This document shows positions 1 through 64,000 of a stretch of DNA of 64,000 nt, piece by piece. Source of the stretch: Botryllus schlosseri (taxonomy: Eukaryota); assembly GCA_051294905.1 (NCBI GenBank), contig CM119384.1, positions 6,138,001 to 6,202,000 of the forward strand, read 5' to 3'. Position 1 is the first letter of the stretch, and each line of letters starts with the position of its first letter. Made by a program: the position numbers and the translations under genes. The notes beneath the pieces are model-generated. The model had not been told where the DNA came from and made no database searches. It saw only the letters and a list, made by a program, of their open reading frames with translations.

Positions 1-226
1 TCATAAAAGGCCCGGAAGTGGGCCGTACTGCAAGTCGGCAGCTACGGAATAAAAATTAAGAAAATTGGACTGGTGTAAATGACCATAGTCGTCGACAAAC
101 ACCATGAATACCATAAACATCAACTACTACTATGGTCATTGGTCATTTACTCCAGGCCGATATTTCTTATTATGATTCCTGATCTGCCGACTTGTAGCAC
201 GGCCCACTTCCAGGCCTTTGTAAGAC
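1..226. mobile_element. Small MITE (left end at or just outside the window edge)
   Basis: Imperfect inverted ends: ataaaaggcccggaagtgggccgtactgcaagtcggcag (3-41) vs ctgccgacttgtagcacggcccacttccaggcctttgtaagac (184-226). A related partial copy lies at ~14143-14260. Confidence 0.6.
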
Positions 227-539
227 GCGGATCACGTGACCACAATGAGCGCGGATAAACCTATAAAAAAGAGAAGCCTATAACAAAGATTGGAGTATAA
301 TTAGTGAGGAGCCTTTGTCAGTTATAAACAGCTACCCAAATTTAGCTGTTAGGTTATAGGCTTACTCAAAATAGTTGAGTGTCCTAAATTTTTGTTACAT
401 ATCGACTGCAACCCTGCTGTTTACCTCATTACCTCGCGGCACCCATGAGCATTTCAATTGGTACCCCGCTCGAGAACCACTGAGATATACGTCTGCTGTA
501 GAAATGATCGCGTCTGAATCAACGATCGATTCGTTTCAG

Positions 540-3347
540 CTCTAGATCCACCAACCGTGACGCACAGGCAAGTCGGCGGCATAGTATCGATCGAGTGGCG
601 GCCCGTGCCGGGAGCCTCGCGATACAAAGTCCAGTCCTTCGATTCCGACGGGAAAATTCTACAAGACGTCTCGTTTCGAGCCACCGAATCCGAACAAACA
701 TTTTACCAACCGTACGCTACCAGCTACGGATACACCGTGACGGTCACCGCAGAGTCGGACGAAAGCATAAACTCAACAGCCACTGTGGTTATCTCGCCGC
801 ACACGAGCCCGTCAGGTACAACCCAGTCAACTAAACAGTCGCACGCCAACACTGAACATCCCACGTCCACCGCAACAACGGAAGTAACTCCCCCGACACC
901 TATGTTTAAAGCGCGGCCTGTTTTACTCGTTGTAACGAGCACACCGGACGATAGCGCGCGCGTTGAGGAATCGGACAGCAGCCCGGCTCCCGAATACATG
1001 GCGAATAAGGACGACGCGTCAGGTAGCGGTGTACGATGTCGGTGGTGAACCGGGCGTGATAGCTTGATGCATGTATCACGCAGCTGCGTTTCCTTGTACA
1101 GTTTCATCCATCTCGCACGTTCGATTATTTTGCCGCTACGCGTGCTGATGTCAAGGGTGGTTTACGGTGTCAGTGTCTCTGCGGCGTGGATCAGCTGATT
1201 TAAAATTTTCGAATCCAAATCCTGCGTATCGGACTTGACATTTAAGTCCAAGTTCAAATTCAGAATTGGTTTGATATCGTATCCTAATCCAATTGCGCGT
1301 CCGTTAATGCCAGAAGTTGGTGCAAGAGTGGCAAGAATATTGAAAATTATTAAAAAATTCCATGTCCAATTCAAATCCGACTTCAAAATAGTAGGAAATC
1401 CATAGTCAAATCCATAGTCCATTGTTAAATCCTGGAAAAATTATCAAATCCGTTTTTTCTACGTGGACGTGCGTTTCCGGCGACGTATTTTTGAATGATA
1501 AATTTTACTATTACGGTTCGTCATGGCCTACTGTTTTATTAGGCCATGGGGGCGTGTGGGCATAACCGAATGAAATTCGCTTGATTTTGCGGGAAACGGG
1601 TTTCGGGTTCTTTCAAGACCGTTGCATAATCTAGTCAAGTTTGAATAGAGACTGGTCGTAAATCATCGCCTCTGCCTTAAGGTATTAAAATATGATCCAC
1701 GTTTACTCCAGCTCTGCTGTTTATTGGTCATTTTTATGACCAGATTGTTATTGTATTTATGACGGAATCCCCCCTTATGAGACTCAACACGCCGCGAGTT
1801 TTGGAATAATATCGCTTTTGAGGCATAATGCCACTTAAGCAAGCCTGTTTCCGCCGCGTTATGATTATCGCGACCGCATTGCGATCTTCATGCGTGCTCG
1901 CCGCAATAGACTGTTGACCTCATCAGATCCGATACGGTAGCGCGATGGAAGAGTACTACAACTATTTAAATGCGCAGCGCAGTAAACCTATGACATCATA
2001 AACATAAACACTGACGCAAAACTGGCAAATAACGTTCTGCCACACTTCAAAATTTGACAGTCCGTCATCTCTTTCCTACATTATTTATCACAGTGGCGTC
2101 GGTATGACGTCAGAATTACTTTAATCCTGTGTTTGCCCGCACTTCCTGGAACTCCAGACATTGCGATACCGGCACGGATGGATTTGCTCCGTGATCGTAA
2201 CCATTTTCGTTGCCTGCCGTACACTTGTCCAACTTCTACGTCATTCCTTCCTCTATTCTTCCGTAATAATGAGTCATGCACGATTTCCCTCTTCACACAC
2301 ATCTCACTTCACTGTAATCGCTTCTATGATTAGATGGTGTACTTGGTGATCGACGTCATTGAATCTCTATCGCCCGCGCTCACTGATGATTTCTTTTGTT
2401 TTACAGATATTTTCGACATGCGGAACCAGTCTGTCGGTGTCACGATCGGGCTCCTTGTCTTCGTGTTTTTATTTATTTTAACTTTTTCTATTATCGTCTA
2501 CAATTTTTTCGTAATAAGGTCTGCGAAAAGTAAACTCAAAGGTAAGTGTCGTATTTCCTTAGATCCTATAGTGAATTTTCATGTTGGTCCTGAGCATCGC
2601 ACGATTTATGTGCCGTCCGACTGTTGTTCGGTAGTAGGCTGTGTGCCAGTTTATGGGTGTTATCATTCCGAAACATCACAAGATTGTTCACACGACGTTA
2701 AAGTGCCAAAACCGACTAGTAAAGTCACAAATGTGTATCATGCACGCGGTGTGCTATTCCAATGCGGAAAAGTGGTGACTCCTACTCAAGATCAAATGAC
2801 GAATATATATTTCAGATAACGAAGACTATGAATATATACTAAAATGGCTTGTACTGTGGAAGAAGAAAGACAAGCGATGCAATTCACCTTGTCTTAAATT
2901 TGGTAAGTCTCCGCATAAGAGTCGATGTTGTCGTTATTAATATTAATACTCATGGTCGGTAAAGTATATAAGGCATTATATTTTTGCTTGTAAAATAATC
3001 TTAATCATTGTGAAAGTCGTATATTTTCGCTACTCGAAAACATCGACTCTGACCACTCGACTCGAATCATTACAATTGACACTTAAGTCGGATTCGAGCA
3101 ACCTCGTTGTGCCCTCAACACTCATTGCTGTTGTTACGGAACCTATCAATGCATGGGATTGAGAGACAATTTTATCATAACTGTGAGAATTTCGTGACAA
3201 TTTCGTGACGCAGCAATGTTTCAACCAGACCTTCGGGGTTGTACGCCTTCCCTCCACGCCTCGAGCAAAGCTTCACGGCGACTCTATACTTATCTTCGTT
3301 ATCTTGTATTTACAGATGGTGCGGTGAATACGTCATCAAATGCATAA
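540..3347 (+). CDS. 3' part of a type I membrane protein: FN3 domain, Ser/Thr/Pro-rich stalk, TM helix, short cytoplasmic tail. Exons ~540-1022, 2407-2541, 2816-2902, 3316-3347; 5' exons are outside the window.
   Basis: All junctions are phase-1 AG/GT. The first exon gives LDPP..SIEWRPVPGASRYKVQ..YGYTVTVTA (FN3 W/Y/Y pattern) then an S/T/P-rich stretch. The second gives VGVTIGLLVFVFLFILTFSIIVYNFFVI followed by RSAKSKLK. The later exons give DNEDYEYILKW... and a TAA at 3345-3347. An alternative phase-1 donor exists at 816. Confidence 0.7.
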
Positions 3348-3863
3348 GAGATTACTAGTACTGTTCCAGCTGTAAACATTCGTGCATTGATATTTCTCTT
3401 TTATTTTCTATTTTTGTATTATTTCGTTTAAACAACATTTTCTGTGATCAAATCGAAATGTCCTGTCTCTGTGAGCTATACTTGTCTGGGGCAGAGAGTT
3501 CAGGGGAATTTTAATAACGTGTACGAAGACAGCGAAAGATTTCGAGTATGCGCTAAAACAATCATCAAAACAAGGATAACCTTAGCCTTCAAATAACTAC
3601 CGTATATAAAGATATGAAGTGGTATCGTGTTAGTCTTATGACGTGGGAATCAAGGCGAGATCTATTTGCAAGATTTCGATACATATCATAATCATATATA
3701 TAGCTGATATATAAATAGAATGTACAGTATTATTAGTTTATTACCATCCGAGCGCAGTCTGCAACCAAGCAGTGTCGCAGTGATGCGTACAAAATACGAA
3801 TGAAACTAGCAAAAACAAAACAGATAGAGTCACATCTGAATGCTATATGGGAAATAATGCTGA

Positions 3864-6800
3864 CTACATTTGCTGCACGTAGTTGTTGGTGGGAGTTGGC
3901 TGCCATGGTACGCTAGAGTAGGAATGACAAAATTCTCTAGTGCGAAAAGTGTGTTGGTACTGACTGGCGATGTGGTTGTTTGACTGCTGGGCTAAGAAAG
4001 ATTGCGATGGAGTGTAGTAGATTTGGTTTTCCTGCTTGGCCCGGCTGATTCGACCTTTTTTCCACTTTGCTCTTCGGTTTTGGAACCAAACCTTGAAGTA
4101 TAGCGTATTCGTGATTATAGAATCTACCGCGATTTTATCAAACCGTATATAGTCGATTAGCACTTATTCGAGTGATTTTATAACTGCAGTCGGTTATGTG
4201 AATTTGGGTAACCCTCTAGCGCAGCGGTTCTTAACCCGGGTTCCATGGACCACTTGGGGGTACGAAACACCAAAGTAGGGGGTTCGAGATCCAGTGTCCA
4301 ATTATAGGCTATACGCTATAGGGACCAAAGTCATTTCACAGATCAACATAAAGTACAATTTTATTTGGCGGATATCTTCAATTCTAAAACCTGCAGCAAG
4401 TCAACTGCATTGCCAAGAAATCGATGACAATAAACATTCGGCCCCTACAAACACCACGTTGGGCAAAACCTTCGATATTGATAACTTCACTCGCCGAAAT
4501 ATCTCCTGTCCATTAAATCCACACACGCTGTGTTGAAAACCAGATCAGAGCTTTGGGACTGCCTAACGAAGTGCTGTTTCGAACCCAGATGAGAGTACGT
4601 ACGAGAAACATTTCATGACAGCTCGAGTAGGGATGGTGTGAACGTGAGGTTCACGTTCGCGTTCTGTGTGTGAACCTCAGAAATTTAGAGGTCCACGTTC
4701 ACAAACGAACCTTGGTAGGTTCTGCACTGAGAGCCATTTTCATATATTACAATTTTGACTTAATTATATAACACCTCTCGTTGAAATTCATTGCATTTCA
4801 ACTGCTGGCCACTCTGTGCATGGCGCTGGCAACATAAACAAAATCAACACTAAACGAGCATGCACCTTCACAATCTTTAAAAATGTTACTTGCTTTGTTG
4901 CGAAAGTTAGCTCGAAATATCCAGCTTTCCGTTTGTGAATATTTAATGACTGCCTGCTGTGGGTTTGACCCGCAATCACACAACACCAGGAGAGAAATAC
5001 ACTGTAAATTGATATCGTTGTCTGATGTAAAAAAAAAAAAAACTAACAGGCGTACGGGGTCAATCTTGACTTCATATGTTTATTGTATCATAAAAACCAA
5101 ATCGGTGCGATTGGGGTGTTGGCTACTGCTGTATAACATGTAAATGGGGCAATATCTGTAGCAAGAAACCCGTTTTACACTCTGCTCAATGTCAACGTAG
5201 CAATACTCGCACGCCAAATACATTGTCCGGTCTGGCCTAGACCGTTAAGGCGTAAGTTTAATTTCCTCGCAAGTCCTTGTCAAAATTGCTGGCAAAGAGA
5301 CGGACGATATTGATTTTATGGGATTATTGTATTATTTGATTGCCCCAGTTCATACAGTTAGCGACGTTTGAAACGTCAATATGTAGGCTACTTCAGCATT
5401 GTGGCATTATGTGGTCCGATTCGTCGCTAGGTATCGTCTACACCAGTGTTTCTCAACCTTTTTCACCTTGCGGACCGGTAAAATTTCCTAAAATGTCTGG
5501 CGGACCGGTGAATTTTCAAAGTTGAAATTAAGCCAAAATTTAATGTTTGCAACCGTTTTTTGCAATAATATGGTGCTAGAGAGTGACATTTAGAGGGTTT
5601 TGATCATAATGAATTATCTTCACGATGGCATCTATGCGGTTTTACGATAGTGAGTCTACTGAGTCGAGGTAAAATTGCCTTGTCCAGATAAACGTGCTAT
5701 ACCGCCGAGAGTCGTGTACAGTCTTTCGTGCCGAAGGCCGTGGATTTAACTGACCGCGCCAACTCGAATAATATTCTTCTCTTTGACATTATCGAGAGAA
5801 GAAGCGTTTCGAAGTAGAACCAAGCACCTTGTCGTTCTACCTTGCTCATTGCCCACTGCCACCAAACGCAGGCGACTCTGGCAACTGCAAATACAATGCG
5901 TGCCGCAAGAAAACAGCTTACAGCAGCTATACCGGTCATGCGCAAACCCTAGCCGAAAAATTACTTCGTCAGCCCACCCCTAAAAACGTTGGTCATGGAC
6001 CCCCAACAGGGCGATAAGACAAACTTCCGGGGCTTCGCCCCCAGACCCTATAGTTGGGTGTTTTTTTTCACCTGCACTTGTGAGCGCATTCATTCTACTC
6101 AGTGTAAGCGGAGAGTTTATGTAGCTTAATCGCGCCGATAACGAAAATTTTCGATCATTCATGAGTATGACTGAATCGGATTTCTCGCTGCCGAATTTTT
6201 GACACACCTTTCGGATTCCCATGTTAGCCTAAACTTCATTATGTGTTGGTACGTCGTGGCGCGGTAATGGCTGACGCCGAAATGCCTATTTCTATAAATC
6301 ATCGTATTTCTTGGAGAAGAGGGCACCTGTAAGTTGCAAGACATTTTGTGACACTAAATCGCGCAAAGCGCGAAAAGAAATTAAAAAATATTGGAAAAAG
6401 TTTCGAAAAAATACGCTATGATTTATGTTCATTTACAAAATAAATCTGGGCCCTTTCCAAGCTCGGCCCCTCTCCAATTGGGCGGTGTGGGGTGACCCAG
6501 TTACGGTCATGCACAAAACGAAGGAATCAAAAACGAATGATCGCGCAAACTGCGCTGTTTAGCGATGAGTCAGCTCGTATCTGTACTTGTCGCCTTCAAC
6601 ATTGCATCTTAAAATTAGGGTATAAAATTGTAATATACCTGGCGGACCGGCAGGAATGTCGTCGCGGACCGGCACCGGTCCGCAGACCGGCGGTTGAGAA
6701 CCACTGGTCTACACTACAGAGTCTACATTAATATAGGCTATCACTTCACTGAAATGTAGGGCTGGAATTAGCAATATGACGTCATGAGGTTCACGTTCGC

Positions 6801-9800
6801 GTTCACACAGAACCTTTCAAAAAGATTCGAGTTCACACGGACCTGAACCTTTCCGAGGTTCACACCATCCCTATGTACGAGCTCCAAAAAGGTTAAGAGA
6901 TACTGCCCATATTGCTAATTTGAAAAAAGCTCAACGACATTAACCGAGGGCTAAAGACGTTCCAGCGGATCATTTGGGTGTCGAGTCAAGAATAAGCTAT
7001 TTATGATTTGATTGAAGTGTCGTCCTTTACCGATTCCAAAATATGGTAACCCCAATTAGCTGCGCCATCAAAAGCGACGTACCGCGTTGTTGATTGTAGC
7101 ATGGTTGCTGATTTTCGAACGTCACTGCAAAATCATTACACCATGACGATGGCCCCATTTCCTACCCTTTTAGTTTCAACTCACTGACCGATCACATTTT
7201 AAAATCAACCCGGAACGCAATCACGACAAAAGTATCCACCACAAGATGAGGACTTTGTTGTCTTTTTCATTTTACACTTGTTAAGACTGGTTCTACCAAC
7301 AACTTCATTTCGACTGATGGGTTCCGACTTCGCTGTTTTGTGAAATTCTCTGAGGCCGCTAAATTGTCCAGCATACTTGCAGCATTGCAGCATAGAGTAA
7401 TTCGAAAGTAGGCCGTATGAACTCTAGAATCACGACAGAAAGCGTTCTACATCAGGTTCTAAATATCTAAATAATCCGTTTCGAATTCGTTATTTTTTTT
7501 CTATAATTAAGGAATAAGCCTCACCCTCTTACATTTTCCAATTGAGAATAAAATTTAAATATATTTGACGTGGACCAGCGGTTGGAGAACCAGCTATTGC
7601 CGATTGACATGTCTTCGTAGTCTTCGTAGATAGATTAAATATACACATAAGCAGAGCCGGAACTGCCACACCCCAATCCCCTCAATTGGGGGGAGCTCGA
7701 AGAGGGCCCAAAATTATTTTGCAAATCAACATAAATTATAGGGTATTTTGTGGAAGATTTCCTACACAACTTCAAAATTTTCTTCCATTAATTTTAGTTA
7801 CATGATGTCTACTTTCAATATATAGGTACCCTCAGCGCCCCCCAAAAAATATGCATCATTTTTTTAAATAGGCATCTCAGCGCCGGCCATTATCGCTCCA
7901 CGATAGTTTCGGGCAACATGCGACTTCGCGAAGTGTGTTACCAAATAAAACCTTGGCTGCAAATGGCCACTGCATGTCGGCCGAAACCATCAATATATAT
8001 ATCGCTAATTATTGTCCTTTGTCCAAAGCCGCGGAATAGTCCTGCACTTGCTATCTGAAGTCACCACCTGCCCCAGCTCTACAAATAAGCCTGAGCACGT
8101 GGATTGAGAGAAGATTAAAAATTAATAGCATTACATGCGATTACCAATATTATAGACTTGTGCGACTACGAACGCATATGCACAGAACCCCTGCAACCAG
8201 GGCCGTAACAGCACTTCGTCAGCCCCCCCCCCCCAAAAAAAACTTTGGTCTTGGGCCCCCCATAGGGTTATATACCGAACTTCTGGAGGGCTCCGCCCCC
8301 CAGACCCCCACCCGGCGATACACTGTTTACCGCTATTCATCAGATTCATTGGGAGTTTGTTTAGTGGATCAGCTTTTGTCGCCTAAGCGCGCGAAGCGCG
8401 GAAAATTTCTAGAATTCATGATTTCATCGCTCAGTATGATCGGGAATTGCATACATTGTTGTCGATTTTTATCTTCTCTCTGCTCAAGTAATCAGATTTG
8501 CCGGTAGAGTTGAGTGGGGTGTGTTTGAAAAGGTAGGACCACGCAATAATAATTGAACATCTGCGGGCGTATACCCGTTGGCAGGAACGAAACAGCACCT
8601 CGTCAGGCCCCCAAAAACGTGGGTCTTGGGCTCCCATAGGGTGATAAAACGACCCCCCATCACGTTGTTCGCATTTGTCACGAAATTATCTGTACCGTAT
8701 AGGGAGTTGGCGCGAAGTGCGAAAATTATCGATAATTCATGATAAAATCGGCCAATCAGATCGGCGATTGCCTATATATTATGCTATCAATTTATTGTCC
8801 TCTTTACTCACGTAATTAGATTTGCCGGTAGAGCTGAGTGAAGTCTCTTGAAAACGGGAGGGCCCGTAAATAATGATTAAACATCTTCGGGCGGGAGGAC
8901 CCGTTGATATGACTTCGTTACATGATGTTATTTCGTGACTTCCAGTCTGCTATATCATAAAATATAGAATCGCCCAAACGTAGGCTTCTAAACTAAGAGA
9001 CGCACACGATTTCAAATTGGTATTTCTTCACTGGCATAAAATTTTTCCCAGCGGAATGGTATTTGTCTTGTGAGGTTCGGATTGCAAAGACAGGGACATT
9101 CGGCGCCAGTCATTTAGGCGCCTATGGACAATTAAACCTATTTGTATTTTGTATAGCCTATATAACGAAGTCTTCGGTCTGCATAAGGGCATAGACCTTT
9201 TCGGCCAAGCTTTTCTCGCTGCCGATCGTTCTGGCACACTTCTTGGATAGTCGCATTTTATATGGCCTAAAACTCGATTGTATGCCTTGGTGGGTCGTGG
9301 CGCGGTAATGGCCCAATACCCAATAATACAGATAGATGGCTACTTGCATTCGCGAAAAAATTTTGAAAATATTGCATAAATTTTCAAAAAATACTCTATG
9401 ATTTATGCTAATTCACGAAATAATTTTGGGCCCCCTTCGAGCTCGCCCCCCCCCCCCAATTGGGGGGTTTGTGGTGCGGCAGTTACGGTGCTGCCTGCAA
9501 CAGTAAAAGGTGTTTTATATGGTGGTGATAAAAGGTCCGTCGTGAAGGGGGGGATTGGTCTGGCTCCACTCGCCAGAAGCTTAGTTTATGACTCCATGGG
9601 GCCCATAAGACCAACGTTCAGGGAGATGACGAAGTACTGTTTCGGCGCTGCATATAAGGATACGCAATATACATACATAAAAAGTTCTTGAACAAAACCA
9701 ACTTTACCAAGCGAATGGCCGCAGCCATGCTCAAGATCGAATGTAATGATGCAAACCTCACCTATAAGTAGACGATACTAACGAAGATGGTGCGGGAGCG

Positions 9801-12799
9801 GACGGGAGCAAAATAACTCTCGTGGTCTGTTAGTCACGGTAAATTGAACGTGATTATATTTGTACGTACATTCATTCCCAGGATTCCAAGATAAGTTTTG
9901 GTCTTTGCAAATATATGTTATGCCTGTAGCTAAATAACCAATGCTTCCATGTTCTACTTTGCCAATACAACCCGCAATTCAGTTACATCTGATAGATGTA
10001 TCTTGATCGTAAACTTTCAACGTAGCATGCATCGGCGAAAATCATTGGCTATATAGATCGTGAGGTTATATGAGTTGACTTAGATGGTCTATATACCCGA
10101 TTCAAATCTTTCTTGCACTAATCTCTGTACCATATGGCGTCTGGTTTCGGGGATTCCCTTCATCAGTGTGGTCAAAATTGTATGGTAGTTAATTGATCGC
10201 TACGAGTTGAAAGAACGGATAGGACTTATTATTTATTATTCTACCGTGCAGTGGAGATACGAGCGACCGTTGCGATTTTCATTCGCGTGAAATTTCAATT
10301 TGAATTTAATGCATTTTCTGCCGACGATATAATGCTCGACAACAACTTCCGCACATATCGCCGCATCTAACCGTGCAGTCCGAGTGTAAACTTTATAGAT
10401 TTATTCCCGTCAGTTATAATGCATCAACACAGTCGTGTGTTGAGGCTTATCGGATTTTGACCGCAGTCTGTTTGGCTTGAAAGCATTGTCAAAAATCCGT
10501 TATTTTCTCTGACTATTTCCATCATTCGTTGATAAAATAGCCAGTTTAAAATGAAATTATTATTTTATTGCAAAGAGAATGATAAGTTAATGCCTATGAG
10601 CATTATTTCCCGGCGCTACCTCACCGCATATGCATATTCATACCGAGTGTTACAGGTTTAGGGGTTGGGTTAGGGTACTTTTTAACTCGGCCATTTTGCC
10701 GTTCGATAAAAATTCAGGGCGCAAGAAATCCCGAGAATGTAAATTTCAATGCGGTGCTTTTGAAACCTATACTCTATTGTGAACGGTACATATTTCCTAA
10801 TGGAGTATGTTGCTACGATTTTATGGAACCGCTCGAAAGAAATTCTCTCCATGTAAAATAAATACTAATACACTTATATATAGGGTTGCATTAAAAGCAA
10901 ATGGCTGTTAAACAGTTTTAAACTGTGTTTTAAACAAAAACCTATAAAAAAATTGTGTTTTTCAAGTTGTAAAATTATGCCATAATTGTGTAAATACGTT
11001 CCCAAAAACATGTTGTATGATATTATCACCCGATATAGCAGACGTATATCGATATGGGATGCTGGTTGGAACCGTCAAACTAGTCGGTTCAACAGTTATA
11101 GTACAGATATTTCGTCGAAGTAGCTATATCTACCCTGTATTTTCAATTGTCAGAGTCAATACATTATGACGTCACCATTGAACATTGGTGACGTCCTGGC
11201 TTTAAAAAAGGATGTTTTAAACATGTTTGTTTTAAATTGATTTGTGCTTTAAATGCAACCCTACTTATATAGCAATAATTATAGCTATTTGCACTAAGTT
11301 ACGATTTCAGATTTTCTACAATTCGTAAAAATATAATTACCATATAATAATTTATAATCACGCTTCTTGAATAAAAGAGGACAACTAAAAGTCTGGGGGG
11401 TCAGGTTAATACTTAACTTTGTATTATTTTTATTATTTTGTATTAATATTATTAATATTTTTTAGTATTCGTTTGTTCGAATGCTATAAAAATTTTGAAA
11501 ATATACGTCAAACCCTTATTTATATTGATGTCTCGTAAAAATTCCTGATCTTAAACTTCTGAAAACACAATTCGTCGTTCACCTTGCAGACCCAGGTTGA
11601 ACAGTATTCTGCGATTTTCGTACTTTCGAAAATGTCGTGGCAATATGGTGTTTAATGTGATATTTTTATAATCCTGTTCAGTCCACGCTAACTATATATT
11701 GATACTTGGGCACAAACTATAATGCATTTACGCTATAGTTTATAGTATATTTTCTCACCTGCACTCTAGACTCTGAAAGTCCAATTCTAGCAGCCAATTC
11801 TTCTCTCATGAAGATATCGGGATAATGAGTTTTGCGGAAACTCTGCTCCAAATCGTGCAGCTGCGAGGGAGCGAATTTGGTTCTGAATCGTTTTGACTTC
11901 AGTTTCTGCTTGTTTTCCGGCACATGCTTCTTTTGGTCTGTGACTAAGGACTTCGGCTCACGGGCAACATTAGGCTTAGGTAGTTTCAGCTCCTGGTTCT
12001 CGTCGTGTCTTTTAGGGGTCTTCGATCCGGCTGGAGTTTTCCAACAGCTTGTTTGAGATGATGTTTTCTCAAATTCCAGATTCCCCGAGTGAAATTTGTT
12101 TGGATCTTCGAAGAGAAGGTTGCTTTCCTGTTTGAAATCAACGAGAGTCGAATGTGGTCCAGGACTACACCCGGTTTCCTTTGTTGGAAAGTATCCAGAT
12201 TTGGAGGCCGTAACTGTCATTTGATAGAGCTCTACTTCTTTTAGAATTACTTCATCGGAACGATGCGATATAATATCAGGCCAATCGGTACCGACTTCGC
12301 TAGGCAATGAGGACGTCACAAACTGGGAGCACTCGGTACCATTTCTTATATCATACACCGTTTCGACATTCTGTGTGATTTTCTTTTCATGCGTCTGGCG
12401 ATGATCGTAGCTCCAGATGTCCAATGATTTGTTGTTATGAGGACATGCAAGGTTTTGCTGAGAACAATTACCATTGGATGACGATTCCAAGCGTAGTAGT
12501 TCATCATTTTTGCATCCTGAGAGATCTCCATTTTCACTCAGAAAACACCTAGAATATCTTGCCACATTATAACTCATTGTCTCATCGAACGTGTGCGAAT
12601 AAGAATTATCTGCATTCTGGTTAGTCTCTATAAGACCACTAGTATTTCCAGTCGCCAGATACTCATTCGGTATCGAAACCCGTTGATGAGGAGAGTTTAG
12701 ATAGCATTGAACCGAAGAAGTGTCAATTGTTTCTGTGTCAGGTAATACACCGCATGAAGTCATTGCCAACGAATTCATATTCGAATTGGTATATTCCAT
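3864..12799 (-). CDS. OTP: Orthopedia-type PRD-class (Q50) homeobox gene. Exons 12799-11759 and 4091-3864, intron 11758-4092.
   Basis: Spliced homeodomain [47 protein letters not shown]|[12 protein letters not shown]. It matches the Otp signature ([36 protein letters not shown]). Donor CAG|GTGAGA and acceptor TTCAAG|GTT fall at the usual PRD-class Q46/V47 position. Confidence 0.85.
4628..6873. mobile_element. Non-autonomous hAT-like element (TAGGGATG ends) carrying nested insertions
   Basis: Ends tagggatggtgtgaac / gttcacaccatcccta with subterminal ggttcacgttcgcgttc copies at both ends. The 8-bp flanks match only 5/8, so it is probably old. Confidence 0.6.
5444..6706. mobile_element. Non-autonomous hAT (Buster/Charlie-type) element
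   Basis: Ends cagtgtttctcaacc / ggttgagaaccactg; perfect 8-bp TSD gtctacac (5436-5443, 6707-6714). Confidence 0.85.
7652..9493. mobile_element. TIR element of a dispersed family, also at ~5990-6510, ~21540-22365 and ~63330-63815
   Basis: Ends cagagccggaactgccacacc...caattggggggagctcg vs cgagctcgccc...caattggggg...ggtgcggcagttacggtgctg. Internal ~150-bp direct duplication (8430-8570 vs 8750-8900). No TSD recovered. Confidence 0.55.
10881..11263. mobile_element. hAT (Ac-type) MITE
   Basis: Ends tagggttgcatt / aatgcaacccta; perfect 8-bp TSD cttatata (10873-10880, 11264-11271). Confidence 0.88.
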
Positions 12800-15700
12800 T
12801 TTCCTTACTTAATATCTTTAATGTATGAGAACAGCACTGAACTCTGGCTATGACCCGATACACTATTTTGTCTTCTCCACTAGAAGTTGACTGCTACGAA
12901 ACATACATATGTATATAAGAAATATTTACTTCTTTCCTGAAGCCAGCTGCTCTGGGAGAATATTATGTCAATTCATGGATATTCTCTCAAATTACATTCC
13001 GGGATTTCTTTTGCTTTTTGTTGTTAGCGTAGTGCTTATCGTATTTCTCTATGCCGAAAGAACCCGTCGTTAGCTGTCATTATAAATATATCCGTTTGAC
13101 AAGTTAGGGTTTGTGAAAAGAGTTTGAATAGTTTTGGCGTTTGATAGCCAAACATCAATCAGAAACATTCTATATGTGGCATATAGGCAGCGCCCGAGAA
13201 CCCAAAAAGTCCAAAACAATTTTGAACAATTTTGGCAATGAACTATTTCACGTCATTTATGCCGATTTTCACTTGACTCTGTCCATTATCCTAGCTATAG
13301 AGGCTGTGAAGGAGGACGAATTGCCAAAAAGGAGGACATATGGGCGTCCTCGGAGGACATTTTCAATTTCCTTAAAAAGCAGGACTAATCCTCCTAAATG
13401 AGGACGTATATGGCAACCCTCAACATGCCAGTATTCAATATAGCAAATTTCACAGGATCGCCCTATTTTTCTTGCCTTGTCGCAACGTAGAAATGATTGC
13501 ATCATCGTTTACGTATATTTTATATGAAATGGTATGTCAGTTTTTCATATATTTTCATACCATTAGCAATCGTTGTAAATTCTAAGCAATAGCCTAAGCA
13601 GAGTTAATGGAAAAAGTCAATGAATACCAAATAGGTTTCTGTCTCTAACTCCCTCGTATAGGCCAAATTAATATTTTGCAAACGATGCAACGTGACCAGA
13701 AAGAAAGGTAATCACGATCCGTTTTAGAAGGCGGAACAGGAGTAAGATATCTTCGAATTTGTGTTGTATGACTGAATCTGGATTCAAAAACACTTCGGTT
13801 GCAGGTTTATGACTATAGCAGGATTCTGCGATGCAGGATTTTTCGTTGTAGCGGGATTTTTTCGGAATCTGAATTTCGGACATCTAGCGGCTAGAGCCGC
13901 TGCTAGACATGTAAGGATGTGGTTTTTCGGGATCCGAATCCAATCGTCACATAATATTTTAATCGCATTGTACATTGAAATCCTGATCCTTTCCAGATCC
14001 CGTCTTCTTCTGTTAAAATCCGGATAAAAAGGTTCAACAAATGCAGCATTTCCGTATCAGTATCAGCATCTATTGCCCCTTTCGTCGATTTTTTATATTA
14101 CACCTCGACAATGCATTGATACCTCATCCGCGTCAGCGGTGTCTTATAAAAGCCTAGAGGTGGGCCGTGCTATAAGTCGGCAGTTACGGAAAATAAGAAG
14201 AATATCAGCCTGGTAGTCGACAAACACCATGAATACCTTAAAAACAAACAAACAATACATTGATTGATGATTTGCAGTGGCGTGAAGTTTGATTGAGAAT
14301 TGGAGAACATAGGGTCAATCTTTCTGTCTACTGGTTATGAATAAATGTATGATTAAAACGACCATTGATCGTAGCGCAAAGATTTTAGAAAAGCTAAGCC
14401 TTTCGGACGTAGAAAATGTCTTCCTTGGGTTGGGAAAGTGTTTATATAGCTCAGTGGTTCCAACAGGCTTGAAAAAAAATTATATCATCAGTGAGCCATT
14501 TTTTCAAAGAACCTCGGGTAATCTTTATAGGCAAGATCACACATACCCGGTTCGCACGGCAAATTCGCGCGTAACGCACGTATCGCAATATTCAATTCAT
14601 ACATTCACGACTCGCGATTATACGCGATCACTGTACGGTACGGTAGCCGTGCGACGACCTACCGGGCGTATATTCACACTGCCGCGGTCGTTCAACCACG
14701 GTTACAAGCAGTATACCCTGATTCCATTCCAGTTTGCTATGCCTCTTTTTCAACATATTGATACATGATATAGATATATAAAATCCAGGTGGTTAGTAGT
14801 ACTTTTTCAATTGGTTGTGTTTTATATCACTTCCACGCAACAACATAACTAACCTAGGCTACTTTTTGCACTTTGTATTTGGAATATTTGCTCCTATTTG
14901 TGGTGTCACAGGTCAGTTTGCGGTAATCACCAAGATGCACCCTGCAATTTCAAAGTGACCACTTCTGCTAAAAGTATTCGAGCCTTCAACCAAATCTACT
15001 ATTTAAAACTATTTGATCACCTTTCATTTCTTCATTTCCTACAATTGAAATAGTTTTCACGTGTCTCTGAAATTGCTAATTCTACTTGAAGGCGAGTAAA
15101 ACTTTACAGCAATACTAATGTATGAGTAGCAACGCTGAATATTCTGACCGCCTTGGATAAATAGTCACCTATTCCTGATCATTCCAAGAAATCTAGTGTG
15201 CCTTACCAAACAGAATTGAAATTTCAATCATGTTATGCAAAGAAATTATGAACAATATAATGAAATGCTTACACTTGAAAGCAACATCTGCAAATACAGA
15301 ATTGAATAATTGAATGAATACTAAAAAATGCATGCATTTGAAGAAAGAAACAAGAATAACATGTAGTACCACGGTACCAATTAAATCGATTCAGAAATAA
15401 TCATAATAGACAAAACAGTATGCAAGAAATAACAGTGCTAGTTTTCTATACTAGTTCTTGTCATCATAAACTTGGAAAATTTTGCATAATGTCCTTCATC
15501 ATTGCCGCAGCACGCAAAAGAATACCCGTGACAAATCAAAGCACCGTAATCTATCAATAGACGTGCATATCTCAGTGTGTCCAGCAAAAATTCGTCAGCA
15601 TATGTACCACAGCAAATTACAACAACTAATGATGTTCTTCAGCTCCATCATCGCAGTCTGTTGACACACTGCGCGATCAAGTTAGGCTACTGCTTGTAAT

Positions 15701-16019
15701 TCGGCTATTGCACAGCATCTTTTATCCCATCCTGAATGTGATAATCATTACAATTACAGTCAATTTTCTCTAGTTGCTCGTGGCCGTTCACTTTTTCATT
15801 TGAATGTCCCGGAATCTGCGATCATATAGCTGCGAAAGCCGATTATCTGTCGTCAGAACGAACGCCTCTACAATGTTGGAATATTTCAATGATGTTCTAT
15901 GTTGTCGTTCTTGGTTATTCATGACCGAATATGTACGCGTTAACGTTTGTTATGTATCGTTACTCGTGATGCAATGCATAAACCAGCTGAGCCAATTTCA
16001 TACAAAAAATCTAAAATGA

Positions 16020-16932
16020 TGTGTTGATCCGGAACCGGCACTCGGAAAATCGTACCGGATTGCTGTCCGAGTAGAGTCCGAAATCGTGATCCTGCACATC
16101 TGTATCAGTAATGAGCATCGGAACGGAGTCGGAGTGGATTCGGAGCGGAGTTGCCGATTTTGTGACAGTAGGAGCGGAGTCGGAGTTTACTACAGATATT
16201 TTTCGGAGAATTTCGGAGTATTGTAACTTTTGTCTCCGATATCTTTGCATAACTCTGACCAGAATACACTAACGACTATGATTACAAACCAAAACACAGA
16301 CAGTTGACACCTTGTAAAGTTGTAATATTACGGGTAACATGCAAAAATGATTGGCAAGTACATAAAAACCAGCAATCTGCACTGGAGAGTATATACAATA
16401 GGCTACTATGGGATGAAGCCAATCATGTTATCACATTTATTTAGTAAGTCACATTACCAAGTGTACCATGCTTGCCACTCTAATGATATGGTTAAAATGG
16501 TATGATTGACCACGAGCTATCAACCTAGTGATCTAGCACGACATTTTCGTTGAGCATCGTCTGTATAGTTAATTATGCAGGGTTACCATACGTCCTACGG
16601 GGATTTGTCCTCTATTTTGACTTTTTTGAAAGCGTCCTCGGAGGACGCCCTTTTGTCCTCTTTTTTGAGATTTTGTCCTCTTTTATGAAAATTTAGATCA
16701 TATTTAGAGCAAAATGCGAGTGATATGCCGTAAATTAGCACAGCAGTGACGCTCAAACGGTATTTTGAGCTCTGAGATTTCCAAAATATGGTAAGCCTAT
16801 AATTATGTAACTTCGGATACTTGACGAGATTCATCGGAGTATCTCGGAGTCTGGGAGTGAGCTCTTCGGAGTCGGAAGGAGTTTTCCTCAGACACTAAAG
16901 TTGTCGGAGGGATTCGGAGTCTCGAAAAGCAC
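16020..16932. repeat. MITE-like segment rich in tcggagt subrepeats, interrupted by the 16578-16799 element
   Basis: Clusters of cggagt/tcggag at 16120-16220 and 16830-16925. Ends not resolved. Confidence 0.4.
16578..16799. mobile_element. hAT MITE (same family as 56115-57270)
   Basis: Ends cagggttaccata / tatggtaagccta; perfect 8-bp TSD taattatg. Confidence 0.85.
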
Positions 16933-17180
16933 TATCCGCTCATCACTGATCTGTATTAGACGGTGCAGGATGAAATGTGACGGTTTCGCCACCGCTAGCT
17001 GGCCTCAGCATCGAAGCTGTGTGAACTCTGAACTGGCGTTGTGCATTTTGTTTATGTTTGGCGCGACTGACAAATTGGGCTGTCTTGTATACAGCAGGTA
17101 AGATAGCATTAATATAGCCATATTGTATGCGTCGCTGATGTATGCTAAGTAATCCACGCTCCTGAAATGTTTTTCGAGGT

Positions 17181-20100
17181 ATGGGGGACACGCAGTATAT
17201 GAAGTTTGTCTCTCAGAAGATTAGTAAAGTGCGATTCAGGCCATCCAGATCTACATTGCAGAAGTCGGACATTTTCGTGTCTGGAAGTTGGGAGAATCGG
17301 GTATGGAAAAAAGCAGGGCGATGTTATCAACCGTGTTAATGTGTCAAATTGAAATTGTTTGAATCTTGTTGATATTTTTCAGAAAAACAGCATTGATGTC
17401 TGGCTCGCGGCTGAGATACCGAAAAAAGAAGATGATGATTTTGATGTGGAAATATTGAAAAGTTTGCATAGATTGAAAGTGCCAGGTACTGTACGTTCGT
17501 ATCTAATCTATGGATGCTTACTTGGTATGGTATGTATGGGCAAAAATATCTTACGTAGCCATGGTACACCCTCAGATATTTTCCAAAATTCGTTTGAAAA
17601 ATGGTCTCCAAAATTATCACTGGAACACATTCAAAATGGATTCAAAACCTGGAAATCTGCCTTGTTACGAACATCCGCAGCGCAGTAATACAATGCACTA
17701 TAGATGTCAAGCACTTAATGATTGTTTTCTATTGACCAGTGTTTCTCCCTACACTACTGTTGTGTCATGTTGGACATTGCCGTGCTCGGGCACATAACAT
17801 ATGTCACTCATTACATAACTCGTGCGTACATCACTGCATTCCTTACCACTATGCTTGACCATTATATTTGTAATGTCATACGTATGTGCACCAGCCCTGT
17901 TCGGAGGCGTATGATTTCTGCATTGATGTTAAACAACATGTTTTAGGTCCTCCACCCATACAACTCATATATTTCAACCGCACAATGACCTGTCAACACA
18001 ATGACCTGTCTGCACTTGACCGATAAAAAATACCATCTTCTCTCGTTCATTTTGTACCAATCTATTTTCCAGCAAGTGTTGGCGACATCACATTTGTGGA
18101 CAGCGACAATATACTAGCTGGTCTGGAAAACGGAGACGTCTACCTTCTAAGTTATAACGCTGTCAACGAAGTAAGAATGATTTGTGCGGCATATCTAGTC
18201 GAATCGTCTAAGATCAATGTTTTTGAAAGATACTATAGTCTCCTGTGTATTAACCCAGGTGTGTTTAATTTTTCTCTGAAAATAGGTTAGTCTGATTGAG
18301 ATGAGTATGAAATTTCAGTGATTTTGGTGCCACCGGCGTTTACCAGCTATAGATTTATTTCATTTTGCAGAGTTTGATAGTTCAACAAAAGTGGGATGGG
18401 GTGCACCATGTCCTTGGAAGCGGTTCACCTTGCACCGGAATTGATACAAACATGGCCGACGCGGTCACTGTTGGAGAGGATGGAAGTATAAATGTGTTAA
18501 GAATGGGACACAACGCGCCTATCCGCAGGATAGGTAAATGGCCTTTAGTTATTATTTGTACCGTTTTGAAACCTTTTCAGTGATGAATTGTTGCTGTTTA
18601 GCACAACCGACAATATTTTACCAAGTGTTGTTGATGTTCATAAGTCAACAACATGACCCCAGAGGTGGTCAAAGTAGTTGGTGTTGCTGCTCAATTAGAG
18701 GTGGGTAAATGGCACTTTGAATATCTACTCCATCTCAAGTAGAAGTAGCAATATCAAATACAGTCAACGCTGTTTCAACTAGAAAAAGAAAATGAAGATC
18801 TCGAGAGTACTCAACCAAGTAGTTTAAAAAAGTAGGTTATATTCAATGGCTCAAATATGTTTCGTAATTAACCGGAGGCTGCTACTTCTGAGATGAACTA
18901 CACTATAAACAGGTGCAATTTATGGAAATATATTCTGTTACAGCAGTGGCGGATAACCTGCGGCCGTAGAAGGAAATTCGTGCAGCCGTCGACATGCAAT
19001 TTGAATTTACTATACGAATTGACTCCCGAATTTTTGAGAGATTTTAATTACTCTTGAAATCTTCTTCGCACTGCTCGCGATTCAAATTTTCGAAAATACC
19101 CTCCCGTCAACTCTACCCGTGGATCTGATCATATTACCATCACCTTACTATCACCTTAGAAAGGATAAATGCTTGATGGTAATATGTAAAACTACTAATA
19201 TCAATGAAGAAATTCATTGGTGAATCTGAGAAACACCGCCACGATTACACGCAAGTCCCCTTACCATCCACTAAGTGAGGTTGTCAAAGCGCGATCATAA
19301 CCAATCCCATAGCGTAACCACTCGCGATTTTGATGTGTATAGTAAGCCGAAATCATTATATAGATTGGTCCGCAGTTCACCAGAAATGGTCATTTACAGT
19401 TTAACATGGGTATTCTGCATCGAGCTAGTTCATTACGACTATGCCCTGGAATGCGGCTGTAGGCTACATAATAATCGAAATGCGACTGTGAATAGCAAAA
19501 AGGTTGGCCATAATGACCACAACTGAGTTGCAGTGATACATACAGGGCTCTTTCGCCCAGATGTCATAACAATTTCACACAAAAGTAATGCATGCATTAT
19601 TGCATATACCAAAACTAAGTAGTTTTACCAAGACACTTTGAAGTAGAAGTGAAAGCAGTCTAAAACAACCACTTGGGTAAGGAGTGCAAGTAAGCAAAAC
19701 CTACTTAAGTACCTGGAAAAAGTAAATACTTTGTAACTGCCCACCTCTTCATAACCCTCTGTTACAGATACCTCCGAAAGCTGCCCGATTTCTGGTGTGA
19801 CCTTCAATAAACAAAACGAAGTATGCACGGTCAATCGAATGGGACAGCTGAAGATATTTGATCTTCGTAGCTCCTCGAACGATCCTATCAGAATTGTCGT
19901 GACGTCCGACGACTTGACGCCTTTAGAAGCGATAGCGCGACATCCGACGAGACCTCACTTGCTTGCCACGGGCGGCGGCGATGGCTGCGTCACTCTGTTC
20001 GATACTCGCAAAGAAGTTGCTCCGATTAGCAAATTGCAAATTCATGATATGGAAGGTAATTGCGTGTGGCATAATTTTTGTGAAATAGTAGGATGGTGCG

Positions 20101-23100
20101 GTTCCCAAGAAGCTAGGATCTTGACACGATGTTCATAATGTGTTCCGCGATTGGATATTGTCCCGAATCTAAAGATCAGTGTTGGTCCTTATACCTTGAT
20201 AATGAAGTTGTGCATTGCAATCATTCATTCGCAGAGGTGGTCAGTCTTCATACTCAAGTAGAAGTAACACAGTAAACTTCTCCAAAATTTCAAGTAGAAG
20301 ACCTGTCAAAACTAGCCTACTTCTGAAAGTAGAAATGAGTGTCTAAAAGTAGGATTGGTTGAGGGATAGCATACTTTTATGAGTTTGGAGAAGACTGCCT
20401 TCAAAATCGCAAGATGTATGAAAGTAATGCAAACTTGTCCTAAAACTGCTTTTCAAAATTCAAAGTGCAACATATCCACTACGGTAAGTACTGCAAGTAG
20501 GCATTATCTACTTGAATACATCTAGAAGTAGTCTAAAATAATTGCCATGTGAGGAAGTAGGCAAAACCAGGGTTATAACTACCAAGTCACAAGGTTCCGA
20601 GTCACAAGTCAATCTCACTTTTATAGTTTTGACTCGAGTCATTTTCAATTCACCACCGAGTCAGGTCCAAGTCACGGAGGAGAGTGTCGAGTCCGAGTCA
20701 TTGTGTTGACTGTTCAGTTACGAGTTGATGTCATGTGGAACCCACTTTTTACAACTGTTCTTAGTGATGTCGAATGCGAATATACTAATTGTCCTCATTT
20801 TTAACAGTTTGCGGTAGCATTTTCAAGAACCAGTACTGATAGACGAAATAACGATATTGCGATAACTTTACTATTCTTCGAAATTACAGTGAAATGCCTC
20901 TCTTGTTAGACCCAGTCTCGAGTCATATGACTTGGTCCGAGTCATGCGCGATGACTCGCGTACAAGTCGTGTCAATGCACCAATTGACTCGAGTCACCAA
21001 AAAATCGTGACTCGAGTCTGACTCGCGCCATACCAACCCTGGGCAAAACCTACTTCGCTGTTTAGAATTTAGAAAAAGTAGAAGCGTTTGGTTACTGACG
21101 ACTTCTGGTCGTTACCAGTTGGGCTTGGCAAAATCGAGTACCTGGGTGATTCGATTCTGTATCACTTACTACGCGTCGAGTCGTGTATTCGAGTATCACA
21201 CATTATGACATCACAACAGAATGTACTATGTCAAAGTTCAAATATGCACCTTTTATGCCACCACAAAGAACATAATGCCGGTTATCCGTCACATTAAAGG
21301 TACTTTGGTATATTTTCGACCATTCCGATTTCATTGCACTTGTTGACAATGTTGTGGGATTATCGTGACTTCGGAAATGCGTTATTTCCAGTAACGTTCG
21401 TAGCTCTGCACTATGTCTCGTATGCTGCGACACGGCCAATCAAGGCTTCAAGGCTTACTCAGTTTAAATCAGTGGTTCCCAACCTTTTTGTCTTCATTCC
21501 CCACTTCAGATTTATTCCGAGCCTCCATTCCCCACCAAGACCGAAAACGGGCGAAGCGCGAAAAATTTATATCATTCATGTTTGAATCGGTCAATATGAT
21601 CGGCAACTTCATATATTTTGCTATCAATTTTTCTATCCCCTCTCCGCTCACATAATCAGATTTACCGTTAGAGCTGAGTGATATATGTTGGAAAAGGTAG
21701 GACCCCTAATTATGAATTTAACATCTTCGGGCAGACGCTTTGATATATTGACTTTGTTCCACGATGCTATTTCGTGACCTCAAATATCTGCCATGTCAAA
21801 AGACATGGAAATCGCCAAAACTAAAAGGCACACACGATTTCAAATTGGTATTAATTTACTGGCAAATAATTTGTCCCTGCGGGATGGCATTTGTTCTGTG
21901 GGGTTCAGATCTCCAGGCTAGGAACATTCGGCGCCAGCCATTTAGCCACCTATGGATAATTAAACATATATGAAGATTGTATATATAGCGAGGTTTGCGG
22001 TCACCACAAGGGCATTCCTTCTCGGCCAAGGTCTTCTCGCTGCTGATCGTTCTGGCACACTTCTCGGAGTCCCATGTTACATGGCCTATAACTTCATATG
22101 TCTTGGTGCGTCGTGGCGCAGTAATGGCCGACGCCGAAATCTCCATTTCTATAAATTCTACGTAATTTCGTGGGGAAGGGTACCCAATAATCAAAATATT
22201 AGGCAATATTAAATCGCTCGCCCAGCGCAAACAAAAAAATTGAATAAGTTACATAAATTTCCAAAAAAATCTTGATAGTTTATGTTAATTCACGAAATCA
22301 TTCAGGGCCCCTTCCAGCTCGCCCCCTCAATTTGGGGGTTTGGGGTGCGGCAGTTACGACCCTGCTCCCCACTACCTAACACTTTTGTCATCATAGAGCA
22401 GCTATTTGCTGTTTTGACTACACAAGGCACACAATCACACCAGAACGCAAGACAATCAATCGCCTATAACTGCAACATAAAACGTATTGTGAACCGATAC
22501 CAGTAACGCTCAAAATTTCGCGAAAGCGTTATTTCACTCCAAATTAGTCGTGTTGGATGCCTTTGCGACGCCATGATTGGCCATCCAGAGTTAAAAATGA
22601 GGTTTTATGAACACCGTGCAATATAATTTTCGATACATACATTCCAGAGCAGTTAACTGGTAGCGGTAATTGCGCATGTGTCTCCGTGAATATGAAGACT
22701 GTCCTATAGATAATTTTGAGCAAATGCGTCTATTCCCCACCAGAAACCATTGAATTCCCCACCAGTGGGGAATTCCCCACCGTTTGGGAACCACTGGTTT
22801 AAATAGTATCAAAAGTATAATTCTTGATAGTAAATTAACTTTCAGTGGCGAGGAGCGTATAATTTTAGTACTCGAAAGAATCGTCCTTTACTACTCGACT
22901 CGAATCATTGTGCCCAGCCCTAGTCACCGGCGAACTTGATAATCACCAATACAACTACTATAGCTTCTACTGACCGTACCCTGAAATTTTCAGTTTGGGA
23001 GGTCGCCTTCCATCCATCGTCACCTGACAGCCTGTTCACCTGCTCCGAAGATGGAGCTGTGCGGCGACTGGACCTAACCCGCGAAATCCACAAGCTGTCC

Positions 23101-23250
23101 GAAGCCCCGAACGCCAGCATTTCTCCAGTCGACGTGGTGGAATTGCTGAAATCCGGCGGCGCGGCCGTTAACTCTCTTAGTATTTCCGGAACCACCCTCG
23201 CGTGCGGGACCGATTCTGAGTCCTTGTTTGTTATTGAGAACATTTTGTGA
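17181..23250 (+). CDS. NUP43: Nucleoporin Nup43 (WD40). Six exons: 17181-17300, 17383-17485, 18073-18170, 18371-18533, 19768-20055, 22994-23250 (1029 nt, 342 aa).
   Basis: All GT-AG junctions keep frame. Motifs match Nup43: MKFVSQKISKVRFRP..FVSGSWEN, VTVGEDGSIN, TVNRMGQLKIFDLR, RHPTRPHLLATGGGDG, VWEVAFHPSSPDSLFTCSEDG, LACGTDSESLFV. Confidence 0.92.
18660..19749. mobile_element. hAT MITE of the CAGAGGTGGTCA / aagtag-subrepeat family, in Nup43 intron 4
   Basis: Ends cagaggtggtc / gcccacctctt; flanks catgaccc / cataaccc (7/8). Confidence 0.65.
20232..21107. mobile_element. aagtag-family MITE in Nup43 intron 5, split by the 20568-21041 insertion
   Basis: Left end cagaggtggtcagtc, degenerate right end ttactgacgacttctg, many aagtag/ctactt subrepeats. 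Confidence 0.55.
20568..21041. mobile_element. hAT MITE with gactcgagtc subrepeats
   Basis: Ends cagggtt / aaccctg; perfect 8-bp TSD ggcaaaac. A related fragment lies at ~35295-35420. Confidence 0.85.
21119..22922. mobile_element. Older hAT-like MITE hosting the 21470-22796 insertion
   Basis: Ends ttgggcttggca / tgcccagcccta; flanks gttaccag / gtcaccgg (6/8). Related right ends at ~3020-3070 and ~25790-25848. Confidence 0.5.
21470..22796. mobile_element. Non-autonomous hAT (Buster/Charlie-type) element
   Basis: Ends cagtggttcccaa / ttgggaaccactg; perfect 8-bp TSD gtttaaat. Confidence 0.88.
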
Positions 23251-24534
23251 TGGTCGGGGATTTTCGTTTCGGAGCCTTGGAGCCTGATAATGTTCTTACA
23301 GTACGGTATCGCGGAATCGTATGAAGGCGTGTAATGCCATGTATGTATCGCTGCTTCCCTTGCGAGATTGGGCGATTTGTGCTATGTGAACATGTTTGGC
23401 CTCACTTGACTGCGACCGAAACTTTCGATGCTCTTCAGTCTTCAAGTTAGCCTCTCCCCTCTTTACACAACACATATAATCAGGCGAAGAGTGCACAGGG
23501 CATACTGCATAGATAGACAAGCCCTGGTGTCTCAATGTTGTATCTCATTCTCGGTGACGTCACATTTTCTACATGATACGTTTTGCGCGTGCTGTATTTG
23601 TCTTTTGGTTACTATTCGGTCAGTTGACATCGCATTGCATTGCGACAATAAAACTCACAGGCTGGACAGCGCGCGGCTGTTGAGTGGTCACTTCGGTTAA
23701 ACCGAGTTTATTGGAGTGGTACAGGCCTGCGTTCGCGGTCTATGGAATCAGCATGGTGTCCCGTATGGTGTGGAGACCAGCAAATCTCGCGGCTCACTGC
23801 AGTTGGTCTACGTCTCACTTTCCATTTGGCTAAAGGCAATTTGACGGTAATTTTTGACCAGCTTGCCGAGTATTAAATTTGATAAAACGGGTATCAATCG
23901 AAAGCTGCCGCTGTACTGATTACGAAAATATAAATTAAATTCCGCTCATGGCCCCGGAATCCTCACAATTAGCCTCGCATTTTTTATTGTTATGGAGATT
24001 GACTTTGTGACGCAGCAATGCTGCCTGGCTAAAGGAGACCGCAGATCGGGAGCAAATGAGCCTCTGCTCGGCGAGAGTGAGTGCTCATGCCCAGCTGTCG
24101 TTGCGGCAATGAGCTCGTTTTTCGAAGTGCAATCTCGTCGCAGAGAAACGTTACGCTGTTGAAGTGTTGATACATAGGCGGCAGGCGCTTCGATAGAAGC
24201 GAGCACACATTACCAGCCTTTCCTTGACCTGTAAGGGTAGAAATGGGTTCACAGAATGCATTTGCGCCCTACGACTTTTCGCGCATTCACCTTCAACTTA
24301 TAGATATCTTTCTGTCTAGGTAGCTATATAAATCGGATATGTCATATTATTCTGATATCGATTGGCTTAGCCCGCTTGTTGTGAAGGGCTCCAGAGACAC
24401 GTTGCGCTGTTGATTGCGGGTGTCGGTACTTTCCATAGTCGTTTTGTTAAGTGTGAGCTTGAGCACACAAGTCAGGGATATTGAACTTTCAGCGGTCCTT
24501 CGTGCCGTATTGATTCATGGTTGTTCGATATCAC

Positions 24535-25363
24535 TAGGGCGATGTTTTTTGACATGTCAAAATTTTGTCAAAATTGTAGCGTTAGGTAAAAAAATGACAA
24601 ACTTGTTTACAAAGTCAACATTTCTTTGCAACATGCATTTCGTTTGTATCGTATATCTTTGCACTGTCGGTGATCTTATCATTTCACATTTTGCAGCATG
24701 TAGCCTACTTTACGGGCCTATTGTCTGCTCATTGTGAATCACAAAAAGGTCAAATGAAGCAAATACGTTGACATAGTGCTATGCTTAACTGCTCAACGAA
24801 CCGCAATATCCTAACTGAAGCAAGACTGCGTGGGCATGGGCATTGGTTCTTATATCAAGAAGCGCATGATAACAAATTGTGATGCAGACAACATTTTTAG
24901 AATGAAGCAATATGGTTTGTCACCAGCAGTGTACGCACAACTTCACTGTTGCCAGCCAACAACTGCTGCTGTTGAACGTTCTTTCTCCATTATTTTCAAG
25001 CTACTGAGTGATTCTAGCCGAGAATGTAGAAAAGTATCTTTCGTTGTACTACAACAAATTTTTATTATTTCTACCGTAATGCGTAATGTAACTATTCATG
25101 GGTCCAGATTTCGTTTAAATAATTTTTTTTCATGTAAGAATTTGTCACTTTTTAAGTCAAAAAAGGTTTTTCAGGCCAAACTACTTCCTACAGACAGACA
25201 GTTCTAACCAAAAATGAAGATAAGTAGTACAATTTTAACATTATGTGCGAAAACACCTAATTTTCAAACATGAGGTCAAAATTCAGTTTCTAAGGTCAAA
25301 AAATGTCAAAATCTTGATTTTTTAGGTGTAATCTTCGGTTTTGTAGGTAAAAAAATCACCCTA
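24535..25363. mobile_element. hAT deletion derivative with a transposase C-terminal remnant; same family as 59775-62618
   Basis: Ends tagggcgat / atcacccta, and both terminal regions align with those of 59775-62618 in inverted orientation. Internal ORF fragment QLHCCQPTTAAVERSFSIIFKLL resembles the hAT dimerisation motif PxxSxxxERxFS. Confidence 0.65.
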
Positions 25364-27317
25364 GTGATCATCAAAACCCCCATAGTAATAAAGGTTCGAG
25401 TACCTCAGTGAGTCACTTCTGCATGGGGCATTAGGCGCCAAATTGGGTATTCGAGAATCACTCCTTACGACGTCGCAAGAGTATGAATGAAGTGGTAAGT
25501 ACAAATATCTACATTTTATGCTACCAAAAAGACCATGATGCCACTTTTACATCACAGTAAAAATTATTTGGTATTTTATCGGACGCACCTATTTCATTAC
25601 ACTTCGTGACAATGCTGTGATATGATCACAACTTCACATGTCATTTCCAATAACGTGCGTATAACTTTGTGCTGCACATATCGGATGTTGTTATGCGACC
25701 AATCGAAGGTTTACAGCCTTCCAAAGTGGAAAATAGTAACGAAATTTAATTCTCATTGATAAATTAGTCGCAAGTGGCGTATATCATTGCAGTATTCGAA
25801 AAAAATCATCTTTCACCACTCGGCTCGAATCATTGTGCCCACCCCAGTTATTGGATGTGAATAGCAGGAAATAGTTAGCAATTATTCACTATTTTTTCAT
25901 TACTGTTTCAAACGCAATGGCGTAAATAAGCGTAGCCTAGGATAAAAGGTACACGTTGCGGTAACATAAATTCGTATCGTAGAGGCCCCACTTTGGCGTA
26001 AAATATCGCACCGTACTATTGCAGACGTACCGACCAACTTGCTGGATGAACTGAGTTATTGGATAACTGCGGGTTTAGAGTTGAAGTATACTCCATGCTT
26101 ACGCTGGGATGATGAAGTCGTTGGGTGCTTAGTGATTGAAAAGAGCGTTATTTCCGGGCTAATTACCCATTTGCGTCAAGCGCTGTTTATTGGCGGCGCA
26201 AAATAAACCAGCCCATTCGTGATGTAAGATCCGCTTAATGTGATGGCAGCAAGAAATAGGATGGCGTAGTATGGAACGAAGTTTCAGTAAGGAATATCGA
26301 AATGCAAAAGTATAGTATGGAATGGTCAAATTCGTGCACGAAAAAAATCCATGCTTCCACATTTCCGTACTTTTGTCGGTCCACGATGAATATATGGCAC
26401 TGAAACTCTTGTGTTAGCACCTCTATATTATGTTCTGCGAAAAGCTTACTTGAGTGGTGTTCTGATCCTAGACGCTCGACCTCCATTTCATTGGTGGCGA
26501 GATAGCGAGTCCTAACGAATCGTTTGAGATTTATCTACTCTCCTCTTCGTCAGAATCTGATCCGCATAAGTCTGGAACAAAAGTGTGCCGTGCTAAAAGT
26601 CGGTAGCTCAGAAATCATAATGAACAACATGGGCCCGGTGTAAACTGACGCGACCAATGTTGTCGAAACTAAAACGCAATTTCACGTATCAGGACGAGTG
26701 GAGGTGCCGAGCAGGACTAGTGCGAACTTTCCATCGACGAAAACTGCTATTCACTGACGCAGCGTGCACAGTATTTTGTGGGTCCGCCTATCTCGAATTA
26801 TTGTCTTATTAGTGGCTTGAAAACAATGCAAATGCCTTCACGACTAGCACCGTTCTAGTAAAAATAATGCCACCGATAAAACCGTACCAGCAAACTCCGC
26901 TACACATGCTATTGATAGCGGCGTATAGGCCTATATCTTCCGGAACATATTCTTTAACCAGCCAGGGCCTGGAATTATCGACGCAGTGGTGTTGGTTAAG
27001 TAATATCACGCCCGAAATATTAATATCGGATGCATTCTGCGTGTCAGAAGTGGCATTATATTTATCTCAACGGAAGTATTAAGGAGCGGGGAAAATGTAT
27101 TAAATATCGTATGGAGGAATGTTGGAAGGGTTGCATTAAAAAAAAACGATGTTTTGAAAAACACTTTTTTTAAACATGTTTTAAACAAAGGCCCTTTCAA
27201 GAAAATCAAAATTGCGATTTTTTTAGTCGTAAAATCATGCCATAATTCTGCAAATACTTTCCAAAAAACATGTTGTATAAGCCTACAGACAATTTCCACC
27301 CGATATAGCCGACGTAT

Positions 27318-28085
27318 AATAATAATAATAATAATATAATAATTTATAGAGCGCCGAATATAACAATATATCATTACTACACTAGGGCGCTGTACATAAA
27401 AGGCAATAAAATATAAAAGTAAACGATATGTATAAAAGACGAAGTGCATAGTTGTAGGGCGGAATGAACACTACTCTAGTTCGAACGCTCGTGTGAATAA
27501 AACGGTCTTGATTTTGCGTTTGAAAACATATAGCGAGTCACATAGTCTGATAGAAATTGGAAGATTGTTCCACAGAATGGCGGCCGAGGAAGAAAAGGTT
27601 CTCTCGCCGTAGGTCGATGTTCTGACTCTTGGAACGGACAAGAGCTTTTGCGACTGAGAACGTAGCGCTCTTCCGGGATTATACATTGACACTAGCTCAC
27701 GAAGATACGCTGGTGCACTTCCCTCCATGCATTTGAAGACGTACAGAAGAAGCTAGTATTCAGACCTAAATTTCACGGGTAACCAATGAAGGGATCTAAG
27801 AATCGGTGTTACGTGATCACGCTTCCTTGACCGAGTTACCAAACGAGCAGCGATGTTTTGGATCTTTTGTAGCTTGTCGATGCAATTTTGGTTTACCCCG
27901 TAAAGCAGAGCATTTCCATAGTCAAGCCGTGATATCACCAGCGACAGTATTATGGCTTTGCATGCATCCTCAGATAGGTAGTTCCTGATTCGACTGATCT
28001 TGTGGATATACATGAAACAGATCTTTGATGTATAGTCGATATGTTTTTCCATTGAGAGCATGCCGTCAAAGTGAATACCTAGGTT
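27318..28085 (-). mobile_element. 5'-truncated L2-clade LINE (RT C-terminus and 3' UTR) with an in-frame stop
   Basis: RNLGIHFDGMLSMEKHI..ISRLDYGNALLYG..LQKIQNIAARLV..HVTPILRSLHWLPV..*..SAPAYL..RTFSSSAAILWNNLP. (TTA)n tail at 27318-27340. 6-bp TSD acgtat (27312-27317, 28086-28091). Confidence 0.88.
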
Positions 28086-28179
28086 ACGTATGCGATATGG
28101 AATGGTTGGAAACCTCAAAATAGTCGGTTCAACAGCTAAAGTACGTAGATATTTCGTCAAAGGAGCTACACCTTCCTCT

Positions 28180-28560
28180 GTTGTCGTTATTGTTGTTGTT
28201 GAAAAATACTGTCATGGTCCATGATTTGCATTGACTGTGATGTAATACGGTTCCACTTGGTTAGTCTTCATTGTTCTTGCTTTGCTGCATATTTTTGCTG
28301 TGCACACTGTGCATTGTGTACCAGTACTGTGCTTGGATGCTTACTGCTGATTTTCCATGACTTTTATCTTTTGTTTATTTTTATGTCCATTGGTTAACTG
28401 TCATAATCGTTAGTATTGATCTTGCCATATTTACTCATTTATAACTCCGCTGGGTGGCGACTGAATCTAAGACCTACCGGTCCCCGTCGTCTCCCAATCT
28501 ATACCAATTTACATGTGTTTGTTGGTGAGATGAATAAAAGCATACTGACTGACTGACTAT
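28180..28560 (+). mobile_element. Probable retroelement 3' end with an (ACTG)n tail
   Basis: Absent from the 10881 reference copy; ends in aataaaagcatactgactgactgact. Confidence 0.5.
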
Positions 28561-28892
28561 ATTTTCATTTGTCAATGTCAATCCAATATGACGTCACAGT
28601 GGGATATTCGTGACGTCGTTGCTTAAAAAAATACATAAAAAACATGTTTTAAACAAGAACCTTAATTGTTTTAAACATGTTTGATTTTAATTGATTTTTG
28701 TTTTGAATGCAACCCTAAATGTTGGTATGATGTGGGGAAGAGTTAGTCAAGTACGGAATGTGAGCTTTTCTCATTCCATACGATACCAATGCTCTGGTTA
28801 ACAGGCACGAGATCTAGCGACTGGCACGTTTGCGTGTAACTATGCTCAGATGTGTGAATGAATACTCCAAATAAATAATATACCAAGTAGTC

Positions 28893-29208
28893 CAGTGGTT
28901 CTCAAACTTTTTTAGACACGCCCCCCTTTATGATGGGAAAAAATTTCGCGCCCCCCCTGGTCGTGATATCACAAAATACCAAAGAAAGCAATCATAATGC
29001 TAGCAATCCCAAGGGATAGTTTGATAGCATTGAAGGTTATGGCTGTTGAAGGATATGGCTCAAATGGCATAGTAGGTTATGGCTCAAATATGAAATTCGG
29101 ACAATAGACAGACCAATAACCATGAGGTGGAGGTAAAAAAAAATCAGATAACTGCAGCTTCGCGCCCACCTTCAGATCCTTCCACGCCTCCCAGTTTGAG
29201 AAGCACTG
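28893..29208. mobile_element. hAT (Charlie-type) MITE
   Basis: Ends cagtggttctcaaac / gtttgagaagcactg; flanks aagtagtc / atgtagtc (7/8). Confidence 0.75.
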
Positions 29209-30645
29209 ATGTAGTCAATAGTAGAGCGTGAATTTCTTTTCATTGATATTTTGTATTTCGGGCTCGGCGACGAGAGTCCACGCTGACATTACCAGCACCT
29301 TGCTTCTACTTGTGTCTCGTATCAGATATAGTCAAGCGGATTAACCATATTTAGACTGCTCACACATGGCGGATATATTGCCAATGGATGATTTGGACCG
29401 AGATCACAGTTTTCCAAGCCAGGCGTATTTATGCGGCGCTTCTACAGGTTTGATCTTATTTGGCTGTTGTGATTATAGCCTTGCAGAAGTGTAGCTAATT
29501 ATCAGAGGTGGTCAAAGTAGTCAAGAAAGCTATAGGCCTACTCAAGTTGCTGCGACGAAAAATCTACTTAATAGTGCATTTGCAGTCAGCCTAAAACTAT
29601 ATCAAGTAGATGTAGAATTATCTGGCTTTAAATCTAGCGAGGTAACTAAGGAGTTCTATAAACTGTCATAAATACGCTCTCATGGACTGCCAAAAGCTGT
29701 AAACTCATCTGTGCCGAATGTACAAAGACCTATAGGTTCGTACTGATACATCCCAGGAGGCATGAATTTTTCACAGCAGAAGCATGCGGCCGCACCATGG
29801 GATGCAAATGATAGTTTCGCTATGGGAAAACGATTCATAACTTTTGATTTCCCCCGCTTCCCGTTTCAGAAAACGTCATGGAATGGCGCCCGCTCCGGTA
29901 TTATAAGGCCCGTAGTCCGTATACGGAGAAGTTTTATCGGCTCTGTCCGAGTAGCATACGTTAACGAAGAATATGGTAGATTTTAAAAATGCCATTTACC
30001 TTCAAGTTCACTTCCGGAAAATAGTTCTATTGTAAACTTCAAGATGCATGTGCTTCAGACAAAAGAACTCAAATGTACTAGAAAATCTTAAATGTAATGA
30101 TACCGTGTATAGAAAGAGATAGGCCTACAAACCAAACTACAATTTTTAAGAAGGGGTAATGTATTTCATGTCTTTTGTCCAAAAAGATTCAACAGTGTTC
30201 TGCCGTTTTATTATATACTCAGCGTTGTTAATTAGACTTTCTATCTATTTTGCCGTTGGTCACAAAATGTGGGAACATATTAATTGCTGATAATGGTAAT
30301 AATACGTTTCCACAGTGAAGCAAGAAAACTTTAAAGCTTTTCGCACACTGTTACATGCATTGCGTTGATAGAGTTCCATTCATATGTATATCGTTGAAAT
30401 AAAGTCAATCTTTATCATTGAATACGAAAATGAATACTCAAATGTCAAAGAGGTAATTACTAGTGTGAGTATATAGGCCTATATTTTTCAATTCTATGAC
30501 TTCAATCTTCAATGCAAATCTACTGACCTTATGACAACTTATAAGGATACTTTTTTGATCCGGCAATTCAATATAAATGTTTATATGTGATCATTTTGCA
30601 GAATCTATTCCCACGGCGACCTATGATGGAAGGCCATTCGTCGAG

Positions 30646-32466
30646 ATGAGTTCAACGCTTTCACGTTCCTCAAAGAAAAAATCAAAATGTTGCAGAGTTA
30701 AAACTTTCTGCGTCGCCTTCCTCGCATTGTTGATTCTTGCGCTGATTTGCATATCGACCGTCATATTATACCTATTGATTAACCAACGAGGACAATTTTC
30801 AAATGTAGAGGACGAGCTACATGGAATTCGAATCTTATTGGAGCAATCTCCTAATATCCGCCAGCCCCAGAATGCAGAAACAGACAGACCTGGCCTCGTC
30901 TATTCGACCAGTTTTTCAGAATCAAATCCTCAGGTGAGAATCGAAGATATTGTCGGTATAAAATCATCACCGCCTTCCGAGATATACCGAGGAGAGGGAT
31001 ATTTTGAGCATCTATTCCAAGAAATACTAATAATGAAAGAGTCACTTCTAGATATCTATCACGAGATAAAATCATTGGGGCTACGTATTGATGCAAAAAG
31101 CAATTCGTTCGACAAGCCTGACTCGGTTGATCCTTTGGAGATCGAGCTTACGCCGGCAATGACTAGGATTATTAGTTCAACCACCACCACCACCACCACG
31201 TCACCGTTTGTCGAAGAGATTTCAAATTTGATGGGAAAGCCAACGATCACAGTAGCCACCAAAAAGGTTGCCACCAAAAAAGCAGTAGGCGCATTGTCGA
31301 AATGGGTAACAAAAACTCCGGAAATCGTGTATGACTCAAATGAAAGCCTGCCGATTGTACAGTATTCCTCCACCGCTGCCACTACGAATTTTGCCCGAAA
31401 CGACGAAGTTCCGCTCGGCAGCACTCAATCACCACTTCATAGTCAAACTACACACGACTACTCGCTTTCCGTCACGCCATCAGTGCTCGTCAACGGAACT
31501 TCTACGACGGCTAGCGTAACGCATTCCCGAACGACTCAGGTACGATATTATTGGTTCATGAAACCTAACGAATATTTTTCGTCTATCTCACAACTATGCT
31601 GGCCAGAATCGAAGTTTCCTTGACTAGCACTGCCGCACGCCGAATCCATACACAGGTGTCGACAACTTGCCCTCTTGGTGCGTCCTAAAATCGTTTCAAA
31701 CCAGTTTCACAGATATTCGCATTGCAAATGTAGGCCAACATATGTCATAACGAGCTACAGTCGAATTCATGCAGTTCAACTCCCTCACGTTCATACGAAC
31801 AAGAACCTTTCAGGGGTTCGCAGCATCCCTACTTCATTGCTAAAATTATGACATTCTCATCTTTTCAATTTTCAACGTTCAATTTCAACGAATTCTACGT
31901 TCAATTAAATTAAAAAGGTGTCATAAACTAGGAACTAGGCACGAATCTCTTTTATTTCAGAAAAACAATGAAGAGACTGACAGTACAACTGAACCTGATC
32001 GGGATATCGCAACTGGGTGGTATCTCGCAGAAAATGGACTTCATTACAAATTTGTCAAAGTAGCATCAAGTTATATGGTAGCGAAAAGAAAGTGTGGTTT
32101 GCTTGGGAGTAGACTGGCATCAACGGGAATCAGGAACAACAAACTAAAAAAGTTCGTAAATGATCTATCTACGAAAAGCGTCTTCTAATCATCTATAATA
32201 ACATATTTTATATTCATAGATTACTCTTCGATATTTCTGGAGGCTTTCAGTTTTGGATTGGTTTGGACGAGCTTGAGAACAAGGGTCATTGGCTATGGGG
32301 TGATGGGGTGGAGTCACCGCAGGACGAGCTGGATTGGGAGGCAGGGCAACCGAACGATGGTGACTCCAAAATCAGACAAGATTGCGTGGAGATGATTTTC
32401 CCAGATGCGAAGTTCAACGACGAAGCCTGTATATTGAAGCAGTTCTTTATGTGTGAAAAAGAATAG
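30646..32466 (+). CDS. Type II transmembrane C-type lectin with coiled neck and mucin-like stalk. Exons 30646-31539, 31961-32151, 32220-32466; an in-frame upstream ATG exists at 30577.
   Basis: Basic N-tail (KKKSKCC), then TM FCVAFLALLILALICISTVILYLLI and a T/S-rich stalk. Spliced CTLD: GWYLAENGLHYKF..AKRKCGLLGSRLAS..|FWIGLDELENKGHWLWGDG..WEAGQPND..DCVEM..FNDEAC..FMCEKE*. Phase 0 and phase 2 junctions are consistent. Confidence 0.85.
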
Positions 32467-33229
32467 TCAATCCTAGATTCTAAAGTGAAGAATTCGACGA
32501 CGTCTGCGGTACAATGACCGCAATAAAACTGGAATTTACAATTTCTATATCTAGAATTGAATATACTATTCAATTGTACGAAGTTCTGTTGTTTGCGATT
32601 GCGCATGTTTTTTCTATCCATAATTTGATAACGTTTTTAGAGGAATCAGTTCGTCTTTTAACTGTCCTTATTTGCATTCCGTCTTTCTACTAACTGTATT
32701 TGTACGATTTTAGTGATTTGATTGTTTGATTACTGTTTTGAATTTTGTCTTTTTCGCTTGTATAAATTGCCCTCGTTACTGTTGTCTCGCCCTCCATGCT
32801 ACCAAGCAACGGACGAGCGAGCACTATTGTGAATCTTGATTATGCATCTTCATGTTTCAACCAATCAAAGCCTTGTTCAATTAGGAGTCCTTGGTTGTGT
32901 TGTATTGAATATAAGACTGATACGCAAGGTTTGCCGAGTCCAAGAGCAGATTTAGCTGAGCAGACAGGGTTCGACGCCTGCTAAATCGGCACTAATTGGA
33001 ATTAGAGCGCCGCGTCGAAACATCTGTATCTCCAAGAAGCTCTTCATTTCTAGATTGCTCTTATATCTGGAATGTTTTGTAAGGACACTAATTACTGCAA
33101 AGGATTAAACCACACGGACTCGGTTAATTTTTTTTAAATAAAATTTACTGCCAACTCCCCCGTCTCTTCAACATATATGTTATACTATTTTGTCAGCATA
33201 TTTCTGGTTTGATTGATTGTCTTCGCCAA

Positions 33230-33630
33230 TTCAGTTCAGTTCATCTTTTATCATTAATAATTTCATTATACCAATCCACCACCAGATTGCGATACAAGGA
33301 AAAGATAGGAAGCTGTCGAAACGACTTGGAGTAGTCTTCGAAATCAGACACCCGCCTGGCCTAGGCGATATATAAAGGAGGCACACACTGAATGAAAGTA
33401 AAGAAATATAATATAAAAGGACAGTTGACAAAAAAGGTGGCATGTGTCGAAAGGCGAGATCGATATGTCCGGTCGGGGTCCGATAAACTTGAGGGCTGGC
33501 TGGTATTGATTCAGTGGAAATTGTTTGTATTTCAACTTGAATGTAGACATGCTCGACGACTGTGGGATAGCCGGCGATACACTGTTCTATTGCAATTCTG
33601 ACATATGTGATAGAGCTATGATCTTTTACG
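33230..33630 (-). mobile_element. Degenerate 3' end of a CR1/L2-group LINE (same family as 49110-49840)
   Basis: Minus strand reads KDH.SI..SMSTFKLKYKQ, followed by a 3' UTR containing cgcctaggccaggcgggtgtctgattt, shared with the 49.7-kb copy. Confidence 0.7.
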
Positions 33631-33746
33631 TCGCGATTTCGCCTTTCGACATCTGCCACCTTTTTTGTCACCTGTCATATTTTCTTTTACCATTCCTTCA
33701 GTGTGCACTGTGCATGTGCATTTGTGCAATGTGCATGCCTCTTACA

Positions 33747-35015
33747 CAGAGGTGGTCAGTAACGAAGTACTTCTACTTTTTGGAAGTACTCAAGTAGTTT
33801 TCCTCTACTTCTGGTACTTACTCAAGTAGATCTGATTTTCTCTACTTTTACTTCTACTTCGTAATATTTTGTGATCTACTTACTTACTTTTCGCTATTTT
33901 CAGTTTGTCAAGTAGAAGTAGTTTAATCCCCCAACGCGAAAGATAGCCAGAGGAATTTCGGGGCTGTTTTCACGGCGTAACAACATTTGATATTCATAAA
34001 AGTCAAGTAAAGCCCAGAAATTTTGTTGCGCTTCGTGCACAATAGTTATGGAGTCACAAATATGTTTTCACAAAAGTATCAGTGAACATAATTTAGGTAC
34101 CAGATTGCTTGGTTCCGCTCACACCGCATTGTCACCCATATCAAATATTTCATCACAGTAAATATGACCCACCATAGCGTTCGAAACTTCCGTTTCGCAA
34201 TGCAATCTAGCAATTACCTATCATATCGTGATCTAGCAGCCCATTACGTGTCTTGCTAATCTGGAAAATCCAGCTTTTTTAACGTTACACCTGTTTTAGC
34301 AGATCACCTTTGAAGCTTTATGGACAAAGGACATGAAATATAGTTTCCGCTTTTTAGAAGTGGTATTTGTACTTCACTTTCAATTTCGAGTAGCATACTT
34401 TGAGTTCTTATTACTTTCAGTTCTTTTGTCTGCAGAACATACATGTTGAAGCATAACAGCAAGTGTTGTAATGCCTGTATTTTCCGAAAATAAAGCTACA
34501 CTAAATATAACTTTTATGATCCACAATATTTGTTATTAACGTATACTAATCGCGCAAAGTGATGAACCGTATCCGATGCTCTTCGCCTAAACTTAGGGCC
34601 TTATAATATGGGGTAGGTCTTCATGCCATGATATTCTCTAAGACGGCGTCTTCTAGTAAATAAAGGGTTAGTATCGCATTTTCATATCAATACTATAATT
34701 TGCATCCCATGATGCGAATAAATGCTTATTCTGTCGAAAATTGATACCTCGTGGGTTGCATCAATACGAATCAAGCTCTCTGCACCTTCCGCACAGCTCT
34801 ATTCGCAGCTTTTAACAGTCAATGCAAACGAATTAAGACTGTTTTCAAAACTACTTACTTACTTGAGTAGATTTAAAGACAGTCAATTCTACTTCTACTT
34901 CAAGTAGTTTTAGGTGGCTTATTCAAGAAGTACTTCTACTTGTACTTGAGTAGATTTTCTCCTTGCTACTTCTACTTCTACTTAGTAGCTTTCTTGATTA
35001 CTTTGACCACCTCTG
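33747..35015. mobile_element. hAT element (aagtag family) inserted in a plus-strand LINE 3' UTR (33630-33746 and 35016-35160)
   Basis: Ends cagaggtggtca / tgaccacctctg; perfect 8-bp TSD ctcttaca. The flanks rejoin as LINE UTR ...gtgcatgcctcttacatcgcctaggccaggtgggtgtc. Confidence 0.88.
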
Positions 35016-36559
35016 CTCTTACATCGCCTAGGCCAGGTGGGTGTCTGATTTCGAAGACTACTCCAAGTCCTTTCGACACCTTCCTATCTTTTATTGTATG
35101 TCAGTCTTGTTGAGTATTGAAATGATGAAATTTTTAGCAATAAATTTAATTGAAATTGAAAATAGTGTGGAACGGCATCTCGCCGGCTATCCGACAGTCT
35201 TCGAGCGTGTCTGTCCACATTCATTGCGAAATACAAGCAATTAGGCCTATTACTGAATCAATACTAGTCAGCACTCAAAATTAGAAGACCACAACCCAGT
35301 GTTGGGAGCAAGTCACTACCTTTGAGTCACGAGTCATCCCGAGTCATTGCACATTTTGACTCGAGTCAAGTCAAGTCAAATCACGAGTCAAGTCAAAATT
35401 CAAGTCAAATTAAAATTTCGAAGTATGAGTGACGAAAGTCATTACATTTTGTTAGCTGTGTGGAAGACAGATTAATTATTCAGCTATCGTGATCAAATAA
35501 CGAATACAAGTATATGCAAAAAGGCGTTGTATCGCTCAGGCATACGTAGAACTGCTAATATGATACGTGAGCAACTGCATAGCTAGCTGCATGCTACAGC
35601 GGTCTGTTATCGTAAGCCAAAATAGAGGATCTATTACGAAGCCTCGAGAAGTTGAAACAAATTGATATGTTAAATACACCACCCACCTACACAACTGTAC
35701 ATGCATATTTGCTGTACCACCATCATCGCCGTCTGTTTGTTATGTATTTTGATTATATGAAAATAAAGACTCTCTCTCTCTCTCGTCACTGGTGCTCATG
35801 GTCAGCGTTTCGGGTATCTATCGATGAAGTGAACCATGACATGAATCCGTAAAATATAATTTCGTTGAGTCACGCATTGAATCTGAGCAAGAATTCGCAA
35901 GATCGCTGCTTACCATTCAAGACGCTGTATTTAATCATGTCGTAAGGATCAATGTATTCTAATGAAACGGAGCTGGAACTAACTGGCCAGGCCGAACACT
36001 TTTGTGTGTTGCAGACTATTCTGTAGTGAGATCTCTGATGATTTAGTGCCGCCTGAGATACTCGTATCCATATCTCACTTTCCACGACTCCTTAGGCTCA
36101 GATTAATTTCAGTTGAGTTTATTATGGATTTCACCGCGGATATTCAATTTATTTGAATGAATTCGGTTCGTTGCAGGTGTGTATACCTGCTATGTTTAAT
36201 GCTGTCTCATGACACCTTGAGCTATAAAGTCATAGTCAATAGCAACTTTTCATTAGCTCATATAGGAAATGAGAATATAATGCTAATGCACCAGGGTGAA
36301 GTTAGCCCTCAACGATTTGGCCCTCAAAGTAAAAATTACCAACTAATATACTCACGACAGCATGAATCCAATGGATCACCATTTTTGAAATATCGACCAT
36401 GATCTAAATCTCAAACGCCACACGTAGTATTTTCATGAAATCAAATCAAAGCATTGGCCTGCAACAAACCTAGAATGATGATATTTCGCTTGACGTAACA
36501 AACCCGATCTGCACATCCCTCTGGTTACTTATGCCACCATTATATTTTTTTTATAATTA

Positions 36560-38390
36560 ACATTGATCTCTCTACAGTGGAAAATAAAGAGCATCGAATA
36601 TTGAAATCAGAACGAATAAAACTACTACCTAGCAAATTAATCACACACCGAGTCTTGACTTCTGACAGGAGCCGATTAGGGTCCAGATCAGAGGATGAAG
36701 ATTCTCTGTTTAGACAAATTAACATGATCGCTCTGCAGTGGAAAAAATAAAGAGCGTCGAATCTTGAAATAAGAACGAATAAAACTACTACCTAGCACAT
36801 TAATCACACACCGAGTCTTGACTTCTGACAGGAGCCGATTAGGGTCCAGATCAGAGGATGAAGATTCTCTGTTTAGACGAATTAACATGATCGCTCTGCA
36901 GTGGAAAAAATAAAGAGCGTCGAATATTGGAATCAGAACGAATAAATCTGCTACCTAGCACATTAATCACACACCGAGTCTTGACTTCTGACAGGAGCCG
37001 ATTAGGGTCCAGATCCGAGGATGAAGATTCTCTGTTTAGACAAATTAACATGATCGCTCTGCAGTGGAAAAAATAAAGAGCGTCGAATCTTGAAATCAGA
37101 ACGAATAAAACTACTACCTTGCAAATTAATCACACACCGAGTCTTGACTTCTGACAGGAGCCGATTAGGGTCCAGATCAGAGGATGAAGATTCTCTGTTT
37201 AGACAAATTAACATGATCGCTCTGCAGTGGAAAAAATAAAGAGCGTCGAATCTTGAAATAAGAACGAATAAAACTACTACCTAGCACATTAATCACACAC
37301 CGAGTCTTGACTTCTGACAGGAGCCGATTAGGGTCCAGATCAGAGGATGAAGATTCTGTTTAGACGAATTACCATGATCGCTCTGCAGTGGAAAAAATAA
37401 AGAGCGTCGAATCTTGAAATCAGAACGAATAAAACTACTACCTAGCACATTAATCACACACCGAGTCTTGACTTCTGACAGAAGCCGATTAGGGTCCTGA
37501 TCAGAGGATGAAGATTCTCTGTTTAGACGAATTAACATGATCGCTCTGCAGTGGAAAAAATAAAGAGCGTCGAATATTGGAATCAGAACGAATAAAACTA
37601 CTACCTAGCACATTAATCACACACCGAGTCTTGACTTCTGACAGGAGCCGATTAGGGTCCAGATCCGAGGATGAAGATTCTCTCTTAAGACAAATTAACA
37701 TGATCGCACTACAGTGGAAAAAATAGGGAGCGTCGAATATTGAAATCAGAACGAATAAAACTACTACCTAGCACATTAATCACACACCGAGTCTTGACTT
37801 CTGACAGAAGCCGATTAGGGTCCTGATCAGAGGATGAAGATTCTCTGTTTAGACGAATTAACATGATCGCTCTGCAGTGGAAAAAATAAAGAGCGTCGAA
37901 TATTGGAATCAGAACGAATAAATCTGCTACCTAGCACATTAATCACACACCGAGTCTTGACTTCTGACAGGAGCCGATTAGGGTCCAGATCAGAGGATGA
38001 AGATTCTCTGTTTAGACAAATTAACATGATCGCTCTGCAGTGGAAAAAATAAAGAGCGTCGAATCTTGAAATCAGAACGAATAAAACTACTACCTAGCAC
38101 ATTAATCACACACCGAGTCTTGACTTCTGACAGGAGCCGATTAGGGTCCAGATCCGAGGATGAAGATTCTCTCTTAAGACAAATTAACATGATCGCACTA
38201 CAGTGGAAAAAATAAGGAGCGTCGAATATTGGAATCAGAACGAATAAATCTACTGCCTAGCACATTAATCACACACCGAGTCTTGACTTCTGACAGGAGC
38301 CGATTAGCATCGAGATCAGAGGATGAAGATTCTCTGTTTAGACGAATTAACATGATCGCTCTGCAGTGGAAAAAATAAAGAGCGTCGAAT
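36560..38390. repeat. Left-arm tandem array, ~11 units of 163 bp
   Basis: Unit marker cagtggaaaa recurs every 163 bp from ~36577 to ~38367 (one unit has a 2-bp deletion). The repeated 66-aa ORFs in the track share this spacing. Confidence 0.95.
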
Positions 38391-39944
38391 CCGAGGATGA
38401 AGATAACAAAGAAGATAACGGAGTATTGGGATAGAGTCCTGGAATGAAGACCTACAGATAACATCGGCATATGAAAAAGCCAGTTTATCTTTATTCTTGC
38501 TGTGCAATGGTGCGTGTAATGTAAATATAATCTTATGGACGGAGAAACGTTTGCTATAGGCTACTCTGCGACGAAATCGAAAAGCAGACAGCAAATTATA
38601 AGAATCGGATTTCTCCGGATTGTGAATGGTTTGTTTACAGTCGTGTAATGAGCGGTTTCGAAATCTAGGTGAATAGCTAATAGCCTACCTCGCATTCATT
38701 TTCTGGTAATGGACGAAAAGAAATATACAAAAAAATCTATGATCTAGTAAAGTAACAGAACGAAAAAACATTATTCTTTGCATTCGGATCAATACAATGA
38801 CATATATTCGTTTTCTGAAACATCATTCGAGAAACAATTCCGATGGAACCATCGGCCGCACTGACCCAGATACCCATGCTACTGTTTCATTTTGCGTTGC
38901 GCGATATATGAACCACTCGAGCTATAATCCAATTACACAGTTCGGGAGAACGTTATCATTTCCAGTAAATAAAAACAATACTCAGTCGTACATATAATAA
39001 CGGCCTTGATAGGTCGACCGTTTTGTGCTAACCTAGTTTCAAGAGTATCGGCGTTTGCGTATGCCACACATTGGCAGTTAATTTCTGCTGACTCGAAAAA
39101 GCAGCTGGCGATTATATTAGAAATTCCACGCTAAAACTTTTTTGGAGGTAGCGCTGTGAATAGTAGTTTTAACAATAGCTATAGTTATTTTGCTTGTAAG
39201 CGCAGTTAGTTAGACACATTGTCATTCATTTATATTGGCAGACTTGTACAAACTACCTATTTAGTTAGTTAACGGTCAACTAACTAACGGTTTTTTGAGT
39301 AGTTCAAATTCTTGTTCTAAATGCGTATTTTGAAAAGTGTATCGCTCTAGTTCTCGATATAGCTGCGGATATTGAAAGTGAGTAGTTCTAGTTCAATAAG
39401 TTGCTGATTTTGAAAATTAAGTTCTAGTTGCACATTTGAAGAAATTATTTTTATTATTATTTTTTTTTCAAATTTCACTCGCTTGTCAGGTTGCCTAAAA
39501 AACGTTACAAACCAAATTTGGGTCAATTTCGACCAGTAAAGACCGCAACTGCGCGTCGTTCGGCATCCTCATACGTGTTCTACATGGCATGGTGTCTTAT
39601 CGCATTGTGTGGGTCTTAATCGGATGAAAATATAATCTCCATATTATTGATCATTGTCTTTCCATACAATTGTCTTCACTTGCCTAGTAATACGACAATG
39701 CGCTTTATTGCGGAGTGCGAGTACTGGTCGAAATTGACCCAAATTTGGTTTGTAGCGTTTTTTAGGCAACCTGACAATTTTATCATTAAGCGAGTGAAAT
39801 TTGGAAAAAGAGGTTATTTTTGAACAACCCTATTGTGTAACCATTCAATTCTGATTCGGTATTAGACCGTCCAAATTATAGTACTCATCCTCTTCCAGCA
39901 TCGATGTATCAAAGATTTGACGAAGGTTATGAATAATTAAGGAT

Positions 39945-42900
39945 ATGAAAATTTCGATGTTCAATGTTGGCAGTTTTGCTGACGGAATGCTTGCGTTCGG
40001 CGTGAGTGACGTCAAGGTACCTGGGTTCTGGAATTTCATCGTAGACCACCTCTTTAGCAATCGTAGATTCACCAAAAAAGAAAAACATACCGCAAAAAGA
40101 TTAGGTTTGAAGTTTTGGGAAAAACACGAGACTGAGATTTTGGCGAGGTTGAACGATATTGGCTCGCAATCAGATAATGTCGAGTCAATCAGGGATGTTG
40201 ATTGCATGGGCCTGGACGATGTTGAGGGGGTGGATTCCAAACGTACATCCGATGTCGCGCTGGTGGATAGTTATTCACTTTCGTCACATGAGAGTCTTCC
40301 TTCAGATCATGATACGTGTGAATTTGATAAGGAAGTAGATTTTACCAGTAATTCAACTTCGCTGCAACCAAACTCTCCACCATGTGAAAGCGATGAAGTG
40401 GCCAAATCTTTGAAAAATACCCGCTCTGTCAGTACGCCAGATAATGATGGAAGAGACTCGCCGTTATCGTTGGACATTCATCATGACCAGGAAATTCCTT
40501 CTGAGCAACAGCCAAATCAACATCCAACCCCGGAGACGTCTCATCCGTTCGGAAAGACGCCTGTCTGGATTGGCGAAGATCTGCCAAACGAATGCTCGTT
40601 TGAGATATCTCAGGACGATTGGAAATCGATTGCCGACTCCGTCGTTGGCCGGACCATAACATTGAATACCTGGACCGATATTGTGCGGGCTGGCTTGAAG
40701 GGGTCTAATCCTTACTGCAGTTACGCTTTCAAGCGACATAATTTCAATGGATTAAACTCCAACCACGTTTTGGTGTGCTACGGCAAATGCACGTTCAAAT
40801 CATGCCTTGGCAAAATAAAAATATTATGCCATTGTGCAAATCCTCGCAAATTTCAAGTTTTTTTCTCTGGAAAAATCATACATGTTGGTATCAAGTCAAC
40901 AAGGCTCTCCGGAAAACGCAGATTAGAGTTCAAAAAACTTTTAAGAAATGGAAAGCCTCGTGAAACAGCGCTGCATTTTCTTGGGAAAATACCCGAACAT
41001 GTTTTTCAATCAGGAAACCGCGATGGTTCGCCATCTCAAAGTGTCCTCAAGAAGGCTAAGCAGGAAGCGAACAAAATTGACGTGCCCGATGCTGACCAGT
41101 GGGCCGCTCTGGATATGATTCGCCAGAGACAGGTAGCTCGGGACCAAGACAAAGAAATCTACGGTACGCTCCAGGATTTTTCTCGCAAGGCTGGGTTCAT
41201 TCTGCTTTGGTCTGAAGAATCTTTGCGCATCTTCCATAAACTTGGGGCAATAGATGCCATGTATCTCGACTGCACAGGTAGCATAATGCGGGGTATGGAC
41301 AAAACGTATTATATATACGAGATCGTCGCTAGACACCCAGTACCTAGAAAAGCTCCTATCGCACTTGCGTCTTTCATTAGTTGTCATCACGATACTATCA
41401 GCGTCACATCATTTCTATTACAATTCCGACGTGACGAGAAAAAACTATTCGGACCCAAGCATACAGTAAGAAAATTTGTTTGCGATGGCAGTATGGTTCT
41501 TATAAAATCGATTTTGATGATATTCATGGAAGAACTTTTAGATCATTACCTCGAAAGATGCTACCGAGCAGTTGTTGGTAAAGCGAAACCGAATGACTTG
41601 AAGAAGCCTTTCATCAGGCTGTGTGCCAGTCACATAATGAAAAATTTCAAGTACCTATGTAAAAAGAATCCAAAACGATTTTCGGAGATGATGTATATCT
41701 TTGGATTGATGGTGATTTCATCCGATTGGGAATCGATTCGATCTCAAGTTTATCACCTGACAGTTTTGTTGAACACTCGCGACGAAAATTTAGCAAATAC
41801 CTCTCTTTCCTATTTTAATCAAAACATTGAGGTGGAAAAATCAGAGATAACTTTGCTGTTATCAGAAAGCTCTTCTGAAGAGGAGGAAGAAGACTTTGAA
41901 TTCGAAACAGATTATTCCTTCGTTCAGGAATTCAAGACAATCATTTCATCGGCTCTGAAACTAGTGAATGACACGGCATGTGAGGGAACAAATCTTTTCT
42001 ACAGCCCCGCCATATTCGCTCATTTTGAGAAATATATTGTACCCAAAATCCCACTCTTCACGGGTCTTTTATCTGGAGATTTGTCTCGTTTGGGAATCGG
42101 CGATGAGTATCGCAACTATGCTGCCTTTTATAAATCCTTACAGGCGTCGCCATTTCAAAATCTAACAAAAGAATGTCGGACGAGTGGGCCTATGGAGAAA
42201 TCTAATCAGGAGTTGAAGTCTACTCGTTTGAGAGGTCGAAAATGCTCTCGTCTCGACGAATTCGCCATAATTTATGACGAACTGAATACTGCGCTCCTCA
42301 GAGAATTTCAGGACAGCTGCATATTACCCCTTGGCAAAAAACGCATTCGCAAATCAATTCCTTCATCTTCGAAAGATGAATACAAAGAGGAGGTGGAAGT
42401 GTGGCAAAGGTCCGACCCCAATAGGCCACCAATTAATACCGTCGGGAAATATTTCCAGCCACCCGGTAAGGATTTGCGAGGGGTTAACAAGGCTAAATCC
42501 GCTGGTATATCCAGGGATAAAAGACATCGCTTCCCGCTGAAGGATCGTTTCAACTGTGAATGGGTCGCAGCACCACGGCTGAATGGTGTTCCGACACCCT
42601 CTCGGAGCATTCTCGTTTCCAGTTCGAGATGGTTGAACAGTGACATCATCGATCACTTCATGTGGATGTTACATTGCAAATTTCCGGGTATTGATGGCCT
42701 CTCATGTAGTAGCCTTTATCTTTCCAGCTGCAAGCCTGCATACACACCTCGCTCCAAATTTGTGCAAATAATAAATATTAACAGAAATCATTGGATCACT
42801 GTCTCGAATGTCTTTTCGTCCCAAGAAAACGAAGTGCATATATACGATTCGGCATTCAACAGATATGCATATAGAACCGCTGCTACCCAATGCTCAATCG

Positions 42901-43328
42901 CAAAACTTTGTCGACCAGAATCCCAGGACATAATCGTATCTTTCCCGCAAGTTCAGCAGCAGAATAACACAAGCGATTGTGGTGTTTTCGCAATCGCATT
43001 CGCAATCTCCCTTTGTCATGGAGTGCGGCCAGAATGCGCAGAATACCCAAGCCCTTATCTCCGACGATCATGTCTTGCAATGATGACGAGTCAGGCGATT
43101 CAACAATTACAAATCTCAACAAGTGAAACGTTACCTGCTGTGTGGACCTCGTTTACCATAAAAACGTATTGCATCTGTTTCCTGCCATTTGACAGTGACA
43201 ATCAAGAAGACATGGTGGAATGCACTCAGTGCAAGCGATGGTTTCATGTAAATTGCTCTGTGGTTCCTATCTCGCATGAAGTCGTGGAAAACGAAAGTGT
43301 TCCATGGTACTGCTCCGAATGCAAATAA
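39945..43328 (+). CDS. 1127-aa MULE/NOF-like transposase fused to a Ulp1 (C48) cysteine protease and a C-terminal PHD finger
   Basis: Putative catalytic set D442 (YLDCTG), D514 (VCDGS), C560xxH563 (LCASH), E751 (PMEKSN). Upstream CTFKSC..H zinc-finger-like motif. Ulp1 motifs WLNSDII, NH949W, YD968S, QQQNNTSDC1012G. PHD C4HC3: CIC..CTQC..HVNC..CSEC. No stops or frameshifts. Confidence 0.88.
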   Translation: MKISMFNVGSFADGMLAFGVSDVKVPGFWNFIVDHLFSNRRFTKKEKHTAKRLGLKFWEKHETEILARLNDIGSQSDNVESIRDVDCMGLDDVEGVDSKRTSDVALVDSYSLSSHESLPSDHDTCEFDKEVDFTSNSTSLQPNSPPCESDEVAKSLKNTRSVSTPDNDGRDSPLSLDIHHDQEIPSEQQPNQHPTPETSHPFGKTPVWIGEDLPNECSFEISQDDWKSIADSVVGRTITLNTWTDIVRAGLKGSNPYCSYAFKRHNFNGLNSNHVLVCYGKCTFKSCLGKIKILCHCANPRKFQVFFSGKIIHVGIKSTRLSGKRRLEFKKLLRNGKPRETALHFLGKIPEHVFQSGNRDGSPSQSVLKKAKQEANKIDVPDADQWAALDMIRQRQVARDQDKEIYGTLQDFSRKAGFILLWSEESLRIFHKLGAIDAMYLDCTGSIMRGMDKTYYIYEIVARHPVPRKAPIALASFISCHHDTISVTSFLLQFRRDEKKLFGPKHTVRKFVCDGSMVLIKSILMIFMEELLDHYLERCYRAVVGKAKPNDLKKPFIRLCASHIMKNFKYLCKKNPKRFSEMMYIFGLMVISSDWESIRSQVYHLTVLLNTRDENLANTSLSYFNQNIEVEKSEITLLLSESSSEEEEEDFEFETDYSFVQEFKTIISSALKLVNDTACEGTNLFYSPAIFAHFEKYIVPKIPLFTGLLSGDLSRLGIGDEYRNYAAFYKSLQASPFQNLTKECRTSGPMEKSNQELKSTRLRGRKCSRLDEFAIIYDELNTALLREFQDSCILPLGKKRIRKSIPSSSKDEYKEEVEVWQRSDPNRPPINTVGKYFQPPGKDLRGVNKAKSAGISRDKRHRFPLKDRFNCEWVAAPRLNGVPTPSRSILVSSSRWLNSDIIDHFMWMLHCKFPGIDGLSCSSLYLSSCKPAYTPRSKFVQIININRNHWITVSNVFSSQENEVHIYDSAFNRYAYRTAATQCSIAKLCRPESQDIIVSFPQVQQQNNTSDCGVFAIAFAISLCHGVRPECAEYPSPYLRRSCLAMMTSQAIQQLQISTSETLPAVWTSFTIKTYCICFLPFDSDNQEDMVECTQCKRWFHVNCSVVPISHEVVENESVPWYCSECK

Positions 43329-43464
43329 TGAGATTTTTTGCTGCTGCCACTTTACTCTGTCGTCGCAGATTTCATATAATTCAAGTCCTCGGCCCTATTC
43401 CGATTCTGTCAGAATATGTCATAACTCAGTGTGTGAATAGTGTGCGATGTCTCAGTTTCATTCG

Positions 43465-46010
43465 TTCTTATTTCAATGTGCTAGGTAGTAGTTTTATTCG
43501 TTCTGATTTCAATATTCGACGCTCTTTATTTTTTCCACTGCAGAGCGATCATGTTAATTCGTCTAAACAGAGAATCTTCATCCTCTGATCTCGATGCTAA
43601 TCGGCTCCTGTCAGAAGTCAAGACTCGGTGTGTGATTAATGTGCTAGGTAGTAGTTTTATTCGTTCTGATTCCAATATTCGACGCTCTTTATTTTTTCCA
43701 CTGTAGTGCGATCATGTTAATTTGTCTTAAGAGAGAATCTTCATCCTCGGATCTGGACCCTAATCGGCTCCTGTCAGAAGTCAAGACTCGGTGTGTGATT
43801 AATGTGCTAGGTAGTAGTTTTATTCGTTCTGATTTCAATATTCGACGCTCTTTATTTTTTCCACTGCAGAGCGATCATGTTAATTCGTCTAAACAGAGAA
43901 TCTTCATCCTCTGATCTCGATGCTAATCGGCTCCTGTCAGAAGTCAAGACTCGGTGTGTGATTAATGTGCTAGGTAGTAGTTTTATTCGTTCTGATTTCA
44001 ATATTCGACGCTCTTTATTTTTTCCACTGCAGAGCGATCATGTTAATTCGTCTAAACAGAGAATCTTCATCCTCTGATCTCGATGCTAATCGGCTCCTGT
44101 CAGAAGTCAAGACTCGGTGTGTGATTAATGTGCTAGGTAGTAGTTTTATTCGTTCTGATTTCAATATTCGACGCTCTTTATTTTTTCCACTGTAGTGCGA
44201 TCATGTTAATTTGTCTTAAGAGAGAATCTTCATCCTCGGATCTGGACCCTAATCGGCTCCTGTCAGAAGTCAAGACTCGGTGTGTGATTAATGTGCTAGG
44301 TAATAGTTTTATTCGTTCTGATTCCAATATTCGACGCTCTTTAGTTTTTCCACTGTAGTGCGATCATGTTAATTTGTCTTAAGAGAGAATCTTCATCCTC
44401 GGATCTGGACCCTAATCGGCTCCTGTCAGAAGTCAAGACTCGGTGTGTGATTAATGTGCTAGGTAGTAGTTTTATTCGTTCTGATTTCAATATTCGACGC
44501 TCTTTATTTTTTCCACTGCAGAGCGATCATGTTAATTCGTCTAAACAGAGAATCTTCATCCTCTGATCTCGATGCTAATCGGCTCCTGTCAGAAGTCAAG
44601 ACTCGGTGTGTGATTAATGTGCTAGGTAGTAGTTTTATTCGTTCTGATTCCAATATTCGACGCTCTTTAGTTTTTCCACTGTAGTGCGATCATGTTAATT
44701 TGTCTTAAGAGAGAATCTTCATCCTCTGATCTGGACCCTAATCGGCTCCTGTCAGAAGTCAAGACTCGGTGTGTGATTAATGTGCTAGGTAGTAGTTTTA
44801 TTCGTTCTGATTTCAATATTCGACGCTCTTTATTTTTTCCACTGTAGTGCAATCATGTTAATTTGTCTTAAGAGAGAATCTTCATCCTCGGATCTGGACC
44901 CTAATCGGCTCCTGTCAGAAGTCAAGACTCGGTGTGTGATTAATGTGCTAGGTAGTAGTTTTATTCGTTCTGATTTCAAGATTCGACGCTCTTTATTTTG
45001 TCCACTGCAGAGCGATCATGTTAATTTGTCTAAACAGAGAATCTTCATCCTCTGATCTCGATGCTAATCGGCTCCTGTCAGAAGTCAAGACTCGGTGTGT
45101 GATTAATGTGCTAGGTAGTAGTTTTATTCGTTCTGATTCCAATATTCGACGCTCTTTAGTTTTTCCACTGTAGTGCGATCATGTTAATTTGTCTTAAGAG
45201 AGAATCTTCATCCTCTGATCTGGACCCTAATCGGCTCCTGTCAGAAGTCAAGACTCGGTGTGTGATTAATGTGCTAGGTAGTAGTTTTATTCGTTCTGAT
45301 TTCAATATTCGACGCTCTTTATTTTTTCCACTGTAGTGCAATCATGTTAATTTGTCTTAAGAGAGAATCTTCATCCTCGGATCTGGACCCTAATCGGCTC
45401 CTGTCAGAAGTCAAGACTCGGTGTGTGATTAATGTGCTAGGTAGTAGTTTTATTCGTTCTGATTTCAAGATTCGACGCTCTTTATTTTGTCCACTGCAGA
45501 GCGATCATGTTAATTTGTCTAAACAGAGAATCTTCATCCTCTGATCTGGACCCTAATCGGCTCCTGTCAGAAGTCAAGACTCGGTGTGTGATTAATGTGC
45601 TAGGTATTAGATTTATTCGTTCTGATTCCAATATTCGACGCTCTTTAGTTTTTCCACTGTAGTGCGATCATGTTAATTTGTCTTAAGAGAGAATCTTCAT
45701 CCTCGGATCTGGACCCTAATCGGCTCCTGTCAAAAGTCAAGACTCGGTTTGTGATTAATGTGCTAGGTAGTAGTTTTATTCGTTCTGATTTCAAGATTCG
45801 ACGCTCTTTATTTTGTCCACTGCAGAGCGATCATGTTAATTTGTCTAAACAGAGAATCTTCATCCTCTGATCTGGACCCTAATCGGCTCCTGTCAGAAGT
45901 CAAGACTCGGTGTGTGATTAATGTGCTAGGCATTAGATTTATTCGTTCTTATTTCAAGATTCGACGCTCTTTATTTTCCACTGTAGAGCAATCATGTCAA
46001 TTATAAAAAA
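43465..46010. repeat. Right-arm tandem array, ~15-16 units of 163 bp, inverted relative to the left arm
   Basis: Marker ttttccactg recurs every 163 bp from ~43530 to ~45976 and is the reverse complement of the left-array unit. Confidence 0.95.
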
Positions 46011-46799
46011 AAATATAATGGTAAAGTAACCAGAGGGATGTGCAGATCGGGTTTGATTCGTCAAGCGAAATATATTAGGTTATGTCTTAGTAATAGTTGA
46101 ATCACCATAATCAACCCTTAAAATATTATCATTCTAGGTTTGTTTCAGGCCAATGCTTTGATTTGATTTCATGAAAATACTACGTGTGGCGTTTGAGATT
46201 TACAGATCATGGTCGATATTTCGAAAATGGTGATCCATTGGATTCATGCTGTCGTGAGTATATTAGTTGGTAATTTTTACTTTGAGGGCCAAATCGTTGA
46301 GGGCTAACTTCACCCTGGTTGCTAATGCAGTATACTATAGTATATATATCGCAGCCAGACTCTGAACAGTGGTTGTGTTCGGCAATAAGTCATGAGTCTT
46401 TCTTGCATAGAATTAATCGAATAGAAAGCAGTGTGTGACAGGTGACATCGCTACCATGCATTTCACTCTTGAGCAGACAGAAAGTTCTTACGAAAAAGTA
46501 AAAAGTATACTGTTGGCATGAGTTTGCATCACTTTTATTACTGAAATTGCCTTAGAAACCGAGGGATGTACCTATAAATACTGATTGATGACCGCGTTGA
46601 TTATAATTTACATCTATATTTGAGGCTATCATTGTATCATATATTATAGTCATTCTAGATTTGTCAGATCAATCTTGCTATTTAGAATGGTGCATTTGAC
46701 TAGCAAACAGGTGAAATCTGGCTCTACTCTATACTTATTCAAACAAACAAGTTGAGTATTGACATCAGTAATTTTACTTTTTTTGAGCAGCAATATATA

Positions 46800-47252
46800 C
46801 ACTACAAAAAAAAATTAGACAATTTGGTCTCAAAATTAGACAAATTTGGTCTCAAATTTAAGAAATGAGGTTGATTTGGTCTCATTTTACCACCCACTCA
46901 CCATAAATGCTATTTTCGACTCAGACAACCATATATATATTGATCTGAATGGTATACGTGAGTAGTAAGTGGCATGTACCTTGATAACTATATCTAGTGA
47001 ATACCTTGTAAACTTAGTACAGGATCATCTCAACACTGCAATTTCTGGTCTCTCTCATCCTTCCCCTCCTCCGCTCAGACCCCTAACATTGAAAAGGATG
47101 CCCCCAAGGCACTGCTACCATTTTCGATCAATTTCTGGCTTACTTTTGAGACATAAAGTACTTGGTAAGACTAATTTGTCTTTAAGACTTTTTCTGCTAA
47201 AAAATCGATTTGAGACATTGAGACCAAACTTGTCTAATTTTTTTTTGTAGTG
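46800..47252. mobile_element. CACTA/EnSpm MITE copy 1 (453 bp)
   Basis: Ends cactacaaaaaaaaattagacaa / ttgtctaatttttttttgtagtg; subterminal ttggtctca repeats; TA on both sides. Confidence 0.88.
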
Positions 47253-47689
47253 TATAGCTCGAAGCTAAAACCCGTCCACGAACTCCGGACCGTCAAAAAT
47301 CCAGTTTCTATATGCGCAAATGAATTTATTGAATTCACGGGACTGTGATGGAAATATACATATTGAAACTGATATTATACGAGAAAAACAAATTGTTTTT
47401 AACATAAATACCCGCTTGAACCTTTCTCTATAGGAAATGATCATGAATTCTAGGAAAAAGGTAATGCAGAGGCGTCCAGGTCCGCTAATCTAATTGACGA
47501 ACCTACGGGGCTCGTTCACTTTCGGACCAAAAATCAATTTTCTCCATAAGGATGTAGTAGAATTGGTCCTCAAGTGAACGAGCCCCGTCCCGGTCCGTAT
47601 TGGGGCGCGTGTAGTCGCGTTTGTCGCGGGCGGACAGGGGTATCGGCGGTTGTTTTTGTTGTATTTCTGCGTATTCGGGTCGGATTCCG

Positions 47690-48450
47690 TCGCATATTTT
47701 GTTTGTGATTTTTTGCCGAGAACATATTAAAAAATTAATAAAAATGTTCGTGGTATCAGAGGATTTACTCAGATATCTACACCATCGAATGTTTACATTC
47801 GATATAGAAGCACTGTTGGAGCTCAAAAACTACCCATGCTTTCCAAATGAAAACCTGATTTTCAGTGCTGACATAAATGTATCACCGGCCCATCTGCATC
47901 CAGAGGCCTGCCCTTCTCTTTTCAAAGCCTGAATCTGATCCTTGTTGAAAAAACCTTCCTATCCTCCTCCATCTGTTCCTTGTTATCCGAGCTTACATCC
48001 AAGTTCCAAAACGATCATAAATTGTGCAATTCCGCTATTAATCACATTCGGGTATCTTGTATGGTTTTCATTGTGTATTTGTATCGTCAAAATGCTACAA
48101 TTAATTTCACAATGATTTCGCATTACCAGCGATTTCAACCGCGCGCGCAATTTCTTCGTCTTTCTCCCTGAATTTCTTTGCACTGTATTCCGTGGCACAC
48201 AAGACCTAAACAGGTGATAAGGGCCACTCTATAAACTTTTAATCATAATAATAACGCGCAATTTCTTCATCTTTCTCCTGACACCGGCCTTGTAGCTGCA
48301 AATTGTAAGATGGGTGACTTTATATCGTATTGGGTGGTCTATCCTGTTACAGTATGTATGCGGCAAGTTTCTATTGGCCATATTGAATCTTACTAGCTCC
48401 ATCTCCTGCTTCAACAGGATACAATTCTCACAAGAAGCCTTTAGGTTGAG
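47690..48450 (-). pseudogene. Decayed P-element/THAP9-like transposase N-terminal fragment (second copy at 51874-52634)
   Basis: Broken frames give CENCILLKQEMELV (coiled coil), KKLRARLKSL and FFNKDQIQALKREGQASGCRWAGDTFMSALKIRFSFGKHG*. This resembles the 'DQ..L....rW..et...AL.lrf..G..GY' motif that precedes the P-transposase core. Frameshifts and stops are present. Confidence 0.55.
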
Positions 48451-48816
48451 ATTCTAAATATATCGCCATATGTAGGCCTACAATTCGTTGATGCAGCCCA
48501 GAAATGCATTTTGCTGTGGTAGTCCGGGGTGATCTGAAATAAAAACGACCAGCAGACAACGAAAATACATAAATTCACCTTGGTTTCTATGTCCAATATA
48601 CCAGTTGCGGGCGTAATCCCATAAATATCACTGCCAATATGAACGAAAACTACAGCCTCACACATAGGTTCAGGCTGTTTTTGTGGTCTTTTGAGACCAA
48701 AATGGATGCCGCAACGTAACAGTGGCATGACGCAACAATGACCTCGCACTTCTTGCCCTTCTACATTCTTTGGGCGCAACCATTCCGTATACTTTTTCGC
48801 TCTTCATTTTCGCCTT

Positions 48817-48895
48817 TGGTGGGAGGGATTCGAGCCCCGGCGCGGCGTGGCGGCGAGGCAAGCACAGTGCTTATACCCATTAGGCCACGACGCCC
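48817..48895 (-). other. tRNA-like Pol III head, possibly a SINE or tRNA pseudogene (second copy at 53001-53079)
   Basis: Minus strand gggcgtcg-TGGCCTAATGG-(39 nt)-GGGCTCGAATCC-ctcccacca, giving an A-box and a near B-box at tRNA spacing. No clean cloverleaf. Confidence 0.4.
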
Positions 48896-49109
48896 TCGAG
48901 AGCGGGAGACGATACGCGGCAATTCGAGTTCGCACGCTCGCGTCATCCGCTGGAGGTCTCTCGCATAATCCCGCGGTTCCCGCCGTCCGCGAGCGGGCTC
49001 GTAGTTTGGGGCCGGGCGAACACAATGGCACGGGCACTCAAAAATGAACAGAGTAACAATTTTAAAGATTCTAATCGTGTAGTGATACATGATTTCTTAG
49101 CGTACTGAA

Positions 49110-49840
49110 ATTAGACGATCCTGTCGAAGTTACATTATGGCATCCACTGTTGGGGGGCTGCCAGTAAAACTGCACTCAAGCCACTGCAGAAACTACAGCA
49201 TAAAGTGCTCCGAATCATAGCTAGGGCCCCAAAGGGGCCTGGCTGCTCATCCAATAAGTCGCTGCTGAAGAGATTCGGCGTCCTAAACATAGAAGATATG
49301 CGGAAACTAGAAATCGCCAAGTTTATGTATCAGTTTCACTGCGGTCGTTGCCCCGAATATCTCAGTGACTTCTTTACCTCTGAATCAAAAGCGCACAAGT
49401 ACAACACACGCGCGTCCACGTCGTCCAAATATCATATGATCGACCGAAAAGATCATCGCTCCATCAAATATGCCGGACCTGATGTGTGGAACAGTATCCC
49501 GCCGGCCATCCGACAGTCGACGAGCATGTCCACATTCAAGTCGAAATACAAGCAATTACTACTAAATAAATACAGTCCATCCTCAAGATTACCGGACCAC
49601 GACTGACCTATCGATCTCGCTTCCCATGACATGCCGCCCTATTTCTTGTCGCTTTCTTTTTCTATACTGTATTCTTTACTTTCATTCAGTGTGCATGCCT
49701 CCTCTTTACTACGCCTAGGCCAAGGTGGGTGTCCGATTCCATTGACAAATCCAAGTCGCTTCGACATCTTCCTGTCTATTCATTGTATCGCATTTTTTGT
49801 GGTGTATTGAACTGATAAAATTGCTAATAAACCAATGATG
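49110..49840 (+). mobile_element. 5'-truncated CR1/L2-group LINE tail (second copy at 53294-54024)
   Basis: LHYGIHCWGAASKTALKPLQKLQHKVLRII..HKYNTR..SIKYAGPDVWNSIPPAIRQSTSMSTFKSKYKQLLL is the typical post-RT C-terminus. The 3' UTR ends in aataaa. Confidence 0.85.
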
Positions 49841-50983
49841 ATGTCGCTAAGAGTTAATTTATAGTTTCGAAGTAATTTCCCAACGCGTTGCGGCATACGA
49901 AGCGGGGTGCGTCATTGTATATGAGATATCTGTGAAGTCGTGGTCGAGCCGCGGCAACAGTGACAATGGATGCGCAATAGGACTGTTGAAAAATAACCTT
50001 TATTTCTGAATCTTGCTGGTTACGTGATTAAATCGATAAAACGACGTACACCAGATTCGAATTCATTCTAACCAATATTCGCGGATTTAGTACAGCATGA
50101 AAATTTTGAATTCCAAGCATTTTGAATTCCAAGCCGTAGAAGTGGAGTGATTTCAATTTTTCTTTGATAAATCTTTGATAATTCCGGGATTATCCTTGAT
50201 CGGTGGATCACCCCAGAATTATCATCAAAAATGCGCAATTAAACGGGTACGCTCGAAAAATATACCTGTCCTGTCGCAATTACATTTAATCCGATGCGAA
50301 ACTGACATTTTATTCGCTGTGGCCACTCTACATGTGTAATTTGTATACATTTCAACTTTCCACGCCGTTCTCATTGATAATCGAACACTCGACACGACTC
50401 GAAGCCCAATACACATTGTCGTCTACTTATGACCCGTCGTTTCTAAAAGCTTATCGCTCTTTCAATTTAGAGTCCCAATTTCCAGCGCGGCGCTCGACGC
50501 TCAGGCTATCGCTCTCCCCCGTGGCGAGCGAGGGCCGATCAAAATGGGCTTTTGCCGCGTTGTAGTACTGGTTGGCGACGTGGCAGAACCGGGCTGCGGT
50601 CATCGCCTGAACAGGTCTGAACTGCCCCTCAGACGATCGCGGGTCAGATGGGGCTGCGGGTCTTGCTAGCTCCGCGAAACGCGGCTTTAGGAAGTAGAAG
50701 TGTTAATTTTGCACAGCTCGATCGAGCCGCCCCGCCGTCGAAAACCGGTCGTTTACGCAGCCGTCTCGCGCGGATCCGGAACTTGCGCGCCGGTCAACGC
50801 GCGAACACGTTCCGCCCCGCGAACCGATTCGGATCGGTCGGCCACTTCCGGGGTCGGCGCCACGGCCCGGGTCACGACGAACACTAGCACAGAAAGCCGT
50901 GCCCCGACCGGCGTCGGCCGTCGCCGAGAGCTTCATCGTTTCGTTCGCGTCTGCTCGTTCGGCAGTCGTTGGTTATATACGTA

Positions 50984-51436
50984 CACTACAAAAAAAAATT
51001 AGACAATTTGGTCTCAAAATTAGACAAATTTGGTCTCAAATTTAAGAAATGAGGTTGATTTGGTCTCATTTTACCACCCACTCACCATAAATGCTATTTT
51101 CGACTCAGACAACCATATATATATTGATCTGAATGGTATACGTGAGTAGTAAGTGGCATGTACCTTGATAACTATATCTAGTGAATACCTTGTAAACTTA
51201 GTACAGGATCATCTCAACACTGCAATTTCTGGTCTCTCTCATCCTTCCCCTCCTCCGCTCAGACCCCTAACATTGAAAAGGATGCCCCCAAGGCACTGCT
51301 ACCATTTTCGATCAATTTCTGGCTTACTTTTGAGACATAAAGTACTTGGTAAGACTAATTTGTCTTTAAGACTTTTTCTGCTAAAAAATCGATTTGAGAC
51401 ATTGAGACCAAACTTGTCTAATTTTTTTTTGTAGTG
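50984..51436. mobile_element. CACTA/EnSpm MITE copy 2
   Basis: Appears identical to 46800-47252; flanked by TA on both sides. Confidence 0.88.
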
Positions 51437-54400
51437 TATAGCTCGAAGCTAAAACCCGTCCACGAACTCCGGACCGTCAAAAATCCAGTTTCTATATGCG
51501 CAAATGAATTTATTGAATTCACGGGACTGTGATGGAAATATACATATTGAAACTGATATTATACGAGAAAAACAAATTGTTTTTAACATAAATACCCGCT
51601 TGAACCTTTCTCTATAGGAAATGATCATGAATTCTAGGAAAAAGGTAATGCAGAGGTGTCCAGGTCCGCTAATCTAATTGACGAACCTACGGGGCTCGTT
51701 CACTTTCGGACCAAAAATCAATTTTCTCCATAAGGATGTAGTAGAATTGGTCCTCAAGTGAACGAGCCCCGTCCCGGTCCGTATTGGGGCGCGTGTAGTC
51801 GCGTTTGTCGCGGGCGGACAGGGGTATCGGCGGTTGTTTTTGTTGTATTTCTGCGTATTCGGGTCGGATTCCGTCGCATATTTTGTTTGTGATTTTTTGC
51901 CGAGAACATATTAAAAAATTAATAAAAATGTTCGTGGTATCAGAGGATTTACTCAGATATCTACACCATCGAATGTTTACATTCGATATAGAAGCACTGT
52001 TGGAGCTCAAAAACTACCCATGCTTTCCAAATGAAAACCTGATTTTCAGTGCTGACATAAATGTATCACCGGCCCATCTGCATCCAGAGGCCTGCCCTTC
52101 TCTTTTCAAAGCCTGAATCTGATCCTTGTTGAAAAAACCTTCCTATCCTCCTCCATCTGTTCCTTGTTATCCGAGCTTACATCCAAGTTCCAAAACGATC
52201 ATAAATTGTGCAATTCCGCTATTAATCACATTCGGGTATCTTGTATGGTTTTCATTGTGTATTTGTATCGTCAAAATGCTACAATTAATTTCACAATGAT
52301 TTCGCATTACCAGCGATTTCAACCGCGCGCGCAATTTCTTCGTCTTTCTCCCTGAATTTCTTTGCACTGTATTCCGTGGCACACAAGACCTAAACAGGTG
52401 ATAAGGGCCACTCTATAAACTTTTAATCATAATAATAACGCGCAATTTCTTCATCTTTCTCCTGACACCGGCCTTGTAGCTGCAAATTGTAAGATGGGTG
52501 ACTTTATATCGTATTGGGTGGTCTATCCTGTTACAGTATGTATGCGGCAAGTTTCTATTGGCCATATTGAATCTTACTAGCTCCATCTCCTGCTTCAACA
52601 GGATACAATTCTCACAAGAAGCCTTTAGGTTGAGATTCTAAATATATCGCCATATGTAGGCCTACAATTCGTTGATGCAGCCCAGAAATGCATTTTGCTG
52701 TGGTAGTCCGGGGTGATCTGAAATAAAAACGACCAGCAGACAACGAAAATACATAAATTCACCTTGGTTTCTATGTCCAATATACCAGTTGCGGGCGTAA
52801 TCCCATAAATATCACTGCCAATATGAACGAAAACTACAGCCTCACACATAGGTTCAGGCTGTTTTTGTGGTCTTTTGAGACCAAAATGGATGCCGCAACG
52901 TAACAGTGGCATGACGCAACAATGACCTCGCACTTCTTGCCCTTCTACATTCTTTGGGCGCAACCATTCCGTATACTTTTTCGCTCTTCATTTTCGCCTT
53001 TGGTGGGAGGGATTCGAGCCCCGGCGCGGCGTGGCGGCGAGGCAAGCACAGTGCTTATACCCATTAGGCCACGACGCCCTCGAGAGCGGGAGACGATACG
53101 CGGCAATTCGAGTTCGCACGCTCGCGTCATCCGCTGGAGGTCTCTCGCATAATCCCGCGGTTCCCGCCGTCCGCGAGCGGGCTCGTAGTTTGGGGCCGGG
53201 CGAACACAATGGCACGGGCACTCAAAAATGAACAGAGTAACAATTTTAAAGATTCTAATCGTGTAGTGATACATGATTTCTTAGCGTACTGAAATTAGAC
53301 GATCCTGTCGAAGTTACATTATGGCATCCACTGTTGGGGGGCTGCCAGTAAAACTGCACTCAAGCCACTGCAGAAACTACAGCATAAAGTGCTCCGAATC
53401 ATAGCTAGGGCCCCAAAGGGGCCTGGCTGCTCATCCAATAAGTCGCTGCTGAAGAGATTCGGCGTCCTAAACATAGAAGATATGCGGAAACTAGAAATCG
53501 CCAAGTTTATGTATCAGTTTCACTGCGGTCGTTGCCCCGAATATCTCAGTGACTTCTTTACCTCTGAATCAAAAGCGCACAAGTACAACACACGCGCGTC
53601 CACGTCGTCCAAATATCATATGATCGACCGAAAAGATCATCGCTCCATCAAATATGCCGGACCTGATGTGTGGAACAGTATCCCGCCGGCCATCCGACAG
53701 TCGACGAGCATGTCCACATTCAAGTCGAAATACAAGCAATTACTACTAAATAAATACAGTCCATCCTCAAGATTACCGGACCACGACTGACCTATCGATC
53801 TCGCTTCCCATGACATGCCGCCCTATTTCTTGTCGCTTTCTTTTTCTATACTGTATTCTTTACTTTCATTCAGTGTGCATGCCTCCTCTTTACTACGCCT
53901 AGGCCAAGGTGGGTGTCCGATTCCATTGACAAATCCAAGTCGCTTCGACATCTTCCTGTCTATTCATTGTATCGCATTTTTTGTGGTGTATTGAACTGAT
54001 AAAATTGCTAATAAACCAATGATGATGTCGCTAAGAGTTAATTTATAGTTTCGAAGTAATTTCCCAACGCGTTGCGGCATACGAAGCGGGGTGCGTCATT
54101 GTATATGAGATATCTGTGAAGTCGTGGTCGAGCCGCGGCAACAGTGACAATGGATGCGCAATAGGACTGTTGAAAAATAACCTTTATTTCTGAATCTTGC
54201 TGGTTACGTGATTAAATCGATAAAACGACGTACACCAGATTCGAATTCATTCTAACCAATATTCGCGGATTTAGTACAGCATGAAAATTTTGAATTCCAA
54301 GCATTTTGAATTCCAAGCCGTAGAAGTGGAGTGATTTCAATTTTTCTTTGATAAATCTTTGATAATTCCGGGATTATCCTTGATCGGTGGATCACCCCAG

Positions 54401-55167
54401 AATTATCATCAAAAATGCGCAATTAAACGGGTACGCTCGAAAAATATACCTGTCCTGTCGCAATTACATTTAATCCGATGCGAAACTGACATTTTATTCG
54501 CTGTGGCCACTCTACATGTGTAATTTGTATACATTTCAACTTTCCACGCCGTTCTCATTGATAATCGAACACTCGACACGACTCGAAGCCCAATACACAT
54601 TGTCGTCTACTTATGACCCGTCGTTTCTAAAAGCTTATCGCTCTTTCAATTTAGAGTCCCAATTTCCAGCGCGGCGCTCGACGCTCAGGCTATCGCTCTC
54701 CCCCGTGGCGAGCGAGGGCCGATCAAAATGGGCTTTTGCCGCGTTGTAGTACTGGTTGGCGACGTGGCAGAACCGGGCTGCGGTCATCGCCTGAACAGGT
54801 CTGAACTGCCCCTCAGACGATCGCGGGTCAGATGGGGCTGCGGGTCTTGCTAGCTCCGCGAAACGCGGCTTTAGGAAGTAGAAGTGTTAATTTTGCACAG
54901 CTCGATCGAGCCGCCCCGCCGTCGAAAACCGGTCGTTTACGCAGCCGTCTCGCGCGGATCCGGAACTTGCGCGCCGGTCAACGCGCGAACACGTTCCGCC
55001 CCGCGAACCGATTCGGATCGGTCGGCCACTTCCGGGGTCGGCGCCACGGCCCGGGTCACGACGAACACTAGCACAGAAAGCCGTGCCCCGACCGGCGTCG
55101 GCCGTCGCCGAGAGCTTCATCGTTTCGTTCGCGTCTGCTCGTTCGGCAGTCGTTGGTTATATACGTA

Positions 55168-55620
55168 CACTACAAAAAAAAATTAGACAATTTGGTCTCA
55201 AAATTAGACAAATTTGGTCTCAAATTTAAGAAATGAGGTTGATTTGGTCTCATTTTACCACCCACTCACCATAAATGCTATTTTCGACTCAGACAACCAT
55301 ATATATATTGATCTGAATGGTATACGTGAGTAGTAAGTGGCATGTACCTTGATAACTATATCTAGTGAATACCTTGTAAACTTAGTACAGGATCATCTCA
55401 ACACTGCAATTTCTGGTCTCTCTCATCCTTCCCCTCCTCCGCTCAGACCCCTAACATTGAAAAGGATGCCCCCAAGGCACTGCTACCATTTTCGATCAAT
55501 TTCTGGCTTACTTTTGAGACATAAAGTACTTGGTAAGACTAATTTGTCTTTAAGACTTTTTCTGCTAAAAAATCGATTTGAGACATTGAGACCAAACTTG
55601 TCTAATTTTTTTTTGTAGTG
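55168..55620. mobile_element. CACTA/EnSpm MITE copy 3
   Basis: Appears identical to copies 1 and 2; followed by ta and unique sequence. Confidence 0.88.
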
Positions 55621-56114
55621 TATATGATACCTCTACTGCAGTTTACTTAAGTATCACCGATGCAATGAGCAATGACTATATACTCATAAATAGTTTCATG
55701 TCCGTGTTACAGAGCCCTTATTTGGAAACTACAAACTCCTATCGATAATGTCACCAACTGTCCTACTTGAGTTACACCAATGTAGGCTACTATTTTGACC
55801 TCGCGAGTAACTATATATATTTTATCATTCTACTTGAGTAGCATCAATGTCGGCAACCATCAGGTCTCTTCCAGGAAATATGTTTCATTCTTCTTCTTGA
55901 GTAGCTGCCAACATTGAGGCTATACTGAAGTAAAATAGTTCGCGACATTGGCAACATTGACTAGATGGATGCACTCATTCGTTTGTTCCCTGACACTTTT
56001 GATTCATTGACTGCAATGCCATTCTTGTTGAACTTGTCTTATTGTGATGATCTTAACGCTGGCGAACCTAGCTCAAAATTTAATATAACCTCATACTGAA
56101 ATGGAAGCTATTAC

Positions 56115-57270
56115 TAGGCTTACCATACGTCCCGTTTTAGGCGGGATTGTCCCGCTTTTTAACTTATTGTCCCGGCGTCCTGACCAGTCAGCCAAACGTC
56201 CCGCTTTTTAAGGCCGTAAGGTACTGCTGAACTAACAAAATTTTCCAATTTTTTTTATTGCAGAATCCTAAAGTATGAAACTAGTTCTTTTCAAAAATGT
56301 ATTGCTTTTGTCTGATTTCGAATTAGAAGTATGTTAAAATACGATTTTAAAATACGATTTGAAATCAACCATTCTCGTAGAAATTCACCCCCCATACAAG
56401 TTCATTGATTTAAACTCACTCAAAATTGTTATAATTCCTCTGCCGTGAGCATTACCGGTATTTGCTACAGAAAAGGAGGGGCTAATACGCCCTACCTATA
56501 TCTTTACCACCCCTGACGACGTGAGATGCTATGGTAGAGTTGCTTTGGACTGAGTCATATTCATGCTACTATATTATTACCCTCTGCTTATACTATAAAT
56601 TATTTTGCTAATCTTATTTCCTTATTATGACTTTACCTTTATACTTTATCTTCCCATAAGAACTCTTTATCCTATGTACTCCCAGATTTTATGTTACATA
56701 ATATCTACCCAAAACACCCATGCTTTGAATTCTTGTCGGTAGGGTCAAGCCCGCCTATGAGAGCTTACGGATGAAGATCCTTTGGCTAAAACACCAGAAT
56801 GTCTTGTTCACTAAATTCCTACCAATATATATATCTTAAATGTATATATTATATCATGTCTTAAATCTGAACAAGAACTGTGGAGGATCCATTGCGGAAA
56901 CTCTGTACTACGCCCTTACGGGCGTAGCTATTAGTTTTTCTCGCTATGCTGCCTTGGGCAGCTTAATATTGTAAAATTCTGATCTGGGCCACGGAACATT
57001 TTCAAATTGGAGGCGGAGTCGCCCAGAAGTTGCATCGATTACCCCATAGTGTGGGCTCAAAATCATTGTTTATTTGGGCGGGAGGGGGCTAAAACATGTG
57101 CTTTCGGTCCCGGTTACACAACACACAGCCGCATACTCCTGAACCGGACCGTGACAACCTCGGGTCTATGAGCAAAGCGTTGCTAGTGTGACGTCATAAT
57201 CCAATTTGAAATCCACTAGTGGGCGCTAAAAAGTGTCCCGAATTTGGGTTGCTGAAATATGGTAACCCTA
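56115..57270. mobile_element. Non-autonomous hAT (Ac-type) element
   Basis: Ends taggcttaccata / tatggtaacccta; perfect 8-bp TSD gctattac. Confidence 0.87.
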
Positions 57271-57963
57271 GCTATTACGAATATTTACACTGATTCCTAA
57301 ATATCACTGGCTCGCATCATTTTCTATCCGGTCTTTGCATACCTTGTTTACCTATCTCATGCCATCTCAACAGTTGCACTTGCGCGGCATATTCATAATT
57401 CCCCAAGCCTCCCGAACCATTCTGTCCAATTAGCACTATATGTTTTGCTGGATAAGTCGGGTCAATGTTATATTGCAAACACACACTGCAAGTGATGAGT
57501 CCATTAGTTCTGAGTTAGCTGCAATTGTCACTGTAAATGTAAAGACACTTATTATGGCAATGACATGTACTTGTTGATTGTCCCTTGTCTTATGACATTG
57601 ATCATCAAATTATCATTAACTGGCAATCGATATCCACATATCATAACGAATCATTCATTTCTTGTATACACAGTATCCAACATTTTTTGCTCAAATTCTC
57701 ATAATAGTAATTCACTGAGAAATATATATAAATATTGAAATAAACCCGTATATTTTCAGTTGACACTCTGCATGGATAATCGTCAGCAACCATAGTGAAG
57801 CATTGAAAAAAACATTGTGTATCACCAATCACAGCGCCAAATATGTAAAATTGATATCTTTGATTCTACAGTTGATACTACGTCTAGGCATGAGAATTTT
57901 ATAACGAATGGTCCAGGCCATTGATGTGGAGAAATTTCTCAAGTTCCCCGAATAGTTTTGTAT

Positions 57964-59505
57964 ATGGCTGGTAGGGAAAAAAAGAGATCATCACCCCGTA
58001 AACGCACAAGAAACGCTAGCAAGAGCACAGATAGGAAGACCACCGGTGTCAATACTCGCAACTCAACGTCGAAAAGCGCCCGGAACTCCCCGATCAACAG
58101 TCCGAAGAAAAGAGTAAAACGCGACAGCAAAGTACAAATCGATACAAAAGCAGAAAACGGTACAAACGGAACGAAAACCGAGAAAGAGCTTCTGGTTTGT
58201 GTTCTGGAGAAGCAAGCAGGAATGTTACAAAAAACTCGAAGTAGTACTCGCCATGTGGAAAGAGGAGAGGCTGCGACTATCCAAAAACTCGCTACTTCAG
58301 TAGCAAAATTGGAAATCGGCAATTGCGAAAAGGGCGGAATAGAGCAATACTACCACACGAAAATCCGAGACTTGCAAATGGTCGTGAACGAAAAAGCCAA
58401 AAATGTACGCAGACTGCAAGCTCAGCGCAACGAGTTGAATTCAAAAGTACGCATGTTACGAGAGGAATTACAGCTCCTGCAAGAACAAGGGTCATCTGTC
58501 GGAGAAGTCGTCAAGCCCATCGACAAGAAAAAGGTTCTTGTAAAGGTTCATCCCGAGGGAAAGTTTGTTGTCGATATCGACAAGGCCATTAATATCGAAG
58601 ACGTGACACCAAACTCTCGTGTGGCGCTGAGAAGCGACAGCTACGTCCTGCACAAGATTCTGCCCAACAAAGTCGACCCTCTCGTGTCTCTTATGATGGT
58701 GGAAAAAGTGCCAGACTCCACCTACGAAATGGTCGGCGGCTTGGACAAGCAGATCAAAGAAATTAAAGAGGTAATCGAATTGCCGGTGAAACATCCAGAG
58801 CTTTTTGAAGCTCTCGGCATCGCGCAGCCGAAGGGAGTACTTTTGTACGGACCTCCAGGCACCGGGAAGACCTTGCTCGCGAGAGCTGTTGCTCATCACA
58901 CGGACTGCACTTTCATCAGAGTGTCGGGATCGGAGCTGGTTCAGAAATTTATCGGAGAAGGATCAAGAATGGTGCGAGAGCTGTTTGTAATGGCTCGCGA
59001 GCATGCTCCGTCTATCATCTTCATGGACGAAATTGATTCTATCGGCTCCTCAAGGCTGGAAAGTGGAAGCGGTGGCGGAGATTCCGAGGTGCAGAGGACG
59101 ATGCTGGAACTGCTAAACCAACTGGACGGTTTTGAGGCTCATCAAAATATCAAAGTCATCATGGCCACCAATCGTATCGATATTCTCGACAGTGCGTTGC
59201 TCAGACCCGGCCGAATCGACCGGAAAATCGAGTTCCCCCCACCGAACGAGGCCGCTAGGCTCGACATTTTGAGGATCCACTCGAGGAAGATGAATTTGAC
59301 GCGAGGCATCGATCTCGGGAAGATTGCCGAGCAAATGCCCGGAGCTTCCGGGGCTGAAGTGAAAGGCGTCTGTACGGAAGCCGGGATGTACGCGCTGAGG
59401 GAACGCCGCGTCCACGTGACACAGGAAGACTTTGAAATGTCGGTCGCTAAGATAATGCAAAAAGACACCGAAAAGAACATGTCCATGAAGAAACTTTGGA
59501 AGTAA
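57964..59505 (+). CDS. PSMC5: 26S proteasome AAA-ATPase Rpt6: 513 aa unspliced, or 403 aa if 57971-58300 is spliced out
   Basis: Near-identical to Rpt6 from IEQYY onward: [19 protein letters not shown] (Walker A), IIFMDEID (Walker B), [10 protein letters not shown], and the C-terminus MSMKKLWK. First ATG at 57964 (the ORF track starts at a TTG). AATAAA at ~59690. Confidence 0.97.
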
Positions 59506-59774
59506 AAACGTGTTTTTGACTCGCGCGCGAGCCTTGGCTTGCAATATCTACTTGAAATGCTACGCTTCGTGTTTGTTTGCATTTCCGAATACGGATCGGT
59601 TCCTTTTCTTCTGAACAAGCAGTCGCGTATTGTGCGGCATTAGGGAAATTTCTGGTCGATCGCTCGGCGTTATGTGAAAACGAAATGTAAATAAATTTAT
59701 GGCAACTTGAAACATGTGTGGGAAGTCTTGATTTACACGTATGCTAAGATCAATGGGTCCTTTAATGTCATGAG

Positions 59775-62618
59775 TAGGGCGATTTTTTTACCTACAAAAC
59801 GGAAGATTTTGACCTAAAAAATCGAAGTTCTGACAATTTTTGACCTTAAAAATCTTGATTTTGACCTAACGTATGCAAATTAGGTGTTTTCCCACACATA
59901 GGCGCCGAAATGGTTCCATATCGATGACGTCATCGTCGTACTAGAACGCACTTTACTACATGCCGCTGGTGTACGTCCGTGCAGCGCTAAACCATCGTGC
60001 GACGTTGTATTACCGGCCCCTCACTCATTAATATCAAACCATGCAGTAGAGTTATTGAATGGAATCTAAAAGCGGTACGATCATTCAAGAGTGTGATTGC
60101 GCTACTAGTCCGTTCGACGGAATATAGACGGCTCCCGTTCAAATGCACCGAACAAGAATCAGAATTTACGTCACTGAGAATTTGGAGTTGCATTAATGTT
60201 ATTCACGCGCAATGCACCGTGTAAGTAACGAAATATACTACGCAGTGGCCTGGCAAGTTCGCAAGTAACACACGACAACTCTCGAAAACGAGGTTTCAAG
60301 CAGACAATGATAATCACAAACGCGAAATCGCGCAACCAATCAGTAATTGTCTCTTGAAGTTTCTGGCTTCGCGTTTAGTAGCTCGCATCGCGGCAATTGT
60401 TTGCAGATTAAAACAGCGATTTTGGCGCATTGGTGCATTTCCCTATTTTCGTTCGCGTCTTCGCTAAGCATTTTTGGAGTACATCGGACCATCGGTGTAT
60501 ATGACGTAAAGGAAAAATTATGTAACGTCCTATCCCAATTTAATATAACGATTATGGGCTAGAATCAATTCCGCTTCCGGGCGTATGCCGCGATCTTATC
60601 ACTGGAAATCCACTGTCTACCAAATGTCCAATAGTTTGAAATTCGATATTGTTGTTCTCGATACGAGTACGTCCAGCTATCAAGTTTAGGGAATATAGAA
60701 GGTTCCCTGTTCAAACGAATCGAATAAATTCAGAATTTGTGCCACCCAGAATCTCATGATGCATCAGTATTTCACAAAGCATGGCCTACCGCACGTTAAT
60801 AACGAAAGGAACACTGAAAAATGGCATTGTGCGACAATTGCGGAGTACGAATGTATCAAGCAGAAAACAAGAAATATAGATGATGGGAAACGAGAAAGCG
60901 TGTGTTCTCATCGGTATCGCCACGAATGGGTTTTGTGTCTGACACCTTATTGAGTAGCTTTCCTCGCGACAATTGTTTTCTCATTATATCAGTGTTTAAG
61001 CTGTATTGCTGATTTCTCGATTAATGTCACTAGCAAAGTCTTATTAGAGAAACGAATATGCGCAGAAATGAATTCCAATTTGCAGGCATACACGAATACA
61101 CTGCCCAATTTCGCGCTCCGATTACCAAGACTATCACGAAGCCAGCTTGCGCAAGGATTGTTTTGTAAACGAATACGGGCGCACATAATTTTAGATTGTA
61201 GAAAAGCATTTGGACGCCTGATCAGGAGAGGAGTTCTGGGATCGTGCATCTCAGCACACGCTAGGCGCGTAGCCGGCCGAAAAATGAGGGCGATTTGGAT
61301 TTTTTCAAATTTACCGATGGCATCAATTCATTAGGGTTAAGTACATGCCTAAATGACGAGCATATAATATCCTCATCGTGTTGACGATTCTAGTATGATA
61401 AGCTTGCCAAAGAGTCCGGAAGTGCCGTCAATTAGCGAGTCCCCGATCTCTGGTGAATAATTAAATATGCGCGCGTATTACGCAGCCTCGGCGATAGTTT
61501 TCGCAAATCAAAATCTACGTACAACCTGACCGCACCGATTTTAGGTGGTTGAGACCTTTCTCGTCTTTTAGAACTCAAGCCTTGATACACATCTTCTGAT
61601 CGCTACGTTTAAGTATTAGCGGAAATCAATTAAGCACGTTAAAGTCTGTTTGCGGCGATTCGACATTATTCAGTTTCGCGATGTTGCTCTTTATTCACTA
61701 TGACATATTAACAATCACTAATCAGCGTAAACTCGACCGCGTTTTCTCCAAACCAGCGACAGATAGAAGCCAAAGCATGCTAGACCCGAGACGCGATAGT
61801 TAGGCCAGTAATGACCTTTTTCGCGCCAGGCCTATGCGATTGTGTAGGCCAGCTGCGCTACCTCGTAAGTCGGCGCTTATGTTCCCACATAATGTTATAA
61901 TTGTATTACTTATCTTCATTTCTGGTTGGAACTGTCTGTCCTTACGAAGTACAGTTTGGCCTGAAAAAAAACTTTTTTTGCCTCCAAAACTGACAAATTT
62001 TTACATGAAAAAACTTTATTTTAACGAAATCTGGCCCTATGAAGTATTCCAGTAGTTACATCACGCATTATGGTAGATTCAACGAAAGATACTTTCCTAC
62101 AATCTCGGGTAAAATGTGTCCGTCCTTACAAAGTAGCTTGCCAAGAATGGAGAAAGAACGTTCAACAGCAGCAGTTGTTGGCAGACAACACTGAAGTTGT
62201 GCGTACGTACGCACACTGCTCGCAACAAACCGTGTTGTTTCATTCTAGCAATGGTGTCTAGCTGTCTACATCACAATTTTTCATCATGCGCTTCTTGATA
62301 TAAGAACCATGCAATGCCCACGCACTCTTGCTTCAGTTGGAATATTGCGGTACGTTGATCATAACACCATGTCAACCTATTTGTTTCATTTGAATGTTAT
62401 GATTCACAATGGGCCGTCTACAACGGCAGGCATATAGTATAAAGTAGGCTCCAAAAAAGCTGTGAAATGTCAAATGATAAGTTTACCGACAGTTCAAAAT
62501 CTACGATAGAAACGAAATGCAGGTTGCAAAAAACTTTCAACTTTGTCAAAAATTTTGACATTTTTCGATCTAACACTACAATTTTGACCTTTTTTGACAT
62601 GTCAAAAAAATCGCCCTA
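59775..62618. mobile_element. 2.8-kb non-autonomous hAT element
   Basis: Ends tagggcgattttttt / aaaaaaatcgcccta; perfect 8-bp TSD gtcatgag; no long ORF inside. Confidence 0.87.
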
Positions 62619-62879
62619 GTCATGAGGGATTACAAGTCGCTTTGTTTTCTATCAGTGCGAGTGTTTGTTGAAGATGGATTTGCAAAGCTGATTCCTCCAG
62701 GTCACATTACATTAACTGCAGTTACGTTTATGGATATAGCCAGGTGGTCAGTAACGAACTACTACTTTTTTGAAGTACTCAAGTATAGGATATGCCTACT
62801 TGCACTACTTACGCAAGTGTTTTTTTTTATAGACTACTTCCACTTTTTGTTGAACAGTTATGTAGGTACAACTGCTAAC

Positions 62880-63123
62880 CAGAGATGGTCAGTAGCGAAG
62901 TACTTCTACTTTTTGAAGAACTTGAAGTATATTTTCCTACTCGCATTACTTATTAGGTAGTTTTGATTTTAGACTACTTCTTCTACTTGACCGTTGACAG
63001 TTTTTGAGGCAAAAATAGGCATAGAATACTTACTTGTGAACCGCCTCTTCTACTTCTACTAGAGTAGAAATTCCGGCGTTACTTCTACTTGTGTAGCGAC
63101 GGTGACTACTTTGACCACCTCTG
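62880..63123. mobile_element. hAT MITE (aagtag family); a partial copy lies just upstream at ~62740-62870
   Basis: Ends cagagatggtca / tgaccacctctg; flanks ctgctaac / ctgctaat (7/8). Confidence 0.75.
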
Positions 63124-63817
63124 CTGCTAATTTTATAATCTTGGGATTTTGAAGAGTAGAAAGATGTCTTGGGAAGTGTTTTGGTTACTTTTATGTATTG
63201 AATCATCATATTAACGTGAAATATTCCACTACTAAATCCACTTTACGAAACTACTTTCTTGAGTACTATTCCCACCTTTTATTTCTACTTGAAGTCATTT
63301 TGACACGTCTTAGGAATCGCTCCTTGTAATTGTAGAGAAGATCATGACCAAAAAAATACGCAAGATTTATAGAAATGGGCAATTCGGCGCCGGCCATTAC
63401 CGCGCTACGACGCACCAAGACATATGAAGTTGGCCGAAAAGAACTGCTCTTATGCTGACCGTAAACTTCGATATATATACGTTACATATTTGTTCAATTG
63501 TCCATATAGGCGCTAAATGGCTGGCGCCGAATGTGTCCTGTCCTGGGAATCCGAACTCCACAAGACAAATGCCACCCCGCGGGAAAAAATTATTTGCCAG
63601 TGAAGAAATACCAATTTAAAATCGTGTGCGTCTTTTAGTTTAGTACGTTTGAGCGATTTCCATGTTTTTGACCTATAGCAGGCAGGATGTCTGGAAACAA
63701 CATCATTTAACGAAGTCATTATACCAACGAGTCCGCCCGAAACTGCTAATTATTATTTTACGGGTGCTACATTTTCCAAAACACCTCACTCAGCTGTACC
63801 GGTAAATCTGATTACGT

Positions 63818-64000
63818 CAGTGGTTCCCAACCTTTCCCCCCCCCCCCACGTACCATTTCTAGGTTTTATGCAGTGCTCGCGTACCATGGTACCAACCACC
63901 TACATATGTTACGCGCGCCGAAGGCTAACAAAATGTTTCCACCGTGTTGAGCTGCCAAAGGCAGCGAAACATACATAAAACTGCCCATTTTAAGGCGCAC
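63818..64000. mobile_element. Left end of a Charlie-type hAT element running off the window
   Basis: cagtggttcccaacctt, the same end as the 21470 element. Confidence 0.55.

Follow-up and report, generated by a model that had tools for sequence, protein, structure and literature searches.

A probable Rehavkus/NOF-type foldback Mutator element with a conserved transposase-Ulp1-PHD fusion in Botryllus schlosseri

Introduction

Rehavkus elements are described as DNA transposons of 5-18 kb in which a 9-bp target-site duplication (TSD) flanks arms with minisatellite, and a single open reading frame (ORF) encodes a PHD finger (PMC6446971, Table 1, Table S1), and the group has been counted either within the MULE superfamily or as an outgroup to it (PMC6446971). 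As hosts, arthropods and one annelid are listed, and the reference elements measure 4.9-18.5 kb. FB-NOF of D. melanogaster, which encodes the 120.7-kDa NOF protein (P16320), is likewise built as a foldback, its inverted arms being internally repetitive and copies made of arms alone being numerous. A characterised foldback MULE is Muta1 from Aedes aegypti, in which subterminal tandem repeats raise transposase binding as well as excision (PMC5499845). The N-terminal zinc fingers of MULE transposases include a WRKY-GCM1/FLYWCH-type class, as described in PMC1702500.

Ulp1 domains on animal Mutator elements, and Ulp1 together with a PHD finger on the transposase of a DNA transposon, were reported in 2010 (PMC2836005). 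Ginger1-9_HM carries both domains at the C-terminus of an animal transposase, and MuDR-type elements from Hydra and lancelet carry, by their description, a C-terminal Ulp1. It was proposed that Ub/Ubl proteases act in the transposition of Ginger1 and of the Ulp1-bearing MuDR-type elements (PMC2836005). Plant Mutator elements with a C48 domain include Kaonashi/KI-MULEs and MULEs of melon, rice and Arabidopsis (cited in PMC2836005), and there the ULP-like gene is mostly viewed as captured host sequence, often forming a separate ORF in non-autonomous elements. Why many eukaryotic DNA transposases bear ubiquitin/SUMO-family proteases and chromatin readers has been an open question since about 2006-2010, and a clean full copy such as the one analyzed here is a convenient substrate for it. 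The copy lies in a window of 64,000 nucleotides from Botryllus schlosseri, by which we mean the whole stretch of DNA that was analyzed.

Results

Structure of the element and its family

The foldback element spans positions 36290-46319 of the window (10.0 kb) and is structurally complete (Table 1). These borders, together with a perfect 9-bp TSD and about 95 bp of identical terminal sequence, had been proposed from the letters of the DNA alone, and our measurements bear them out, with 96 identical bp when the left end is set against the reverse complement of the right. Beyond these 96 bp the alignment can be carried on to ∼265 bp, across 3-4 mismatches, one 2-bp indel and, in the right end, an indel of 53 bp. 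Chance does not explain the TSD, since four more copies of the family show perfect 9-bp duplications of unrelated sequence. The left-end tip, ACCAGGGTGAAG..., is shared by at least 12 further ends across the genome. The multi-kb inverted satellite arms of the original prediction are present as arrays of a 163-bp minisatellite in opposite orientation. From the spans of the arrays and the unique ends it follows that the arms are unequal, ∼2.1 kb on the left versus ∼2.85 kb on the right. Within the right array, the closest likeness is found between copies 489 bp apart.

Table 1. Features of the foldback element, with positions in the window.
Feature	Position	Strand	Observation
Left TSD copy, 9 bp, TGCTAATGC	36281..36289	.	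Identical to 46320-46328
Left terminal inverted repeat, unique part	36290..36554	+	First 96 bp identical to right end
Left arm, 163-bp minisatellite, 11.3 copies	36555..38390	+	TRF score 3285, 94% matches; inverted relative to right array
Internal 5' region, presumed promoter and 5' UTR	38391..39944	+	Holds nested MITE-like repeat
Nested MITE-like repeat	∼39470-39806		Within internal 5' region; inverted ends visible
Single ORF, 1127 aa, transposase-Ulp1-PHD fusion, stop codon included	39945..43328	+	Uninterrupted; paralogs share start and domain order
Conserved N-terminal region, ∼75 aa	39945..40169	+	M1, A12, W29, I65 and L66 invariant in 5 paralogs
WRKY-GCM1-type zinc-finger DNA-binding domain, residues ∼255-315	40707..40889	+	Four-strand sheet in model; AtWRKY18 match
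DDE/RNase-H-like catalytic core with helical insertion, residues ∼405-790	41157..42314	+	Invariant columns, fold matches
Ulp1/SENP-type cysteine protease (C48, clan CE), residues ∼885-1060	42597..43124	+	Pfam, profile, Foldseek
C4HC3 PHD finger, residues 1073-1127	43161..43325	+	Pfam PF00628, 5.4e-8 (residues 1076-1126)
Right arm, 163-bp minisatellite, 15.5 copies	43475..46002	-	Inverted relative to left arm, 94% matches
Right terminal inverted repeat, unique part	46003..46319	-	53-bp insertion relative to left end
Right TSD copy, 9 bp, TGCTAATGC	46320..46328	.	Identical to left copy

The MITE-like repeat nested in the internal 5' region ends ∼140 bp upstream of the transposase ATG and is missing from the sister copy on C10. 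The segment 39460-39840 finds many dispersed matching loci (4782 first-look candidates), which marks it as a high-copy repeat, and its presence could disturb the promoter. The element had also been called intact. This description holds for the TSD, the termini and the ORF, but it has to be qualified by the MITE and by the genome census, according to which its subfamily has no other full-length copy.

Perfect 9-bp TSDs of differing sequence flank five of the eight two-ended copies in the family, and the other three lack a TSD. The genome also contains arms-only foldback derivatives of 2.6-6.8 kb. A sister copy is 97.8% identical, and other copies are 2-13% diverged or deleted. Because the TSD and the ORF are intact and the sister copy is so similar, recent activity of the element is plausible. 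No reads fell on the element in the 6% sampled from a bulk RNA run; a single-cell run gave few reads, all in repeats, and a run guessed to be RNA consisted of short low-depth contigs only. Splice joints inside the ORF were absent from the sampled RNA data (3-6% of runs), a sampling too shallow to be a valid test of silence or of splicing-out of the Ulp1-PHD module.

Transposase core and classification

The original prediction placed on a single 1127-aa ORF the residues of a D-D-CxxH-E core, an H-D-C protease triad with its Gln, and a C4HC3 PHD finger, and we found each of them where it had been placed. In the N-terminal region the invariant residues hold across five paralogs down to 9-22% identity. 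The Ser/Asp-rich segment that follows, to ∼residue 205, is presumably disordered, judging by its composition. The zinc finger matches the AtWRKY18 DNA-binding domain (Foldseek, TMt 0.53-0.63), and several WRKY profile matches to the core among PDB sequences are weak or insignificant but consistent. The catalytic residues are D442, D514, C560-x-x-H563 and E751; the D, D, C and H are invariant among relatives, and the position of E751 holds E in 30 of 31 sequences. These relatives were gathered by exhaustive search of representatives, given that a word-indexed protein search had low recall (2-3 matches).

The AF2 model of residues 200-870 has a pLDDT of 83. In Swiss-Prot the best fold match of the transposase model (Foldseek) is the Drosophila NOF-FB protein (E 7e-28, TM 0.64), which covers model residues 14-671 and surpasses the next match by 16 orders of magnitude, although the structural alignment contains only 16% identity. 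Next come K. lactis alpha3, FAR1/FHY3/FRS, ZSWIM and the IS256 family, and the PDB matches are ISCth4, the P element and the WRKY18 DNA-binding domain. Profile and structure searches had been suggested as a check, and they returned Peptidase_C48 and PHD by Pfam and the Mutator affinity by fold. In the transposase core by itself, in contrast, no Pfam model found a match even at E 10, the MULE model (PF10551) included, and among 38 relatives the latter matched two, at best with 9e-4, which is below the curated cut-off. Consequently, the placement in the superfamily rests on fold, motifs and TSD, and the missing match agrees with a divergent outgroup clade, of which Rehavkus is an example.

Taken together, we regard the element with good confidence as an autonomous DNA transposon that moves by cut-and-paste and belongs to the Rehavkus/NOF-type branch within the Mutator (MULE) superfamily. 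A DDE core with CxxH after the second D, a 9-bp TSD (the MULE range being 8-11, typically 9) and a WRKY-type finger are all present, and with NOF-FB as the top fold match they agree with the Foldback/NOF-like Mutator identity first proposed. From FB-NOF the element differs in its arms, since the FB arm repeats are far shorter units than 163 bp. With Rehavkus it shares the 9-bp TSD, the single ORF, the C-terminal PHD finger and the long minisatellite-bearing inverted termini, and its 10.0 kb fall inside the span of the reference elements. The conserved blocks of six published Rehavkus DDE sequences are all recognisable in a by-eye, block-by-block comparison made without statistics, with 8/12 identities to Rehavkus-1_HR in the FIS..HDT.SV block and 9/12 to Rehavkus-3_TC in the LCxxH block. 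The literature that we searched on Rehavkus makes no mention of an Ulp1 domain, whereas one is present here. The DDE transposase, a TSD of 8-9 bp and subterminal tandem repeats are shared with Muta1, but that element is 3.2 kb long with 12-bp repeats, lacks a protease and a PHD finger, and belongs to another, Pfam MULE-positive clade. Ginger1, in spite of its C-terminal Ulp1 and PHD domains, has a Gypsy-integrase-like transposase and other TSDs.

The Ulp1 and PHD domains

Both domains are genuine, as the original prediction had it, and they lie in frame and are subject to selection. The protease triad H949, D968 and C1012 and the oxyanion Q1006 are present. Among the relatives W950, Q1006 and C1012 are invariant, and H949 is found in 36/37 and D968 in 35/37 sequences. 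Pfam PF02902 matches with 2.6e-6 (27.9 bits versus a cut-off of 20.7), and profile comparison gives SENP1 (9e-8) and Ulp1 (7.5e-7). The model of the domain has a pLDDT of 90.5, and its top folds (Foldseek) are 1euv, SENP5/1/7/2 and DEN1; adenain, a processing protease of clan CE, is also among the matches. The best TM-score belongs to DEN1/NEDP1, a NEDD8 protease, so that the substrate may be a Ubl other than SUMO. A predicted complex of the domain with the genome's own SUMO (L041) reached an ipSAE of 0.49 versus 0.02 for the best control, which the tool rates as weak support; scores of 0.60 or less are wrong more often than right unless the pairing is likely beforehand. Of 78 solved pairs 51 attained the mark, as did 2 of 108 mismatches. 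At least 81% of contacts agreed between the runs, and the pLDDT of the partner did not fall below 78. The score may reflect solved SENP-SUMO complexes already familiar to the model.

In the PHD finger the zinc ligands are C1076, C1078, C1093, C1096, H1101, C1104, C1123 and C1126, and all eight are invariant or almost so among 37 relatives. The best profile match is PHF2 (2e-15), with PHF8, DIDO1, BPTF, Spp1 and TAF3 also matching, and the fold matches (Foldseek) are PHD-H3K4me3 complexes of DIDO, PHF2 and PPS. The cage positions of H3K4me3 readers are present as Y1075, F1082, M1090 and W1099. Three of the four are kept in the family (M1090 in 30/37, W1099 in 35/37), and F1082 is variable. In sequence and modelled fold the finger thus resembles the H3K4me3-reader type (PHF2/PHF8/BPTF/DIDO), and we treat it as a putative reader.

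The Ulp1-PHD part shows purifying rather than relaxed selection: dN/dS is 0.23-0.29 for Ulp1 and ∼0.25 for PHD, versus 0.18 for the core. Paralogs with 77% and 48% identity keep the domain order, the three parts having diverged to an equal degree, and the in-frame order transposase-Ulp1-PHD is also seen in distant relatives. On this comparison of sequences, the module is very probably an old, selected part of the transposase and not a recent capture.

Discussion

The original prediction raised the possibility that the three-domain, satellite-armed combination was new. It is not: the definition of Rehavkus (PMC6446971) and the Ulp1 and Ulp1+PHD transposases already reported (PMC2836005) show that the combination had been catalogued before, and the element is not a new kind. 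Our analysis adds that the two accessory domains evolve under purifying selection and that the PHD finger is, by likeness, of the H3K4me3-reader type, and it supplies a family census in which one autonomous copy would serve the arms-only foldbacks.

From sequence, models and analogy, it is highly probable that the WRKY finger and the DDE core act as in Muta1, with the arms-only copies as passengers. By that analogy, the transposase would bind to the terminal motif together with the subterminal repeat units in the two arms, cut the element out via hairpins formed on the flanking DNA, and insert it anew through a 9-bp staggered cut; foldback copies that consist of arms only would be non-autonomous passengers of the same transposase. 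The accessory domains allow for less confidence. We hold it possible, at somewhat short of an even call, that the PHD finger docks the transposase on open chromatin marked by H3K4me3. The protease would then strip SUMO or a related Ubl at that site, its targets being either the transposase itself or factors of chromatin, repair or silencing, and for SUMO as its substrate the arguments appear to us evenly balanced. The net result might be a choice of targets, aid to repair or an escape from silencing.

Transposon silencing via SUMO is established, and it could be hypothesized that the PHD finger recruits the protein to chromatin where Ulp1 strips SUMO from the host silencing machinery, such that the element stays expressed. 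Selection on the catalytic residues of the protease across deep divergence, SENP/Ulp1 as the closest fold, and the weakly supported in silico binding of SUMO are in favor of such an anti-silencing role, and other MULEs do encode anti-silencing proteins of another type, namely VANC of VANDAL (cited in PMC6446971). However, the fingers that this one matches read H3K4me3, which marks active promoters and not silenced transposons, and hence the module would act where silencing is absent. Moreover, USP/UCH ubiquitin proteases are frequent in the same transposase clade, replacing Ulp1 or beside it, which points to a broader need for Ub/Ubl removal, e.g. at DNA breaks. We therefore consider anti-silencing unlikely, and the predicted reader type suits target-site tethering at least as well. 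Still far less probable is that the protease cuts its own fusion and frees a transposase and a PHD-bearing piece, as was once proposed for OTU-bearing MULE transposases (PMC1702500). Clan CE does hold processing proteases, adenain being one among the fold matches, but the closest folds are Ubl-specific isopeptidases, Gly-Gly is absent from the whole 1127-aa protein, and Pfam finds no Ubl-like domain in it.

The possibility that Ulp1-PHD is a host gene fragment picked up recently and without function, in the manner of plant Pack-MULEs and Kaonashi, has a precedent insofar that MULEs capture host sequence and that plant cases of Ulp1 capture are known (PMC2836005 and references therein). It is nevertheless hardly credible here, and is largely refuted by the order shared with 48%-identity paralogs and distant relatives, the equal divergence of the three parts, the dN/dS values, and catalytic and zinc ligands that are almost invariant in 37 sequences. 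A captured ULP of the Kaonashi/KI-MULE type does not fit either, since Ulp1 here is fused in frame with the transposase, has been conserved by selection, and has a PHD finger behind it. More weight is due to the view that the element looks intact but is immobile, either as a silent copy or through a disrupted promoter in an ageing family. The absence of reads in the sampled bulk run, the MITE just upstream of the ATG, the status as sole full-length copy of the subfamily, the divergence or deletion of other copies, and the two-ended copies without TSD (3/8) all point in that direction. Against it stand an unbroken 3.4-kb ORF with every catalytic residue present, the perfect TSD with tips identical over 96 bp, and the 97.8%-identical sister copy, and the RNA evidence comes from shallow sampling. 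Immobility is thus a reading to be taken seriously, albeit one that we find doubtful.

Carriage of the Ulp1-PHD module extends beyond this family. With all its catalytic and zinc residues, the module likewise occurs at the C-terminal end of proteins with other N-terminal parts of 500-850 aa, for which comparison with the transposase studied here (hhalign) gave a probability of 0.4%, i.e. undetectable homology. It is conceivable, although in our estimate somewhat unlikely, that Ulp1-PHD is a portable “chromatin cassette” swapped among unrelated superfamilies of animal DNA transposons (Rehavkus/NOF-type MULEs, Ginger1 and others), and that it links the recognition of H3K4me3 with local SUMO removal. 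If so, such a cassette would steer integration to open chromatin, or blunt SUMO-dependent silencing. The N-terminal parts of two of the Ulp1-PHD carriers, P0128 and P0044, had no Pfam match, and an Atlas lead of only 0.81, to PF20700, gave no assignment to a transposase family.

Structure of the element and its family

The original prediction had described a perfect target-site duplication (TSD), about 95 bp of identical termini, inverted arms and one uninterrupted open frame, and this description was correct on every point that could be checked. The extent of the element is set by the flanking 9-bp TSD, TGCTAATGC at both ends, together with its matching ends: 96 bases are shared without mismatch between the left end and the reverse-complemented right end, and beyond these the ends can be aligned to about base 265, interrupted by a few mismatches and by indels of 2 bp and 53 bp. 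The arms are opposed arrays of a 163-bp unit, unequal in copy number, and the element sequence contains no N's. It is intergenic, and no enclosing repeat was seen around it. The arm repeat also has a higher-order period, in that a spacing of three units (489 bp) gives 96-97% similarity between copies, and adjacent copies reach 93-95%.

Coordinates of the element, its parts and its surroundings (window positions unless a residue range or locus is given)
Feature	Position	Strand	Details
Element	36290-46319		delimited by 9-bp TSD and matching ends
TSD	36281-36289 and 46320-46328		9 bases, abutting both ends
Left arm	36555-38390		163-bp units, 11.3 copies, 94% matches; opposite orientation to right arm
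Right arm	43475-46002		163-bp units, 15.5 copies, 94% matches; opposite orientation to left arm
Open frame	39945-43328	+	single, 1127 aa
Peptidase_C48	residues 942-1040		Pfam, 2.6e-6
PHD	residues 1076-1126		Pfam, 5.4e-8
MITE-like repeat	~39470-39806		~340 bp, inverted ends ~85-115 bp; nested ~140 bp upstream of ATG
Homeodomain ORF	11717-12799	-	
Proteasomal AAA-ATPase ORF (Rpt-type subunit)	57958-59505	+	uninterrupted, 515 aa, listed start TTG; downstream of element
SUMO2/3-like gene	L041 (SUMO locus):1453-1758 (G000:C6, ~5581492-5581797)		intronless, 102 codons; mature 92 aa ending QQTGG

The element is part of a mobile family and not a chance arrangement. Its terminal 265 bp were found on at least 12 other ends in the genome, and five of the eight two-ended copies fetched for a TSD check (the element itself counted) carry perfect 9-bp duplications, each with a different sequence. 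The other three (L033, L034 and L037) have perfect tips without a matching duplication, which suggests rearrangement or recombination between copies, possibly including chromosomal rearrangements via the foldback arms. Most family copies, 2.6-6.8 kb in length, contain nothing but arms, just as Drosophila has FB elements that lack NOF. Contig 8 holds the nearest coding relative, which shares 97.8% identity but is truncated (the 5' region and first ~257 codons are missing) and has one stop, and the window copy is thus the sole full-length one of its subfamily. The protein family has 45 matching places in the genome; several long open paralogs are present, those with 77% identity being ~1161 aa long and those with ~48% identity 1060-1320 aa.

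Transposase core and affiliation

Pfam identified the C-terminal domains only when given the whole protein and matched nothing in the central 660 aa; its MULE model stays sub-threshold on the transposase family. An exhaustive search recovered 3923 relatives, of which 62 fall below 1e-30. When residues 200-870 were aligned with 38 diverse relatives, D442, Y458, D514, C560 and H563 proved invariant, and of the 31 sequences that reach position 751, 30 have glutamate there. The AlphaFold model of the same residues is confident (pLDDT 83, pTM 0.73), and by far its top match among Swiss-Prot models is the 120.7-kDa protein of Drosophila NOF-FB (E 7e-28, TM 0.64, residues 14-671), followed by K. lactis alpha3, FAR1/FHY3/FRS, ZSWIM and bacterial IS256-family transposases, all of them MULE relatives or MULE-derived. 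Searched against solved structures, the model matches the transposases of IS256-family ISCth4 and of the P element. Its four-stranded portion at the N-terminal side resembles the WRKY18 DNA-binding domain, in agreement with weak WRKY profile matches, and as modelled this finger is of the WRKY-GCM1 type described for MULE transposases (PMC1702500). Conserved residues and predicted fold support a DDE transposase of MULE/IS256 type that bears a WRKY-type finger, in an element with repeated arms and a 9-bp TSD; the predicted NOF-like placement in the Mutator superfamily is borne out by the leading fold match, the invariant D442/D514/C560/H563 and the TSD. Residues 1-75 (window 39945-40169) match no Pfam family; M1, A12, W29, I65 and L66 are invariant there in paralogs only 9-22% identical over this stretch, which may form a helix for oligomerisation or for binding a partner.

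Within the superfamily, the transposase sequence likely belongs to Rehavkus, a group known mainly from Repbase, where it has reportedly been listed since about 2008. We graded this as likely and not formal because the published DDE-domain alignment of six transposases (PMC6446971, supplementary file 2) was compared by eye, block by block. The protein shares with it the first-Asp block LD-[A/S/C]-TGS, the second-Asp block, N-x-F/Y-Y ... K-Y-x-P-x-x-P-L-W/F-S/T and R-T/V-S/T-N ... E ... K; the FIS..HDT.SV block is 8/12 identical with Rehavkus-1_HR and the L-C-x-x-H-x-x-K-N block 9/12 with Rehavkus-3_TC. Rehavkus elements make a 9-bp TSD, have TIRs of 26-400 bp, contain a minisatellite and carry a single ORF with a PHD finger (PMC6446971, Table 1), with reference lengths of 4.9-18.5 kb (Table S1 of the same paper), and those of Tribolium are foldback transposons with tandem satellite repeats in inverted termini (bioRxiv 10.1101/2024.12.02.626372). 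Rehavkus served as outgroup of the canonical MULEs (PMC6446971), which fits the sub-threshold Pfam model.

The novelty proposed for a three-domain, satellite-armed element does not hold, since its traits are already on record in Rehavkus (PMC6446971) and elsewhere. A 2006 paper already noted C-terminal PHD fingers on MULE transposases (PMC1702500); Ulp1 domains, as here, were reported from hydra and lancelet Mutator elements in 2010, as was Ulp1 plus PHD on the Ginger1 transposase, and the domains of both groups were aligned together (PMC2836005). What the clean, complete copy offers is that the service of protease and reader to the transposon becomes testable.

The Ulp1-PHD module

The claimed H-D-C triad with its Gln and the PHD finger are conserved in the family. 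Across the last 268 residues of 37 diverse sequences, no variation occurs at W950, Q1006, C1012 or G1013, H949 is present in 36 and D968 in 35, and each of the eight zinc ligands of the PHD finger is fully or almost fully conserved. The module model is very confident (pLDDT 90.5), with Ulp1 (1euv), SENP5, SENP1, SENP7 and SENP2 as top structural matches; the highest TM-score belongs to the NEDD8 protease DEN1, so the fold alone assigns no Ubl substrate. The PHD profile matches PHF2 (2e-15), PHF8, SHL, EBS, DIDO1, BPTF, Spp1/CFP1 and TAF3, all H3K4me3 readers, and among the structural matches are the PHD fingers of DIDO, PHF2 and PPS in complex with H3K4me3. Y1075, F1082, M1090 and W1099 stand at the methyl-lysine cage positions of the PHF2 and BPTF structures; the family conserves three of the four, F1082 being the variable one.

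Relaxed selection on the Ulp1-PHD part, which the original prediction had named as speaking against its anti-silencing idea, was not what we found. Comparison with the 77%-identical paralogs gives dN/dS values of 0.23-0.29 for Ulp1 and ~0.25 for the PHD finger; the DNA-binding and catalytic part has 0.18, and the low-complexity N-terminal part and the linker have 0.42-0.62. Amino-acid identities of the three domains to the 48%-identical paralogs (0.49, 0.51 and 0.40) were counted as the same. This even divergence and the low dN/dS indicate, at the sequence level, that the fusion is old and every domain under constraint.

The module also occurs elsewhere. Two other proteins, P0128 (1085 aa) and P0044 (780 aa), end in it, and their N-terminal 500-850 aa show no detectable homology to the transposase (hhalign probability 0.4%), nor does any Pfam family match there; the two proteins may represent another transposase superfamily with the same cassette. 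A third protein with this ending proved to be a remote relative within the transposase family described here. Transposase relatives often bear a USP/UCH ubiquitin protease, additionally or in place of Ulp1; the automatic names of AlphaFold DB clusters sharing this fold refer to USP-, Ulp-, PHD- or MULE-domain proteins, and predicted proteins from two teleost fishes are among the named relatives.

Proposed mechanism and possible role of the module

In Muta1, a characterised foldback MULE, the transposase binds a terminal motif, excision passes through hairpins on flanking DNA, and both binding and excision rise with subterminal repeat number (PMC5499845). By analogy, the transposase described here would bind its terminal motif and excise the element via flanking-DNA hairpins, with the 163-bp units as a putative binding platform. 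The PHD finger would dock the enzyme on H3K4me3 nucleosomes, i.e. open promoters, where the protease may locally strip SUMO or a related modifier. Modelling the protease domain in complex with the SUMO encoded at L041 lends weak support to the last step (ipSAE 0.49, best control 0.02; runs agree on at least 81% of contacts, partner pLDDT at least 78), and the score may reflect memory of solved SENP-SUMO complexes.

Alternatively, the protease could process the fusion itself; the 1127-aa protein, however, contains no Gly-Gly, which counts against self-processing. An anti-silencing role of the module, as originally proposed, is conceivable, but an H3K4me3-type PHD finger fits target choice at least as well.

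Possible recent activity

The intact ORF, the perfect TSD and a near-identical sister copy favor recent activity. Shallow sampling of RNA runs detected neither transcription of the element nor spliced joints inside the ORF. The nested MITE-like repeat is absent from a sister copy on contig 10 and has thousands of genome relatives (4782 first-look candidates with a 1.55-kb query containing it). Undetected transcription and the nested repeat are either evidence against recent activity or neutral. Elsewhere, contig 17 holds two Ulp1-PHD-coding fragments (2653347-2654306 and 2669458-2670417), 16 kb apart, of equal score and both 48% identical to the query, a pair that looks like a local segmental duplication.

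What the first reader, a model, noticed from the sequence alone, without database searches (positions are those of the whole stretch)
46800..55620. Bacterial-style composite transposon in an animal: three CACTA MITEs bracketing two copies of a 3.7-kb cargo
Seen: three direct 453-bp CACTA MITEs separated by two near-identical 3731-bp cores (2x4184+453=8821). The outer ends sit in one TA site (caatata-TA-tatgat). The middle MITE also has its own TA duplication, joining core end to core start (tatacg-TA-tagctc). Inference: the MITE first inserted into a circle or tandem array of the core. The outermost ends of non-adjacent MITEs were then mobilised together, moving 8.8 kb of unrelated DNA. Unequal crossover between two MITEs is an alternative source of the doubling. 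Either way a non-coding MITE pair acts as a cargo vehicle.
Basis: partly seen in the sequence, partly recalled or inferred. Interest (0 to 1): 0.76.

Follow-up and report, generated by a model that had tools for sequence, protein, structure and literature searches.

The report
Two-unit composite-like DNA transposon, non-coding
The 8.8-kb block is a real, very young two-unit copy of a non-coding jumping element built like a bacterial composite transposon, but this architecture (terminal direct repeats that are themselves small inverted-repeat elements, plus solo copies and tandem multimers) was already described in animals in 2022, so this is a new variant and not a new kind.

Summary
Three identical 453-bp inverted-repeat elements (46800-47252, 50984-51436, 55168-55620) separate two 3,731-bp cores that differ at one base, and the whole sits in a TA (or TATA) duplication.

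The genome shows this is not a one-off:
- The one-unit form (repeat-core-repeat, 4,637 bp) lies at 6 or more other loci at 99.8-100% identity.
- Their flanks are unrelated, and each copy has its own 2-bp target duplication (TA five times, TT once).
- Older subfamilies, solo repeats (TA, CA, TG) and arrays of at least 7 and 13 units also exist.
- The 7-unit array begins and ends with the repeat and sits in one TT duplication.

The unit therefore does move as a whole, and multimers most likely grow in place by exchange between the terminal repeats.

The two terminal repeats of each copy carry no substitutions between them. Lineages differ by 3-10% in the repeat but only 0.3-1.1% in the core.

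The architecture matches KolobokP (Kojima & Bao 2022). The end and duplication signature does not: CAC..GTG ends and 2 bp, which is CACTA/EnSpm-like. No autonomous partner was found. Reads could not test one unit against two.

The parts
46798..46799 (.). Left copy of the target-site duplication (TA; TATA is also possible because the site is TA-rich)
46800..47252 (+). Terminal direct repeat 1. It is a complete 453-bp MITE with CACTAC...GTAGTG ends, 23-nt perfect inverted repeats (34 of 35 nt with one indel) and subterminal TTAGACAA/TTTGGTCTCAA repeats
   Evidence: identical to repeats 2 and 3
47253..50983 (+). Internal region (core) 1, 3,731 bp and non-coding. It starts and ends with TA and is identical to the family master sequence (same as loci L033 and L037)
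49122..49841 (+). About 720-bp high-copy insertion inside core 1, probably a 5'-truncated LINE fragment (133-aa tail ORF at 49205-49606, (ATG)3 tail). It is absent from older family members
   Evidence: older copies join core 1874 to 2590; joint 53305->54026 in the equivalent part of core 2, plus a large depth peak. The LINE assignment is inferred: Pfam and the Atlas gave nothing
50984..51436 (+). Terminal direct repeat 2, the shared middle copy
51437..55167 (+). Internal region (core) 2. It differs from core 1 only at 51657 (T, where all other family copies have C)
   Evidence: The T was not seen in contigs of any run
55168..55620 (+). Terminal direct repeat 3
55621..55622 (.). Right copy of the target-site duplication (TA)
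   Evidence: In run X17 a single-copy contig matches the right flank up to exactly 55621 and then continues about 1 kb without being laid on the repeat

Best explanation
The block is a two-unit multimer of a non-autonomous, non-coding cut-and-paste DNA transposon family with a composite-like build. Two 453-bp terminal direct repeats, each a complete MITE with its own CACTA-type inverted ends, flank a 3.7-kb internal region of junk DNA that includes a probable LINE fragment.

The standard form is the 4,637-bp monomer. A transposase supplied in trans (not identified; the CAC..GTG ends and 2-bp duplication point to the CACTA/EnSpm-Mirage-Chapaev group) uses the left end of the first repeat and the right end of the second. 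It inserts the whole unit with a 2-bp, TA-preferring target duplication.

After insertion, the direct repeats recombine. Unequal sister-chromatid exchange, or break repair between them, adds units (two here, at least 7 and at least 13 elsewhere) or removes them (solo repeats). The same exchange keeps the two repeats of a copy identical. Single repeats can also excise on their own.

Shown: the structure; the dispersed copies with their own duplications; multimers inside one duplication; concerted evolution of the repeats; the non-coding cargo.

Inferred: the transposase type; that the doubling at this locus happened in place; the recombination route.
For: - Structure.
- Six monomers at 99.8-100% identity lie on five other chromosomes with unrelated flanks. 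Their duplications are TA five times and TT once.
- Older subfamilies also carry TA duplications.
- Solo repeats have TA, CA and TG duplications. All six non-TA cases (TT twice, CA twice, TG twice) match on both sides, so the 2 bp are a true duplication.
- The C1 array of at least 7 units starts and ends with the repeat and lies in one TT duplication. Contig C84 is at least 13 units of the same array type.
- Core 1 equals the master sequence and core 2 has one private base. All other young copies are monomers.
- The repeats within a copy show 0 substitutions in every lineage. Between lineages they differ by 14-46 of 453 in a mosaic pattern, while cores differ by only 12-42 of about 3,700.
- There is evidence that single repeats excise or hop locally: copies lacking the right repeat keep both flanking dinucleotides (L037, L044, L050); L044 has an identical repeat 503 bp upstream; L042 is rearranged.
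- No ORF, Pfam or Rfam signal was found in the cargo.
- Literature: the same architecture and behaviour in KolobokP (PMC9587614); 2-bp duplications with CAC..GTG ends in a tunicate CACTA element (PMC6004678); macrotransposons in maize (PMC9910405).
Against: - No autonomous partner or transposase was linked to these ends. PF02992 gave no hit, and the one weak DUF4218 ORF, on another contig, has no such ends within its 3.2-kb locus.
- No read-level proof exists that two units and not one lie here. The T at 51657 was not seen in any run's contigs, although contigs drop rare variants.
- The empty site was seen only indirectly, through one contig of another individual whose overhang sequence was not shown. 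It is absent from the assembly.
- Sequence alone cannot separate in-place doubling from transposition of a two-unit donor, or from re-integration of a repeat-plus-core circle.
- Two asymmetries are not explained by this model. The core-end/right-repeat junction varies (TA, TAT, CA, TATA, TTT) while the left junction never does. Copies lacking the right repeat (at least 6) outnumber those lacking the left (1).
Confidence: 0.62

Rival explanations
1. The MITE first landed in a circular or tandemly repeated core. The transposase then took the outermost ends of non-adjacent MITEs and moved the 8.8-kb two-unit piece into this TA site in one step.
For: Arrays of the family exist and would offer such donors. 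Any left end/right end pair in an array is formally a valid substrate. One duplication flanks the whole block.
Against: No MITE-free core-to-core junction exists in the assembly at up to 3 mismatches. The arrays seen belong to an older subtype (period 4,124, repeat 96% identical), not the young subtype found here. The C1 array itself sits in one TT duplication, so it is derived from an insertion. All six other young copies are monomers. Core 2 has a private base.
Confidence: 0.13
2. The doubling came from a 4,184-bp circle (one repeat plus one core) that was popped out by repeat-repeat recombination. It re-integrated into a repeat of a resident monomer, as a 'translocatable unit' analogous to IS26, instead of arising by unequal sister-chromatid exchange.
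For: This route gives the same product inside an unchanged target duplication, and it was proposed for KolobokP. Solo repeats, the expected by-product of circle release, exist. A unit of left repeat plus core is the commonest partial form.
Against: No circle junction or extrachromosomal DNA data were available. Integration into repeats of another subfamily should give chimeric, unequal repeats, yet 0 substitutions separate the repeats in every copy examined.
Confidence: 0.12
3. Assembly artefact: only one unit exists here, and the assembler duplicated it, for instance from two haplotypes.
For: The three repeats are identical and the cores differ at a single base. That base (T at 51657) was not seen in contigs of any run, including the likely source sample.
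Against: Tandem multimers of this family are assembled elsewhere with unique flanks and one duplication, so the form is natural. Contigs drop rare variants, so the missing T is weak evidence (tool note). An 8.8-kb structure is within the reach of ordinary long reads.
Confidence: 0.1
4. It is a non-autonomous LTR-type retroelement (LARD/TRIM-like) in the known tandem LTR-internal-LTR-internal-LTR form.
For: It has direct terminal repeats, solo repeats and tandem multimers, and the repeats within a copy are identical.
Against: The repeats have 23-34-nt inverted ends of the CAC..GTG type and not TG..CA. The duplication is 2 bp and not 4-6 bp. There is no purine tract before the right repeat and no tRNA-like primer site after the left one. 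Single repeats excise and re-insert nearby.
Confidence: 0.02

Closest known systems
KolobokP composite-like DNA transposons (Kojima & Bao 2022, Mob DNA 13:24; PMC9587614)
   Same: Both have long terminal direct repeats of about 450 bp that carry their own short inverted ends, and an internal region between them. Both show abundant solo repeats and multimers of the form (repeat-internal)n-repeat inside one target duplication. Both have partial forms lacking one repeat, with a marked left/right asymmetry, and both include non-autonomous families. The paper proposes unequal crossover or a repeat-plus-internal circle as the source of multimers.
   Different: KolobokP ends are 5'-RR..YY-3' with 3-5-bp duplications; here the ends are CAC..GTG with 2 bp. 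Autonomous KolobokP elements encode a Kolobok transposase and a His-Me nuclease; here the internal region is non-coding junk and no autonomous relative was found. Among chordates, KolobokP was reported only from amphioxus, whereas this host is a sea squirt according to earlier notes.
Ac/Ds macrotransposons of maize (Huang & Dooner 2008; Wang et al. 2022; cited in PMC9910405)
   Same: Two elements in direct orientation act through their outermost ends and move the DNA between them. The whole unit is flanked by one target duplication and can excise and re-insert.
   Different: Those are hAT elements with 8-bp duplications, seen as single experimental or rare natural events. Here the composite has become a repeat family with more than 20 loci, several subfamilies and arrays.
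Bacterial composite transposons and IS26 pseudo-compound transposons
   Same: Flanking elements bracket passenger DNA. IS26 structures have direct orientation, tandem amplification and a one-element-plus-cargo circle.
   Different: Bacterial flanking IS elements encode the transposase and the cargo is usually a selected gene. Here the flanking elements are non-coding and the cargo has no gene.
CACTA/EnSpm-Mirage-Chapaev (CMC) MITEs, e.g. the tunicate element ENS1_Cis
   Same: CAC..GTG ends and a 2-bp target duplication (PMC6004678; PMC4079192; PMC12730594).
   Different: Ordinary CMC MITEs are single units. Paired direct copies moving cargo as a family are not described in the papers read here for this group.
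Tandem dimers of transposons as seeds of satellites (McGurk & Barbash 2018, PMC5932611)
   Same: A small tandem transposon-derived structure expands by unequal exchange into arrays (title and abstract only).
   Different: There the dimers arise by double insertion of a whole element at one site. Here the repeat unit is one terminal repeat plus cargo, and the first duplication needs only the two terminal repeats.

Membership tests
Composite-like DNA transposon with long terminal direct repeats (architecture defined by KolobokP) | Internal region flanked by two long direct repeats that each carry their own terminal inverted repeats | tested here: met
   453-bp repeats with 23-34-nt inverted ends flank a 3,731-bp internal region, here and at 6 or more other loci
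Composite-like DNA transposon with long terminal direct repeats (architecture defined by KolobokP) | Solo repeats and (repeat-internal)n-repeat multimers, each inside one target duplication | tested here: met
   Solo repeats have TA, CA or TG duplications. The window holds n=2 in TA. C1 holds n of at least 7 in TT
KolobokP (Kolobok superfamily) | Termini 5'-RR...YY-3' | tested here: not met
   Termini are CACTAC...GTAGTG. The boundaries are fixed by copies with non-TA duplications
KolobokP (Kolobok superfamily) | Target duplication of 3-5 bp | tested here: not met
   The duplication is 2 bp at all 20 insertions examined: TA 14, TT 2, CA 2, TG 2
KolobokP (Kolobok superfamily) | [quoted passage not shown] | tested here: inconclusive
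   The internal region has no ORF over 133 aa and no Pfam hit. No autonomous relative was found, but the genome could not be searched exhaustively because the search and sequence-retrieval limits were reached
CMC (CACTA/EnSpm-Mirage-Chapaev) non-autonomous element | 5'-CAC...GTG-3' termini | tested here: met
CMC (CACTA/EnSpm-Mirage-Chapaev) non-autonomous element | Short target duplication of 2-4 bp (2 bp in a tunicate EnSpm element) | tested here: met
   2 bp. Compared with PMC6004678 and PMC12730594
CMC (CACTA/EnSpm-Mirage-Chapaev) non-autonomous element | Mobilised by a CMC transposase whose own element shares these ends | tested here: inconclusive
   PF02992 gave no hit. PF13960 gave one weak hit, a 607-aa ORF on C123, with no matching ends in its 3.2-kb locus
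Tc1/mariner MITE | Strict TA target duplication | tested here: not met
   TT, CA and TG duplications occur
LTR retrotransposon derivative (LARD/TRIM) | TG..CA repeat ends, 4-6-bp duplication, primer-binding site and polypurine tract | tested here: not met
   CAC..GTG ends, a 2-bp duplication, and internal ends that read TATAGCTCG... and ...TATATACGTA
Bacterial-type composite transposon | Flanking elements are insertion sequences that encode the transposase | tested here: not met
   The flanking 453-bp elements have no credible ORF and no Pfam hit

The most novel reading that the evidence does not exclude
The repeat-internal-repeat composite architecture, so far tied to one Kolobok lineage and to its homing-type nuclease, has arisen independently in a CACTA/EnSpm-like family of a tunicate. 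There it sustains itself with no coding capacity at all. On this reading, paired MITEs plus ordinary repeat-repeat recombination are enough to give amplification, multimer growth and concerted evolution of the terminal repeats.
Probability: 0.4. Interest if true: 0.55.

Novelty: new variant of a known kind. Interest (0 to 1): 0.42.

Why it matters
It shows that two copies of a tiny non-coding transposon can turn 3.7 kb of junk DNA into a successful mobile family, with more than 20 loci, several subfamilies and very recent copies. That family then seeds 4-kb-period tandem arrays.

It is also a natural comparison for KolobokP, where multimer formation was tentatively ascribed to an element-encoded nuclease. 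If no such nuclease acts here, ordinary recombination between the terminal repeats suffices.

For genome annotation, such units are easily mislabelled as LTR elements or segmental duplications.

Tried and rejected
- MITE-free core-to-core junctions, in both the young and the old form: none at up to 3 mismatches.
- A donor locus where the right repeat is followed by the continuation of a repeat that shares the core's last 14 nt: none. That similarity is only 14-16 nt and may be chance, since the reversed-pattern control gave 87 hits against 136 real hits. It is not used as evidence.
- The empty site in the assembly: none.
- An autonomous partner: PF02992 gave nothing and PF13960 gave one unlinked weak hit. 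Earlier notes mention CACTG-ended EnSpm elements in this genome, but these could not be tied to these ends.
- Reads: only k-mer contigs were available, so spanning and depth tests for one unit against two were impossible.
- Cargo annotation: Rfam, Pfam and the Atlas gave no hits. An exact-protein look-up of a core ORF was not on record.
- Considered and rejected: a Tc1/mariner assignment (non-TA duplications), an LTR-type element (ends, duplication length, no primer site or purine tract), and segmental duplication (unrelated flanks).
- A Helitron-like reading of the core was considered from its ends and dropped, because it has no TC...CTRR ends.
Full report
**1. The observation**

The window holds three copies of a 453-bp element at 46800-47252, 50984-51436 and 55168-55620. 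They are identical to each other. Between them lie two 3,731-bp cores that differ at one base, 47473 C versus 51657 T.

Each element begins CACTAC and ends GTAGTG. Its inverted ends are 23 nt perfect, or 34 of 35 nt with one indel, and it has repeated TTAGACAA/TTTGGTCTCAA motifs just inside the ends. The whole 8,821-bp block is flanked by TA; TATA is equally possible in this TA-rich site. All inner junctions also read TA. In a tandem repeat of one unit that follows automatically, so it is not independent evidence of a separate insertion.

**2. What the rest of the genome shows**

The window is C14:6138001-6202000 of a 495-Mb assembly. Earlier notes of this scan call the animal a sea squirt; I did not test that.

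The one-unit form (repeat-core-repeat, 4,637 bp) occurs at six other loci on C2, C9, C10 and C12 (three loci):
- The repeats are 100% identical and the cores 99.8-100% identical.
- Their 1-kb flanks are unrelated to each other and to the window.
- Each copy has its own 2-bp duplication: TA five times and TT once.

Solo repeats at 99.6-100% identity carry TA, TA, CA and TG. Older subfamilies have the repeat at 92-97% identity, the core at about 98-99.6%, and 210 extra bp after the left repeat. They sit at further loci, again with TA.

Across the 20 insertions examined the duplication is TA 14 times, TT twice, CA twice and TG twice. The six non-TA cases all match on both sides, which chance would give at about (1/16)^6. 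So this is a true 2-bp, TA-preferring target duplication. The unit is mobile as a whole.

The ends appear about 300 times in the genome, which corresponds to roughly 150 elements.

**3. Multimers and their direction of origin**

C1:36983946-37008210 holds at least 7 units and contig C84 (54 kb) is entirely at least 13 units. Both have a 4,124-bp period.

The C1 array begins and ends with the repeat, and its outer flanks read ...ctacTT[repeat ... repeat]TTgttg.... A whole array inside one TT duplication is what an inserted unit that later grew in place would leave.

No core-to-core junction without the repeat exists in the assembly, in either the young or the old form. I therefore read arrays as products of inserted units and not as the substrate the MITE first invaded.

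At the window, core 1 is identical to the family master (the same as L033 and L037). Core 2 carries one private base, and all other young copies are monomers. The simplest history is a monomer insertion followed by one unequal exchange or break-repair event between its two repeats. Transposition of a two-unit donor, or re-integration of a repeat-plus-core circle, gives the same product and cannot be excluded from sequence alone.

**4. Behaviour of the terminal repeats**

Within every copy examined the two repeats show 0 substitutions. This holds for the young copies, L043, L045, L046, both arrays, and the two repeats of L044.

Between lineages the repeats differ by 14-46 of 453 positions (3-10%), and the differences are mosaic. 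For example, L043 equals the young type for about 390 nt and then switches to the 3' end of another MITE subfamily, in both of its repeats. Cores of the same lineages differ by only 12-42 of about 3,700 positions (0.3-1.1%).

My reading is inference: the repeats exchange sequence with the many dispersed MITEs of other subfamilies, and the two repeats of a copy are homogenised by the same recombination that makes solos and multimers.

**5. Single-repeat events**

At least six copies lack the right repeat but keep both flanking dinucleotides. Examples are L050 (TG[left repeat-core...cgTA]TG), L037 and L044. L044 has an identical repeat 503 bp upstream with its own TA, which looks like a local hop. 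Only one copy lacks the left repeat (L042); it has two repeats head to head at the other end.

The left repeat/core junction never varies. The core/right repeat junction reads TA, TAT, CA, TATA or TTT in different copies. I cannot explain this asymmetry. A similar unexplained asymmetry (40 against 6) and one-sided footprints are reported for a KolobokP family.

**6. The cargo**

The core has no ORF above 133 aa and no Pfam or Rfam match.

Its segment 49122-49841 (53306-54025 in core 2) is missing from older family members and from contigs of other animals. It is extremely abundant in reads, ends in (ATG)3, and contains the 133-aa ORF. I take it as a 5'-truncated LINE fragment. That assignment rests on the shape of the ORF tail, which I know from CR1/L2-type elements, and no database hit backs it.

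**7. Reads**

Only k-mer contigs of public runs were on offer, so spanning and depth tests were impossible.

Laid on 51437-57400, the family is present in all four runs, including one labelled as another organism. The T at 51657 was not seen in any run, but contigs drop rare variants.

This suggests an allele without the insertion in another animal. The overhang sequence was not shown, so this is not proof.

**8. Comparison with what is known**

- **KolobokP.** Kojima & Bao (2022, PMC9587614) described KolobokP in seven animal phyla. It has an internal region between two long terminal direct repeats of about 450 or about 660 bp that carry their own inverted ends. It shows many solo repeats, multimers (repeat-internal)n-repeat inside one duplication, excision of single repeats with left/right asymmetry, and non-autonomous families. 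They propose unequal crossover or a repeat-plus-internal circle as the source of multimers. The present family matches that architecture point for point, even in repeat length.
- **Where it fails as a Kolobok member.** It fails the Kolobok end and duplication signature: RR..YY ends and 3-5 bp for KolobokP, against CAC..GTG ends and 2 bp here.
- **CMC signature.** That signature fits the CACTA/EnSpm-Mirage-Chapaev group. A tunicate EnSpm element with 2-bp duplications is on record (PMC6004678).
- **Other analogues.** Maize Ac macrotransposons show that the outer ends of two directly oriented elements can move the DNA between them.
- **Classification.** I file this as a composite-like transposon of the KolobokP kind by architecture. 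I do not file it as a member of Kolobok. It is provisionally CMC-like, pending the transposase.

**9. Limits**

The autonomous partner was not found. As a result, the other inverted-end pairs (1.1-1.8 kb apart) and several older copies were not inspected.

**10. Verdict**

However, the origin story is not supported, the doubling is most likely local, and the kind is already described in animals.

The new points are the different end and duplication signature, the tunicate host, the wholly non-coding cargo, and the clear concerted evolution of the terminal repeats.

Noticed in passing
window 56115-57270: A 1.16-kb insertion with TAGG(C/G)TTACCATA inverted ends and an 8-bp duplication (GCTATTAC), which is hAT-like. 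It is skipped (56105->57270) by contigs of three runs, including the likely source sample, so it is polymorphic or heterozygous.
   Followed up: partly
L032 (C12:16121573-16126210), L045, L046, C1/C84 arrays: The junction between the core end and the right repeat varies (TA, TTT, TAT, CA, TATA), while the left repeat/core junction is invariant in all copies. In L032 the odd TTT junction matches the TT target duplication of that copy. No explanation was found.
   Followed up: partly
L037, L044, L050; C1:6080778; C12:2143272; C1:39031788: Copies lacking the right repeat but keeping both flanking dinucleotides (at least 6) far outnumber copies lacking the left repeat (1, L042). This parallels an unexplained asymmetry reported for KolobokP-4N1_CorFlu.
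   Followed up: partly
L042 (C10:26072000-26080500): A rearranged copy. The left repeat is missing, and a second, inverted repeat abuts the right repeat head to head with no spacer, forming a perfect palindrome centre. The whole is flanked by CA...CA.
   Followed up: partly
L044 (C7:13195500-13202500): An extra repeat, identical to the left repeat, lies 503 bp upstream with its own TA duplication, while the right repeat is missing. This looks like a local hop of the right repeat.
   Followed up: partly
G000 contig C84 (54 kb) and C1:36983946-37008210: C84 consists only of the 4,124-bp-period array, with repeats identical to those of the C1 array. It may be an unplaced part of the same array, so the true array may be much longer than assembled.
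   Followed up: no
many loci, e.g. C1:22568936/22570633 and C2:40473138/40474746: An abundant repeat containing GTTGGTTATTTACGTTGACGCAAAATTAATTGTA often occurs as direct pairs about 1.6 kb apart. It shares 13-14 nt with the core's last bases, which may be chance.
   Followed up: no
L051 (C123:19480-22638), ORF 1156-2979 minus strand: A 607-aa open frame with a weak DUF4218 match, a domain known from CACTA-type transposases. The family's inverted ends are absent from the 3.2 kb fetched.
   Followed up: partly
C17:1726792 and C1:6080778: The core-end junction and the flank are identical over 34 nt on two contigs. This may be a haplotig or a segmental duplicate.
   Followed up: no
window 51542 and other sites, table 3: At several core positions nearly all read contigs carry a base different from the young copies of the assembly. 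Most family copies in the reads therefore seem to belong to the older, array-type variants.
   Followed up: no
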